Position numbers and translations under genes: made by a program. From Nitrosopumilus sp. (lineage in GTDB: Archaea; Thermoproteota; Nitrososphaeria; Nitrososphaerales; Nitrosopumilaceae): 64,000 nt of DNA. Positions 1 to 64,000 of the stretch are shown here, piece after piece. The stretch is taken from assembly GCA_965223425.1 (NCBI GenBank), contig OZ245003.1:224001-288000 (forward strand), read 5' to 3'. Under the pieces are notes generated by a model. That model had not been told where the DNA came from and ran no database searches. It saw only the letters and a list, made by a program, of their open reading frames with translations. Position 1 is the first letter of the stretch; each line of letters begins with the position of its first letter.

Positions 1-431
1 ATTTCCAATAGGGCAGTTGGGGCATTTCCTATGGCTGCAATCCCTCCATTAATGTCTGATATAGCTGTCCTCATAGCTACCTGAGAGCGGGTCTTTCCTT
101 CCTTTTTTGCCAATTCCATGATTTCTGGATTTGAAATATTGCAAACTATGTTATTTCCAAAGTCCTTTGGATTTTGTTTGTTCAATCCACCAATTACCCC
201 ATTTACATCTACTACTATGCTGCAACCATTTTTCAGTGCCATCATCCCACTATCAATTGCATCTTTGTGAAAAATTATCTTATTTTTATTTGCAAAATCA
301 AAATCTGCCGTAGAATGAATAACTCTTCTAACAATCGGCCATTCTTTTTCATTATACTGGTGAGATCCAATTTCATCTTCAATCATTTGCATGCTTGCAT
401 CTTCAATTGATTGACCTTTTTCAGTCTGCAT
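1..431 (-). CDS. cbiC: Precorrin-8X/cobalt-precorrin-8 methylmutase (3' end outside window)
   Basis: Manual translation from ATG at 431: MQTEKGQSIEDASMQMIEDEIG...IVRRVIHSTADFDF...AAIGNAPTALLE; lies in cbi cluster. Confidence 0.9.
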   Translation of the reverse strand, partial: MQTEKGQSIEDASMQMIEDEIGSHQYNEKEWPIVRRVIHSTADFDFANKNKIIFHKDAIDSGMMALKNGCSIVVDVNGVIGGLNKQNPKDFGNNIVCNISNPEIMELAKKEGKTRSQVAMRTAISDINGGIAAIGNAPTALLE

Positions 432-1173
432 CTTCTACCTCTTTTGCTCTTTCTATTATCAAATCAATTATTTTTTCATCTGTTCCTATATGTTTTGTAA
501 TATACGTATTTTTTAAATTGGAATCTTTTAGTGCTGGAACTAAATCGTTATTGATATCAGTTTTTACATGTGCTCCTTCATGAAGAAAATAAAACACAAT
601 TATCAGAATTTCAGGGTTATCTTTTTCACATTTTTTAATTCCCTCAAAAATATCTGGCCGTTCTATCTCTAACCAACATCTACTTACATTTCTATATGTA
701 TTTTGTAATTCATCTACTATGTAGTTTAGTGACATCTGTGCATTAGGGTCTTTACTTCCATGTCCAATAATCATCACATCCACATCTTTTTTTGCATGAG
801 TTATTTTATTCTCATTTAATGTTGTGGAAATTCTATTCTCAACAATCTCAACTAAAGTCTTATGCATACTCATTGGTTTTGTTACAATAAATTTCACTTT
901 GGCATCTTTTTGTAACTTCATGACATCTGTGACTGCATTTTTTACTTTTTTACCAGGATACAAAAAATAAGGAACTATAGTTAAAGAATCAATATTTTCT
1001 TTGAGACACCTGGCTATGCCATCATCAATATATGGTGGTTCTACCTCTAGGAAACAAAAATCAGTGAATACATAGTCACCTTTAGCCTTAATTCCTTCAC
1101 AAATAACCTCTAATTCTTCAGATGCCTCTCTTTCTCTGCTTCCTCTATCAACAAGTAACAATCCCCGCTTCAA
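421..1173 (-). CDS. cbiX: Sirohydrochlorin cobaltochelatase, two-domain CbiX type
   Basis: Two CbiX repeats (DRGSR...FLEVEPP...VPYFLYPG; GHGSKDP...FYFLHEGAHVKTDI). Confidence 0.85.
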   Translation of the reverse strand: MKRGLLLVDRGSREREASEELEVICEGIKAKGDYVFTDFCFLEVEPPYIDDGIARCLKENIDSLTIVPYFLYPGKKVKNAVTDVMKLQKDAKVKFIVTKPMSMHKTLVEIVENRISTTLNENKITHAKKDVDVMIIGHGSKDPNAQMSLNYIVDELQNTYRNVSRCWLEIERPDIFEGIKKCEKDNPEILIIVFYFLHEGAHVKTDINNDLVPALKDSNLKNTYITKHIGTDEKIIDLIIERAKEVEDAD

Positions 1174-2222
1174 TCTACAGTCCTCGCAATGGCTATAGTC
1201 AAATTTGGTGGGAATTTCTGTTTTTCTACAATTAGTTCCCCTTTAGACACTTTGATTGCTGCAGCTTCTGAAACACTTGCTGTTCCTTCAAATGTTTTTA
1301 CAGTTTCTGAAGGATTTGGAGCTGAGATCTCAGCTAACTCTTCTCTATCCACGTATTCCACAGAAACCCTCATTTCTTTTCCAATATCTATCAACCCCTG
1401 AACATCCTGTGTTTTTTTTATTGATACAAGTTTGGCAATAGATTTTGAACTCAGATCAAACTTTTGTAGGCAAGTCTCAATTCCTTCTCTGATTACTTCT
1501 TTTGAGGTGTCCCAATGTAATCCAACGCCGATTACTAAGCTTGGAGGGCGATAGACTACGGATTTCTTACTCAATTTTTCATCAATTTTTTTATCAGAAA
1601 TTATAAGATACGCTTTAGAATTTGAATTTTTCAAGTCTTCTAAACTATCATAAATTGACACATTTTTTGGTAATTTTTTATACCAATTCTTTTTACCAGC
1701 TTCTTGCAAAACCCCAATAGGTTCTTCGTTTACCATATGCGCACTAATTTTTGTTACCGTAGAATCGTCATCAATCTTCCAATCCAGTTCTTTCCCTAAT
1801 AGATCCACTGCTATAGTTCTGTTAACATCAGCTGCAGTTGTGATTACTGGCAATGCGTTCAATCTTTTTGCAATTTCCCGTGTTAACTCATTTGCACCGC
1901 CAATATGACCTGACAATACACTAATTACAAAATTTGCCTGATCATCAATTACAATTACGGCCGGATCTGTTTTTTTATCTCTCAAGTGTGGTGCAATTAA
2001 TCTAATTACTGCACCTAACGAAAATAAACACACTAGTGCATTATTGCTTTTAAAAAGTTCAACAATCTTTTCTGATGTAGGCTCAGAATACCAAATTATT
2101 TCATTATTTTCACTCATGAATTTTGAAGGTGCAAAAACACCCCAGCCGGGGAATATTCTTTTTAATTCCAGTCCAATTTTCACTCCGTTTTTTGTAATCG
2201 CCAGTACTGCAGTTTTCTCCAT
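1170..2222 (-). CDS. cbiG: Cobalt-precorrin-5A hydrolase
   Basis: KKTDPAVIVID, LSGHIGGAN, VITTAAD, SVSEAAA motifs. Confidence 0.92.
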   Translation of the reverse strand: MEKTAVLAITKNGVKIGLELKRIFPGWGVFAPSKFMSENNEIIWYSEPTSEKIVELFKSNNALVCLFSLGAVIRLIAPHLRDKKTDPAVIVIDDQANFVISVLSGHIGGANELTREIAKRLNALPVITTAADVNRTIAVDLLGKELDWKIDDDSTVTKISAHMVNEEPIGVLQEAGKKNWYKKLPKNVSIYDSLEDLKNSNSKAYLIISDKKIDEKLSKKSVVYRPPSLVIGVGLHWDTSKEVIREGIETCLQKFDLSSKSIAKLVSIKKTQDVQGLIDIGKEMRVSVEYVDREELAEISAPNPSETVKTFEGTASVSEAAAIKVSKGELIVEKQKFPPNLTIAIARTVD

Positions 2223-2253
2223 AGTCAAAACCTTCTAAATTTCATAAAATACC

Positions 2254-3357
2254 TTACTCTTCTGATTGTCTAGCCAGAATTTTTCCATCAAAATCAAATA
2301 GTATTACATCAATTGGAACTTTTTCTTCAGAGTGTTTTCTCATATGTCTGTATGTCTTGTTAACAATTAAATCAAAAAATCCCTGGATGTCGTTCTCTTG
2401 TATTATTTCAGAAACATGTCTTGCTGTGTTTGCTTTTTTAATATCTTCTATCACACTTTGTTTTGCATTTGACTTTTTTGCTAATTCTGCAAGAAAGCTC
2501 ATATCAACTTTTGATCCTTTAACATGTGTTTGCTTTACCCCTGCTGCCATCTTTGCCAGTTTTCCGATAAACCCAACAACGTATGCTTTTTTGATATTTT
2601 TTTTACCACATTGTTGAATTGTATATCCTGAAAAATCGCCCATCTGCACAAAACAATGTTCTGGCAAATCAACTATTTTTTTTGCAAAATCTTCACTTCT
2701 TCCACCCGTAGTTAATACCACTGTGTCGTTTCCCATGGCAATTGCTACGTCCAGATTTTGTCTTATTGATGCTGCGTATGATGCTGTAGAAAATGGAATA
2801 ACAATTCCGCTGGTTCCTAGAATTGAAATCCCATCTTTAATTCCTATTCTTGGATTATCTGTTTTTGGTCCTAACTCTTTTCCTTTAGGAACTGAAATTA
2901 CAACTTTAATTCCTTTTTTTTCAAGAATTCCTTTTCCAATTTCTTTTAAATTTTCAGTAATCATCTTTTTTGGAACAGGATTTATTGCAGGTTTGTTAAT
3001 ATCTAACCCTAACCCTGGTTTAGTTACTATTCCTACTCCTTCCCCCCCGTCAATCTCAATTTCATTAATTTTTGCTATGAATGACAGTTCAACTATAATT
3101 TCTGCTCCGTGAGTAACATCCGGATCATCTCCTCCATCTTTAATTACAGAACATTTTGATTTTTCAGAATCAAAATCACAAGAATACACCGGAATTTCAA
3201 TAAAATTACCTTTAGGTAGTTGGATGGATATGTTTTCAGTTTTTTTCTGATTGATTATTGATAGCAGTCCTGCTTTGGCCGCCGCAGTTGCTGAACTTCC
3301 CGTGGTATAGCCTGTTCTTAACTCTGCCTTTTTTTCTTCCACATTTTTTCTACTCAT
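2254..3357 (-). CDS. cbiD: Cobalt-precorrin-5B C1-methyltransferase
   Basis: LRTGYTTGSSATAA, KDGGDDPDVTHG, GISILGTSGIV motifs. Confidence 0.95.
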   Translation of the reverse strand: MSRKNVEEKKAELRTGYTTGSSATAAAKAGLLSIINQKKTENISIQLPKGNFIEIPVYSCDFDSEKSKCSVIKDGGDDPDVTHGAEIIVELSFIAKINEIEIDGGEGVGIVTKPGLGLDINKPAINPVPKKMITENLKEIGKGILEKKGIKVVISVPKGKELGPKTDNPRIGIKDGISILGTSGIVIPFSTASYAASIRQNLDVAIAMGNDTVVLTTGGRSEDFAKKIVDLPEHCFVQMGDFSGYTIQQCGKKNIKKAYVVGFIGKLAKMAAGVKQTHVKGSKVDMSFLAELAKKSNAKQSVIEDIKKANTARHVSEIIQENDIQGFFDLIVNKTYRHMRKHSEEKVPIDVILFDFDGKILARQSEE

Positions 3358-3434
3358 TTTACTGTATTAACTCTTATTTGCATCGTTCAAAATCTTCTAA
3401 ATAGATTTAAAATTAAAAACAACTTGGAATTGTA

Positions 3435-4304
3435 ATGGATAAAAGTTATCAGATAGTTGTTACAGGAGCAAGTGGTTTTGTTGCAAGAAATCTTAGAAAA
3501 CATATCTCTGAGAATAATATCAAATTAATTTCAATCTCACGAAAAAATTTCAGACAATTTCACAATGAATTAAAAGTCGTTTCCATAACTTATGATGAAA
3601 AAAACCTTCTTTCAAAACTTCAAAATTCGGATGCGATAATCCATCTAGTTGGGATTGGAAAACAATCTACCAAAACTGACTATGATATGATAAATGTTGA
3701 ATTTACAAAATATATTATTAATCTAAGTAAAAAGGCAAAAATCAAAAAATTTGTTTATGCAAGTGGTCTTGGTGTTTCTCCAAATGCTTCACTTGGATAT
3801 TTTATTTCTAAATATAAAGCGGAAAAATTGATTATGAATTCGGGACTAGACTATACAATTTTTAGACCTTCATACATTGTTGGAAAATATGATCTGTTTA
3901 CAAAATATTTAAAAAAACAGATTAGAAAGAAAATAATTGAAATTCCTGGATCTGGAAACTACTCAATTCAGCCAATTTACATTAATGATGTGGTAAAAAT
4001 TCTTCTTCAATCAGTAATCGATACAAAGTTTAGTAATAAAATTTTAGATCTTGTTGGATCTGAGCATATTGCTTTTGAACAATATGTCAAACTCTTTTCT
4101 AAAGGAACTAAAACGAATATCAAAAAAATTAATCTAGAAGAAGCTTACCATAAAGCGATAATTAATTCAAAATCTGATTTTGGAGTTGATGATCTCAATA
4201 TCCTGATTGGTAATTTTAAAGGAAGTCATGCTAAATTACAAAATATTACAAAAATGAAATTTCAATCAGTTACAGAATTACTAAAGTCTGGCAGCTTGTT
4301 TTAA
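3435..4304 (+). CDS. NAD-dependent epimerase/dehydratase (SDR) family protein
   Basis: VTGASGFVA Rossmann motif, [14 protein letters not shown]. Confidence 0.85.
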
Positions 4305-5447
4305 TGCCTCAGCTTTGTCAGTTTTTTCCCAAGAAAATTCAGGCTCGTTTCGTCCAAAATGGCCATACGATGCGGTATTTTTGTAAATTGGCCTCTTCAA
4401 ATCTAACTGTGAAATTATTCCTGAGGGCTTCATGTCAAAATTATTTCTGACCAATTCCTCAATCTGGTTTTCTGGAATTTTGTTTGTTCCAAAAGTGTTA
4501 ACATAAAGTGATACTGGTTCTGCAACCCCTATTGCGTATGCAAGCTGGACTTCACACCTATCAGCTAATCCTGCCGCAACAAGATTTTTTGCAATATATC
4601 TAGACATGTAACATGCAGATCTATCCACTTTGGAAGGATCTTTTCCTGAAAATGCTCCTCCGCCATGTCTTCCAAATCCACCATAAGTGTCAACAATGAT
4701 TTTTCTTCCTGTCAAACCCGCATCCCCATGCGGTCCACCAATTACAAATTTTCCAGTGGGATTAACGTGAATTTTGATTTCATCATTCCAAAGATCTCCT
4801 AATACTGGTTTGATTACCTTATCGATTATTTCTCTTGAAATTTCCTCTTGAGAAACTTCTGGTGCATGTTGCGTAGAAATCACTACTGTTTCAATCTTAG
4901 TTGGTTTGTTGTTTTCATATCTCACAGATACCTGTGATTTACCGTCTGGCCTTACCCATGGTAAAGTCTTGTCTTTTCTTACTTGGGATAACTTCTGAAT
5001 GAGTTTATGTGCTAACAAAATTGGCATAGGCATTAGTTCTTTAGTCTCATTTGTTGCATAGCCAAACATCAATCCCTGATCTCCTGCACCCTGCTCCTTT
5101 TCTTCAGTAGCTGTTACACCCTGACTGATATCTGGACTTTGTGAATGTAATCTTAAACTAACCTGACAAGTATCTGCATCAAACATCAAATCTTTGTTAT
5201 CATATCCAATCTCCCTGATTGTCCTTCTAACTAATTCTTCCTGAGATTTTTGACCAAAATCTGCCTTGGATGTCACTTCACCAGATATTGCCACAAAATC
5301 TGTGGTAACCATTGTTTCAACTGCCACTCTTGAATTAGGATCCTGTCTGAGGTATTCGTCTAGAAACGCATCTGAAATATTATCGCACACTTTGTCTGGA
5401 TGTCCTTCCGTCACTGATTCTGACGTAAATAGAAAATTACTAGTCAT
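4281..5447 (-). CDS. metK: S-adenosylmethionine synthetase (bacterial/eukaryotic type)
   Basis: [35 protein letters not shown]. Confidence 0.97.
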
Positions 5448-5461
5448 GATACAACGACTCA

Positions 5462-5707
5462 CTAGAGTTCGTTTTCAAGTTTGATAAACAACACATTGTT
5501 GCCTCTAACAATTACTCTTCCATAATTTGCTATTACTCTGCTATCGTGTAATTCTTCGGCATCAGTCATAATCAAATTCATGTATGAATCAACATTATCC
5601 ATTTTTCCTTTATACTCTACTTCATTTTTCAGTCTTACAGTAACTTTCTTTTTGGTACTTTTTTGAAGAGTTGTTAAAGGTCTTTTTGCACTACTTGGTT
5701 GAGACAC
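5462..5707 (-). CDS. Sm/Lsm-like RNA-binding protein
   Basis: Sm1 ([16 protein letters not shown]) and Sm2 (VIVRGNNV) motifs. Confidence 0.92.
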
Positions 5708-5815
5708 TAATTATTCACTTGTTTTGCAACGTAGTTCTCTAGAATAAAAGCCTTGCCTCTTTTATAGAAATTGAAATTCCTTAAATTTTTTCTTATTTTT
5801 CTAATAATTATACAA

Positions 5816-6475
5816 ATGATTCCCACTGGTTTACAAAAATTGGACGAGTTCTTATCTGGAGGAATACCTAGCGGCGTGATTGTAGATATTTTTGGCGGAA
5901 ATGGAACAGGAAAAACTCAACTATTATTACAATTATCAATAAACTCGATTAAAAACGGTGGCCATGTTCTTTATCTAGATACAACAGGTGGGTTTCGGCC
6001 TGAACGAATATTGGAAATTCAAAAACAGTTTGAAAAACAATTTGATTTTCTTGAAAAGATTACAGTGTCTAGAATAACAAACACTTCTGAGCAAATAAAA
6101 TCAATGCAAAACCTTGAAAACAAAGATTTTTCTTTAATTGTAATTGACAATATAACTGATTTATTTTCTTATGAATATAAAAAAAATGAATCCACTTTTG
6201 AAAAAAATTCGTTATTTATGAAATATATGAGTGAATTATCAAAATTTGCGATAACAAAAAAAATCCCTATTGTGGTTACTAATATGATTAGAACCATAGA
6301 AGGTAAAGAGCTAGAAAATATGAAAAGTGCCATTGATCCTTTCACTCACATCAAAATTCACCTATCTAAAAATTCATCGAAATTTAAAGGAAAAATTTAC
6401 TGGGCACTAGACAAAGAAAACTTTTCCTACAAAATATGTTCTTCAGGATTATCTGATTATTCTGAAGATATTTAA
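5816..6475 (+). CDS. RadB/RecA-superfamily ATPase
   Basis: IPTGLQKLDEFLSGG, Walker A GGNGTGKT, YLDTTGGFRPERI, VVTN. Confidence 0.85.
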   Translation: MIPTGLQKLDEFLSGGIPSGVIVDIFGGNGTGKTQLLLQLSINSIKNGGHVLYLDTTGGFRPERILEIQKQFEKQFDFLEKITVSRITNTSEQIKSMQNLENKDFSLIVIDNITDLFSYEYKKNESTFEKNSLFMKYMSELSKFAITKKIPIVVTNMIRTIEGKELENMKSAIDPFTHIKIHLSKNSSKFKGKIYWALDKENFSYKICSSGLSDYSEDI

Positions 6476-6573
6476 CTGTCAACCATGAAGTTTACAAATG
6501 GCGGGAATTTTTGATTCAATTCCAATAATTACTGTGGTGTTGTTTGCACTTGGCCTAGTGGGAATAATGGTTT

Positions 6574-9315
6574 ATGAAAGATCAAGATCAAAATCAACGG
6601 ACGAATCTTATTCTTGACTCTTTATTTAAGAAATTTGGATTTTCTAAACTAACTGAAATTCAAAAAAAAGCATCGCCGATTATTTTCCAAAAAAAGGACT
6701 GTCTTGTAATTGCCCCTACGGGTTCGGGAAAAACTGAATGTTCTGTCATTCCAATCTTTTTTCTTTTAAAAAATTCCAAAAAGAATGGAAAAATCAAAAC
6801 TCTCTATATCACTCCTTTACGAGCATTAAATCGTGACGTATTTCGAAGAATTACAAAATATGCACATGAAAATGAACTGTCTATCGAAATTAGGCATGGA
6901 GATACTTCTCAAAAAGACAGAAAAAAAATTAGTGAAACCCCCCCAGATGTTCTAATTACAACGCCTGAGACTCTTGTTATTCTTTTGGCACAAGTCAAAA
7001 TGCTAAATGCATTATCTGATTTGGAATGGATTGTAATTGATGAGGTACATGAATTGTTGTCCAGTGAGAGGGGATCTCAACTATCATTAAGTATTGAAAG
7101 ATTAGAATTTAATTCAAAATATCCTCTTACAAAAATAGGATTGTCTGCTACTGTTGGAAATTTTGAAGAAGCAGGCAAATTTGTCGTAGGAACTAAAAGA
7201 AAATGTAAAATCATTCGAGATAAATCAGTAAGAAATTATGATGTTGAGGTCGCATATGTTGACGGAACAATCTCTGATGTTGCAGAAAAGATCATTGAAT
7301 ATGTGTCAGATCTTAACTTGAATTCTCCAATCCTTCTATTTACTAATACTAGGGGCGAGGCAGAATTTCTAGCCTCAATTTTAAAAGAAAAATCCCCTAT
7401 TCCGATTGAATTGCATCATGGTTCTTTATCAAAAGAAGTTAGAGAAGATACCGAGCTTACTTTACGAGAAGGAAAACGCGGTATTGTTGTATGCACATCT
7501 TCACTTGAATTAGGACTGGATATTGGTTCTGTTGAACTGGTGATTCATTATGGTTCCCCTAGACAGGTATCAAAATTAATCCAAAGAATAGGTCGGAGTA
7601 GACATAATCGCGATGCATCAGCCAAGGGACTTGTTATAACAAACAATCCTGATGATGAATTTGAAGCACGAGCTATACTTGAACGTATCAAGGAAGGCTC
7701 AATTGAGGAACAAAAAATTCATGATGCCTCTCTTGATGTTTTAGCTCATCATTTAGTTGGATTAACAATGCAAATTGGTGAAATTTCAGTTGAACAGGCT
7801 TTTGAGTTGGTTGCAAAAGCTTACCCGTTTCGAAATTTACAGTTAGAAGATCTTGTTGGCGTGTTGGATTTACTGGACTCAAACTATCTGATCTTTTTTG
7901 ATAGAACAAAAATGACTTTTTGGAGAAAGGGACGTTCATTCAAATATTATTTTGAAAACCTCTCAACAATTCCTGACATTCTCAAATTCAAAGTTTTTGA
8001 TAGTGTAGGCAAAAAAATTATTGGATCACTAGACCAAAGATTTGTTGGTGATTTTGGAGATTCAGGAAACATCTTTGTGTTAAAAGGTTCACAGTGGAGA
8101 ATACTAAACGTTGATAAAAAATCATTTACTGTAAACGTTGAGCCCTTTCGAGGGGGTGGAATTACCGTACCATACTGGGAAGGAGAGAATATTCCTATTG
8201 ATTACAAAACTGCAAGAAAAGTGGGACTATTTCGTAGCAAAGTTAAGAGGGGCTCCCTTGAGCTAACTAATAAAATTATTCAAAAATTAAATTTTAGTGA
8301 TATTCCTGATGAAAATAACATCATAGTTGAATCAAACAAATCCCAAGGCTCAATTGTAATTCATTCATGTCTTGGTACAAAAATTAATTCTACATTGTCT
8401 GCCTTGCTCTCTTCAATGCTGTCCTCAATGCTAGGTTCCGTGGTTGATTCCCGTTCAGATGGTTATAGAATTGTCTTGTCTTCCAGATCAAGGATCTCAG
8501 AAAAACTTTTTCTTGAGATTATAAAAGATGACTATGATCTATATTCCATTGTTACTGCATCTTTAACCGGAACTCATAATGTTAATTGGAGAACATGGTG
8601 CGTTGCTAAAAAATTTGGCATAGTTGGCCGTGGAGCAATTTATGAAAGAAAATCTGCTAGATTTTTGTATGAGCGATATTCTAAAAGTGCGCTTGTTCAT
8701 GAAGCATTGCGTGAATTGTTTCACGATAAATATGATTTGAAGAGTTCTGATGATATCTTAAAAAAAATTCGTGAAGATAAAATTCATGTTAAATGGGTAG
8801 AAGTTGATAAATTTTCAAAATTAGCAGAACCAATTTTAGATCATACAGCAAAATATTATTCCTCTCCTGCAAATCTTGACCAAGGAATACTCGATCTAGT
8901 AAAAGCAAGGCTTGAAAAAACAAAACATCGCTTGGTTTGCGCAAGATGTGGAAAATGGGAGCGTGTTGTAGAAACATGTGAAGTAAAAAATACTTTGATA
9001 TGTCCCTATTGTAAAGGGAGGCAAATCACTGCAACTTTTTATTCTGATTATGACTTGCCAAAAATTATACGAAAAAAACATGTAGGAAAAAAACTGTCTG
9101 CTGATGAAAAACACAGGTTTGATCGTGCCTGGAAAGTTTCTTCATTAGTGGAAAATTTTGGCAAAATTGCCATTACTGTAATGTCCGGATATGGAGTTGG
9201 TGCTGATACTGCAGCAAGAATACTGCGTAATATGATTGATGAAGAACATTTGTTTAAACAAATCTATGAAGCTGAGAGACAATACGTTGTAACTAGAGGT
9301 TTTTGGGATTCTTAA
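6574..9315 (+). CDS. Lhr-type SF2 DEAD/DEAH helicase with C-terminal Zn ribbon
   Basis: APTGSGKT, DEVH, SAT, SSLELGLDIG, QRIGRSRH; CARC...CPYC. Confidence 0.92.
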   Translation: MKDQDQNQRTNLILDSLFKKFGFSKLTEIQKKASPIIFQKKDCLVIAPTGSGKTECSVIPIFFLLKNSKKNGKIKTLYITPLRALNRDVFRRITKYAHENELSIEIRHGDTSQKDRKKISETPPDVLITTPETLVILLAQVKMLNALSDLEWIVIDEVHELLSSERGSQLSLSIERLEFNSKYPLTKIGLSATVGNFEEAGKFVVGTKRKCKIIRDKSVRNYDVEVAYVDGTISDVAEKIIEYVSDLNLNSPILLFTNTRGEAEFLASILKEKSPIPIELHHGSLSKEVREDTELTLREGKRGIVVCTSSLELGLDIGSVELVIHYGSPRQVSKLIQRIGRSRHNRDASAKGLVITNNPDDEFEARAILERIKEGSIEEQKIHDASLDVLAHHLVGLTMQIGEISVEQAFELVAKAYPFRNLQLEDLVGVLDLLDSNYLIFFDRTKMTFWRKGRSFKYYFENLSTIPDILKFKVFDSVGKKIIGSLDQRFVGDFGDSGNIFVLKGSQWRILNVDKKSFTVNVEPFRGGGITVPYWEGENIPIDYKTARKVGLFRSKVKRGSLELTNKIIQKLNFSDIPDENNIIVESNKSQGSIVIHSCLGTKINSTLSALLSSMLSSMLGSVVDSRSDGYRIVLSSRSRISEKLFLEIIKDDYDLYSIVTASLTGTHNVNWRTWCVAKKFGIVGRGAIYERKSARFLYERYSKSALVHEALRELFHDKYDLKSSDDILKKIREDKIHVKWVEVDKFSKLAEPILDHTAKYYSSPANLDQGILDLVKARLEKTKHRLVCARCGKWERVVETCEVKNTLICPYCKGRQITATFYSDYDLPKIIRKKHVGKKLSADEKHRFDRAWKVSSLVENFGKIAITVMSGYGVGADTAARILRNMIDEEHLFKQIYEAERQYVVTRGFWDS

Positions 9316-10709
9316 CTTTTCTTAGTAATTTTAGAAAACGCTGTTAAAAATAATTCTATCCTGCCTTCCAGTCCTGCTCTGGCATTTAATCCTGTAATTG
9401 ATACTATTTCTCCTAGTTCACATTTGCCAATTAGTCTTGCTTGATTTCTCCAACCTTTTACCCAAATTTGCCCCGTGTCATCCTCAACAAACATTTCTGA
9501 TAACGCTATTGATTCTCCGGATTTTGTTTGCACTTCACGTCTTTCAGGAACTTTTAAAATTATTGATTCTATACAATAATTTCCATCCACTTTGACATCG
9601 TTAATTTTTGTTCTAAGTTGAGACAATGACGGAATGGTTTCATCGTTATCTAATTTTCTTACAAATGAATTTCCATCTAATGAAATTGAATCTCCATAAA
9701 CTTTTGATGGCATGCACTCTATTACGTCTCCTTCTGCACAAACACTAGTTGAGTTTGAAACATCACTAATGCTGTACATGTTTTTCTTATTGTCCACTGC
9801 TAAAATCATTTTTTTGCCATCATCTGTTGTTGATACTGAAAGAACTCTTACAATTATTGGCTCTGCTTCTTTGCCTCCTTCAATCTCAATGATGGTTGCA
9901 TCATTACCATGAATTTCCAGTCCTTGACTTCCTGATCTTACTTTAACCCCAAGTAGTCTTACTTTGGCAGATCGAGAAATCATATTTGGAATAGATGATT
10001 CATCTTTCCCCCATAGAACAACTCTCATTGCAGTATCATCTTTACCCTTTAGCCTCATTCTAAGTGCTTTTCCAGGCTTACCACGAGAATTTGTAAATTC
10101 CATTCCACTAATCATTCCATCTGTTATTCCTGAAATCACAAGATCTTTTTGCCCTTCTTGTAATTCACTAATATCTTTTGTAATAGTATCGATAGTTGGA
10201 ATTTCACTTTTTGTATCAGTTGTTTCAATATTTGAACCAGAACCAATGTTTATTGTTGGTGAACCATCAAGATCTGATTTTACATAAGCTTTTATGATTT
10301 TGATTAAATCTCCTGGTTTTAGATTTTCAATTCCTGGCAAATTTGCTTTTTCATCCCACAACTTTACACTTGCAGTAGAATTCGTGTCATATACTGTCAT
10401 AGTTCTGAGATAAAATGGAGATCCGTCTTTTTTTGAAAACTGTTTTGCAGGTGATAAACTCAAAACTCTTGTTTCTAGCGAAATTTCTTTTGCTCCTGCG
10501 TATAGATCCTTTAAACTCATTTCAACTTTTAGGGGTTCTGTTAATGTAATTCCATAGTCAGATGCTATCAAAAATAAGGCTCCTTGGTCTGTCAAGTATC
10601 CTGCACCAATTTTTTCTTTTTTTTGCTTGATCTGTTCTTCAATGTCTTCTTTGACTAGTTCAGGTTTTTGTTCAAGTAGTTTATCAATTAAATTTTCAAA
10701 TTCAGACAA
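9312..10709 (-). CDS. Replication protein A-like multi-OB-fold ssDNA-binding protein
   Basis: Repeated OB-fold motifs (VYDTNSTASVKLWD, VEDDTGQIWVKGW), N-terminal GAGYLTDQGAL domain. Confidence 0.85.
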   Translation of the reverse strand: MSEFENLIDKLLEQKPELVKEDIEEQIKQKKEKIGAGYLTDQGALFLIASDYGITLTEPLKVEMSLKDLYAGAKEISLETRVLSLSPAKQFSKKDGSPFYLRTMTVYDTNSTASVKLWDEKANLPGIENLKPGDLIKIIKAYVKSDLDGSPTINIGSGSNIETTDTKSEIPTIDTITKDISELQEGQKDLVISGITDGMISGMEFTNSRGKPGKALRMRLKGKDDTAMRVVLWGKDESSIPNMISRSAKVRLLGVKVRSGSQGLEIHGNDATIIEIEGGKEAEPIIVRVLSVSTTDDGKKMILAVDNKKNMYSISDVSNSTSVCAEGDVIECMPSKVYGDSISLDGNSFVRKLDNDETIPSLSQLRTKINDVKVDGNYCIESIILKVPERREVQTKSGESIALSEMFVEDDTGQIWVKGWRNQARLIGKCELGEIVSITGLNARAGLEGRIELFLTAFSKITKKS

Positions 10710-10824
10710 TTCAATGATGCTAAACTTGCTCTATTAATAAAAATTTCATTACTATAAAAAAACTCATTTTATTCAAAAAATGATCGCTAATTAACTAAAT
10801 TAATAGGGAGATCGCAGTTTTAGT

Positions 10825-11763
10825 GTGTCATGCATCAATGTCAAGCATCTTTCAAAATCATATGGTTCAGTCAAAGCTGTAGATGATCTTGCATTATCTG
10901 TAAAATCAGGACAGGTTTTTGGGTTTCTAGGTCCAAACGGGGCTGGAAAATCAACTACCATCAAACTATTAACAACGTTAATTCCTCCCTCAGGTGGCTC
11001 TCTCACTATTTTGGGAGTGGATGCTATAGCAAATCCACTCCAAATTCGTCATAAAATAGGCGTTGTTTTACAACAACCAAGTTATGAGCCTACCTTATCT
11101 GTGGAAAAATCCCTTGACAAATATGGTATGATGTGGAATGTTCCTAGAATTGAACGTAAAAAAAGAATGGAACAGCTATTGAAAGATTTTGATCTAGTTG
11201 AGATTCGCAAAAAAAGAAATGAAGATCTTTCAATTGGTCAACGAAGAAGAGTTCAGGTAGCTCGTGAGTTTATGCATGATATGGAATTATTATTTTTGGA
11301 TGAACCCACTGTTGGTTTAGATCCAAGTGCTAGAAGAAAATTACTAGATTATTTAAAAAATAAAGTAAAAACTGGATTAACAATTTTTTATACAACACAT
11401 ATTCTGATGGAAGCTGAATATCTTTGTGATGAAATTGCGATACTTGATGAAGGAAAAATAATCACTGTTGATTCTCCTGATGCTCTGAAGAATAGATTTG
11501 GAAAAGAAAAGACTATTAAAATTCATTTACTGGGAAAACAATCTGAAATTCCTTCTCTTTTATCTGGAATTCCAGACTGTAAAATCAATTTTGATACAGG
11601 AACTAACATAATTATTCATTCTGAGCAATCAGAATTGATATTATTACAGGTACTGCAAATCCTCAATGACAACAGATTTGAGATTGAGGATCTGTCAGCT
11701 GTTCCAGCAAATCTTGAAGAAATATTTTTAAAAATGGTGAGAGAAAATGCATCCAATAATTAG
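10825..11763 (+). CDS. ABC transporter ATP-binding subunit (DrrA/multidrug type)
   Basis: GPNGAGKST, LSIGQ, FLDEPTVGLD. Confidence 0.92.
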   Translation: MSCINVKHLSKSYGSVKAVDDLALSVKSGQVFGFLGPNGAGKSTTIKLLTTLIPPSGGSLTILGVDAIANPLQIRHKIGVVLQQPSYEPTLSVEKSLDKYGMMWNVPRIERKKRMEQLLKDFDLVEIRKKRNEDLSIGQRRRVQVAREFMHDMELLFLDEPTVGLDPSARRKLLDYLKNKVKTGLTIFYTTHILMEAEYLCDEIAILDEGKIITVDSPDALKNRFGKEKTIKIHLLGKQSEIPSLLSGIPDCKINFDTGTNIIIHSEQSELILLQVLQILNDNRFEIEDLSAVPANLEEIFLKMVRENASNN

Positions 11764-12508
11764 ACTTGTGAATAGAAACATTACAATTTCTTTAAATCCT
11801 GGATTTTTAATTTGGCAAATCATCTTCCCTTTAATCTATATTTTTGTTGCAGGATTTGCATATGCACCATTAATACAACAAGTTCCTTTTGGTACTAAAG
11901 ATCTTGATTATCCTGCATTTTTAGCATCGGGTATGATTGGATTTAATATCATGAATAGTACACTGGTTTCGGGCATCATTATCTGGAATGATAGAAGACA
12001 CGGAATGTTTGAACAGATAATGTCTGGACCATTTACCAGAAGTCATTACATACTAAGCAACATTTGTACTATAGGCATAATTGGACTAATAAGCGCAACA
12101 TTGATAGCTTTAGTTGGCTATCCCGTATTTTTTGAATCTGTAGAGTTTTCATTGATTACTATTCCGATAATCGTCTTTGGAGCAATTACTGGATCTGTAT
12201 TATTTGGCTCATTGGCATCAATCATTTCTACCAGATTGCGTTCAAGTGAGGGATTTAATGTAATTATTAACACTGTTTTCTTATTCTTTGCTTTTGTTAG
12301 TACTGCATTTTATCCGGCTGCTGGTGCTCCGGAACCATTACGCTCTGCATTTTATCTAAACCCGCTAACTTATCTTGTAGATGTAATTAGAGCAGGCATT
12401 TTTGGAAACTTTACCGAATTTGTAATTTATGAAATGATAGTTCTTGTTGGAATCGCATCTGTTCTATTTGTTATTGCTTCAAAACTTCTTACAAAGCTGG
12501 ATTTCTAG
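11747..12508 (+). CDS. ABC-2 type permease
   Basis: About 6 TM segments, NPLTYLVD motif, overlaps ATPase stop. Confidence 0.9.
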   Translation: MHPIIRLVNRNITISLNPGFLIWQIIFPLIYIFVAGFAYAPLIQQVPFGTKDLDYPAFLASGMIGFNIMNSTLVSGIIIWNDRRHGMFEQIMSGPFTRSHYILSNICTIGIIGLISATLIALVGYPVFFESVEFSLITIPIIVFGAITGSVLFGSLASIISTRLRSSEGFNVIINTVFLFFAFVSTAFYPAAGAPEPLRSAFYLNPLTYLVDVIRAGIFGNFTEFVIYEMIVLVGIASVLFVIASKLLTKLDF

Positions 12509-12517
12509 GAATTATAA

Positions 12518-13252
12518 TTATTTTTTAGATTTTTCATATAACTCATTAATTTTTTTAATTATATCCATATTTTCATATTTTATCAAACTAAGATTTGGAA
12601 TTACACAATGTCCTCCAATTACTCCAGGATACATTTTTGGTCTGTTGCCTAAATTTTCATGTATTTCATCAGCAAATTTCCACATTTCATCAAAATCAAT
12701 ACCTTCTTTTTCACAAATCATTTTTGTAATTTGCGCGTAACTGATCAACCATCCATAATTGTTGCATCAACGGTATTTTTGTCAATTCTGCAGTTTTGCT
12801 GGTTGACATCCAGTCTATTTTTTGAAATCTTTTTTCTAAATCAGATTTTATTTTTAAATCGAGTTGCTTATCATCTGATGCAATAAATTTTGTATATTTT
12901 TTGATATTCTCTAAAAATCTTTTATGTACACCACGTACAGGTGAATATAAAACTGGAATTTTAGATTTTTCTTGAATATTTTTTGTTGTACCTGGTTTTA
13001 TTGTAGAATGTATTAAAACAACTTTCAATCCCCCAATCTTACTAATCCAATTTGATGTAATATTTTCAAATTCCGTTAATTCACCTGGAAGACAAACATG
13101 AAGATATTCTGGATTCTCAATTGTAGAGTTTTCTGAATAATTTTCACATTTTGAATTATCTGTATCAATGCCTACACAATCAAAATTTCTTTCAACTAGT
13201 AAATCAAATATGGTCTTTCCCACTTCTCCCATTCCTAATATGATGTCAGTTA
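12518..13252 (-). pseudogene. UDP-glucose/GDP-mannose dehydrogenase family, frameshifted near 12770
   Basis: IILGMGEVG, STIKPGTT, SPVRGVH in one frame; GVIGGHCVIPN in another; frame breaks at AELTKI/YGWLISYAQ. Confidence 0.8.
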
Positions 13253-13323
13253 TTGTACCTAATTTCAGAAAAACTACCTATGTTATATTCGTGTTACCGC
13301 AATTGTTCATTTTTTAAATATAG

Positions 13324-13396
13324 TAGCCCGGCCCAGACTCGAACTGGGGTCAAGGGCTCCAAAGGCCCCTATGCTTGACCGCTACACTACCGGGCT
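13324..13396 (-). tRNA. tRNA-Gln(TTG)
   Basis: AGCCCGG/CCGGGCT acceptor stem, GGGGC-CT-TTG-GA-GCCCT anticodon arm, GTTCGAGTC T-loop. Confidence 0.95.
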
Positions 13397-13449
13397 GCTA
13401 AATCGAGCACTCTGATTCCCTTAATGAACTTTTTATTTGAATTTGACTC

Positions 13450-14292
13450 TTAAATGAAATTAAACTAAATCTATTCTTTGATCGTTTTGATTAATTTTTG
13501 AACAGGATCTTCCATCTGTTTTACAATTTTTTTTGCTCTGTTTTTGATTTATTTTTTCTGATGATTCAAATTTTCTTTATGTAGTTAGAAACTTTATTTG
13601 GGTTTGTTTCTCTTTTTACCCAATATTTTTTTATCAAAAACTTCTCAACAATATTTGGAACTGCATTATATGGTGTTGTTGGAATTTCCACTAATGTGGA
13701 TTCTGCTGTCATGATTCCACAGATCCTATGAAAACATCTGTGTATTGTTTAACAAATGTTTTGCATCAAATGACATTTTTATAATTTTGGCTTTTCCTCC
13801 AAATCTTTTTTTGAAGATTTTCAATTTGTTTAATGATTGGAGCTATTTTGCTTGATTTTGATGTATGTGCCGCCTCTTCCTCCTCTTCTTCTTTTTCCAC
13901 TCTGATCAAAATATTTTTTCTTTTATTATCTTTAAATGGTAGTCATCAGCATATGGTGAATCACAAAATGCTATGTGTTTTATTCCTAGACCAAATGAAA
14001 TTCTTGCTGCTTCTGGAGAACAAAAACTAATTGTTATGTCTGGTGAAAACATCTTGATTTTTCTAATAAGCTTCTCCTTCCTGTCAATACTGGCTCCAAG
14101 TTTAGCTTTTTTGTCACTCCCTCCATGTTTTCCAACAAAAACAAGGTCAAAATCACGTATTTTTGCCAATTTTGTAACTTCTCCATATACTCTAGAAGTA
14201 CACAAAATTCCGTGTTTTTTCCCAAGTTTTCCAATTATTGATTCGGAAAACAATAATTGTTTTGGAGTCAGAATATCTATCCATATTTTCAA
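13450..14292 (-). pseudogene. DUF354-like (glycosyltransferase-fold) protein, degraded
   Basis: MKIWIDILTPKQ N-terminus, SPEAARISFGLG; downstream fragments interrupted by stops and deletions; 3' limit approximate. Confidence 0.7.
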
Positions 14293-14357
14293 GTAATTTC
14301 CATAACTGTGGTAAGTTCAATAAGTTTTTCTTAGTCTATTACCCAGCTGTTATTGTA

Positions 14358-15497
14358 ATGGGGAGAGCAAAAGTTGTCGTTTATGGTCTTAGTACAGAAG
14401 GATATGCAATTGCATCCCAGATGGCAATCAAAGGTGCTGATGTTTACATAATAGACGAGTCCACTCCTTCAGCAATTTCACTTAAAGCTGAAGTTGCTAA
14501 AACGTATCCAAATGTATCTTCCCTAAAAGAGGACGAACCCTTGTTGGCGATGGAACCAATTGATGTGGCCATTTCCAAAGCCCAATATCTTTTCTTTACT
14601 CCAAGAATTAGAAAAACGGGTCAAGACACTAAAACTGAAATTCATTCTAAATTTAAAGACGCAACTAAATCATTAAAGAAAAATAGTTCAGTTGTTTTCA
14701 CTCTTCCAGCAGGGTTTGGAGGTAATAATGAAAATATTTCATTATTGGAGCATGTAACAGGTCTAGAGGTTGGAAAACATATTTCATATTTTTATTATCC
14801 GCTAGAAGACCTAAATCAGCAACCCAAGATTATTGGTTCTTTTAATGGAAAAGAAGATTCCAAATTATCTGAACTACTCACTACAGGTAAAAAAGAGAAA
14901 AAATTTGTTGCAATTTCATCATCAGAACATTTTCACGCTATTAATGTTCTATCTAGATTTTCTAGTTTATGTAGTGTTTTAGAGGTTTGTAAATACGCAC
15001 AAGATGAAATTACCAAAAATGATCTATCTTCAGATGATTTTCAGGAAATATTCCTTGATAATATGGTTAGTGGATTATTTGATCTAAAATCTCTAGGATC
15101 CTCATTTGAGGGTGCTAATACTCTCATATATCTAATTAATGGAAGTGTAAAAGGAATTGATGGATACATCAAAAGACTAATTGATGAAATTCGAGCAACA
15201 CTAAAGAAAAATGATCTTAAAGCTAGTAGAACAAAAATTGCATTATCTTGGACACTTGATCAACATGCAATGCGTGGAGATAAAATTGAGATGCTACAAA
15301 ATCTAACTTCTAAATTGCGTGATTATATAGGCGATGTAGAAGCTTATGAAGATCCAAACTTTGATCTTTTTCACAGTGATAAAACTACAATAGTTGTTGC
15401 ATGTTCAAAAACTGATCTTGAACATATTGAAAAGACTAAACAAGATTCTGATTTAATTGTAGTAAAAGCTAATCCTTTATGTGAAACTATTCAATAA
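14358..15497 (+). CDS. Divergent nucleotide-sugar dehydrogenase-like protein
   Basis: N-terminal VVVYGLSTEG Rossmann-like start; no clear catalytic Cys motif; sits before grpE. Confidence 0.55.
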   Translation: MGRAKVVVYGLSTEGYAIASQMAIKGADVYIIDESTPSAISLKAEVAKTYPNVSSLKEDEPLLAMEPIDVAISKAQYLFFTPRIRKTGQDTKTEIHSKFKDATKSLKKNSSVVFTLPAGFGGNNENISLLEHVTGLEVGKHISYFYYPLEDLNQQPKIIGSFNGKEDSKLSELLTTGKKEKKFVAISSSEHFHAINVLSRFSSLCSVLEVCKYAQDEITKNDLSSDDFQEIFLDNMVSGLFDLKSLGSSFEGANTLIYLINGSVKGIDGYIKRLIDEIRATLKKNDLKASRTKIALSWTLDQHAMRGDKIEMLQNLTSKLRDYIGDVEAYEDPNFDLFHSDKTTIVVACSKTDLEHIEKTKQDSDLIVVKANPLCETIQ

Positions 15498-15532
15498 TAA
15501 TTTAAATTAGCTAAATTATAATTTTCTTTGAT

Positions 15533-16099
15533 TTGTCAACTGAAAATAATTCTGATGAAATCCCTGTTGATGTTATATCTGAAAACGAACCTGAACCTGA
15601 TGATTCTTCAGAAAAATCAAACACTCCAGAAACGAATATTGAAGAATTATCAAACCTGTTAGAGATGGAAAAACGAAAGGTGTCAGAACATGAAGAAAAA
15701 CTAAAACATGTTTTAGCAGACTTTCAAAATCTTAATCGAAAAACCCAGTCTGATATAGAAAATGGCGTTAATACCAAAGTTGATGAATTTGTATTAGATT
15801 TTTTAAAAATATATGATGATTTTATTAGAGCTAAAGAAGTCTTTTCTGAAAATAAAATTAATACTGATGGTTTAGATTCAATTTTAAAAAATATGGATTC
15901 ATTGTTGGAAAAATATAATGTTGCTCCGATTGATGCATTGGGCGAAATCTTTGATCCAAACTACCATGAAGCTATTTCCATTATCTCTGATCCTGAGTTA
16001 GATGATAGCACAATTACAAAAGAGATCAGGAAAGGATATATTTCTCATGGGAGGGTTATAAGACCGACACTGGTAGAAATTTCAAAAAAAGGAGAATAA
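15533..16099 (+). CDS. grpE: Nucleotide exchange factor GrpE
   Basis: ADFQNLNRK, FDPNYHEAI, KGY...RVIRP. Confidence 0.95.
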   Translation: MSTENNSDEIPVDVISENEPEPDDSSEKSNTPETNIEELSNLLEMEKRKVSEHEEKLKHVLADFQNLNRKTQSDIENGVNTKVDEFVLDFLKIYDDFIRAKEVFSENKINTDGLDSILKNMDSLLEKYNVAPIDALGEIFDPNYHEAISIISDPELDDSTITKEIRKGYISHGRVIRPTLVEISKKGE

Positions 16100-16102
16100 A
16101 AT

Positions 16103-18067
16103 ATGGCTAAAATAATCGGTATTGATTTAGGAACAAGTAACTCTGCGGCTGCAGTTGTAATGGGTGGAAAGCCAACAATTATCCCTGCTGCAGAAGGAGC
16201 TACTGTGGGAGGAAAAGCGTTCCCATCTGTTGTCGCATTTTCAAAAGATGCTGATCTTTTAGTTGGAGAACCCGCACGAAGACAGGCAGTAACAAATCCT
16301 GATAGCACTATAGTTGCTGCTAAAAGAAAAATGGGATCTGATCATACTTTTAAAATTCAAGGCAAAGAGTACAAACCCCAACAAATTTCTGCATTTATTC
16401 TACAAAAAATCAAAAAAGATTCTGAAGCGTTTATTGGCGAATCTGTGGAAAAAGCAGTAATTACAGTACCTGCATATTTTGATGATAACCAGCGTCAGGC
16501 AACTAAAGACGCTGGAACAATTGCAGGTCTTGATGTTGTTAGAATTATCAACGAGCCAACAGCGGCATCATTGGCATTTGGATTAGATAAGGCAAAAGAG
16601 GACATGAAAATTCTTGTCTTTGATTTTGGTGGGGGTACATTAGATGTTACCATCATGGAAATGGGTGGTGGTGTTTTTGAAGTAATGAGTACATCTGGAG
16701 ACACTCAATTAGGTGGTACCGACATGGATAAAGTCATAATTGATTACATTGTTGATGAATTCAAGAAAAAAGAGGGTGTTGATCTTTCTCAAGATACAAC
16801 TGCAATGACAAGAATTAGAGAATCTGCTGAAAAAGCCAAAATTGAATTGTCTACAGTTATGGAAACTGATGTTAACTTGCCTTTTATTTCACATGATCCA
16901 TCATCTGGTGCAAAAAATCTTGAATTAAGAATGACTAGAGCTAAACTAGATGAATTAATTGAACCAATTGTTGAACGGTGCAAGCCTTCCATACTAAAAG
17001 CACTTGAAGATGCAAAGATATCCACTTCTGACATTAACAAAATTGTAATGGTTGGAGGACCTACAAGAATTCCACTGGTACAAAAATTTGTAAGCGAAAT
17101 TATTGGAAAAGACGCTGAATCTGGGGTTGATCCTATGGAGGCAGTAGCTATGGGGGCTGCAATACAGGCAGGAATTATTGCCGGAGATGTTGCTAGTGAT
17201 ATAGTTCTGCTTGATGTTACTCCGCTAACATTAGGAATTGAAACTTTAGGTGGGGTTAGAGAACCATTAATTGAAAGAAATACAACAATTCCAACTTCTA
17301 AAAGCAAAGTTTTCACGACTGCAGCTGATAATCAAACTGCTGTAACCATTCATGTTGTTCAAGGTGAACGGCCAATGGCAACTGATAATGTCTCATTGGG
17401 AAGCTTTAATCTGACTGACTTGCCTCCCGCTCCAAGAGGAGTTCCTCAAATTGAAGTGAAATTTGATATTGATGCAAATGGAATAATTAATGTTACAGCA
17501 AAAGATCTTGGAACCCAAAAGGAGGCAAAAATTACTATTGAATCTACATCAAAATTATCTAAAGAGGAAATCGAAAAATTAAAAGAAGATGCAGAAAAAT
17601 TCTCTGATGAAGATAAAAAGAAGAAAGAAAAAATTGATCTTAAAAATGAGGCAGAGAGTTATATCTACACTACAGAAAAATTAGTCAATCATGATTTAAA
17701 AGATAAAATTTCTCAAGAACAAGGAATTAAAATTACTGATGCTGTCAAAGAACTCAAAGAATCTTTAGATAAAGAACCTTCTGAATTAAAATCAAAACTT
17801 GAAGCATTACAAACTCTAGTTAATGAGGTAACCACTGAACTATACAAGAATGCATCGCCTCCTCCTGGTGCAGAAGGACAACAAGGTGCTGGTGCAGAAG
17901 GACAACAAGGTGCTGGTGCAGAAGGACAACAAGGTGCTGGTGCAGAAGGACAACAAGGTGCTGGTGCAGAAGGACAACAAGGTGCTGGTGCAGAAGGACA
18001 ACAAGGTGCTGGTGCAGAAGGACAAACAACTGAATCATCTTCAGATGATGAAACTAAAACTAGCTAA
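16103..18067 (+). CDS. dnaK: Chaperone DnaK (Hsp70)
   Basis: [35 protein letters not shown]. Confidence 0.98.
17867..18025 (+). repeat. 24-bp tandem repeat (6 full units plus a partial one) encoding GAEGQQGA in the DnaK tail
   Basis: Identical GGTGCAGAAGGACAACAAGGTGCT units. Confidence 0.95.
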
Positions 18068-18116
18068 TTTTTCAAATTCAATCATTTATACAGTAATTAT
18101 GATAAAGGAATGATTC

Positions 18117-19202
18117 ATGACTGCAAAACGCGATTATTATGAAGTTTTAGGAGTTTCTAAAACGTCTTCTACAGATGAAATTAAACAGCAATATAGAAAA
18201 TTAGCATTAAAATTCCATCCAGATCGTAACAAATCTTCAGAAGCTGGCGAACATTTTAAAGAAATTTCAGAAGCATATGCTGTTCTTTCAGATACTGAAA
18301 AAAGGCAAATTTATGATCAACATGGTCATGCAGGCGTTGATGGTAGGTACAGCAGTGATGATATATTCCAAGGAGCACGTGGAGATTTTAGTGATATATT
18401 TGGTCGTGGAGGCGGAGGATTTGATTCTATTTTTGAATCAATTTTTGGTCGTGGAGGCGGAGGATTTGGATTTAATCAACAACGAGGTTCTGATATTCTC
18501 TATCAAACTTCAGCAACATTAGAAGATGTTCTTCATGGAAAAAAAATGAAAATTGATTTACACAAACAGATTCAATGTGATGTTTGTGATGGAATTGGTT
18601 GCAAGCCTGGTACTAACAAGAAAACATGCACAACATGTAGTGGTCAAGGACAAGTGAGACAAACTCGCAATATGGGATTTGCTTCATTTGTGACAGCTGC
18701 ACCTTGTTCTGCTTGTAGAGGTCAAGGTTCAATTATTGAAACTCCCTGTGGAGAATGTAAAGGCCAAGGAAGAAAAAAAGGTACCAAAAAAGTCACTTTT
18801 GAAATTCCACCTGGAATTGATTCAGGTGATTATACTGTTCCAGGAGAAGGAAATGAAACTCCTGACGGTGTTAATGGCGATCTAATCGTTCGAGTTGTAG
18901 TACAACCTCACACACAATTCAACAGAGATGGAAAAGATATTTTCTATGATCAAGATGTTTCAATGATTGACGCCACATTAGGTTGCGAAATTGTTGTTCC
19001 AACTTTGGAGGGTACAGAAAAAATTAAAGTTGATTCTGGTAGTCAACCAAACACTATACTGAAACTAAAGGGAAAAGGAGTTCCGCATATTAATTCTAGA
19101 GGTAGGGGAGATCAATATGTGCGAATTGTGGTAAATATTCCTAAAAAACTCAATAAACATCAAAAAAATCTTCTAGATGAATTTCGAAAAACTGGTGATT
19201 AG
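18117..19202 (+). CDS. dnaJ: Chaperone DnaJ
   Basis: HPD motif, G/F region, four CxxCxGxG repeats. Confidence 0.97.
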
Positions 19203-19750
19203 TGAGAAAAATGAAAATTGCGTTAGATGTTGATGGCGTACTTGCTGACGTGATTAAACCTTGGTTAGCTTATAGCAATACAATTAGACAGAAAATTTCT
19301 AAACATGATATTACTGATTGGGATTTTTGGAAGAGATTTCAAATCAGCCGCTATGATTTCTATACTGAACTGAACCTGTGTTGGAAAAATTGGATTTCTA
19401 TACCTCCTACAGAAGATAATTTGTCAGCTCTTACAAAAAATCTCTCCAATCTTGGTCAAGTAGATATTGTTACTGCTAGAGAAAATACAACTAATTCTTT
19501 TGTAAAAAATTGGTTGAATCATCATGACATATCATATGACAATTATGTATCCGTAATTGATGGTCCTATGAAGGCAGATTTAGATTATGATGTATTTATT
19601 GATGATTCACCATTAAATGCACAAAAATTTCTTCAGAATAAAAAAAGGCTAATCCTGTATTCACAACCTTGGAACCATCATATTAATGAAAATAAGGTTC
19701 ATAGAATTTCAAATCTCTCAGAAGCAATTGAAAAAATAAAACGCAATTAA
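19202..19750 (+). CDS. HAD-family 5'(3')-deoxyribonucleotidase-like protein
   Basis: ALDVDGVLAD, VTAR, FIDDSP, PWN motifs. Confidence 0.85.
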   Translation: MRKMKIALDVDGVLADVIKPWLAYSNTIRQKISKHDITDWDFWKRFQISRYDFYTELNLCWKNWISIPPTEDNLSALTKNLSNLGQVDIVTARENTTNSFVKNWLNHHDISYDNYVSVIDGPMKADLDYDVFIDDSPLNAQKFLQNKKRLILYSQPWNHHINENKVHRISNLSEAIEKIKRN

Positions 19751-19911
19751 TCTTTTACAAATTTTCTAATGTTAACTTGGTGCCCATTTCTTACATGCAT
19801 AACATGCGTTGTTTTTAACAACTCTCCAATTTTGTCATCGTCATAGAATTTGATATTGTAACGTCCAAGTATTTTTTTACAATTCATACAATATACTTCT
19901 CTAAATTCCAT
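19747..19911 (-). CDS. Small Zn-binding hypothetical protein (54 aa)
   Basis: MEFREVYCMNCKKILGRY...HVMHVRNGH; the ORF-track start is probably too far upstream. Confidence 0.65.
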   Translation of the reverse strand: MEFREVYCMNCKKILGRYNIKFYDDDKIGELLKTTHVMHVRNGHQVNIRKFVKD

Positions 19912-20504
19912 CTTCTTCACTTGATCAATTGGATGTATTTGTTCCATGTATAATAAAGAAACTTTGTGTAGTTTGGCGCCAAACTGCATAAACTTGCGTA
20001 TATCTGATTTGAGATAAACTGGGATGGATATTCCAAAAAAGTATGTCCTGCAGGCAAACAAGACTGATTTTCATGAACGAATTCATGCAAGAATATCTAA
20101 AAAAACAAGGATGCGGTGGGAAGCCTTCTTGGAGCCAAAAGAATTACAATCGTGTATGCTTCAGTAAGGGATGGTATTTCTGCCATGTCAGAATTTATTC
20201 TGTAATGGAATTTGAATCGATGTCAGTAGGTTTGGGACACTTCGGGCCAGATGCCGCAACTGTCTCGGCAATTTTGTATTGAGATTTAGCATATACTTTT
20301 TTTCTGAGTTTTGATTATCGTTGCTCATACGTTAGATTGCCCACAATTACTATTTACTTCCACTAACTAAATTGCAGTATGATGTTACATTAATCTGTAG
20401 TTAGGCGTAAATTTCATACTGCAGATGTCTTTTACGCAGAACAGGCGACTTTATACAATATTCCTAAATAAAGAGACTTATTCTAGATTTCAAAAATTGA
20501 CATT

Positions 20505-20589
20505 GCGGGAGTCGCCCAGCCTGGCCAACGGCGTAAGGTTCAGATCCTTATCTTTCAGGAGTTCGTGGGTTCAAATCCCACTTCCCGCA
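20505..20589 (+). tRNA. tRNA-Leu(CAG)
   Basis: GCGGGAG/TTCCCGC acceptor, TAAGG-TT-CAG-AT-CCTTA anticodon arm, long variable arm, GGTTCAAATCC. Confidence 0.95.
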
Positions 20590-20614
20590 CTACAATCAGG
20601 ATATCTTGGTTCTG

Positions 20615-21759
20615 TAGTTAGCACATTAAATAATTGAACATTTTCACAGGCAGGATCTCCTTTCTGGCAAACAGCTTGCGTACTGACTGCTCCATCTCAT
20701 CTAGCGTGCCAAACACCTTTGCAGACAGTACCCGCTTTATCACCCTCCACTGCATCTCAATGGGATTAAGCTCCGGCGTGTACGGCAGCAGGTACTCCAG
20801 AACTATCTCGCCGTTGTATCTTTCCAGAAACTCTTTTACCTTTTTGGATTTGTGATATGACGCATTGTCTACAAACAGCAGCACCACCTTGCCGAATCTT
20901 TTGTGAACCCGTTCCAAAAAGTTGCAAAAGCTGTCGCTGTTTGACTTTTCATAAAACATAAAGTAAAATGCGTTTGCCGCCAAAGCTCCAAAGATGTATC
21001 TTCTTTCGCGTGACAAAACAGAGGGGGATGTGGCGCGCTTGCCGCGCCTTCTCCACCCGTAGCCGGGCCTGTTTGATGCCTTTTGAATCGAGGATGCATC
21101 GCCGGCCAGTACGGTGTATCCCTGCGCCGACTTTTCTGCAACGAGTTTTTTTGCCCGCTCCTGAAACTCTTTTTGCTTTCTTTTTGAGGCTGATCTTGGG
21201 TTTTTTGGACGCGCCTTGCTCCACGAAAAGCCCATCTCCCTGACCAGCTGCAGCGCGCCTGTCTTGCTGTACTGCACGCCGAACTTTTTCTTGATGTGCA
21301 GCCTTACCAGGTTGGAGTCCCACAGGCTGCTCTCAAAGCCGCATGATTCTGGCCCCGCATCCAGGTCTGCTGCAAGCTGTCTTGCCTGCGGCCCGCCTAT
21401 CAGGTGCTTTCGTCCCCTGCCGCTGCGCTCGAACCTTGCGCGTATTCCCTCGTCCTGTGCGCGGTTGAGCCATGCAGATATGGTGGACTTGGGCCTTCCC
21501 AGCATCCTTCCAATCCTGTCTAGCGGCACGCCGTCCTTGCGCTGCATGTACGCAAGCAGCCTGTCGCGCCTTCTGGGATCGGTCTCTTTTTTGTATGCCC
21601 TTTTGAGGTCTGCAACGCTGGTGTTTGGCAGAAATTTTGCCCCCCTTGCAACCTGTCTCTTTTTTTGTTTGTACATGCAGTGTGTGCGATATGGCCGGTC
21701 TTGGATCTTTTGGCCAAAAATAATTGTCAAAATGGTTCAGGTTTTTTATGTACTTACTA
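20615..21759 (-). mobile_element. IS630-family insertion sequence
   Basis: Imperfect TIRs TAGTTAGCACATTAAATAATTGAAC / TAGTAAGTACATAAAAAACCTGAAC, TA at both ends. Confidence 0.88.
20618..21676 (-). CDS. IS630-family transposase
   Basis: HTH and winged-HTH N-terminus, VDNASYHKS, LPYTPELNPIE. Confidence 0.92.
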   Translation of the reverse strand: MYKQKKRQVARGAKFLPNTSVADLKRAYKKETDPRRRDRLLAYMQRKDGVPLDRIGRMLGRPKSTISAWLNRAQDEGIRARFERSGRGRKHLIGGPQARQLAADLDAGPESCGFESSLWDSNLVRLHIKKKFGVQYSKTGALQLVREMGFSWSKARPKNPRSASKRKQKEFQERAKKLVAEKSAQGYTVLAGDASSIQKASNRPGYGWRRRGKRATSPSVLSRERRYIFGALAANAFYFMFYEKSNSDSFCNFLERVHKRFGKVVLLFVDNASYHKSKKVKEFLERYNGEIVLEYLLPYTPELNPIEMQWRVIKRVLSAKVFGTLDEMEQSVRKLFARKEILPVKMFNYLMC

Positions 21760-21957
21760 TGTTGGTGTGTTTGCCCATCTTTTCCGTACAAGTCAAGATG
21801 GGTGAATATGCCTTGTATTTGGATCTGCTTGATAGCGTTTTGTTCTTAAAATGATCAATGGCCTATCCAAAATGTATAATCCCAACTACTAGACAAGGAT
21901 AAAATTTATTATGAGAAACTAAATATTCATACTTGAACACAGTAGACATTTTTGTAA

Positions 21958-22176
21958 TCACAACAACATAGAATCTTGTGTAGGAACTTGAAACATAAAT
22001 GGGATTTTATTTGGGTGTTGTTCTCTAGCTTTTTTAATTATAGAATCTGCACGAGTACCAATACCAAAAATTTTACCATCAATTATCACTATCCATTTAC
22101 CACAGTGTTTCTTATCAATTTTTAAATTAAAATCACACTCGGCAAAAGTAGAACTCGACTTAGATTTTTTCTTCAT
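21958..22176 (-). CDS. DUF5678-like small protein
   Basis: KHCGKWIVIIDGKIFGIG...AREQHPNKIPFMFQVP pattern. Confidence 0.7.
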   Translation of the reverse strand: MKKKSKSSSTFAECDFNLKIDKKHCGKWIVIIDGKIFGIGTRADSIIKKAREQHPNKIPFMFQVPTQDSMLL

Positions 22177-22233
22177 GTTTGTCTATTTAATAATTTGGAT
22201 TCAAAGATCGCCACATTTGAAATAGTTGACAAA

Positions 22234-22374
22234 TTACACACTATCGATCCACAAGACCATAGCCTCCTCTAAAGCCTTTGTAATATTGCCTTTTTTCATA
22301 CCTTTCTTTTTAGCCACAGTTTTTCTAAATTTTTCATCTAATTTATCATTTACATTTAGATTGTATTTTCCCAT
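22234..22374 (-). CDS. Ribbon-helix-helix (CopG-like) DNA-binding protein, 46 aa, not in ORF track
   Basis: MGKYNLNVNDKLDEKFRKTVAKKKGMKKGNITKALEEAMVLWIDSV: alternating beta strand then two helices. Confidence 0.7.
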   Translation of the reverse strand: MGKYNLNVNDKLDEKFRKTVAKKKGMKKGNITKALEEAMVLWIDSV

Positions 22375-22418
22375 AATAGTTATCTACATATCTACTATTT
22401 ATAGATATGACCACATAT

Positions 22419-22795
22419 CAGTCTTCCCAGAAGTACCTCACGGCAGCACCGGTGGCAGTGGTTCTGGCAGCATTTTGCAATCAAAGACATGATACAATAA
22501 CAGCACGTCCCTGAGATCCTGCCGGGTGATCAGTGGATCCTTTGCGTAAATTCCGGTCATGTGCATCAGCACCGCGTTTGCCATGACCCATGCGTTAAAG
22601 ACAGATACGTAATACAAAAAGTACAGCAGCATTACATCCGGACTCTTGCTGTGGGTCTTGGCTCTTGTGTTCTCTATCATGCGGTATCCTGTCTCTATGC
22701 GCGGCAATTGGCCACTATGCACTGTATTGTGATGTATCGCTCAAGGCGTACGTCCCGTCCTTGGCCTTGGAACGCACCAGATCTGCCCATCACAA
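22419..22795 (-). mobile_element. ISH3-family IS remnant (3' end of transposase plus right TIR)
   Basis: RIETGYRMIE...FNAWV motif; terminal CAGTCTTCCCAGAAGTACC directly after stop. Confidence 0.8.
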
Positions 22796-24703
22796 TTAGA
22801 TACTAGCTAATTTTTTCTTGATATTTTTTAAAAGAATTTTGTTAATTATCTCTCCAGAAGCTTTTCCTCTCAATTCCTTCATGACAATTCCCATAAGTGG
22901 ACCAACAGCTCTTTCTTTTTGATTGTTGATAATATCCTGATTTTTTTCTACTATTTTTTCAATAATGCCCTCCAACTCTGCTTCATCAACAGCCTCAATT
23001 GAAGCATTTTTCATAGCTTCTTCAACAGACTCTGATTTTCCCGCCATGATGCTTTCAAAAATCATCTCAATTGACTCTTTAGCAATTTTTCCTGTTTCTA
23101 ATAATTGAAATGCTTTACCAATCTCCTCATTTCTCAACAAGTCAGAATTTAGTCCACTTCTTTCTAAATTGGTAATTGAAGAGCAAAGAATTGACGCAAC
23201 AAATGTAGGATTAACCTTGGTATTCCCAACTATCTTCTCAAATAATTCGATATACCGTGAATCAAAAATCTGCTCTGAAAGTTGAGGATTAATTTCATAT
23301 TTTGTTTGTAATTCTTTAATGGATTCATCCCATGATTTTGGTATATTTTTTTCCGCCTCTTCTAATTCTTTTTTTACGATTACGATTGGGGGAATGTCTG
23401 TTTCAGGATACATTCTTGCAGCACCAGGTCTAGGTCGCAGGAATTTTGTTTCACCTGTCTGAGTAGCCAGCCGCGTATCTGTTGGAATGCCTTTGTCTTT
23501 AATCTGACGCATTCTTGACAAAATTTGATCAATTACAACGTCTGCTTTCTCAGATGGCGTTGCTAGTAACAAAAATGCATCATTATCATTGATACTGTAG
23601 CTTCTTCTCAAACCATCTACGTTCTTTTGTTGAATTCCATAAGCTGGTAATTCATCAGAATGAAAAACTCCTCCTAAACCAAAAAACCTAACTAATTCAG
23701 CAATGTCCTTGCCTAATCTTATGCCTGGCACCCATTCCTTACCAAACATTCCATTCAAATTTTTAAAAATTATTAAATCAATTTCATGTTTTTCTTCTAT
23801 CGATTTTTTGATAATTTTTGAATCCCATGTTTTAACCGTATCTGTAACATCAATTTTTTCATTTTGATCCTCAACAAATTTTTTATTTTTCAGCTCTTTA
23901 GAAATCTGTAATAATCCATACTGTCTTTTGGCCTCATATTCTACAACTTTTTCTAATTGTTCTAATTGTTGTACTCCCTTTACCTCGATTACCACTCCTC
24001 CTCCTTCTTTGATTGATACGTTAACATCTTGTCGGATCGAGCCCAAACCCCGCTTCACTCTTTTAGTACTTCTCAAAATTCTTCCTAAAGACAACGCAAT
24101 TTTTTTAATTTGTTTTGGGCTTACTTCAAAAGGCTCTGTTGCAATTTCAACCAAAGGAATTCCCAAACGCTCTAAACCGTATTTCCTTACTGGACCTTCG
24201 TCTCCTAAAATTTTTGCAGCATCTTCTTCAAGACAAATTGATTGAATTCCTATTTTTTGCCCTTCCACCTCATAGAATCCCCCCTGTGACACTAACATGG
24301 TGCGTTGAAATCCTGTAGTATTAGAGCCATCCACAACTGTTTTTCTCATGGGATAAATTTCGCTAAAAATATTTGATTTTAACGCAGACGCTATAACTAA
24401 TGAAATTTTTTTTGCTTCATCATCTAATTCATGAGGTGGTTCTTCATCGTATTCTACTAGACAGCTGCTTTGTGGATTGGCATAATACATTATTGCTTTT
24501 GATTTAGATTTTTCAAAAAGTGCAGCAGGATCAAATTCCCCCAACTCACTTTTTGACGCTCTTAATTTTCTCTGAAATTTTGTGAAATATTCATCTGATT
24601 CTGTTGGTGTGCAGTTACAAAACAATTTTTTATTGGTTGCAAGTTGTTGGTGAATTTCTAACCCAACTTTTAATCCAACATCATTTATGGAAAATTCTGA
24701 CAT
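22796..24703 (-). CDS. gatE: Glutamyl-tRNA(Gln) amidotransferase subunit E
   Basis: GLEIHQQL, DGSNTTGFQRT, RPRPGAARMYPETDIP. Confidence 0.97.
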   Translation of the reverse strand: MSEFSINDVGLKVGLEIHQQLATNKKLFCNCTPTESDEYFTKFQRKLRASKSELGEFDPAALFEKSKSKAIMYYANPQSSCLVEYDEEPPHELDDEAKKISLVIASALKSNIFSEIYPMRKTVVDGSNTTGFQRTMLVSQGGFYEVEGQKIGIQSICLEEDAAKILGDEGPVRKYGLERLGIPLVEIATEPFEVSPKQIKKIALSLGRILRSTKRVKRGLGSIRQDVNVSIKEGGGVVIEVKGVQQLEQLEKVVEYEAKRQYGLLQISKELKNKKFVEDQNEKIDVTDTVKTWDSKIIKKSIEEKHEIDLIIFKNLNGMFGKEWVPGIRLGKDIAELVRFFGLGGVFHSDELPAYGIQQKNVDGLRRSYSINDNDAFLLLATPSEKADVVIDQILSRMRQIKDKGIPTDTRLATQTGETKFLRPRPGAARMYPETDIPPIVIVKKELEEAEKNIPKSWDESIKELQTKYEINPQLSEQIFDSRYIELFEKIVGNTKVNPTFVASILCSSITNLERSGLNSDLLRNEEIGKAFQLLETGKIAKESIEMIFESIMAGKSESVEEAMKNASIEAVDEAELEGIIEKIVEKNQDIINNQKERAVGPLMGIVMKELRGKASGEIINKILLKNIKKKLASI

Positions 24704-24716
24704 CTTTTTCTCTCTT

Positions 24717-26006
24717 TTATCCTGATAATTCCGATGAGATGTTTTCAAGCATAATTTTCTTTATTTCATCTAGTTTCTCAAAGTTTCCCATTGCCCACAT
24801 CATTTTTACTAATGCCACTTCTGGAATCATGTTTTCTAATGGAATTATGCCTAAATCAAGCAAATCTCGCCCACTTTCGTATACTGTCATTCCAACTCTT
24901 CCATCTATACATTGAGATGTCATACCTAGAAAGATTCCTTTTTCATTTGCTTTTTTTACACTTTCATACATTGTATTTCCAACGTGGCCTAATCCGGTCC
25001 CCTCAAAAACTATTCCTCTGTATCCCATCTCAATAATCTGATCCAGTAACTTGGGACTGTATCCAGGATAATATTTTACCAAAGCCACATTTGTGTCTAG
25101 ATTAATTCTTGGTTGAAATTCATTTATTTTGAAAAAATCTTCAGTGATGTTTTTTTGAATTTGATTTTCTGCAATAATAAATGCTGGATTGCCTCCAATT
25201 GTCTGGAATGCGCCCCTTTTGCTTGTATGATTTTTTCTTACTCTTGTTCCAGCATGACATGCTATGGTATCATCGTTTTCATCTTGATGCATAGCAATGT
25301 AGACTCCTTTAGCGTTGATTTCTGTAATGAATTTTGTTGCACCAATTAAATTCAATGCTGCATCTGATGAAGCACGATCTGATGATCTTTGTGATCCAAC
25401 TAATACAATAGGAATTGGAAATCCTGCAAGTGCAAATGAAAGAAAAGATGATGTATAGTGCATTGTGTCTGTTCCGTGTGCGATGATTATTCCTGAATAG
25501 TCTGATTTGGAGTACTCGCTAATTTTTTCAGCAATTTGTAACCAATGTTCTGGCATTATGTTTTCAGAATATTCTGATAACAGAGCTTCTGCATCTATGT
25601 TTGCAATTTTAGCAAGTTCAGGAACAGACGAATTCAGCTCTTCTGCTGTTAATACAGGTGTAACTGCCCCTGTTCTATAATCTATTTTACTTGCAATTGT
25701 TCCTCCAGTTGACAATAGTAATATTTTCGGTAACCCTGAGACTTTTTCTACTTTTTCATTTTTTTCAATAGTTTTTTCTGCAGCTTGAGTTTTTTCAATC
25801 TTTTCTACTTTTTTAATTTCTAGGCCAACATTGTAGCCGTTATTTAGTTTCAAAACAATATGTCTATCATCGCCATGCTCATATCTTGGCATAACTATGC
25901 CTGAATAAGTAATATCAGACAGAATTTTGACAGAATCTCCAACCGAAATCTGATTTTTCTTTAGAAATTCTAGCGAGTCTCCATGATATCCTCTATATTC
26001 TGACAT
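24717..26006 (-). CDS. gatD: Glutamyl-tRNA(Gln) amidotransferase subunit D
   Basis: STGGTIASKIDYRTG, HGTDTM, GSQRSSDR. Confidence 0.97.
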   Translation of the reverse strand: MSEYRGYHGDSLEFLKKNQISVGDSVKILSDITYSGIVMPRYEHGDDRHIVLKLNNGYNVGLEIKKVEKIEKTQAAEKTIEKNEKVEKVSGLPKILLLSTGGTIASKIDYRTGAVTPVLTAEELNSSVPELAKIANIDAEALLSEYSENIMPEHWLQIAEKISEYSKSDYSGIIIAHGTDTMHYTSSFLSFALAGFPIPIVLVGSQRSSDRASSDAALNLIGATKFITEINAKGVYIAMHQDENDDTIACHAGTRVRKNHTSKRGAFQTIGGNPAFIIAENQIQKNITEDFFKINEFQPRINLDTNVALVKYYPGYSPKLLDQIIEMGYRGIVFEGTGLGHVGNTMYESVKKANEKGIFLGMTSQCIDGRVGMTVYESGRDLLDLGIIPLENMIPEVALVKMMWAMGNFEKLDEIKKIMLENISSELSG

Positions 26007-26422
26007 TTACGAGGATTAGATCTGTTATTTTATTAAAACTACCTTTTAGTCGGCCAGCCCCATTTATCTAAACCATTATCACTCTCAAAATGAATATTAC
26101 ACGAGTCCTCAGGTACAATTGCCGCATAGGAAAATCTTGGATTTCCTTTAATAGTATTGGCCTATTGAGGGATTTGGTATTCCTCCAGAAATCAGGCATT
26201 ATACAATGATGAAGGCATCATGTAATGACAGTACAGGTCAGCCCGATGGGGGAATGTTTTATGAAATCTTTTGAAAAATGTGAATCTGCAAGAATTAAAC
26301 AAACGGGGAATCTTCTTTCTCCATTGGCTCTATGACGGGTTTAATTTCTTGATTATACACAAGAGGTATTGTAAAAACTGCTAGAATTCCAATTATTTCA
26401 ATAATGATTAATGATCTAGTTT

Positions 26423-26922
26423 TCATTTTCTTTTTCTCCAAACAACAAAACATGGGATTATTATTGCAATTGCTAGGGGAGTAATTATGGTTCCAAGGTT
26501 GTATTGAGTTAAAATATTGTAGTATTCCCTGTAGTGTTCTATTTGACCATTCTCATCTTCATGTGAATACTCACTAAAACCCGTGACTTGTTTTGTACTA
26601 CACATATCTGTTGTACCAGTTATTCCATCATCCTTGTACGTAAAGACTTGATAGATTTCACCAATCTTGTAATTTAATGCACAACTACTTCCCCCGTATT
26701 GCTTAACTACGTACTCACCACCATGAGATATTCCCTTTTGTGGAAAAGTAATATCAAAATAAACTTCTTTGTGATAGGGTTCATTTTGTATTATTTTTGT
26801 AACAGTTCCCTGAAATGCAGCTTCTGATTCCATCAAAATTTGTAAATAATCAGGATATCCATCGCAAGAACAAGCATATGCATTATGAGGAATAAATGAA
26901 ATCAATGACAAAAAACCAACAA
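26423..26922 (-). CDS. Membrane-anchored secreted protein with TIMP/NTR-like CSC N-terminus; 5' end cut by the MITE
   Basis: Signal end AYA-CSC, FQGTV, SSCALNYKIGEIYQVF, MCSTK, C-terminal TM plus WRKRK. Confidence 0.6.
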
Positions 26923-27062
26923 CAGTCTTCCCAGAAGTACTTCGTAGAGATTACCAAGAGGAGAAACTTTCTACTACAAAGAATCACACGCACCCAGAAT
27001 CTGTAGAATCACGAGTTACTGGTTATGGTTCAGAGGAAAACTTGGTACTTCTGGGAAGACTG
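26923..27062. mobile_element. 140-bp MITE with ISH3-type ends
   Basis: Perfect 18-bp TIR CAGTCTTCCCAGAAGTAC/GTACTTCTGGGAAGACTG, identical to the IS end at 22419. Confidence 0.9.
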
Positions 27063-27322
27063 CAGAAAGATCTCCATACAATTTAGTTCCTGATTATATT
27101 GCGGAAAATGGAGATGGTGACCAAGAAAGCAATGCAATTAGAATTTTTTACAAACACAATCATTATTCTGAGCCAATTGAAAAAAGGTCTCATATTGTGT
27201 ATACACTTGCGGTAAATAAACCACATATGATGCGCGGCTTTGTAATTCCAGAGAAATATGATCTTGTTAAAAATTATCTCAAAGATGCATTTGACTATAT
27301 TATACCAGAAAGAGAAATTTAA
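27063..27322 (+). pseudogene. 3' remnant of a probable HD-domain phosphohydrolase, truncated by the MITE
   Basis: Open frame ERSPYNLVPDY...AIRIFY...PIEKRSHIVYTL...EREI* with no start; resembles YwfO-type C-termini. Confidence 0.45.
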
Positions 27323-27396
27323 TTATGAATAATATTATAACCATGTTCCTATTATTTGAAAATGTGCAAACAAATGTTCGAGGAATGTGATTAGAT

Positions 27397-27966
27397 ATGA
27401 CAATTGATAATTTAACCAAAGAAGACGTTGTACTCTCTTTGATAAAAAAGGCCACAGATTACAATGGAACAGATAGCAAGGGAATTCACGGAAAAAAGGC
27501 ATTGCAGAAAAGCCTGTATCTATTTAATCAGAAATTTGGCATATTTGGCTATAGATGGGGAGATTATGGCCCTCTATGCGGTGAAATTCAGCATATTGCA
27601 GAAGATCTAATCACACAAGGACATGTGGTAATTACTGATGTTCCTACAAAAAAACAAGAGGCAATAATTAAGAATCTTCAGACTTTAAATTTTGTATCAG
27701 ATGTAACAATTCCTGATGATGTAAATAGAGAATTAGATGAGATCGTATCCTTTGTTGCAGGCAGATCTCCTAGAGATCTAGAATTATTGGCATCTGTTCA
27801 TTTCTGGGCTGTACGTCAGCAAGAATTGATGGATGAATATTCTACGGAATATGTTTTAGAAAAATTAACAGAGCTAAAGCCTGATGCACATTTTACACAA
27901 AAGGATGTAGAATATGCAATTGATGTTTTAGAAACACATGAGTATCTAGTATCTGAAGAAAATTAA
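27397..27966 (+). CDS. YwgA/Panacea-like winged-helix protein
   Basis: GKKALQKSLYL...YRWGDYGP...EI...LELLASVHF pattern. Confidence 0.65.
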   Translation: MTIDNLTKEDVVLSLIKKATDYNGTDSKGIHGKKALQKSLYLFNQKFGIFGYRWGDYGPLCGEIQHIAEDLITQGHVVITDVPTKKQEAIIKNLQTLNFVSDVTIPDDVNRELDEIVSFVAGRSPRDLELLASVHFWAVRQQELMDEYSTEYVLEKLTELKPDAHFTQKDVEYAIDVLETHEYLVSEEN

Positions 27967-27995
27967 CACCCAAAGTTTTACTATTATCTGTATTT

Positions 27996-28181
27996 ATGAT
28001 AACGTATGTGGGTGGATTAGGAAAATGTCTCTGTTGCAAAGAATGGGTAAATCTTACAGAACATCATGACAAGGAATTAAATGTCAAGGTAATGGTTTGC
28101 AGAGACTGTCATGACATTATTGAGGAATACATCAAAGTTCAAGTAATATGTGACAAAAAAACAAAAAGAAAACGATCATGA
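27996..28181 (+). CDS. Small HNH-like Zn-finger protein
   Basis: CLCC...LTEHH...VCRDCH spacing. Confidence 0.5.
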   Translation: MITYVGGLGKCLCCKEWVNLTEHHDKELNVKVMVCRDCHDIIEEYIKVQVICDKKTKRKRS

Positions 28182-28313
28182 AAAGATCTATTGCATGTGT
28201 AAATTTTTCAATTTATTCATAATTTTGTAGATCTATGAAAAATTTTGTATTGACTATTTGTTAAGCTTCAATGAATTTCCGTTGTTATATCAGACATTAT
28301 GCATAATTGACCA

Positions 28314-28418
28314 GTCAAATTTTTTTTCTACAGCGCAAGCCATCGGGATTTTCTCTCCCTCTCCTATCAACCCCTCTGTAAATGACGTCAAATTTTTTTT
28401 TCTACAGCGCAAGCCATC
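28314..28418. repeat. Repeat-insert-repeat unit (31/32-bp duplication around 42-bp insert, period 73)
   Basis: GTCAAAT(8/9)CTACAGCGCAAGCCATC at 28314 and 28387; single copy in sister IS. Confidence 0.85.
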
Positions 28419-29172
28419 AAGATACAAAGACAGGTCCAAAAAATGACCCGTCTGGCACAAAATATACGATCACTCAACAGATCCGGGAGAATTCAAGCGC
28501 ACATGTGCGCACCATTCCAGTGCATCATGCACCCTGTATCGTACCGTCAATAGTCAAGTGACGGCCGCTTTCTTTTCGCATCCCACAGCAAACCAAAGTT
28601 TGCAAGGCCGGTACACACAACTAGTTCCTCGCGAAACTCCTCTATCGTGCCGTCGTACGGGTCTGTCATCCTTCTCTAGCTGCTCTGATGTCTCGGCCTT
28701 TTTTACCAGACGGGCCATCCTGTCTGCAGTAAGCAGGATTCCTGCCAGCACGGAATCTGCGAACCGGAGGTACCTGCACACGGTGGACTGGTCAACATCA
28801 AACAGCACACCCAGGGCATCCTGCGTCACGTTTGAGCGCCTGCGGAACAGCGCAAGCAGCAGGACGAACCTGCGGCCAGGCAGGCAGCGGTTTCCGGGAT
28901 CCGGTGTTTCGTCCTCTGAAAAGAGCGGCGCGTCTTTGCTGTGCCTCTTTGACTCTGCCACAAAGTCGTTGCAGGTGTAGTCAAACTGGTCAAGGTCATA
29001 CGGTAATCCCTGCAAGCTTTGCGCTGTTGTGCAGTATGCCGTGGATCACCTCCCTGCTGTGCAGCAGCGACGTGTCCGTATCAGGGCGGCCTGCATCTGT
29101 AACGGCCCACAGGCTGTCCTCGCGCAGCAGCTGCTACTCGCGCAGCAGGCCAATTGTCTTCTCGCGCCTGCT

Positions 29173-29424
29173 GATTGCTGCGTCCTTTTGCCTGATTGCT
29201 ATGTTGTTCTGCTTGATTGCTATGTTGTTCTGCTTGATTGCTATGTTGTTCTGCTTGATTGCTGTGTTGTTCTGCTTGATTGCTGTGTTGTTCTGCTTGA
29301 TTGCTGTGTTGTTCTGCTTGATTGCTGTGTTGTTCTGCTTGATTGCTGTGTCCTTTTGCTTGATTGCTGTGTCCTTTTGCTTGATTGCTGTGTCCTTTTG
29401 CTTGATTGCTGTGTCCTTTTGCTT
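29173..29424 (-). repeat. 21-bp tandem repeat x12 encoding heptads KQKDTAI/KQNNTAI
   Basis: Directly visible; sister copy has 3 units. Confidence 0.95.
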
Positions 29425-29603
29425 GAGCTCCCTTTGTAGCCTGCGTATAGTCTGTTCTGAAGATTCCATTACCTGTTGCGGCGATCAAAATGGATCTAAA
29501 TCTTTCGGAAAAATTTTTATGATTCAATTATGCATAAAGTCTCTTGATTCTAATTCTAGGAAGCAATGAATCTTTTTTGTCTTAATAGAATAATAATTTT
29601 TAT

Positions 29604-30557
29604 CTATTTTTGTAATCTTGATACAAGAGCTGCATAGATGAATGGCAATATTGTTGTAATTTCTGCATGAAGTGTTGCTTGTTTTGCATTCTGTGTTACT
29701 TTTCCCCATGAAATTGCTTCTTTAACCAATGCCCCACTAAGACTTCCATCAAACTCTTGTGCAGTTGTAATGTAAAACGCATAATCCATTCCATCTCTGT
29801 ATTGATTCCACCATAATGTGTGATGCTTTGATATTCCTCCACCAATCATAAATGCTCCTGATTTTTTAGCTTTGAAAATTAATCCTGAAAGTAATTCTGC
29901 ATCTCCTATCAAGTTAAGCTTGAAATCAGTATGTTTTTGTATAAACATCCAAATTTGACTTCCAACTGCTCCGTCTACAATTCCTGGAACTATGACACTA
30001 ACATCATTTTTGTATGCCCAATAGAGATATGAATCCTCTCCCAAATGTTTTCCAATCATTTTGCATATCTCGGCAGTAGTCATTTCTCTTACTCCGTTTT
30101 GATATTCTTCTTCTAAAAATTCCTGCATCTTTTCTTCAATGATTGGCCCATAACTCTCCATAGGTACCAGTACATTACCTAATCTGTGGATGTTTTGGTC
30201 TGCTAATTCTCCATCATCCATAGTAAAGGATCCTTCTTTGTAATGTGAAAAATGTCTAGCAATATCGTGATCTAATGATCCACAAGTTACCATAGCTACA
30301 TCAAACCATTTGTTTTTGATCATATCTTTAATGATCCCTCTGGTTCCAGTTGATACTATTGCTGCTACAAATGAGACAAATTTAAGACAATCTTTATCTG
30401 AAATCATTTTTGTTAAAATTTCTAATCCATCTGAAAGATTTACTGATTCAAACCCTCCTGATTTAGATAATTCTTCAAATATTTTTTCTATTGATGTATT
30501 TGTGTCAATTTCAATATCTTTTACCGGTCTACCTGGTTCTAGCACGTTTTTTTTCAT
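29604..30557 (-). CDS. Deoxyhypusine synthase
   Basis: HRLGNVLVP, PGIVDGAVG, IGGGISKHH, EFDGSLSGA...EAISWGK. Confidence 0.95.
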   Translation of the reverse strand: MKKNVLEPGRPVKDIEIDTNTSIEKIFEELSKSGGFESVNLSDGLEILTKMISDKDCLKFVSFVAAIVSTGTRGIIKDMIKNKWFDVAMVTCGSLDHDIARHFSHYKEGSFTMDDGELADQNIHRLGNVLVPMESYGPIIEEKMQEFLEEEYQNGVREMTTAEICKMIGKHLGEDSYLYWAYKNDVSVIVPGIVDGAVGSQIWMFIQKHTDFKLNLIGDAELLSGLIFKAKKSGAFMIGGGISKHHTLWWNQYRDGMDYAFYITTAQEFDGSLSGALVKEAISWGKVTQNAKQATLHAEITTILPFIYAALVSRLQK

Positions 30558-30639
30558 TGATACCAAATATAAGTTTCTACTTTGTATAAAATTAAAAAAC
30601 CACAGTTTCTGTTTTGTTAAATGATTCACCTTGATTTTC

Positions 30640-31203
30640 TATTCTTTGTTCATCTTTTCTATTTCTGGTTTTATTTTTAAAACCATTTTAAAATAATCCT
30701 TTTTGGGCTCAATACTAGCCACAAATAAGTTACTATCATCCATTGGAATGCTAATTAAAGTAACTTTGTCGCATTCTACAACTTGTTAACGTTATCATCA
30801 ATTAAAAAGCTCCAATGCATTGGAATGCTAATTAAAGTAACTTTGTCGCATTCTACAACTTGTTAACGTTATCATCAATTAAAAAGCTCCAATGCATTGG
30901 AATGCTAATTAAAGTAACTTTGTCGCATTCTACAACTGATGCTCTCTTATGCTAATTAAAGTAACTTTGTCGCATTCTACAACTGATGCTCTCTTATAAC
31001 CAATTTTATGAGACAGGTTTTGATTTCTTCCATTCTAGCATAGAGTAATGTAAAGACATTTGTAATTCACTAGGAGATAGATAATCTTCAATTCCTTCTT
31101 GTTTGATCTCATTAATTAAAACTCCTTTAGTGTTTACAACTCCTGCAAATCGCATTTTTGAATCCAATTTGATAATATTTTCACATAAATTATCATAATT
31201 CAT
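30640..31203 (-). pseudogene. Roadblock-like small protein, disrupted by frameshift and internal duplications
   Basis: IIKLDSKMRFAGVVNTKG N-terminus; C-terminal ASVVECDKVTLISIPMDDSNLFVASIEP interrupted by repeats. Confidence 0.65.
30741..30997. repeat. 43-bp repeat x3 separated by two identical 34-bp inserts (period 77), followed by a 47-bp tandem duplication
   Basis: CATTGGAATGCTAATTAAAGTAACTTTGTCGCATTCTACAACT at 30741, 30818, 30895. Confidence 0.9.
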
Positions 31204-31256
31204 TGTTGTTCAATATTAGAAATTAAATATTAAAGCTAATTAATTTAATTCGTACT

Positions 31257-31484
31257 TTATTTTATTTTAATTCCAAAAACTATTCCATAGTAATCTGTGT
31301 ATGACACATCAGTGATTTTGACATTAAATTTTTGTAAAATTTGCTCCATATACTCAAATTGTATTGTGTGTTGATTTGTTTTTATTTTGACATTTCCTTC
31401 AGTTATTACTTTTTCCCAATCAGATATGCTGTTTTCTATAAATTCGAATACTTTATCGTATTCTTCAGTCTCTTTTTCACTCAA
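31257..31484 (-). CDS. Hypothetical protein
   Basis: 75-aa ORF with host-like composition, TDVSYTDYYGIVFGI. Confidence 0.6.
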   Translation of the reverse strand: MSEKETEEYDKVFEFIENSISDWEKVITEGNVKIKTNQHTIQFEYMEQILQKFNVKITDVSYTDYYGIVFGIKIK

Positions 31485-31577
31485 ATTTATTTTTCAATGC
31501 AGGGTTGAACTTTAAATCTTCTGGAATTATTTTTATGGTAGGTATAGATAAAAACGAGTAACTTGGATTTACACTAT

Positions 31578-31802
31578 ATGGTTCACAAGCCAGATTCAGA
31601 AAGGACATTATCAGTTAAAACAAAATTACTTCTTATCGTGATAATGTTTATTGTTATCAATTTGGTTTTTTATTTTGGATTTGACTCTTCAGATGAACCA
31701 AATGAATCAGAGGAATCAATCGAAATAGATGATGCCAATCAACTATCTAATGAAAAAAGTGTTGACCTAGGTGAAGGTTTAGACATAACAATTAATCCCT
31801 AG
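31578..31802 (+). CDS. Small single-pass membrane protein
   Basis: One TM segment followed by an acidic tail. Confidence 0.55.
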   Translation: MVHKPDSERTLSVKTKLLLIVIMFIVINLVFYFGFDSSDEPNESEESIEIDDANQLSNEKSVDLGEGLDITINP

Positions 31803-32442
31803 TCTTTGTTTGTAACAGCTCGAGTTTCTGAAGTGCCGTGCCTAAATTGGATGTAAAATCTGTGATTTTGATGTGTTTTACGCATGCAACTTCATAAACT
31901 CGATCAGTTACCTTTGTTTCTATATTTTGCATAAACTGAATAAATTTAGCCTCAATTACCTCTAATCTTAAATAGAAAATTATTCTAACAGAGTAAATCA
32001 TATTCAATAATATTCTTATCTGCTCATTTATTCCAGAAAACAATACTCATGTACTTGATGTAACTTTTGAATTAGCCAAAAAATTTGACTCTAATGTTGT
32101 TTTACTTGAATGCCTTCATGCAGCTCATCTTACTTTTGGTTTATTTAAAACAAAATCAGATAAGAAAAAACAAAATAAATTACATGAAAAAACACAATTA
32201 GTGTTAGAGGAAATTGAAAAGATGGCAAAAAACTCTGCCATTTCTATTAAAACAGAAAGTGCATTTGTTGAATCATTATCTGAACGATGTTGCTGAATAT
32301 GTTAATAAGAATGACATTGATCTTTTAGTTGTAGATTCTACCCCTCCGTCAGATATTGATACTGATCATCATAAAGATATTGTAAATTGGGTTCTGTTAA
32401 CTTGACGAGTGGTAATTCTTCCTGTTAACTGTCAAGGGGTGT

Positions 32443-32670
32443 TCATTTGTCCGATTTCCTTCTATTATCTTTCTTGCATAGCAACTGGCAGTTATCCTCA
32501 ATAGTTCTACCCCCTTCAATCCAAGGGGTTATGTGATCGGCTTCCATTTCTGACAATTCAAAGTGTTCATTGCATTTTACACAATTACCCTTTTGTTTCT
32601 CATAGACTGCTAGTTTCATTGAATCTGTAAATGAACGGACTGAAAGGTGTTTTTCATCTCTTGTTAGTAT
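32443..32670 (-). pseudogene. C-terminal HNH nuclease domain (DUF262/GmrSD-HNH style), truncated by IS5-like element
   Basis: YEKQKGNCVKC...MEADHITPWIEGGRTIEDNCQLLCKKDNRRKS. Confidence 0.8.
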
Positions 32671-34105
32671 AGACTTTATGCATAATTGAATCATAAAAAT
32701 TTTTCCGAAAGATTTAGATCCATTTTGATCGCCGCAACAGGTAATGGAATCTTCAGAACAGACTATACGCAGGCTACAAAAAGAGCTCAAGCAAAAGGAC
32801 ACAGCAATCAGGCAAAAGGACACAGCAATCAAGCAGAACAACAGAGCAATCAGCAAGCGCGAGAAGACGATTGGCCTGCTGCGCGAGCAGCTGCTGCGCG
32901 AGGACAGCCTGTGGGCCGTTACAGATGCAGGCCGCTCTGATACGGACACGTCGCTGCTGCACATCAGGGAGGTGATCCACGGCATACTGCACAACAGCGC
33001 AAAGCTTGCGGGAATTACCGTATGACCTTGACCAGTTTGACTACATCTGCAACGACTTTGTGGCAGAGTCAAAGAGGCACAACAAAGACGCGCCGCTCTT
33101 TTCAGAGGACGAAACACCGGATCCCGGAAACCGCTGCCTGCCTGGCCGCAGGTCCGTCCTGCTGCTTGCGCTGTTCCGCAAGAGGCCAAACGTGACGCAG
33201 GACGCTCTGGGGCACTGTTTGATGTTGACCAGTCCACCGTGTGCAGGTACCTCCGGTTCGCAGATTCCGTACTGGCAAAGATTCTGCCTACTGCAGACAG
33301 GATGACCCGTCTGGTAAAAAAGGCCGAGACATCAGAGCAGCTAGAGCAGCTAATGCCGGACAGAACCATCATAATTGACGGCACCGAGGCGGTGCCAAGG
33401 CAGCGTCCGCAGGACAGGGATAAAAGAAAAAACACGTACTCTGGCAAAAAGAAGCGCTTTACGATTAACACCGCCATAACAACAAACAGGGCAGGCCCGA
33501 TGCTTGCAGCAGGCAGGTCCTTTGAGGGCGGGACGCACGACCTTGCCATGATAAGAGAGGATCCGACAGACTGGCAGGTGGTCTAAATCCATGTACAAAA
33601 AGGACACTCCGGAAAAGGACAGGATACGGGTGTCTGCAGACAAGGGGTACCGGGGATGCCAATCACTACACGGGAATGGCACTTGAGATGCCGGAAAAAA
33701 AGAGGCCGCGGACGGAGCTGACGCAGCAGCAAAAGGACTCGGACAAAAGGATCAGCGCCAAGAGGGTAAAGGCGGGGCACGCCATCGGAAGAATAAAGCA
33801 GTGGGCAAGGATGACAGACCCGTACGACGGCACGGTAGAGGAGTTTCGCGAGGAGCTGGCTGTGTGTACCGGCCTTGCGAACTTTCAACTGCTGTGGGAT
33901 GCAAAGAAAAAGCGGCCGTCACTTAGTTATTGACGGCACAGCACAGGGTGCATGAGGCACTGCAAGAGTGCGCACGGATTTCTAATTTCTGCGAATTTAC
34001 AATGATCTTTTGCATCAAAATTAAATAATTTCCTGGACTGGCTTTGTGTGTCTTGGTAGTGTGTGCTGCAGAAAAAATTTGACGGGTCAATTATGCATAA
34101 AGTCT
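32671..34105 (+). mobile_element. IS5-family (DDE_Tnp_4) element, copy 2, multiply frameshifted
   Basis: 19-bp perfect TIR AGACTTTATGCATAATTGA; IIDGTE...RQRP...YSGKKKRFTIN, ADKGY, HAIGRIKQW. Confidence 0.88.
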
Positions 34106-34981
34106 ATGATACTGTCAACACGGCATGCCGCAGCATGAGGCGACGCATCAGCAATGAAACAACAGTAGCTGCAATAGACAAGCACAAGATTCCGCACCAT
34201 GACAGGAATCCCGACCTCAGGTACCTCATACAGTCAAAATACGAGTCAGGAACGTACAGGTTTGAGTCATACATAACATCCAAGATAGTGCAGGGCGGCA
34301 AGGAGGTCAACCTGTGCTTCAGTCCAGTCACCCGAGGGATCTTCAACGGTGAATTCGTGCGTAAAACCATCGAAAAATGCTCCAAGCTGCACCTTGGAAT
34401 CGGCCTCTACCTTTTGACAGGGAGTTTTACGCAACAGACGTGATGCGGACTGTCAGATCGCTTCACAGGCATTTTATCATGCCGGCAAAAAAGAATGCCG
34501 GCATCAAGCGCGCCATTGTACAGCACGCCCAAGGAAAGCGCGGCGATGTCTCTAGGTACACCATACAGTCCGGCTCCGAGAAGTTCACGTTCAACCTGGT
34601 TCTGATCAGGGATGATGCCAGGAAAAAAGACGGCACCATGTTTGACAGGTATCGCGCATTTGCAACGTCGCTGCCATACGAGAGCGAAAGGGACGTTGTC
34701 AAGTACATCCCAGAGCAGTACAAAAAACGGTGGGGAATTGAAACGGGGTACAGGTCTGCAAAGAGCATACGCCCGCACACTGCCAGCAGGAACCCCTCCG
34801 TACGGATGCTTTTGTTTGTCTTGTCACTGGTGCTAAACAACATTTGGATAGGCCTGCGTCGCACGGTGGGCAGACAAAGATATCATGTGACACTTGCCGG
34901 TGTTTTAAACAGGATAATCTGCGTGTTTGCAGCATGTGTGTATGCTAGGTGGCCACCGCCTATCGGGTGATTTGTGGGCTG
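34106..34981 (+). mobile_element. ISH3-family transposase remnant (5'-truncated, frameshifted)
   Basis: AAIDKHKIP, DREFY, YKKRWGIETGYR; ends in ...GTGGGCTG. Confidence 0.8.
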
Positions 34982-35949
34982 TTTTGGAACGGTACAATCC
35001 CAACTACTGCAAACACATTCACGCAGTTGAAATTAGTCTGCATATCAGACGTGAGGTTAAGAAGCATGTTATTGAGACAGTCAACACTAATTCCTGTCAG
35101 TTCTGCGGTTCTGATAATGTCTCCAAGTGGGGAATAAGACACAACAAGAATTACGACTTGCAGATATTCAAGTGCAAGGTTTGTTCTAAAAAATATTCCA
35201 CCAATCTAGGATTTGAGGGAATGCATGCTTCACCTCAAGTTATCACTAATGCCATGCAGTTGTATTTTACAGGTGAATCCTTGCGTGGTGTCCAGAAGTT
35301 CTTGAGACTTCAAGGTATCAACATGAGTCATGTTTCTATTTACAAATGGGTCAAGAAATATGTTAAACTTATGGATAATTACTTGTCCACAATTACCCCA
35401 CAGGTTGGCGATAAATGGCATGCAGATGAGGTATGGCTCAAAGTAAAGGGTGATCGAAAATACCTGTTCGCTATGATGGACAATGAGACACGTTTTTGGA
35501 TTGCTCAAGAAGTAGCTGATAGCAAGTTCAAGCATGATGCACAAAGTCTGTTAAAGATGGGTAAGACGGTAACAAAAAAGACACCCAGTGTTTTTGTTAC
35601 TGACGGATTACCAGCATACAATGACGCATTCAAAAAAGAGTTTGCACCAAAAAACTTTCTGCATAAACCAAGCAAACACGTCAAAGAGGTACATTTCAAG
35701 AACCAAGTAGCAAATAACAATATCCAAGAGAGATTAAACGGTGAGTTCAGAGACAGAGAGAAAGTCTTTAGAGGTCTCAAAAAAGACGATTCACCGGCAA
35801 TAGATGGTATCAAATTGTATCATAATTACATCAGACCCCATCAAAGTTTAGACGGTGATACACCAGCAGACAGGGCAGGTATTGAGATAAGAGGTAGTAA
35901 CAAGTGGAAGACCATAATAGAAAACGCTGCAATGGAGAATCACGCTTAG
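34982..35949 (+). CDS. IS6-family transposase (N-terminus lost)
   Basis: CKHIHAV, Zn ribbon, WHADEVWLKVKG, YLFAMMDNETRF, VTDGL, NNNIQER, YHNYIRPH. Confidence 0.88.
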
Positions 35950-36109
35950 TCTGAATCCCAAAGTTTAATTATATACAATATGTAAAATGTATTATGAATG
36001 AGACACCCGATTGGACAGAAAAAGAAAAAGCAATGATGAAGAAAGCTGAAAAACTCAGAGATGAAGGAAAGCTCAAGTCAAATTAGAAACCACATATTGT
36101 TGATTGATT

Positions 36110-36424
36110 ATGGAATATCCTAATCCTATTTTTGCACCAAGTTTTGATTTTTGTATCAATAATTTCTTTCCTGAGCGAGAACATGAAGTGTTAGGTGAGG
36201 TAATGTGTTTGCTCAAAAAACCAAGCAGTCTGCCTAAACCTAAAGAATGTGGAAAGCATAGAAGTAGAATCAAACAACTACTCCTTGCAACAAACACAGT
36301 CGTTTATTATTGGGATTATGGCAGAGTGTGGCAATTTGTAGGTGTTATAGAAAATGGGAATGGAAGACAGTTAGCCGAATTAGACAAAATTTTGAACAGT
36401 GGTGAATTTGATAACGATACCTAA
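36110..36424 (+). CDS. Hypothetical passenger protein (possibly RelE/ParE-like)
   Basis: 104-aa ORF inside TIRs, preceded by a short charged ORF at about 35994; fold guess only. Confidence 0.4.
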   Translation: MEYPNPIFAPSFDFCINNFFPEREHEVLGEVMCLLKKPSSLPKPKECGKHRSRIKQLLLATNTVVYYWDYGRVWQFVGVIENGNGRQLAELDKILNSGEFDNDT

Positions 36425-36543
36425 CCCCTCAACAGTTAACAGAAAGAATTACCACTAGTCAAGTTAACAGAACCGTAAATCGTATATACCAAAATATCAA
36501 GTGTCCTATTCTTACTTTAAAATAAATCTGTTAATCTAATTAT

Positions 36544-38232
36544 CTAGTAATAATGATGCATTTGTCTTTGCTCTAATCCTTCTTGTTCAAAGTGATTGTG
36601 AGCCTTTCCTCCATCGCGATGTGCATGAACATGACCATCAATATGACAATGTGTGTTGTCAATTAAATTCTTCATGAATACATCGTCTATGTTTAGTATC
36701 ATGTTAGTTACCTCTACTGCAGTTTTGAAGACTTGTTGTTTTACAACTATTGTTTCTATAACTTCTGATTTTGACATGTCAGCTATCTTTCTAACATTCG
36801 AATTTATCCCATACCATCTTGTTTTGCCATTGGTTTTTGCCAGCTCTGCTCGAAAATGTGTTAATGTATCTAGCATATTCATTCCAATATTTTGTGCTAA
36901 CGTTAGCGGTATTTGTTCTACGGCATTTGCAAATCTTTCTATTGCAATCTGTTCTTTACCTTCTACAGTAACCGCATATTTTCTGATTTTATGTGCGATT
37001 ATTCCTTCAGTTGAGCCTGCCCCATACACGATAAATGGATTTTCAATAAAATTTCTTAATACAAAAATCGCATTTTTGGCATTTCTATGAAATTCATCTA
37101 AATATCGTTTTGAATTAGCTCTTAACAACAAAGTTACCGATTTTGGGTTATTTCCCTCTACGAAAACCATCTTTTCTTCACCTACAGTTTTTTCATACAC
37201 TTTTTTTGCAAAACCTAATTCATCATTGGATATTTTCTCTATGTTTTCACAAGTTTTAGCACCTGTTGCCTTTTCTAACCACCATAAATCATTGTACTTT
37301 ACTCTTCGCATTGACATGATTCCTTTTTTTGCAAGTGCTTCTTGCACAAACTCATTTACTCCTTTTCTTGATATTACTACATTAGCTCCAGAGTCTGCAA
37401 TATTTTTTACAAGAACAAGCAAGTCTTTATTTTCTTGATTAAGAAATTGATTCATTTGTTCTGGTGATTCTATTTCTATCCCTGCTTCTGTTCTTGTTCT
37501 CATTGTTTCTAATGATTCATTAATTAACAAAATCTTGGCATCCTTGATAGTTCTAGGCATTGTAGAACTGTCTATTGTTTTATCAATAACTGTACCTTTG
37601 ATTAATTGTATCTCTGTACCGCTTCCCACTTTTTCTTCAATTTTGATATCATCTATGTCTATTTGGCTTCTTTCAAAATTAGTTATCTGATATATTGCAT
37701 CAATGATTGTATCTACAATCTTTGTATTTTCTTCTTGTAGATCAAAAATTGCTTTTCCTTCCAAACATGTAGTTAGTAATTGCTTCATTACTTTTCTGTC
37801 TCTTTTGTCTGACTCTATCTTAATTTCATCTAATACTTCTAAAGTATGCTCTAAACTCTTTTCATAGCCTTTTGTAATCGTTGCAACAGGAATTCCAATT
37901 TTTAGTAATTCCTGAGCCTGATTAAGTAAACTTCCTATTAGAACAGCTGCTGATGTTGTTCCATCTCCGACATGGTTGTCCACTGCATTTATTGCCTCTA
38001 TGACTGATTTGGCTGCCGGATGATCAACATCAACTTTTCTCAGAAATGCTCCCCCATGGCTTGTTATGGTATCCTCACCAAGTATGTCAATGTACATTTT
38101 TTCCATACCTCGTGGACCCAGTGATGTTCTAACTATGTCTGTGACAAGTTTACCTGAAATTAGATTATACATTTGTGATTCTTGTAACCCAATACGTGAA
38201 ATATCTTGATCAAGTAAATCTGGATATTTCAT
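36544..38232 (-). CDS. Divergent group II chaperonin (thermosome-like) with His-rich C-terminal tail
   Basis: TSLGPRGMEK, HPAAK, VGDGTTS, YGAGSTE; tail THCHIDGHVHAHRDGGKAHNH...MHHYY. Confidence 0.9.
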   Translation of the reverse strand: MKYPDLLDQDISRIGLQESQMYNLISGKLVTDIVRTSLGPRGMEKMYIDILGEDTITSHGGAFLRKVDVDHPAAKSVIEAINAVDNHVGDGTTSAAVLIGSLLNQAQELLKIGIPVATITKGYEKSLEHTLEVLDEIKIESDKRDRKVMKQLLTTCLEGKAIFDLQEENTKIVDTIIDAIYQITNFERSQIDIDDIKIEEKVGSGTEIQLIKGTVIDKTIDSSTMPRTIKDAKILLINESLETMRTRTEAGIEIESPEQMNQFLNQENKDLLVLVKNIADSGANVVISRKGVNEFVQEALAKKGIMSMRRVKYNDLWWLEKATGAKTCENIEKISNDELGFAKKVYEKTVGEEKMVFVEGNNPKSVTLLLRANSKRYLDEFHRNAKNAIFVLRNFIENPFIVYGAGSTEGIIAHKIRKYAVTVEGKEQIAIERFANAVEQIPLTLAQNIGMNMLDTLTHFRAELAKTNGKTRWYGINSNVRKIADMSKSEVIETIVVKQQVFKTAVEVTNMILNIDDVFMKNLIDNTHCHIDGHVHAHRDGGKAHNHFEQEGLEQRQMHHYY

Positions 38233-38323
38233 CCCTTTCAGTCTTCTTTCAGATATTAAAACATACTTGACAAGAAACTGAATTTGCTAATGATATAAAA
38301 TGAAAATTTATTGAGAACCTGAA

Positions 38324-39922
38324 TTAACTCGGCTTCATCGCATTCTTACTTGAAACATCATCATCTGGACCTGGAGTGTTGGAGTCTGGTCCACCTGGCA
38401 TAGCTTCTTCTCCACTTTTGAAGTGTTTCAAGTCTTCTCCTGCAATGACATCTTCCTCTGGTGGTACATAATCACGTACATCGTGTCTATTCTTTCCTGG
38501 ATATTTGTTCTGTGTTGCAAGTGCGACTATGATGAATAGCACAAATGAAACAACTGGTGGTATCATTGTATCTAACCCTGCCCATTCTTCTGGCATTGTA
38601 AAGAAGAAGTAAAGTCGTAAGAATGAACCCACAAGAAGTGATGCAATAGCTGCTGGCATGTTTGCCTTTTTCCAAAACAAACCAAATGTAAGTGGAGCAA
38701 ATGCTCCTGCAAATACTATGTCGAATGCTAAGATAAGATAAATTCCTGGTGCTGGCACAAAGTAACCAAGTATAGTTCCTGCAACCATCATTGGAATAAT
38801 TGCAATACGTGTAACTCCCAGTAGTTTCTTGTCTGACCAATTTGGTTTACCCATCCATCGTCTTCTAATTATTCTCTGCATCATATTTCTAGATACTACA
38901 CTGGAAATTGCTAATAGTCCTCCACTAGCGGTGGACATTGAGGCACCAATTACGCCCATTAGTATTGATGCACCAATTGCAAATGGCATAAACTCTGTAG
39001 ATAACAACGGCAATGCCAAGTCTGGCAATGTATCTCCTGGTAGGTAGTAGAATGCTACAATTCCTAACATGCTAGTTGGTACTACTGTAAATAATGTCAA
39101 TGCTCCTCCCATCAATGCACCTCTCCGTGCTGTCTTTGGGTTCCGAGCTGAAAACACTCTTTCCATAAAGTCCAATGCTACTATGTCCCCTAAACCTAAT
39201 GCTAGTATTGCTCCCCAATTGATCAACGCTCCATTTGCAATATCGTATAATCCCGACAAGTCCATGAATTCTGGTGGTGCATTGTTGTAAATGACATCCC
39301 AAGGTGTGTCTGCAAATCCTCCTGCAAAGAAAAGGAACCCTGCCCAGAATGAACCAATTGCAAGATAAACTTGGAATAAATTAGTATAAGCTGATGCAAA
39401 CAGTCCTCCAGCAATTGTATAAGCTACTACTACTAGAGCTGAAATTAATATCCCCCAGAAATAATCTATACCAAACACAACTTCTAAAATAAATCCACTT
39501 GCAGCTAAATTACCTGCAACAAGAACTAGAAAACTAATAATCATAAGAACACCAGAAATTCCTTCTGCACCGTTTCCAAATCTTCTAAAGTAAAAGTCTG
39601 GTAATGTTATCATTGATATTTTGTTTAGTGGTTTTGCATAGAATGCAGATGTTACAAGCAAACATAATCCAAGGCCTATTGGAATAACTGCACCTGCCCA
39701 AAATCCAAATTCAAATACTAATGCAACATTTCCTAGTGACGAATTACCATCAACTGCTTGAGCTGCTAACATAGTTCCTACCATAGCTAACGGCAAACTT
39801 TTTCCTGCAACAATCAATCGTTTGCCGCTGTTTTTGACTAGTTTACTTGCAAATACTCCTACTACAAGTGTAATTACGATGAATGCTGCAACTGCAATGC
39901 CAAACCCATCCAGCTCCACCAT
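38324..39922 (-). CDS. Sodium:solute symporter (SSS) family transporter
   Basis: About 13 TM segments, VAGKSLP, TLPDFYFRRFG, YTIAGGL, GASMSTASG. Confidence 0.9.
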   Translation of the reverse strand: MVELDGFGIAVAAFIVITLVVGVFASKLVKNSGKRLIVAGKSLPLAMVGTMLAAQAVDGNSSLGNVALVFEFGFWAGAVIPIGLGLCLLVTSAFYAKPLNKISMITLPDFYFRRFGNGAEGISGVLMIISFLVLVAGNLAASGFILEVVFGIDYFWGILISALVVVAYTIAGGLFASAYTNLFQVYLAIGSFWAGFLFFAGGFADTPWDVIYNNAPPEFMDLSGLYDIANGALINWGAILALGLGDIVALDFMERVFSARNPKTARRGALMGGALTLFTVVPTSMLGIVAFYYLPGDTLPDLALPLLSTEFMPFAIGASILMGVIGASMSTASGGLLAISSVVSRNMMQRIIRRRWMGKPNWSDKKLLGVTRIAIIPMMVAGTILGYFVPAPGIYLILAFDIVFAGAFAPLTFGLFWKKANMPAAIASLLVGSFLRLYFFFTMPEEWAGLDTMIPPVVSFVLFIIVALATQNKYPGKNRHDVRDYVPPEEDVIAGEDLKHFKSGEEAMPGGPDSNTPGPDDDVSSKNAMKPS

Positions 39923-40163
39923 GACTAGATTAGAATATGAAAATTATATAAATATTGAAATTTTACAGTATAATACGTTTTATGAGGAAAAAATTGTGCG
40001 TATAGTACATTTTATGATAAAATTTTTATAATTTTTATAAATTTTATACAATTTAAAAAATTTGTGATCAATAAATATGAAGTTCATAATTTCATTATTT
40101 TTCAAAAATATTTTGTAAAACAAAAATTCAAAATCTTATAAATTTGATCTTTTACAAAATAAT

Positions 40164-40334
40164 GTGGATAAACAATATGCTTTTGCAGTTATTTTGATTA
40201 TTCTTGGGATCGGTTTGAGTCAATCTGGAGTTTCTGATTCTTTTAACTTTGGTCTTGGAATTGGAATTGTAGCAATGGGTTGTCTTTGGGTCTTTATCAG
40301 ACTAGTTAAAGAATGGAAAAAAAAGTCATCATAA
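40164..40334 (+). CDS. Small two-TM membrane protein (56 aa, not in ORF track)
   Basis: GTG start, DKQYAFAVILIILGIGLSQ...GIGIVAMGCLWVFIRLVKEWKKKSS*. Confidence 0.55.
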   Translation: MDKQYAFAVILIILGIGLSQSGVSDSFNFGLGIGIVAMGCLWVFIRLVKEWKKKSS

Positions 40335-40383
40335 TTTCCCTAAATTTATAAAATGATATAAACTCTGAATTACTATATTTTGT

Positions 40384-40905
40384 ATGCCTGGAAAGGGATA
40401 TTCTACAGTTGGTATGAAGCCTGTTATCACAACTAGATTACAAGATGCAACTGATAAGAACTACCCTGGAATGTTTTTGCCTAGTACACTGATTATCATA
40501 ATGAATGAAGTTAAGCTTGGATACTATTCTGTAGAGCCACACAAAATAAAATTAGATTTGTCTGGACGTTACAATACAGTAACTATTAGATCTGATGTTA
40601 AAGACTGGTTAGAAGAAAATTATGAAAATCTTGGCGCAAAGTATGAAGAAAGATATGGTGTAAAGTGCTTTACAAAATTTGTAAGTTACTTTATTGTTAA
40701 CATGCTTGAATCAAAAAATGATGCTCAAAATCATACAATCAGTTTAAAGGAATCTGATTTTGAATGGCTTCAAATAGAATATCGTAAACTAAAAAATAAC
40801 TCGAATGATCATCAGGATGTTCCTAGCTTTGAACGATTTGCTGATATGTACATTAATAATTTATTTGGAAAGATTAAAGCTGCAAAAGAAATCCTAACAA
40901 TGTAA
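40384..40905 (+). CDS. Hypothetical protein, possibly a tandem RHH-like regulator
   Basis: Three similar beta-helix units (YSTVGMKP, YNTVTIRS, HTISLKE). Confidence 0.55.
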   Translation: MPGKGYSTVGMKPVITTRLQDATDKNYPGMFLPSTLIIIMNEVKLGYYSVEPHKIKLDLSGRYNTVTIRSDVKDWLEENYENLGAKYEERYGVKCFTKFVSYFIVNMLESKNDAQNHTISLKESDFEWLQIEYRKLKNNSNDHQDVPSFERFADMYINNLFGKIKAAKEILTM

Positions 40906-40932
40906 ATTGTATTAATTTGAATTTTTAAAAAA

Positions 40933-41184
40933 TTAGAGTGGCGTCATTGTGTCAATTAGCCTTGCATTAGTAACTTGACCATCTTTTTCTTGTATTTCTA
41001 GGTCTACTGTGTATTTTAGTGAATCTAGCATGAAATTAACTTGGACATCCCATGCTTCTCTAGGTCCTTTTTCAGGAATTTGAAATGTTTCATTGATTCT
41101 AAAATCGCTTACATCACCATATAATGCATCAATTATTTTTTTTGATTGTCTTGCAATATCTTCTGGTGTGCTAACTTTTTCCAT
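40933..41184 (-). CDS. Hypothetical protein (PepSY-like)
   Basis: WDVQV...YTVDLEIQEKDGQV pattern. Confidence 0.55.
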   Translation of the reverse strand: MEKVSTPEDIARQSKKIIDALYGDVSDFRINETFQIPEKGPREAWDVQVNFMLDSLKYTVDLEIQEKDGQVTNARLIDTMTPL

Positions 41185-41246
41185 ACATAATCATACATTA
41201 AACACGTATAAAAATATTGAAATTAATTTTCACTTTTCTCAGTGTG

Positions 41247-42485
41247 TTATATTTTTGTAAGTCTTTTCATGAATGATTCTTTTTTCATATTTGTTATTTC
41301 TGTCTCTGCTTTATTTTTATGATAAATTGCGGTTTGATTATCAGGATCAAGTTTCAAAGCTCTGTTATACCATTTTAAAGACTCTTCATATTTTTTTAAC
41401 GATAATAGTATTTTCCCTTTGTAGCTTATGGCATATACGTAATTTGGATTAATTTTTAATGCTTTTTCACAATATGCTAATGCTTCTGTGTATTTTTTTG
41501 CATGCTCTAAAAGCCACACCATACTACATATTGCCATGACATTTCTTGGTTCAACCTCTAATGCGCATTCACAATAAAACCTGGCTTTTCCAAACTTTTT
41601 CAATGATGATAGTGCTATTCCTTTACTGTAAAGTGCTCTAACATTATTTGAATCATAATCTAAAATTTTATCAAAACATTTGATCGCTTTTTTGTACAAG
41701 CCTATTTTGTCTAATGCTAAACCTTTGTTCATTAAAGCTTCAGTACATCTAGGATCTATCTTTATTGCTTTATCGTAAAATACAAAAATATCTTTGGTTG
41801 AAAATCCTGCAAAATCTAATGTCCATCCTTTGGCTACTAGTGCTTTAGTATTTTTATTATCTATCTCTATGGCTCTTGTATAGAATTTTATTGCTTGCTC
41901 ATGCTTTCCTTGCTTGGTAAGTTTTTCTCCTTTCTCAAATATGATATTGGATTGTCTAGAATCCTCATCGATGGCCTTTTTTAAGAATAATAATGATTCT
42001 GAGCTCTTTTTTAGCCTCCCAAGAATCAAACTTTTGTTGTAAAGTGCTGTAGAATTTTTTGGATTTTTTTCTAGAGCCTGGTCTATAGTTTTCAGTGCTT
42101 CTTCATTACTCCCTAGTTTGCTTTGACATAGTCCTATTGATGTTAATGAGTCTAAATACTGTGAATCAATTTCAAGAGATTTTTTAAAATGAGATATTGC
42201 TTCTTCATATTTTTTTAATTGTTCCAGTGCAAGACCTTTGTTGTATAATGCATCAATGTTTTTTGGATCTACTGATAAAACATGTTCAAAACAAATTATG
42301 GCATTTTTGAAATCTTTCATTTTATACAATGTTGTGCCTTTGTGAAGCTGTGCAACAATATTTTCAGGTTCTAAAGAAATTGTTTTATTAAATTTTGAAA
42401 TAGCTTTTTTGAATTGACTATAATATACCGCAGTTAATCCTTGATTCAAATAATACCATGAATTTTTTGAGCTCTTTAATATCAT
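41247..42485 (-). CDS. Tetratricopeptide-repeat protein
   Basis: About 11 consecutive 34-aa TPR units (ALYNKG...A...F...L..DP). Confidence 0.92.
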   Translation of the reverse strand: MILKSSKNSWYYLNQGLTAVYYSQFKKAISKFNKTISLEPENIVAQLHKGTTLYKMKDFKNAIICFEHVLSVDPKNIDALYNKGLALEQLKKYEEAISHFKKSLEIDSQYLDSLTSIGLCQSKLGSNEEALKTIDQALEKNPKNSTALYNKSLILGRLKKSSESLLFLKKAIDEDSRQSNIIFEKGEKLTKQGKHEQAIKFYTRAIEIDNKNTKALVAKGWTLDFAGFSTKDIFVFYDKAIKIDPRCTEALMNKGLALDKIGLYKKAIKCFDKILDYDSNNVRALYSKGIALSSLKKFGKARFYCECALEVEPRNVMAICSMVWLLEHAKKYTEALAYCEKALKINPNYVYAISYKGKILLSLKKYEESLKWYNRALKLDPDNQTAIYHKNKAETEITNMKKESFMKRLTKI

Positions 42486-42645
42486 GTATTTTTTTATTCA
42501 AATATTATTTTTATAGTTTAGTTAAATCGTATATTACACATACATGGTTCTGTTTAATATCTAATAATCTGTTTTGTAAAAAATTCAAATACGTATTATA
42601 CTTGAAATCTTTAATTATCAAAGTCAATTAATAAATTTGATTTAC

Positions 42646-43761
42646 ATGGGAATGGAATTTTATGGTGATGATTTTCAGGGTGCCGATGTTGCACCGTTTG
42701 TTGGAATTAACACCTTTTTGCATCTCCCTTGGGTAAAGAATCATCAAGAGTTAGTTGAAGCAAAACCTGATGTTGCAATTATTGGAGAACCATTTGATTT
42801 TGGTACTACTATTCGCCCTGGAGCAAGATATGGGCCAAGAGCAATTAGAGCAGCATCTACAATTCCATCACCTCCATTTGAAAGATTTAACATTGAAACT
42901 GGCGCAGATCCATTTGGAACTTTTCGTACAGTAGATTATGGTGATGTTGTAGTCTCACCAGGTGATGTAATAGAATCACACAAAAGAATGACTTTGAAAG
43001 TCAAAGAAGTTTTAGAACAAGATGGAATTCCTGTAATGCTTGGAGGAGACCACTCAATTACATATGCAAACGTTAGAGCTTTTCAGAAAAAATTCAAAAA
43101 CATTGGCATGATTCATTTTGACACGCATGCTGACTGTGCGCCACAAGGATTAACTGGTTTCAAGTATGATCATGGTGCACATATTAGACGAATAATGGAA
43201 ATGGGTTGTCTCAAGGGAAAAAATTATTCTCTTGTAGGTCCAAGAGGATATTGGCCCGGACGTGATTTGTACAAATGGATGTCAGACCAAGACTTCCAAT
43301 GGTTTACAATGCTTGATGTTGAAGAATTAGGAATTGATGTAATTGCAAAAGAAATAGCTGACAGGGCAAATGATGGAACAGACGCTGTTTATCTTAGTTG
43401 GGATATAGATTCTTTTGATCCTGCTTTTGCACCTGGTACCGGAGAACCTGAACCAAACGGGCTAACATCAAGAGAAGGAATTAGAATGATCCGTTTACTA
43501 TCAAAGTCATTTGATCCTGATAGATTTGCAATGGACTTGGTAGAAATCGCACCAGCATATGATGTTAGTGATACAAGTTCTTACAATGGAGGAATTACAT
43601 CTGGACTAGGACAAAGATTAGTTGTAGAACTATTAGCTGGATTGTCATTAACAAAGAGAGGTTTGAATGGAGGAGATCCTGTGAGACCAAAAGATTACAT
43701 GGGTACTGGAAACACATACAGTTTTGGTAATCCCACTTCTGAAATACCAAAGAGAGATTAA
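42646..43761 (+). CDS. Ureohydrolase (agmatinase/guanidino-acid hydrolase family)
   Basis: RPGARYGP, GGDHSIT, DTHAD, DIDSFDPAFAPGTG metal ligands. Confidence 0.92.
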   Translation: MGMEFYGDDFQGADVAPFVGINTFLHLPWVKNHQELVEAKPDVAIIGEPFDFGTTIRPGARYGPRAIRAASTIPSPPFERFNIETGADPFGTFRTVDYGDVVVSPGDVIESHKRMTLKVKEVLEQDGIPVMLGGDHSITYANVRAFQKKFKNIGMIHFDTHADCAPQGLTGFKYDHGAHIRRIMEMGCLKGKNYSLVGPRGYWPGRDLYKWMSDQDFQWFTMLDVEELGIDVIAKEIADRANDGTDAVYLSWDIDSFDPAFAPGTGEPEPNGLTSREGIRMIRLLSKSFDPDRFAMDLVEIAPAYDVSDTSSYNGGITSGLGQRLVVELLAGLSLTKRGLNGGDPVRPKDYMGTGNTYSFGNPTSEIPKRD

Positions 43762-44162
43762 TGAAAATTGAAGTATTAGTACAGGGAGATTCTGATGTCA
43801 AACCCTATACTAAAACATATCATTATGATAAATCTGATGAATTGATCTTCATCGAATCTACAAAATTGATTAAAAAACATCTTTCAAACAATATGCGATT
43901 AAACATAAACGAAACCCTTGGATTGTTTATTGCATATATCATAACTTCGTTAAATGAATGTAAAACCCTTCTTGAAATTCAAGAACACATTCCAAAACTC
44001 CTTTTACCTCATCAAGTTATGATTGGTGTTCCTGAAAGCATGAGAAAATTGACTTTTACACTAACAACAAATGATATTGGTACTAAACAAATGTCTATTG
44101 TAACGCCGATACTCATTGATCAACACTTTCTTCATGAACAAAAACAGACAGTATGGGAGTAG
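43761..44162 (+). CDS. Divergent urease gamma-subunit-like protein
   Basis: MRLNINETL...LLPHQVMIGVPESMR aligns by eye with UreA LKLNYPEA...DVMEGVPEMI. Confidence 0.6.
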   Translation: MKIEVLVQGDSDVKPYTKTYHYDKSDELIFIESTKLIKKHLSNNMRLNINETLGLFIAYIITSLNECKTLLEIQEHIPKLLLPHQVMIGVPESMRKLTFTLTTNDIGTKQMSIVTPILIDQHFLHEQKQTVWE

Positions 44163-44171
44163 TGAGAGTGA

Positions 44172-44930
44172 TTGATTGAGACAATAATGGGAATGCTACA
44201 AGCCAATAATCCTTTTCTGATAATAATTGCAGGCTTGACAATTGGGTTATTGCATGCTTTTGAGCCTGACCATCTCAGTTCTGTTTCCACACAACTATTA
44301 AAAAATAATAACAAAACAAGCGATTCCAAAAAATCTAATTTGACGAGTTTGACCATTGCCTCTTCATTACGAGGAATACTTTGGGGAATGGGTCACACAT
44401 CCAGTATAATTTTGATTGGTTTGTTGATTGCAGGTTTATCATTGAACATTCCAGAGAATTTTTTCATTAGTGCAGAAGTTCTTGTTGGTTTTATGTTAAT
44501 TACTTTAGGAATTTTTGCATTTACAAATAAAACTATCTTTAAACAAAAACATGTTCATCCTCACACACACAAAAATGGAATTTCTCACACTCACTCTCAT
44601 TCACATAATTTAGATCATAAACATACTCACAAATCATATCTTATAGGATGCGTTCATGGAATTGCCGGTAGTGGTAGTCTTGTGGCGTTAGCCGCATCTA
44701 CTATGGCTGGACTTGATATGATGATTTACTTTCTAATCTTGTTTGGGATTGGTAGTATAATTGGCATGACTGTTGCAAGTGGTGTTATGGGGCTACCAAT
44801 AATCTTATTATCAAAAATAAACTCTGCTACTAAATATCTAAGATATGCAATTGCTGGCATCACTTTTATCATCGGTCTTGATATTGTAATTACAATTGCA
44901 CTAGATAACAAACTATTTTCATTAAACTAA
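44172..44930 (+). CDS. UreH/NiCoT-like nickel permease
   Basis: GLLHAFEPDH, WGMGHT, His-rich loop, GCVHGIAGSG. Confidence 0.88.
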   Translation: MIETIMGMLQANNPFLIIIAGLTIGLLHAFEPDHLSSVSTQLLKNNNKTSDSKKSNLTSLTIASSLRGILWGMGHTSSIILIGLLIAGLSLNIPENFFISAEVLVGFMLITLGIFAFTNKTIFKQKHVHPHTHKNGISHTHSHSHNLDHKHTHKSYLIGCVHGIAGSGSLVALAASTMAGLDMMIYFLILFGIGSIIGMTVASGVMGLPIILLSKINSATKYLRYAIAGITFIIGLDIVITIALDNKLFSLN

Positions 44931-44934
44931 ATTT

Positions 44935-45195
44935 TTAAAATAAATTGTAGTCTTGCCATTGAAACCTCACTTGTAGGATCTACAGTTGCAATTTTTCCAT
45001 CAGCTTTTGCTTCATATGTTTCAGGATTAACCTCGATGTTTGGTGTTAGATCATTATACATCATGTCTTTTTTTCCAATAAAACGACAATTTTTCCATTT
45101 CTTATTCCAATGTCTGCTTTAACAATTCCTAGAATAGGATCCATTACAATTGCATTTGTAATTACAAAATCAAGTGATTTTGCTCTAGTCATTCC
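44935..45195 (-). pseudogene. ureC: Urease alpha subunit remnant with catalytic core deleted
   Basis: LDFVITNAIVMDPILGIVKADIGIRNG joined to KNCRFIGKKDMMYNDLTPNIEVNPETYE...ADG...VSMARL. Confidence 0.88.
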
Positions 45196-45482
45196 GCACC
45201 CCATGCAACACCAAATCCTGGAATGAACATTAGTAGTTCAATAGTTGTGTTATGTGTGAAGATTACAAATGCATCAACATCTAAAACAAGTTCTTCAAAT
45301 TCAGATTTTGATGTTAATTCACATTAAGATGTTATTTTGACATTGTATCAATCAGTTACGCAGAACCTCCTAGAGTCAGCTAAATTCATCTTGGATGCAA
45401 GAGAATCCTGAAGAGAAAGTAGAATTTAGGCATAAAATAAATGATTTTATTAAATGAAAACAAGGGAAACCAGCAATTAAAA

Positions 45483-47669
45483 CTACCTGTAATAGGAAGC
45501 TACTAGTTTTTCGCCTAATTTGAGGTCTTTTTGTTCTCTAACTTTCTTCACTGCTTCTTCAAAGTGTTTCATGGTTACTTTGGCATCAATACTTTGTTTT
45601 TCAATATCCTTGACATCTGGATTGTCATCTAGGAATTTGTGAATGACTAGAGAAACTGCAGTATTGGCAATAGATGCCGTGTCTGCACCACTAAGTCCGT
45701 CAGTTATTTCAGCAAGTTTGTTAAAATCAACATGATCAGGATCACTTTTTTCGACGACTGTTGGTATTTTTTCAGCATTAATTTTCAAAATACTCTTTCT
45801 GCTTTCTTTATCTGGAAGCGGAATCTGAATGATCTTATCGAATCTTCCTGGCCTTAATAATGCAGGATCTATCATATCTGCTCTATTTGTTGCAGCCAAA
45901 ACTACAACCCCGTGCATGTTTTCCATTCCATCCAATTCTGTCAGTAGCTGACTGACAACTCTTTCACTTACTGCCGTCTCCCCTCCTGCCCCTCGTATTG
46001 GTGCAATGGAATCAATTTCATCAAAGAATACAACACATGGTGCGGATTGACGTGCTCTTTTGAAAATCTCTCTTATTCCTCTTTCGGATTCACCTACCCA
46101 TTTTGATAAAAGTTCAGGCCCTCTTACTGAAACAAAGTTTGCTTCACTTTGTGTGGCAACTGCTTTTGCAAGTAGAGTCTTTCCTGTACCACTTGGGCCG
46201 TGAAGTAAGATGCCTCTTGGCATACTGTGTCCTAGTTTATCATATAGGCCCGGATACTTCATTGGCCACTCTACGGCTTCTTGCAGTTCTCGTTTGACAT
46301 CTTCCAACCCCCCGACATCATCCCATTTTACATCTGGATTTTCAATGAAAACTTCTCTCATTCCTGATGGCGTTACTTCAATCAAGGCTTTTGTAAAGTC
46401 CTCATGATTTACAATTAGCTTGTCCAAAGTCTCTGGGGGTACTTTTTCTTCCTCCAAGTTTAGAATGGGAAGTAATCTCCTCAAACACTTCATTGCCGCC
46501 TCTTTACATAGATATTCCAGGTCTGCACCAACGTATCCATGACTTACTGCTGAAATTTTATCTACATTTACTTCCTCTGACAATGGCATATTTCTGCTGT
46601 GAATCAAAAGTATGTCTTTTCTTCCTTTTTTGTCTGGAACCTTGATCTCGATTTCCCTGTCAAATCTTCCCGGTCTCCTGAGTGCAGGATCGATTGCATT
46701 TGGCCTATTTGTTGCTGAAATGACAATTACTTTGCCTCTGGCCTCCAGTCCGTCCATTAATGACAACATTTGAGAAACAACCCTTCTCTCAACCTCACCG
46801 GTAACCTCTTCTCTTTTTGGTGCAATAGAATCAATCTCATCAACAAAGATAATTGATGGAGCTTTCTCTCTTGCTTCTTTGAAAATTTCTCTTAGCCTTG
46901 CTTCACTCTCTCCATAAAACTTGCTCATAATTTCTGGACCTGAAATACTGATAAAGTGGGCATTACTTTCGTTTGCAACTGCTTTTGCAAGTAGAGTCTT
47001 TCCGGTTCCGGGAGGGCCATACAGCAATACGCCTTTTGGTGCTTCGATTCCTAACTTTTCAAAAATTTCTGGGTGCCTTAATGGAAGTTCAATCATCTCT
47101 CTAACTTTTTTAATCTCATCTGTTAGCCCGCCAATGTCTTCGTATGTGACTTGTGGAACTCCACGTAAGGTCTCCCCTTTTTCTGCAATATGGAAAACAG
47201 TTTTTTGGGTAACTAGGACAGCATCAGCTGCCGGCGTTACTCCTATAACTTGAAAAGTTAAACGTCCACCAAAATATGGAACCATTACGTTATCCCCTTT
47301 AATCAAAGGAACGCTTTCTAAAGCATCTGCAAGATATCTCTCATCAATTGGAGGAATTGCTTCCAGTGGTGCTACTACTACTTTTTCTGCAGCCACTGCC
47401 TTTATCTTTCTAACCGAAATTGTATCTCCAATTGCAATTCCTGAATTATTCCTACCCAACCCATCAATTCTAATAATTCCTTTTCCTTCATCAGACGGAT
47501 ACAAAGGAAGACATTTTGCAACCGTTCTTCTTTTGCCTTTAATTTCTATAACATCGCCAGTAGAGGCATTAAGCGTATCCATGGAATCATAATCAATTCT
47601 TGCTACCCCCCTGCCAACATCTCTTGTATATGCTTCGAGAACTTTGAGAGATAGAGCATTTTGACTCAT
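45483..47669 (-). CDS. CDC48/VAT AAA+ ATPase
   Basis: [10 protein letters not shown]-domain, two AAA modules ([27 protein letters not shown]). Confidence 0.96.
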
Positions 47670-47773
47670 ACAGAAAAGCATTCTGTCTAATTTTTATATC
47701 TTTGTGGCAATTCTCCTAAATTACAAGGAATAATCACAAGCTTAAAATTCTCAGTGCGTACGAACCGATCAAC

Positions 47774-48508
47774 TTGGGCAAGAGACCGTTAGTTAGAAGA
47801 CGTGGCCGTGGAGGAAATCAATTCAGGTCTACTTCTACTGGAAAAGTGGGCTCCGGGGCAAATTATCCTCGTTTTCCGCTATCAGAACAACATGCAGGTG
47901 AAATTATCGACTTGGTTCATGAACGTGGCAGAGAAGCACCACTAGCTAAGGTGCGATTTGAGGATGGATCTGTCTCATTTGTTCCTGCAGTATTGGGAAC
48001 TAAAGTAGGCGCAACCTTACAGTTTGGATTAAAATCAAAAATTGAACAAGGAAATGTAATTAGCATTCAAAACATTCCTGATGGAACAATTGTATGTAAT
48101 ATTGAAAAGCACTTTGGAGATGGTGGCGCTATAGTCAAATCTGCAGGCACTGATGCGACTGTTTTTTCTCATGGTGATGAAGGTGTTACTGTTAAACTGC
48201 CATCTGGAAAATTTACTACCCTGAATCCAAAAAACAGGGCAATGATTGGTACCCTTGCCGGCGGAGGAGCCAGTGAAAGACCGTTTATGAGTGCAGGTGG
48301 TAAATGGAGAAACTTCAAAGCAAAAGGAAAGAAATATCCGATTGTTAGAGGTGTTGCTCAGGCAGCTTATGTTCACCCACACGGCGGTGGCCGTCATCAA
48401 CACGTTGGACAAAGTTCAACTGTTTCAAGGGATGCGCCTCCTGGTGCCAAGGTAGGCAGCATTGCTGCCAGAAAGACTGGTAGAGCTAGAATTAAAGAAA
48501 GAAAGTAA
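47774..48508 (+). CDS. rpl2: 50S ribosomal protein uL2
   Basis: RRRGRG, VRGVA...HPHGGG, PPGAKVG. Confidence 0.97.
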   Translation: MGKRPLVRRRGRGGNQFRSTSTGKVGSGANYPRFPLSEQHAGEIIDLVHERGREAPLAKVRFEDGSVSFVPAVLGTKVGATLQFGLKSKIEQGNVISIQNIPDGTIVCNIEKHFGDGGAIVKSAGTDATVFSHGDEGVTVKLPSGKFTTLNPKNRAMIGTLAGGGASERPFMSAGGKWRNFKAKGKKYPIVRGVAQAAYVHPHGGGRHQHVGQSSTVSRDAPPGAKVGSIAARKTGRARIKERK

Positions 48509-48557
48509 CTTCTCTTTAACCGAAAATTGATTAATAGCTCACAGAAATATGATTTGA

Positions 48558-48839
48558 ATGTCAAACCAAAGAATTAGAATTTTTGTAACCGGCAAAGTGC
48601 AAGGTGTGTTTTTTCGTCAGGCTCTAAAAGTGATGGCAAAGAAAAACGATGTTTTTGGATGGGTAAAAAATCTCAGTGATGGTAGAGTTGAAGCTGTTTT
48701 GGAAGGAGACGAAGAGAATGTTAATAGACTAATTGAATGGTCTCATGGAGGACCTGCTAATGCTAGAGTTGAAGATGTAGAAATACGCAATGAAAAATTT
48801 ACTGGCGAGTTTTCAAAATTTGATGTTTTGTATCAATGA
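48558..48839 (+). CDS. acyP: Acylphosphatase
   Basis: GKVQGVFFR, GWVKNLSDGRVE. Confidence 0.95.
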   Translation: MSNQRIRIFVTGKVQGVFFRQALKVMAKKNDVFGWVKNLSDGRVEAVLEGDEENVNRLIEWSHGGPANARVEDVEIRNEKFTGEFSKFDVLYQ

Positions 48840-48856
48840 ATTTCTTCATATGCCTC

Positions 48857-49400
48857 GTAAGATGTTAGGTTGACCACAGCACCTCTAGCAGCTTCTCAGT
48901 CAGGTTCAGCCCCTGCTTGCGCTAGGTCAGCATGCACGTCAGTATCCCTCCGAACATTCTCATGCCACCCTTAGTTGCCAGCCTCTGGCGTATCTTGCGG
49001 TGAATCACGACCTTGCGCAACATGCGTTCGGACTCGTTGTTGGTAGGCTCTATCCTTGGATGCCCCACAAACATGTACAGGTTCTCTACGGCGTTCTCAA
49101 TGATCATGCTAAATCTGATACCGAGATTCTTGTATTCCTTTGCTATTCTCCGGATCCTGCACACCATGGAATTGACGATGCCGCACTCAATTCTTCTGCC
49201 TCATCTTTGCGTCATAGTACAGCGTCTTCAATTTTTCATGCAGCAGCCCAGTATGCACATTGACTGCTGCAGCTTCGGTCTCTTGCAGTATGTGCGACCA
49301 ACAGCGCTGCCGTATTCCAAACGCGTTGTACCAGGCATAACCATCGACAGTCAGCGGCTTGCCCAGACAGTGTGAGTAGTGCAGCTCCACTACAGTAGTT
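48857..49400 (-). mobile_element. IS66-family remnant (transposase C-terminus plus right end)
   Basis: VDGYAWYN...QRCWSHILQ, IEPTNNESERMLR; terminal GTAAG at 48857. Confidence 0.8.
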
Positions 49401-50251
49401 TGTTGCAGAACTTGGATTCTAGGCACGAAATTTACCCAACTTTTGACTGGCTTAGGCGTGTTATGCAACACCTATGTTAACCACCGGACGTGTTGTGGCA
49501 ACGCATCCCAGTTGTATTTCCGATCCGTGCCTACTTGTACGGTACAAGATTTATAGCTAACGCTGGAGAGATAATTTGGTGGGATGACATGCCAATCACC
49601 TCTGGCGTGCCTTTTCCATCTTGGCAAGCTTGCGTTTGTACAGTCCCTCGTTTCGGGACTCGTATGGTGTCCTGGTCTTGAGTATGTGCCACGCTATGGT
49701 TATCATCTTGTTGGCGACAGTCACTATGGCAAGTGCATGCTTGCCTGCATGTCTTCTCTTGGAAGACTCGTAAACTGCCTTCATTCTAGTATCATGAATT
49801 ACCGCCGTGTTTGCAGCCTCGCACATAACCCAGTTGACCAGACTGTTGGTGTCAAGCTTTTTGATTCTGCCCATGTAGTTTTTGTCGCCTGACTGGTGTA
49901 TCGCCGGACACAGGCCTGCCCATGAGACGAGATTCTTTGGGGTCTCGAATCTGACAATGTCGGCTATCTCGACGGCAAGCAGCAGTGCAGAGTAGATTCC
50001 CATGCCAGTCATGCTGGCAAGAAGTTTTGCATCCTCGTTTAGCGATGCCTCCTTTTCCAGGTGTTCATCCATGTGTCTTATCTCCTCGGTAAGGCCCCTT
50101 ATCTACCGGGCACACTGACTCGGTACTATTTCGTCATGTACGGATCCCAGGCTTGCAGACTCCATCTGTTCTACGGCCTTTATGGCATACATCTCAGAGG
50201 CATCGATTTTCACATCGTATCTGTCAAGCAGGCTGTGGACGCGGTTTATCA

Positions 50252-51603
50252 CAGTAGATGAAAATGTACTCTTGACTCGCCCGGGATCCAAGTTTTAGAC
50301 CAACTGTGAAAACAATTCGGACAGAAAAAGCAATTGATCAGTGCCCCTGTCATTCCTTATGCATTACCAAAAAGATCAACTGGGACACCGTCTTGATACG
50401 GCAGGCAAGGCATTTAAAATGTTGCCTGACATTGTAGACGCGGTAGGCCTCAGCTTCTCTGGGAGACACAACGCGCTATACGGCATGGAGGATTTTATAC
50501 GGGCAGTCATATCGATGTGCAAGTCAGGCTCGTATGCCTCCGGCATCACACAGATGCTCTCAGTACGCCACGCCGCGAGCCGCATACCGTCATCGGTGTG
50601 GGTTCCGGGGAAGATAAGGGACGCATGTTCTGACAGGCACATCATGGAGAAGAGGTGCCGGGAGATGGTGCGCAAGACCGTACTGTGCGCAACACAGGCA
50701 GGCCTCCTGCGCAGAACCCCGCATGTTATGGCAATTGACACGCACAACATACCGCGGTACGACAGGAGCTCCGATACCAGAGAAAAACAGCTGGTGCGCT
50801 CAAAACACAGGAATGGAACCACCAGGTTTGAGGGATACGCCACGATGCAGTGCGTGGACAGGCCCAACCTTGATGTGGCATGCAGGCCCCTCAAAAAGGG
50901 GTACAAACCTGCCTGTATCGTGCGTGATCTGCTGCAGGACTGCGCCGATGTGGGGGTTCGGTGCAAACTGCTGCTGCTGCTTGACCGCGGATTCTTTTCA
51001 AGCGATGTCATAAGGGAGATCCGGCAGGCAGATCACGGATTCATCATGCCGGCATCAAAAACTTTTGCAATAAAAAGGGCAATACTGGATCACCACGACG
51101 GCAAGAGGGATGCAGTCTCCACGCACACGCTTATGACACGCAAGCACAAGCAGGGCCAGTCGTTTCGGCTGGTCATTGTGGCAAAAAAGAAGGGAGATAG
51201 GGGGGGGATGGGATTCGGAGAAGATACCGGACAGATATTTGGCGTATGCCACCAACCTTGACTGCCGTAACCCGCTCTTTGAGACAGAAGGGATTCCAGA
51301 GGAGTACAAAAAGAGGCGGGGCATAGAAACGGGGTACCGGGACGCAGAGAGATCAAGGCCCAAAGCCACCGGCCAGAACGCAGTCATCAGAATATTTCTG
51401 TTCTTTATGGCACTTGTAATGTATAATTTGTGGGTAATATCGGCTGCAAGATCCAGGAGATGCAATGGAGGGCGGCGTGATGTTGCCGTTATTCCTCTGC
51501 TGATAATGTTCGAGCTGATGGAAAAATTTTCTGCTGATGTGGTTCCTGGCAGGGGGATTTGGCTAGAACAGCCGTCTGCTGGCTAGTACATTTTCATCTA
51601 CTG
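50252..51603 (+). mobile_element. ISH3-family insertion sequence (frameshifted transposase 50359-51586)
   Basis: 19-bp perfect TIR CAGTAGATGAAAATGTACT; 5-bp TSD TATCA; AIDTHNIPRY, LDRGFFS, YKKRRGIETGYR. Confidence 0.92.
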
Positions 51604-51654
51604 TATCACGCGTGTCCTGTCCTGTACGGTTCTGATCCTCTGTCTGACCATGGC

Positions 51655-51764
51655 CCGGACTCCTCTTGTGTCAGCTGACGGCACATAACACATGCACCGC
51701 CAGCAAAACTATCTGAAGGTAATGGTACCGGACTCCTCTTGTGTCAGCTGACGGCACATAACAC
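51655..51764. repeat. Repeat-insert-repeat unit (exact 37-bp duplication around 36-bp insert, period 73)
   Basis: CCGGACTCCTCTTGTGTCAGCTGACGGCACATAACAC at 51655 and 51728. Confidence 0.95.
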
Positions 51765-52451
51765 TCTGGTATTGAATCCATCCTCAATACGTTTGCTATC
51801 TTTTGTGCGTCAATCTTGTCTGTCTTCTTTCCCGTCTTTGCAATTATTGCCATCTTGTAGGTGTTGGCAAGCTTTATGTCGATTCCATGTCTCTCAAAGG
51901 CGCCGTATGTGATGTTCCACATGTTGCCCGTCGTCTCGCATGCTGCCTGACATCTTCTGGCAGAATACCTGAGTGCCGTCTGTTCTGCGAATCTGTCTGC
52001 ATCTGAGACGGTGTTTTGATACTGGCCAGTATGCAAAACCTTTCCCTTCCAGTCCATGACGCATACGTCACATTTTCTCTTTCCAATGTCTATTCCTATG
52101 CTGATTGTTCCTTTGCTCATCCTTTCTATCACCTCCTTTCGGATCTTTGACGGATCGGAAGCTGCATACACCTATCAGGGCGCAAGGCCCAGTCACACAG
52201 CAGCTCGGACTGCCCCATTCAAGATCAAGGGCGCATGGCCCATATGCATACAGGGGTCGATTCATCACTACAGCTACGACGAGGTGGTTATCATGTGTTC
52301 AAACTAGTGCTCAGGGCTTGTGTATTTTCCTAACCTTTTCTTCCAGACCCACACACCCTTGTTTCCAGTGACAGTAAGGTCGGTGCGCCTGTTCTTTATC
52401 GACCTTGCATACTCGGAGAAGGGGTGAACTACTTTTTGGACTATACAACAC

Positions 52452-52943
52452 CTAGAATTCCCATCCTTCCATTCTGAACATATCCATGACATCAATTGTC
52501 TTTATGCTATATTTCTGACAAACGAATGGAATTCTAATCTTCTCTCCTCTGGTTCTTTCCTCCGTTACTACCATTCTTGTCACTGGAGATAAAGTCTGCT
52601 GTAAACTTGTTGTAGCATCTACGGCCAACGCGATAACTCATACATCTGCGTCATATTTTCTAGATTCATTTACAAGAGCAGGATATTCTCTCAACATGTC
52701 CGTAGCAATTTCTATCTGTCTATTTGTTGGTTCTCGAAACAAACCCGTCTGTTCTTTAGCCCACTCTGCTAACTGATCATCTCTCTGAGTTATCTCGTAC
52801 AGTACTTCTTTTGGCGCCATCAACAAACCACTTTTGATCAAAGATGTCAGATTTTTCCAAACCGTTGGATAAACATCCATAGGATTGTGTCGATGCAGTT
52901 CTATTAATGACGACGAATCTATGATGTAGTTATTTGGTGTCAT
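52452..52943 (-). pseudogene. DUF4411/PIN-like nuclease with one in-frame nonsense codon
   Basis: YIIDSSSLI...YDADV*VIALA...VVTEE...IRIPFVC...EGWEF*; TGA at the expected Trp. Confidence 0.82.
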
Positions 52944-54085
52944 CTCTTTGCCTTGGCTAGAACCTTCTCAAAGTTTCTTGACTTGATCGACAGATAACTC
53001 AGGGCATCAGTGTATGTTATTATATCCTTATCAAAATTATTGGCGACCAAAGAGACAAACCTGTTTCCAACCTCAGAAAGACATCTTTTGTCAGGCGACA
53101 CGACAATTCCCTTCTGTCCAGATTCTGTTTTCTTCTTGTTTTTGGAAACCGGTCTGCCAAGAACACTTTCAAACTCTGCCTTTGAGATGTGATTCAGATT
53201 TAGCATTTTGTGTAAAAGCACGGCTTTGCTGACCTTGTATTTTTTGGACAGCTTGTTCAGCGTTTCCGTATCGGTAAACTGCGTGTCTTCTTGAAACAAA
53301 TCTTCGTCTGTTTGTTCAGGCAACAAAAACGAAGACGAGAATGCATTGCACCATTTCTCTGTGTTGTTTCTTTCTACTGACGATTCCTTTGGAATGTCTA
53401 TTACAGTATCTCCGAGAAGAACATGACCAAACTCATGCATGAGCGTAAACAACCTTGCTTCTATACTGTCTTTTGAATTGACTACTATAACTGCCGGTAG
53501 TTCGTCTACTAATGCAAACCCCCTTGCATCCTCAATCTGCATTGAAAACTGGAAGACAAGAATGTTTACGTCTTCTAAAACGTCCCTCAGGTAATTAAAC
53601 AGCCTGTAAGCATCTCTGAATTGTATCTGTCTTTTCAATGTAAGGTCAAACATCCTCCTGTATTTCACGGCAGTGGCATTGGGATCATCTGTCAGGCTGG
53701 CCTTTTTTATTTTTGGTTTTGTATCACTTTTTATGTTCAAAGAGAGCTCCATTCCAAGATCTTGGAGGTTTCTTGATTTTCTAATTGCAAGAATTGTTTT
53801 TTTATCAAATACATCTTTTCTGCCTGGTAGGAATCGGTAGTCTCTCGGCAACGGCATTTGTTTCCTAGGTTCTGACAAAAGGAATGATGCCAAAGGATAC
53901 TTGTATAGCGATGCCATGTTTTTTAGCTGTCTTAACGTAGGGGATTTTGCTCCAGCTTCCAGGTCTTGGATGATCTGTAGAGTAGTGTTTAATCTCTTAC
54001 TTACTTCTTCTATTTTCCACCCGGAGCTCTCTCTGAGCCATTTCAGCACCTTTGGCTCCATCTTTACAACTAGTGGCTTTGTCAC
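52940..54085 (-). CDS. XRE-HTH plus ImmA/IrrE (M78) metallopeptidase
   Basis: N-terminal HTH, RLFTLMHEFGH, EKWCNAFSSSFLLP, KYKVS. Confidence 0.9.
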   Translation of the reverse strand: MTKPLVVKMEPKVLKWLRESSGWKIEEVSKRLNTTLQIIQDLEAGAKSPTLRQLKNMASLYKYPLASFLLSEPRKQMPLPRDYRFLPGRKDVFDKKTILAIRKSRNLQDLGMELSLNIKSDTKPKIKKASLTDDPNATAVKYRRMFDLTLKRQIQFRDAYRLFNYLRDVLEDVNILVFQFSMQIEDARGFALVDELPAVIVVNSKDSIEARLFTLMHEFGHVLLGDTVIDIPKESSVERNNTEKWCNAFSSSFLLPEQTDEDLFQEDTQFTDTETLNKLSKKYKVSKAVLLHKMLNLNHISKAEFESVLGRPVSKNKKKTESGQKGIVVSPDKRCLSEVGNRFVSLVANNFDKDIITYTDALSYLSIKSRNFEKVLAKAKR

Positions 54086-54235
54086 ATCAATCCCTCACTT
54101 TGGCTGATCAGAAAGTTCTGTTCAGATGCCATACTCTATACTCCCCAGACTCTTCTTTATCTGTGCTTGTAGAATCCAGAAATGTACCGTATACAATCAG
54201 ATATTCATATAACACAATAACTTGATCTAACCATA

Positions 54236-54475
54236 ATGACTTTGATCATAGCCGATATTGGGGTTAACTGGGATGGGGACTTGGGCATTGTGGAAAAAAT
54301 GATTTCCAAATCAAAAGAGGCAGGCTGTAATGCAGTAAAATTTCAGGCATACAAAAAAGAGCAAGTCGAGAAGCATCAAGAAAGCTCAAGACTAGAAAAA
54401 GCAGCTATTTCTCAAGATAATGTCGGCTCCATTAATGATACCTGTGAAAAAATTAGGCTACAATTTTTCAAATAA
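54236..54475 (+). pseudogene. N-terminal fragment of NeuB/PseI-type nonulosonate synthase
   Basis: IIADIGVNWDGD...AGCNAVKFQ, truncated at 79 aa. Confidence 0.8.
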
Positions 54476-54693
54476 ACTTGAAAATGACATGAAAAGATAC
54501 GAGCCAGAGCTTAGAATCTGACACATTTTTTAATTCTAAACGACTGGGATAACTTTGGGTTTTGTCGAGGCATTTTTCTCAAAATCTAAAAGTGCAAGAT
54601 CATGATTCTCCAAATCACGCTAGCAATGGTTCACAGTCGGATAAGAGACAATTTTGTATGGGAGGCTAGGATCATATATTCTATATTAAAAAA

Positions 54694-63722: not shown

Positions 63723-64000
63723 GACTCTACTGCATATCGCAGTAATGAAATTATCCCACCTAGGCCTGTAACCCTTAAACCAATATCTGTAGACGAGTCA
63801 ACACTGTAAATTTTCACTCCCCTGCCCTCAGAATCATTTAGAAAACCTATCATTCTTTGTTCATCATCTTGTATTGCTTTGTCTGAAAATACCAGAGACT
63901 CTACTGCGCCTAATTGATTTGCATTAAATGTTTCATCAAATCCCATAGTAAATTTCCTGCTCTTCTTGTTTGCAAGTAGCATCACTTCATCAATAATTGC
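63719..64000 (-). CDS. pelA: Pelota (aPelota) mRNA-surveillance protein, C-terminal part
   Basis: eRF1_3 domain GAVESLVFSD...GLGGIISLLRY; 5' part outside window. Confidence 0.8.
   Translation of the reverse strand, partial: AIIDEVMLLANKKSRKFTMGFDETFNANQLGAVESLVFSDKAIQDDEQRMIGFLNDSEGRGVKIYSVDSSTDIGLRVTGLGGIISLLRYAVES

Follow-up and report, generated by a model that had tools for sequence, protein, structure and literature searches.

Judged from its sequence, the 110-bp structure at positions 51655-51764 of a 64,000-nt stretch of a Nitrosopumilus sp. genome (hereafter, the window) is very probably a scar left by a CRISPR adaptation integrase that carried out full-site spacer integration off target, at a non-canonical location. 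It consists of an exact 37-nt direct repeat (51655-51691 and 51728-51764, with a start-to-start spacing of 73) and a unique 36-nt insert (51692-51727) between the two 37-nt copies, and is placed on the coding (minus) strand of an IS110-family transposase gene. An adaptation integrase had already been proposed in the initial annotation, and this reading is supported by the match in geometry with the host CRISPR-Cas system, by the intact cas1, cas2 and cas4 genes, and by empty sites in other copies of the element. The unit and the IS110 copy that hosts it comprise the following features (window coordinates):

51655-51691, no strand assigned: first 37-nt target copy, IS110 transposase coding sequence (codons around ...SADTRGVR), single in five other copies
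51692-51727, no strand assigned: 36-nt insert, the spacer equivalent, unique in the genome
51728-51764, no strand assigned: second 37-nt target copy, with GT at its minus-strand 5' edge and intact IS110 in the flank beyond
49452-52311, minus strand: whole IS110-family element copy hosting the unit, from the extent of homology to the intact copy at C1 2063363-2064794
51728-52120, minus strand: N-terminal 131 codons of the transposase, DEDD domain (Pfam PF01548 DEDD_Tnp_IS110, E 5.8e-20)
51604-51654, minus strand: next 17 transposase codons (AMVRQRIRTVQDRT...), out of frame with respect to the N-terminal part
50253-51603, no strand assigned: nested insertion sequence of 1351 bp with inverted ends of ~17 nt, delimited by BLAST against the intact copy and by its junctions
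49596-50252, minus strand: C-terminal part of the transposase (Pfam PF02371 Transposase_20, E 8.1e-20), 98.8% identical to the intact copy

The claimed exact duplication of 37 bp around a 36-bp insert was found as described, and the minus strand of the 37-mer does start with GTGTT, so that the GT edge of the unit belongs to the minus strand and is the one with the higher coordinates. The description of the 37-mer as a palindromic repeat is correct as regards the repeat, which is exact, but the palindrome itself occupies only 10 of the 37 nt (positions 16-25) and not the whole repeat. The insert has a GC content of 44% and lacks a terminal inverted repeat, and its only genome-wide match is itself.

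Comparison with the other genomic copies of the IS110 element revealed what the target looked like without the insert. All five of them (5/5) carry one contiguous 37-mer and no 36-nt insert, as had been predicted for other copies, and when the six sequences are aligned, the window copy is longer by exactly 73 nt; the repeat-insert-repeat structure, the presence of which in intact copies had been named as grounds for rejecting an insertion, is absent from all five. The 73 nt are an insertion in the window copy relative to the empty IS110 sites. As supporting evidence, contigs of 3/4 public runs join position 51654 directly to 51728 and skip the 73 nt, other copies or relatives being possible sources of these contigs. 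The proposal that excision restores the reading frame also holds, the uninterrupted copy at C1 2063363-2064794 encoding 364 aa and reading ...CYVPSADTRGVRAMVRQRIRTVQDR... unbroken. Because of the 73 extra nt, the transposase frame is shifted in the window copy, where the reading passes from ...ADTRGVR into the insert and reaches a stop at 51671 (ORF listing).

The assignment of the host gene to the IS110 family follows from the combination of an N-terminal DEDD domain and a C-terminal Transposase_20 domain, together with the intact paralogue of 364 aa. The nested 1351-bp insertion sequence, the ORFs of which matched no Pfam family, is a second, independent disruption of the window copy. A different insertion is present in two other IS110 copies, 21 nt away from the site of the nested element. 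Beside the window copy, two overlapping minus-strand ORFs of 381 and 101 aa occupy 52638-54085; from their sequences alone, they look like an HTH/metallopeptidase regulator and its small partner, as in mobile-element or toxin-antitoxin-like modules.

The genome is represented by two contigs of 2.51 Mb and 123 kb and ranks among the largest of those sampled from its genus. The presence of archaeal AmoA identifies the host as an ammonia-oxidising archaeon, and no McrA was found in the genome. On the same chromosome, ~1.09 Mb from the unit, array 1 comprises 74 repeats, each 36 nt long; its spacers measure 34 nt (22 spacers), 35 nt (21), 36 nt (17), 37 nt (11) and 38 nt (2), the mean being 35.3. 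It is adjoined by intact cas4-cas2-cas1 genes, with a 331-aa Cas1 that gives a full-length Pfam match (E 6.8e-64), and genes for Cas7, Cas5, the HD-helicase Cas3 and Cas6b are located beside them; this gene set defines the system as type I-B. Apart from the 331-aa protein, Cas1 is matched in the genome only by a C-terminal fragment. The small array 2, with 7 repeats of 36 nt and spacers of 35-38 nt, is an orphan, sitting among TraG/VirD4-like genes without cas genes. Since the host repeat is 36 nt long and array 1 spacers are 34-38 nt long, a 37-nt duplication around a 36-nt insert has the geometry of an adaptation event.

The genuine repeat has GT at the start of both strands. It resembles Rfam CRISPR-DR7 on the minus strand, scoring 29.6 bits where the gathering score is 37, and in this orientation the leader is on the side of the cas genes. 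Counted from the leader, the third spacer of array 1 has a perfect 34-nt self match (C1 1362329-1362362 and C1 198216-198249), with ..TTAT as the 5' flank of the match, which suggests inactive interference or a non-permissive PAM. No phage match was obtained for the whole array.

Repeats present in two copies, 30-42 nt long and with a spacing of 40-200, were collected across the whole genome. Nearly all of the background lies at multiples of 3 and represents coding tandem repeats, while the other spacings fall almost only within 71-77 (17 units at 71, 73, 74, 75 or 77), the remaining cases being four singletons at 55, 124, 148 and 169. This spacing pattern excludes a chance origin of the window unit. 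After removal of low-complexity and tandem cases, 31 units were kept, of which 26 are clean and the rest weaker. The clean units have duplications of 33-39 nt (36-37 nt in 14/26), inserts of 34-40 nt and periods of 71-77, namely 72 (10 units), 74 (6), 73 (5), 71 (2), 75 (2) and 77 (1), with a mean of 73.0 and an sd of 1.36. The two copies are identical in 17/26 units and differ at 1-3 positions in the other nine, which indicates events of a range of ages. No units were found on the 123-kb contig; four of the 31, along with a related 77-nt repeat structure, are located in the window, including a sister unit at 56165-56276 (no strand assigned) with an exact 39-nt duplication, a 34-nt insert without any other genome match, and a period of 73.

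Independent support for the insertional nature of such units came from orthologous genes. The unit at C1 2401614, with a period of 75, lies in frame in a 1117-codon ORF for a PLD-SNF2 helicase, to which it adds 25 aa (a duplicated 12-residue stretch around 13 new residues). Exactly this segment is missing from the orthologues in genomes G044 and G033; in the two blocks that flank it, their identity is 79/72% and 75/66%, respectively. Altogether, six in-frame units are located in ORFs of 260-1117 aa, and periods are a multiple of 3 in 14/31 units; both fit selection against frameshifts in genes that matter.

Several units are found in more complex arrangements. The one at window positions 28317-28423 (C1 252320), also present at C1 532096 and C1 1305101, consists of a ~33-nt duplication, with one indel within a run of T, around a ~41-nt insert, and lies at the terminus of a multicopy element. 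The whole unit is contained in three copies of this element, while another three begin with the duplicated stretch present only once, so the unit seems to have spread with the element. At window positions 30738-31015, a unit of 77 nt, made up of a 43-nt duplicated part and a 34-nt insert, occurs in a repeat-insert-repeat-insert-repeat layout with identical inserts and is followed by a 47-nt tandem duplication; the 77-nt structure may be an ectopic unit amplified by recombination, or unrelated slippage. Finally, six units lie within 24 kb at C1 1706815-1730910, along with a tandemly duplicated one at 1721182. This cluster adjoins orphan array 2 and the TraG/VirD4-like genes, and two of the donors are in the same region. 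In simulations, six units came to lie within 30 kb in 0.06% of cases.

The inserts of the census units are unrelated to one another, and for 15 of the 31 a near-exact match exists at another chromosomal site (multicopy insertion sequences in three cases); the rest are two with only weak matches, three in one repeated element, and 11, the window unit among them, without a genome match. In the 15 mapped units, the part matching the donor is 32-38 nt long with a mean of 35.1, compared with a spacer mean of 35.3 in array 1. At one junction, 1-5 nt match neither the donor flank nor the target in 12/15 mapped units, with at least 2 nt in eight; these extra nucleotides may derive from tailed prespacers, or from half-site integration completed by host repair. 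No single flank motif that could represent a PAM was found beside the donors of the 15 mapped units, and the inserts show no hairpin bias (MWU p 0.32). We also considered whether a fixed length of 72 nt is split into compensating parts, which was rejected, since units with a short duplication and a long insert are not in excess at periods 69-78. Some apparent compensation between duplication and insert lengths is expected from ambiguous boundaries; for example, the unit at 1951927 becomes 37+34 when three adjacent mismatches are allowed.

As for the choice of target, 5'-GT starts 10 of the 52 duplication edges (two per unit) versus 2.7 expected, a number reached by none of 2000 random sets, and 16 versus 5.5 if a 1-nt offset is allowed. 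Compared with random 36-mers, the targets show no greater similarity to either host repeat (MWU p 0.72 and 0.79), and their structure is not significantly above random (p 0.086). The initial annotation regarded the 37-mer as a mimic of a CRISPR repeat, but beyond its length and GT end no likeness was detected: it agrees with the genuine repeat at 12/36 positions, where the mean for random sequence is 13-14, and a search of the region against Rfam returned no match, CRISPR-DR families included (E<=1). Nor did the idea of the palindrome as an attractor of the integrase find support, as a palindrome of at least 10 bp occurs in 1/26 targets (the window unit only) versus 2.7% of random 36-mers. Given that the targets are not enriched in palindromes and the inserts are not hairpin-prone, the palindrome is incidental.

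A bona fide CRISPR array was considered and rejected for the 37-mer, which stands outside the host repeat family. The window unit contains two repeat copies and one insert in coding sequence and has no leader; the lack of a cognate repeat and of a leader, together with the single insert, shows that it is not a CRISPR array. A crRNA-like product, suggested earlier, is unlikely to arise from the unit, in which Cas6b would have no cognate repeat to cut.

The origin of the 36-nt insert was searched for in several data sets. Among phage records, a cyanophage gave the only match, of 26 nt (92%, E 0.03), which was judged to be due to chance. Plasmids gave no match, no exact match was found in IMG/VR, metagenome and genome contigs, and none with up to three mismatches in 200 genomes of the family and 150 of the genus. 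The 36 nt were found in ~484-nt contigs of two public runs from two studies, X4 and X6 (with three differences in X6), between flanks unrelated to IS110, and these contigs represent a candidate donor of the insert.

On the basis of these data, the following course of events could be proposed. Carrying a foreign prespacer of ~36 nt, the integrase would attack opposite strands of the IS110 element with the prespacer 3' ends, ~36-37 nt (one repeat length) apart, one of the attacks falling at a 5'-GT edge as in a normal repeat. Host gap filling would then leave the 37-nt target duplicated on both sides of the insert. The result would be 73 added nucleotides, a frameshift in the transposase, and a repeat-spacer-repeat structure whose "repeat" is transposase coding sequence. 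We infer that Cas1-Cas2 was the catalyst, and the enzyme is most likely the resident type I-B Cas1-Cas2 with Cas4, although an integrase of the same geometry from another system, for example the one that built orphan array 2, could be responsible. We likewise infer the order of the two attacks and the lack of crRNA processing of the unit. Some features fit this account less well: the mean period of the ectopic units (73.0) exceeds the array period of 70-74 (mode 70-71, mostly 70-72), the 1-5 extra junction nucleotides in 12/15 mapped units are not predicted by canonical integration, no common PAM adjoins the mapped donors, and apart from its length and one GT edge the 37-mer is unlike the genuine repeat.

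The abundance of such units was compared with two other genomes of the same genus. There are 26-31 units in the 2.5-Mb genome studied here, with its active-looking type I-B system and 74-repeat array. In genome G110, where no Cas1 was found and an orphan array with 36-37-nt repeats is present, three exact units were detected in the 1.2 Mb examined (of 1.89 Mb). Genome G229 has one unit, with a period of 74, in 1.6 of 1.67 Mb, located ~4 kb from one Cas1 gene; three Cas1 genes of 409-416 aa lie within 66 kb at its C1 1416863-1482301 (L052-L055), and they look casposase-like. No CRISPR array was found in the 1.6 Mb of G229 examined. Across these three genomes, the rate is thus ~11 per Mb where a type I-B system looks active, 2.5 per Mb with an orphan array only and 0.6 per Mb where no array was seen, a trend that is suggestive in favour of the CRISPR reading.

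Among other possible origins of the unit, replication slippage or unequal recombination might have duplicated native IS110 sequence, and tandem duplications do occur nearby, such as the 47-nt and 77-nt repeats at 30738-31015. This would need the 36 nt to be native, yet they are missing from the five other IS110 copies and from the rest of the genome, and the structure is repeat-insert-repeat rather than two full copies of a unit, so that such an origin is hardly credible. An assembly artefact or a chimeric join also has next to no probability. No single contig spans the whole unit in any of the four public runs, the contig graph breaking at the 37-mer. However, a 316-nt contig of run X1 (51689-52004; X1 may be the source sample and therefore not independent) runs continuously through the insert, the second repeat and IS110, giving no sign of the chimeric join that had been named as a possible objection, and assembly noise cannot account for ~26 units of the same precise geometry, one of them confirmed against orthologues. 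The insert with its flanking direct repeat has the generic footprint of transposition, which would be consistent with a miniature transposable element of ~36 nt generating an unusually long target-site duplication of 37 bp. Being unique and lacking inverted ends, the insert is not such a transposon; moreover, the 26 inserts are unrelated and 15 copy ordinary chromosomal or insertion-sequence DNA without any shared element, and we therefore regard this origin as very improbable.

More serious consideration should be given to an undescribed non-CRISPR process in ammonia-oxidising archaea, in which ~35 nt are copied in and ~37 nt of the target are duplicated, with a near-constant ~72-74 nt added and a few untemplated bases left at one junction. 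The CRISPR-like geometry would in this case be explained by shared enzyme ancestry (casposase-like or solo Cas1-like) or by coincidence. In line with it, the sd of the period is smaller than that predicted for independently varying duplication and insert lengths, the majority of mapped inserts copy the genome's own DNA, most mapped units have the extra junction nucleotides, and units are found both in G110 without a detected Cas1 and, in G229, close to a casposase-like Cas1 gene. On the other hand, duplication lengths are centred on that of the host repeat, there is no real compensation between the two lengths, the inserts are not hairpin-prone, the donor-matching length equals that of array spacers, the GT edge bias is the same as in the genuine repeat, and the rate falls with CRISPR status among the three genomes. 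We consider this process unlikely, and retain it as a minor alternative because the comparison covers three genomes only and units occur in the Cas1-less G110; off-target integration by the CRISPR adaptation machinery is the preferred explanation.

Off-target integration by Cas1-Cas2 is in itself a known kind of event, established in the laboratory, and a bioRxiv preprint (10.1101/148544) calls the natural evidence for it, from two other species, only circumstantial. In the literature searched, we found no natural archaeal type I-B case in print with ~26 events, empty sites and mapped donors. The present genome offers a natural record of ~26 type I-B, Cas4-containing events with empty sites, donors, a GT edge preference and a size distribution, and the rules by which the integrase chooses its targets can be derived from this record without experiment. 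The consequences of these events are visible in the genes affected: mobile-element genes were knocked out, and proteins that are still open gained 24-25 residues in frame. Mostly self-derived donors and the perfect self match of a leader-proximal spacer suggest adaptation on the cell's own genome, and such self-directed adaptation bears on the tolerance of autoimmunity and on the possible origin of new CRISPR loci.

Casposons are kilobase-sized, generate duplications of ~14-15 bp and have ends of their own. Unlike them, the inserts described here are 34-40 nt long, mutually unrelated and flanked by 36-37-nt duplications. The resemblance consists in a Cas1-family integrase acting in the same archaeal lineage and duplicating its target on integration, casposases being Cas1 homologues and family 1 casposons being present in Nitrosopumilus (PMC8464041, PMC5137440).

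A close biochemical parallel is provided by Cas1-Cas2 of Pyrococcus furiosus, which in vitro made non-CRISPR integrations separated by one repeat length and bordered by G (PMC6698737). The paired sites on opposite strands, their repeat-length distance and the G (here GT) at the attacked border are common to both cases. That work differs in the use of plasmids, in the 30-bp repeat and in sites sharing internal repeat positions (PMC6698737), whereas no such similarity exists here. In the type I-B system of Haloarcula hispanica, disturbed or displaced repeat motifs led to duplications off by 1-3 bp (PMC4872114). This system is of the same subtype, employs Cas1, Cas2 and Cas4 and sets the duplication by a ruler, and its drift resembles the 33-39-nt spread observed here, but the events took place in an engineered array next to the leader and not at random genomic sites (PMC4872114). 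Spacer insertions within arrays reported in 2017 and 2021 (cited in PMC8047081) likewise occurred away from the leader-proximal repeat; they hit genuine array repeats, in contrast to the units studied here, which are in unrelated genes.

In Escherichia coli, neo-CRISPR formation by the type I-E system results from off-target integration under over-produced Cas1-Cas2, according to three sources that cite the work (bioRxiv 10.1101/148544, PMC7054753, PMC9456107). The likeness to the present units is close: a spacer-sized insert at a non-CRISPR site, a duplication of the host repeat length, and Cas1-Cas2 acting off the array. Duplications in the E. coli work of Nivala, Shipman and Church (2018, Nat Microbiol) reportedly measured 28 bp, with sites near IHF-like motifs. 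Set against E. coli neo-CRISPR, the units described here are fixed events in a natural archaeal genome with a Cas4-containing type I-B system and 36-37-nt duplications, and comprise ~26 events with mostly self-derived inserts and frequent additions of 1-5 untemplated nucleotides at the junction.
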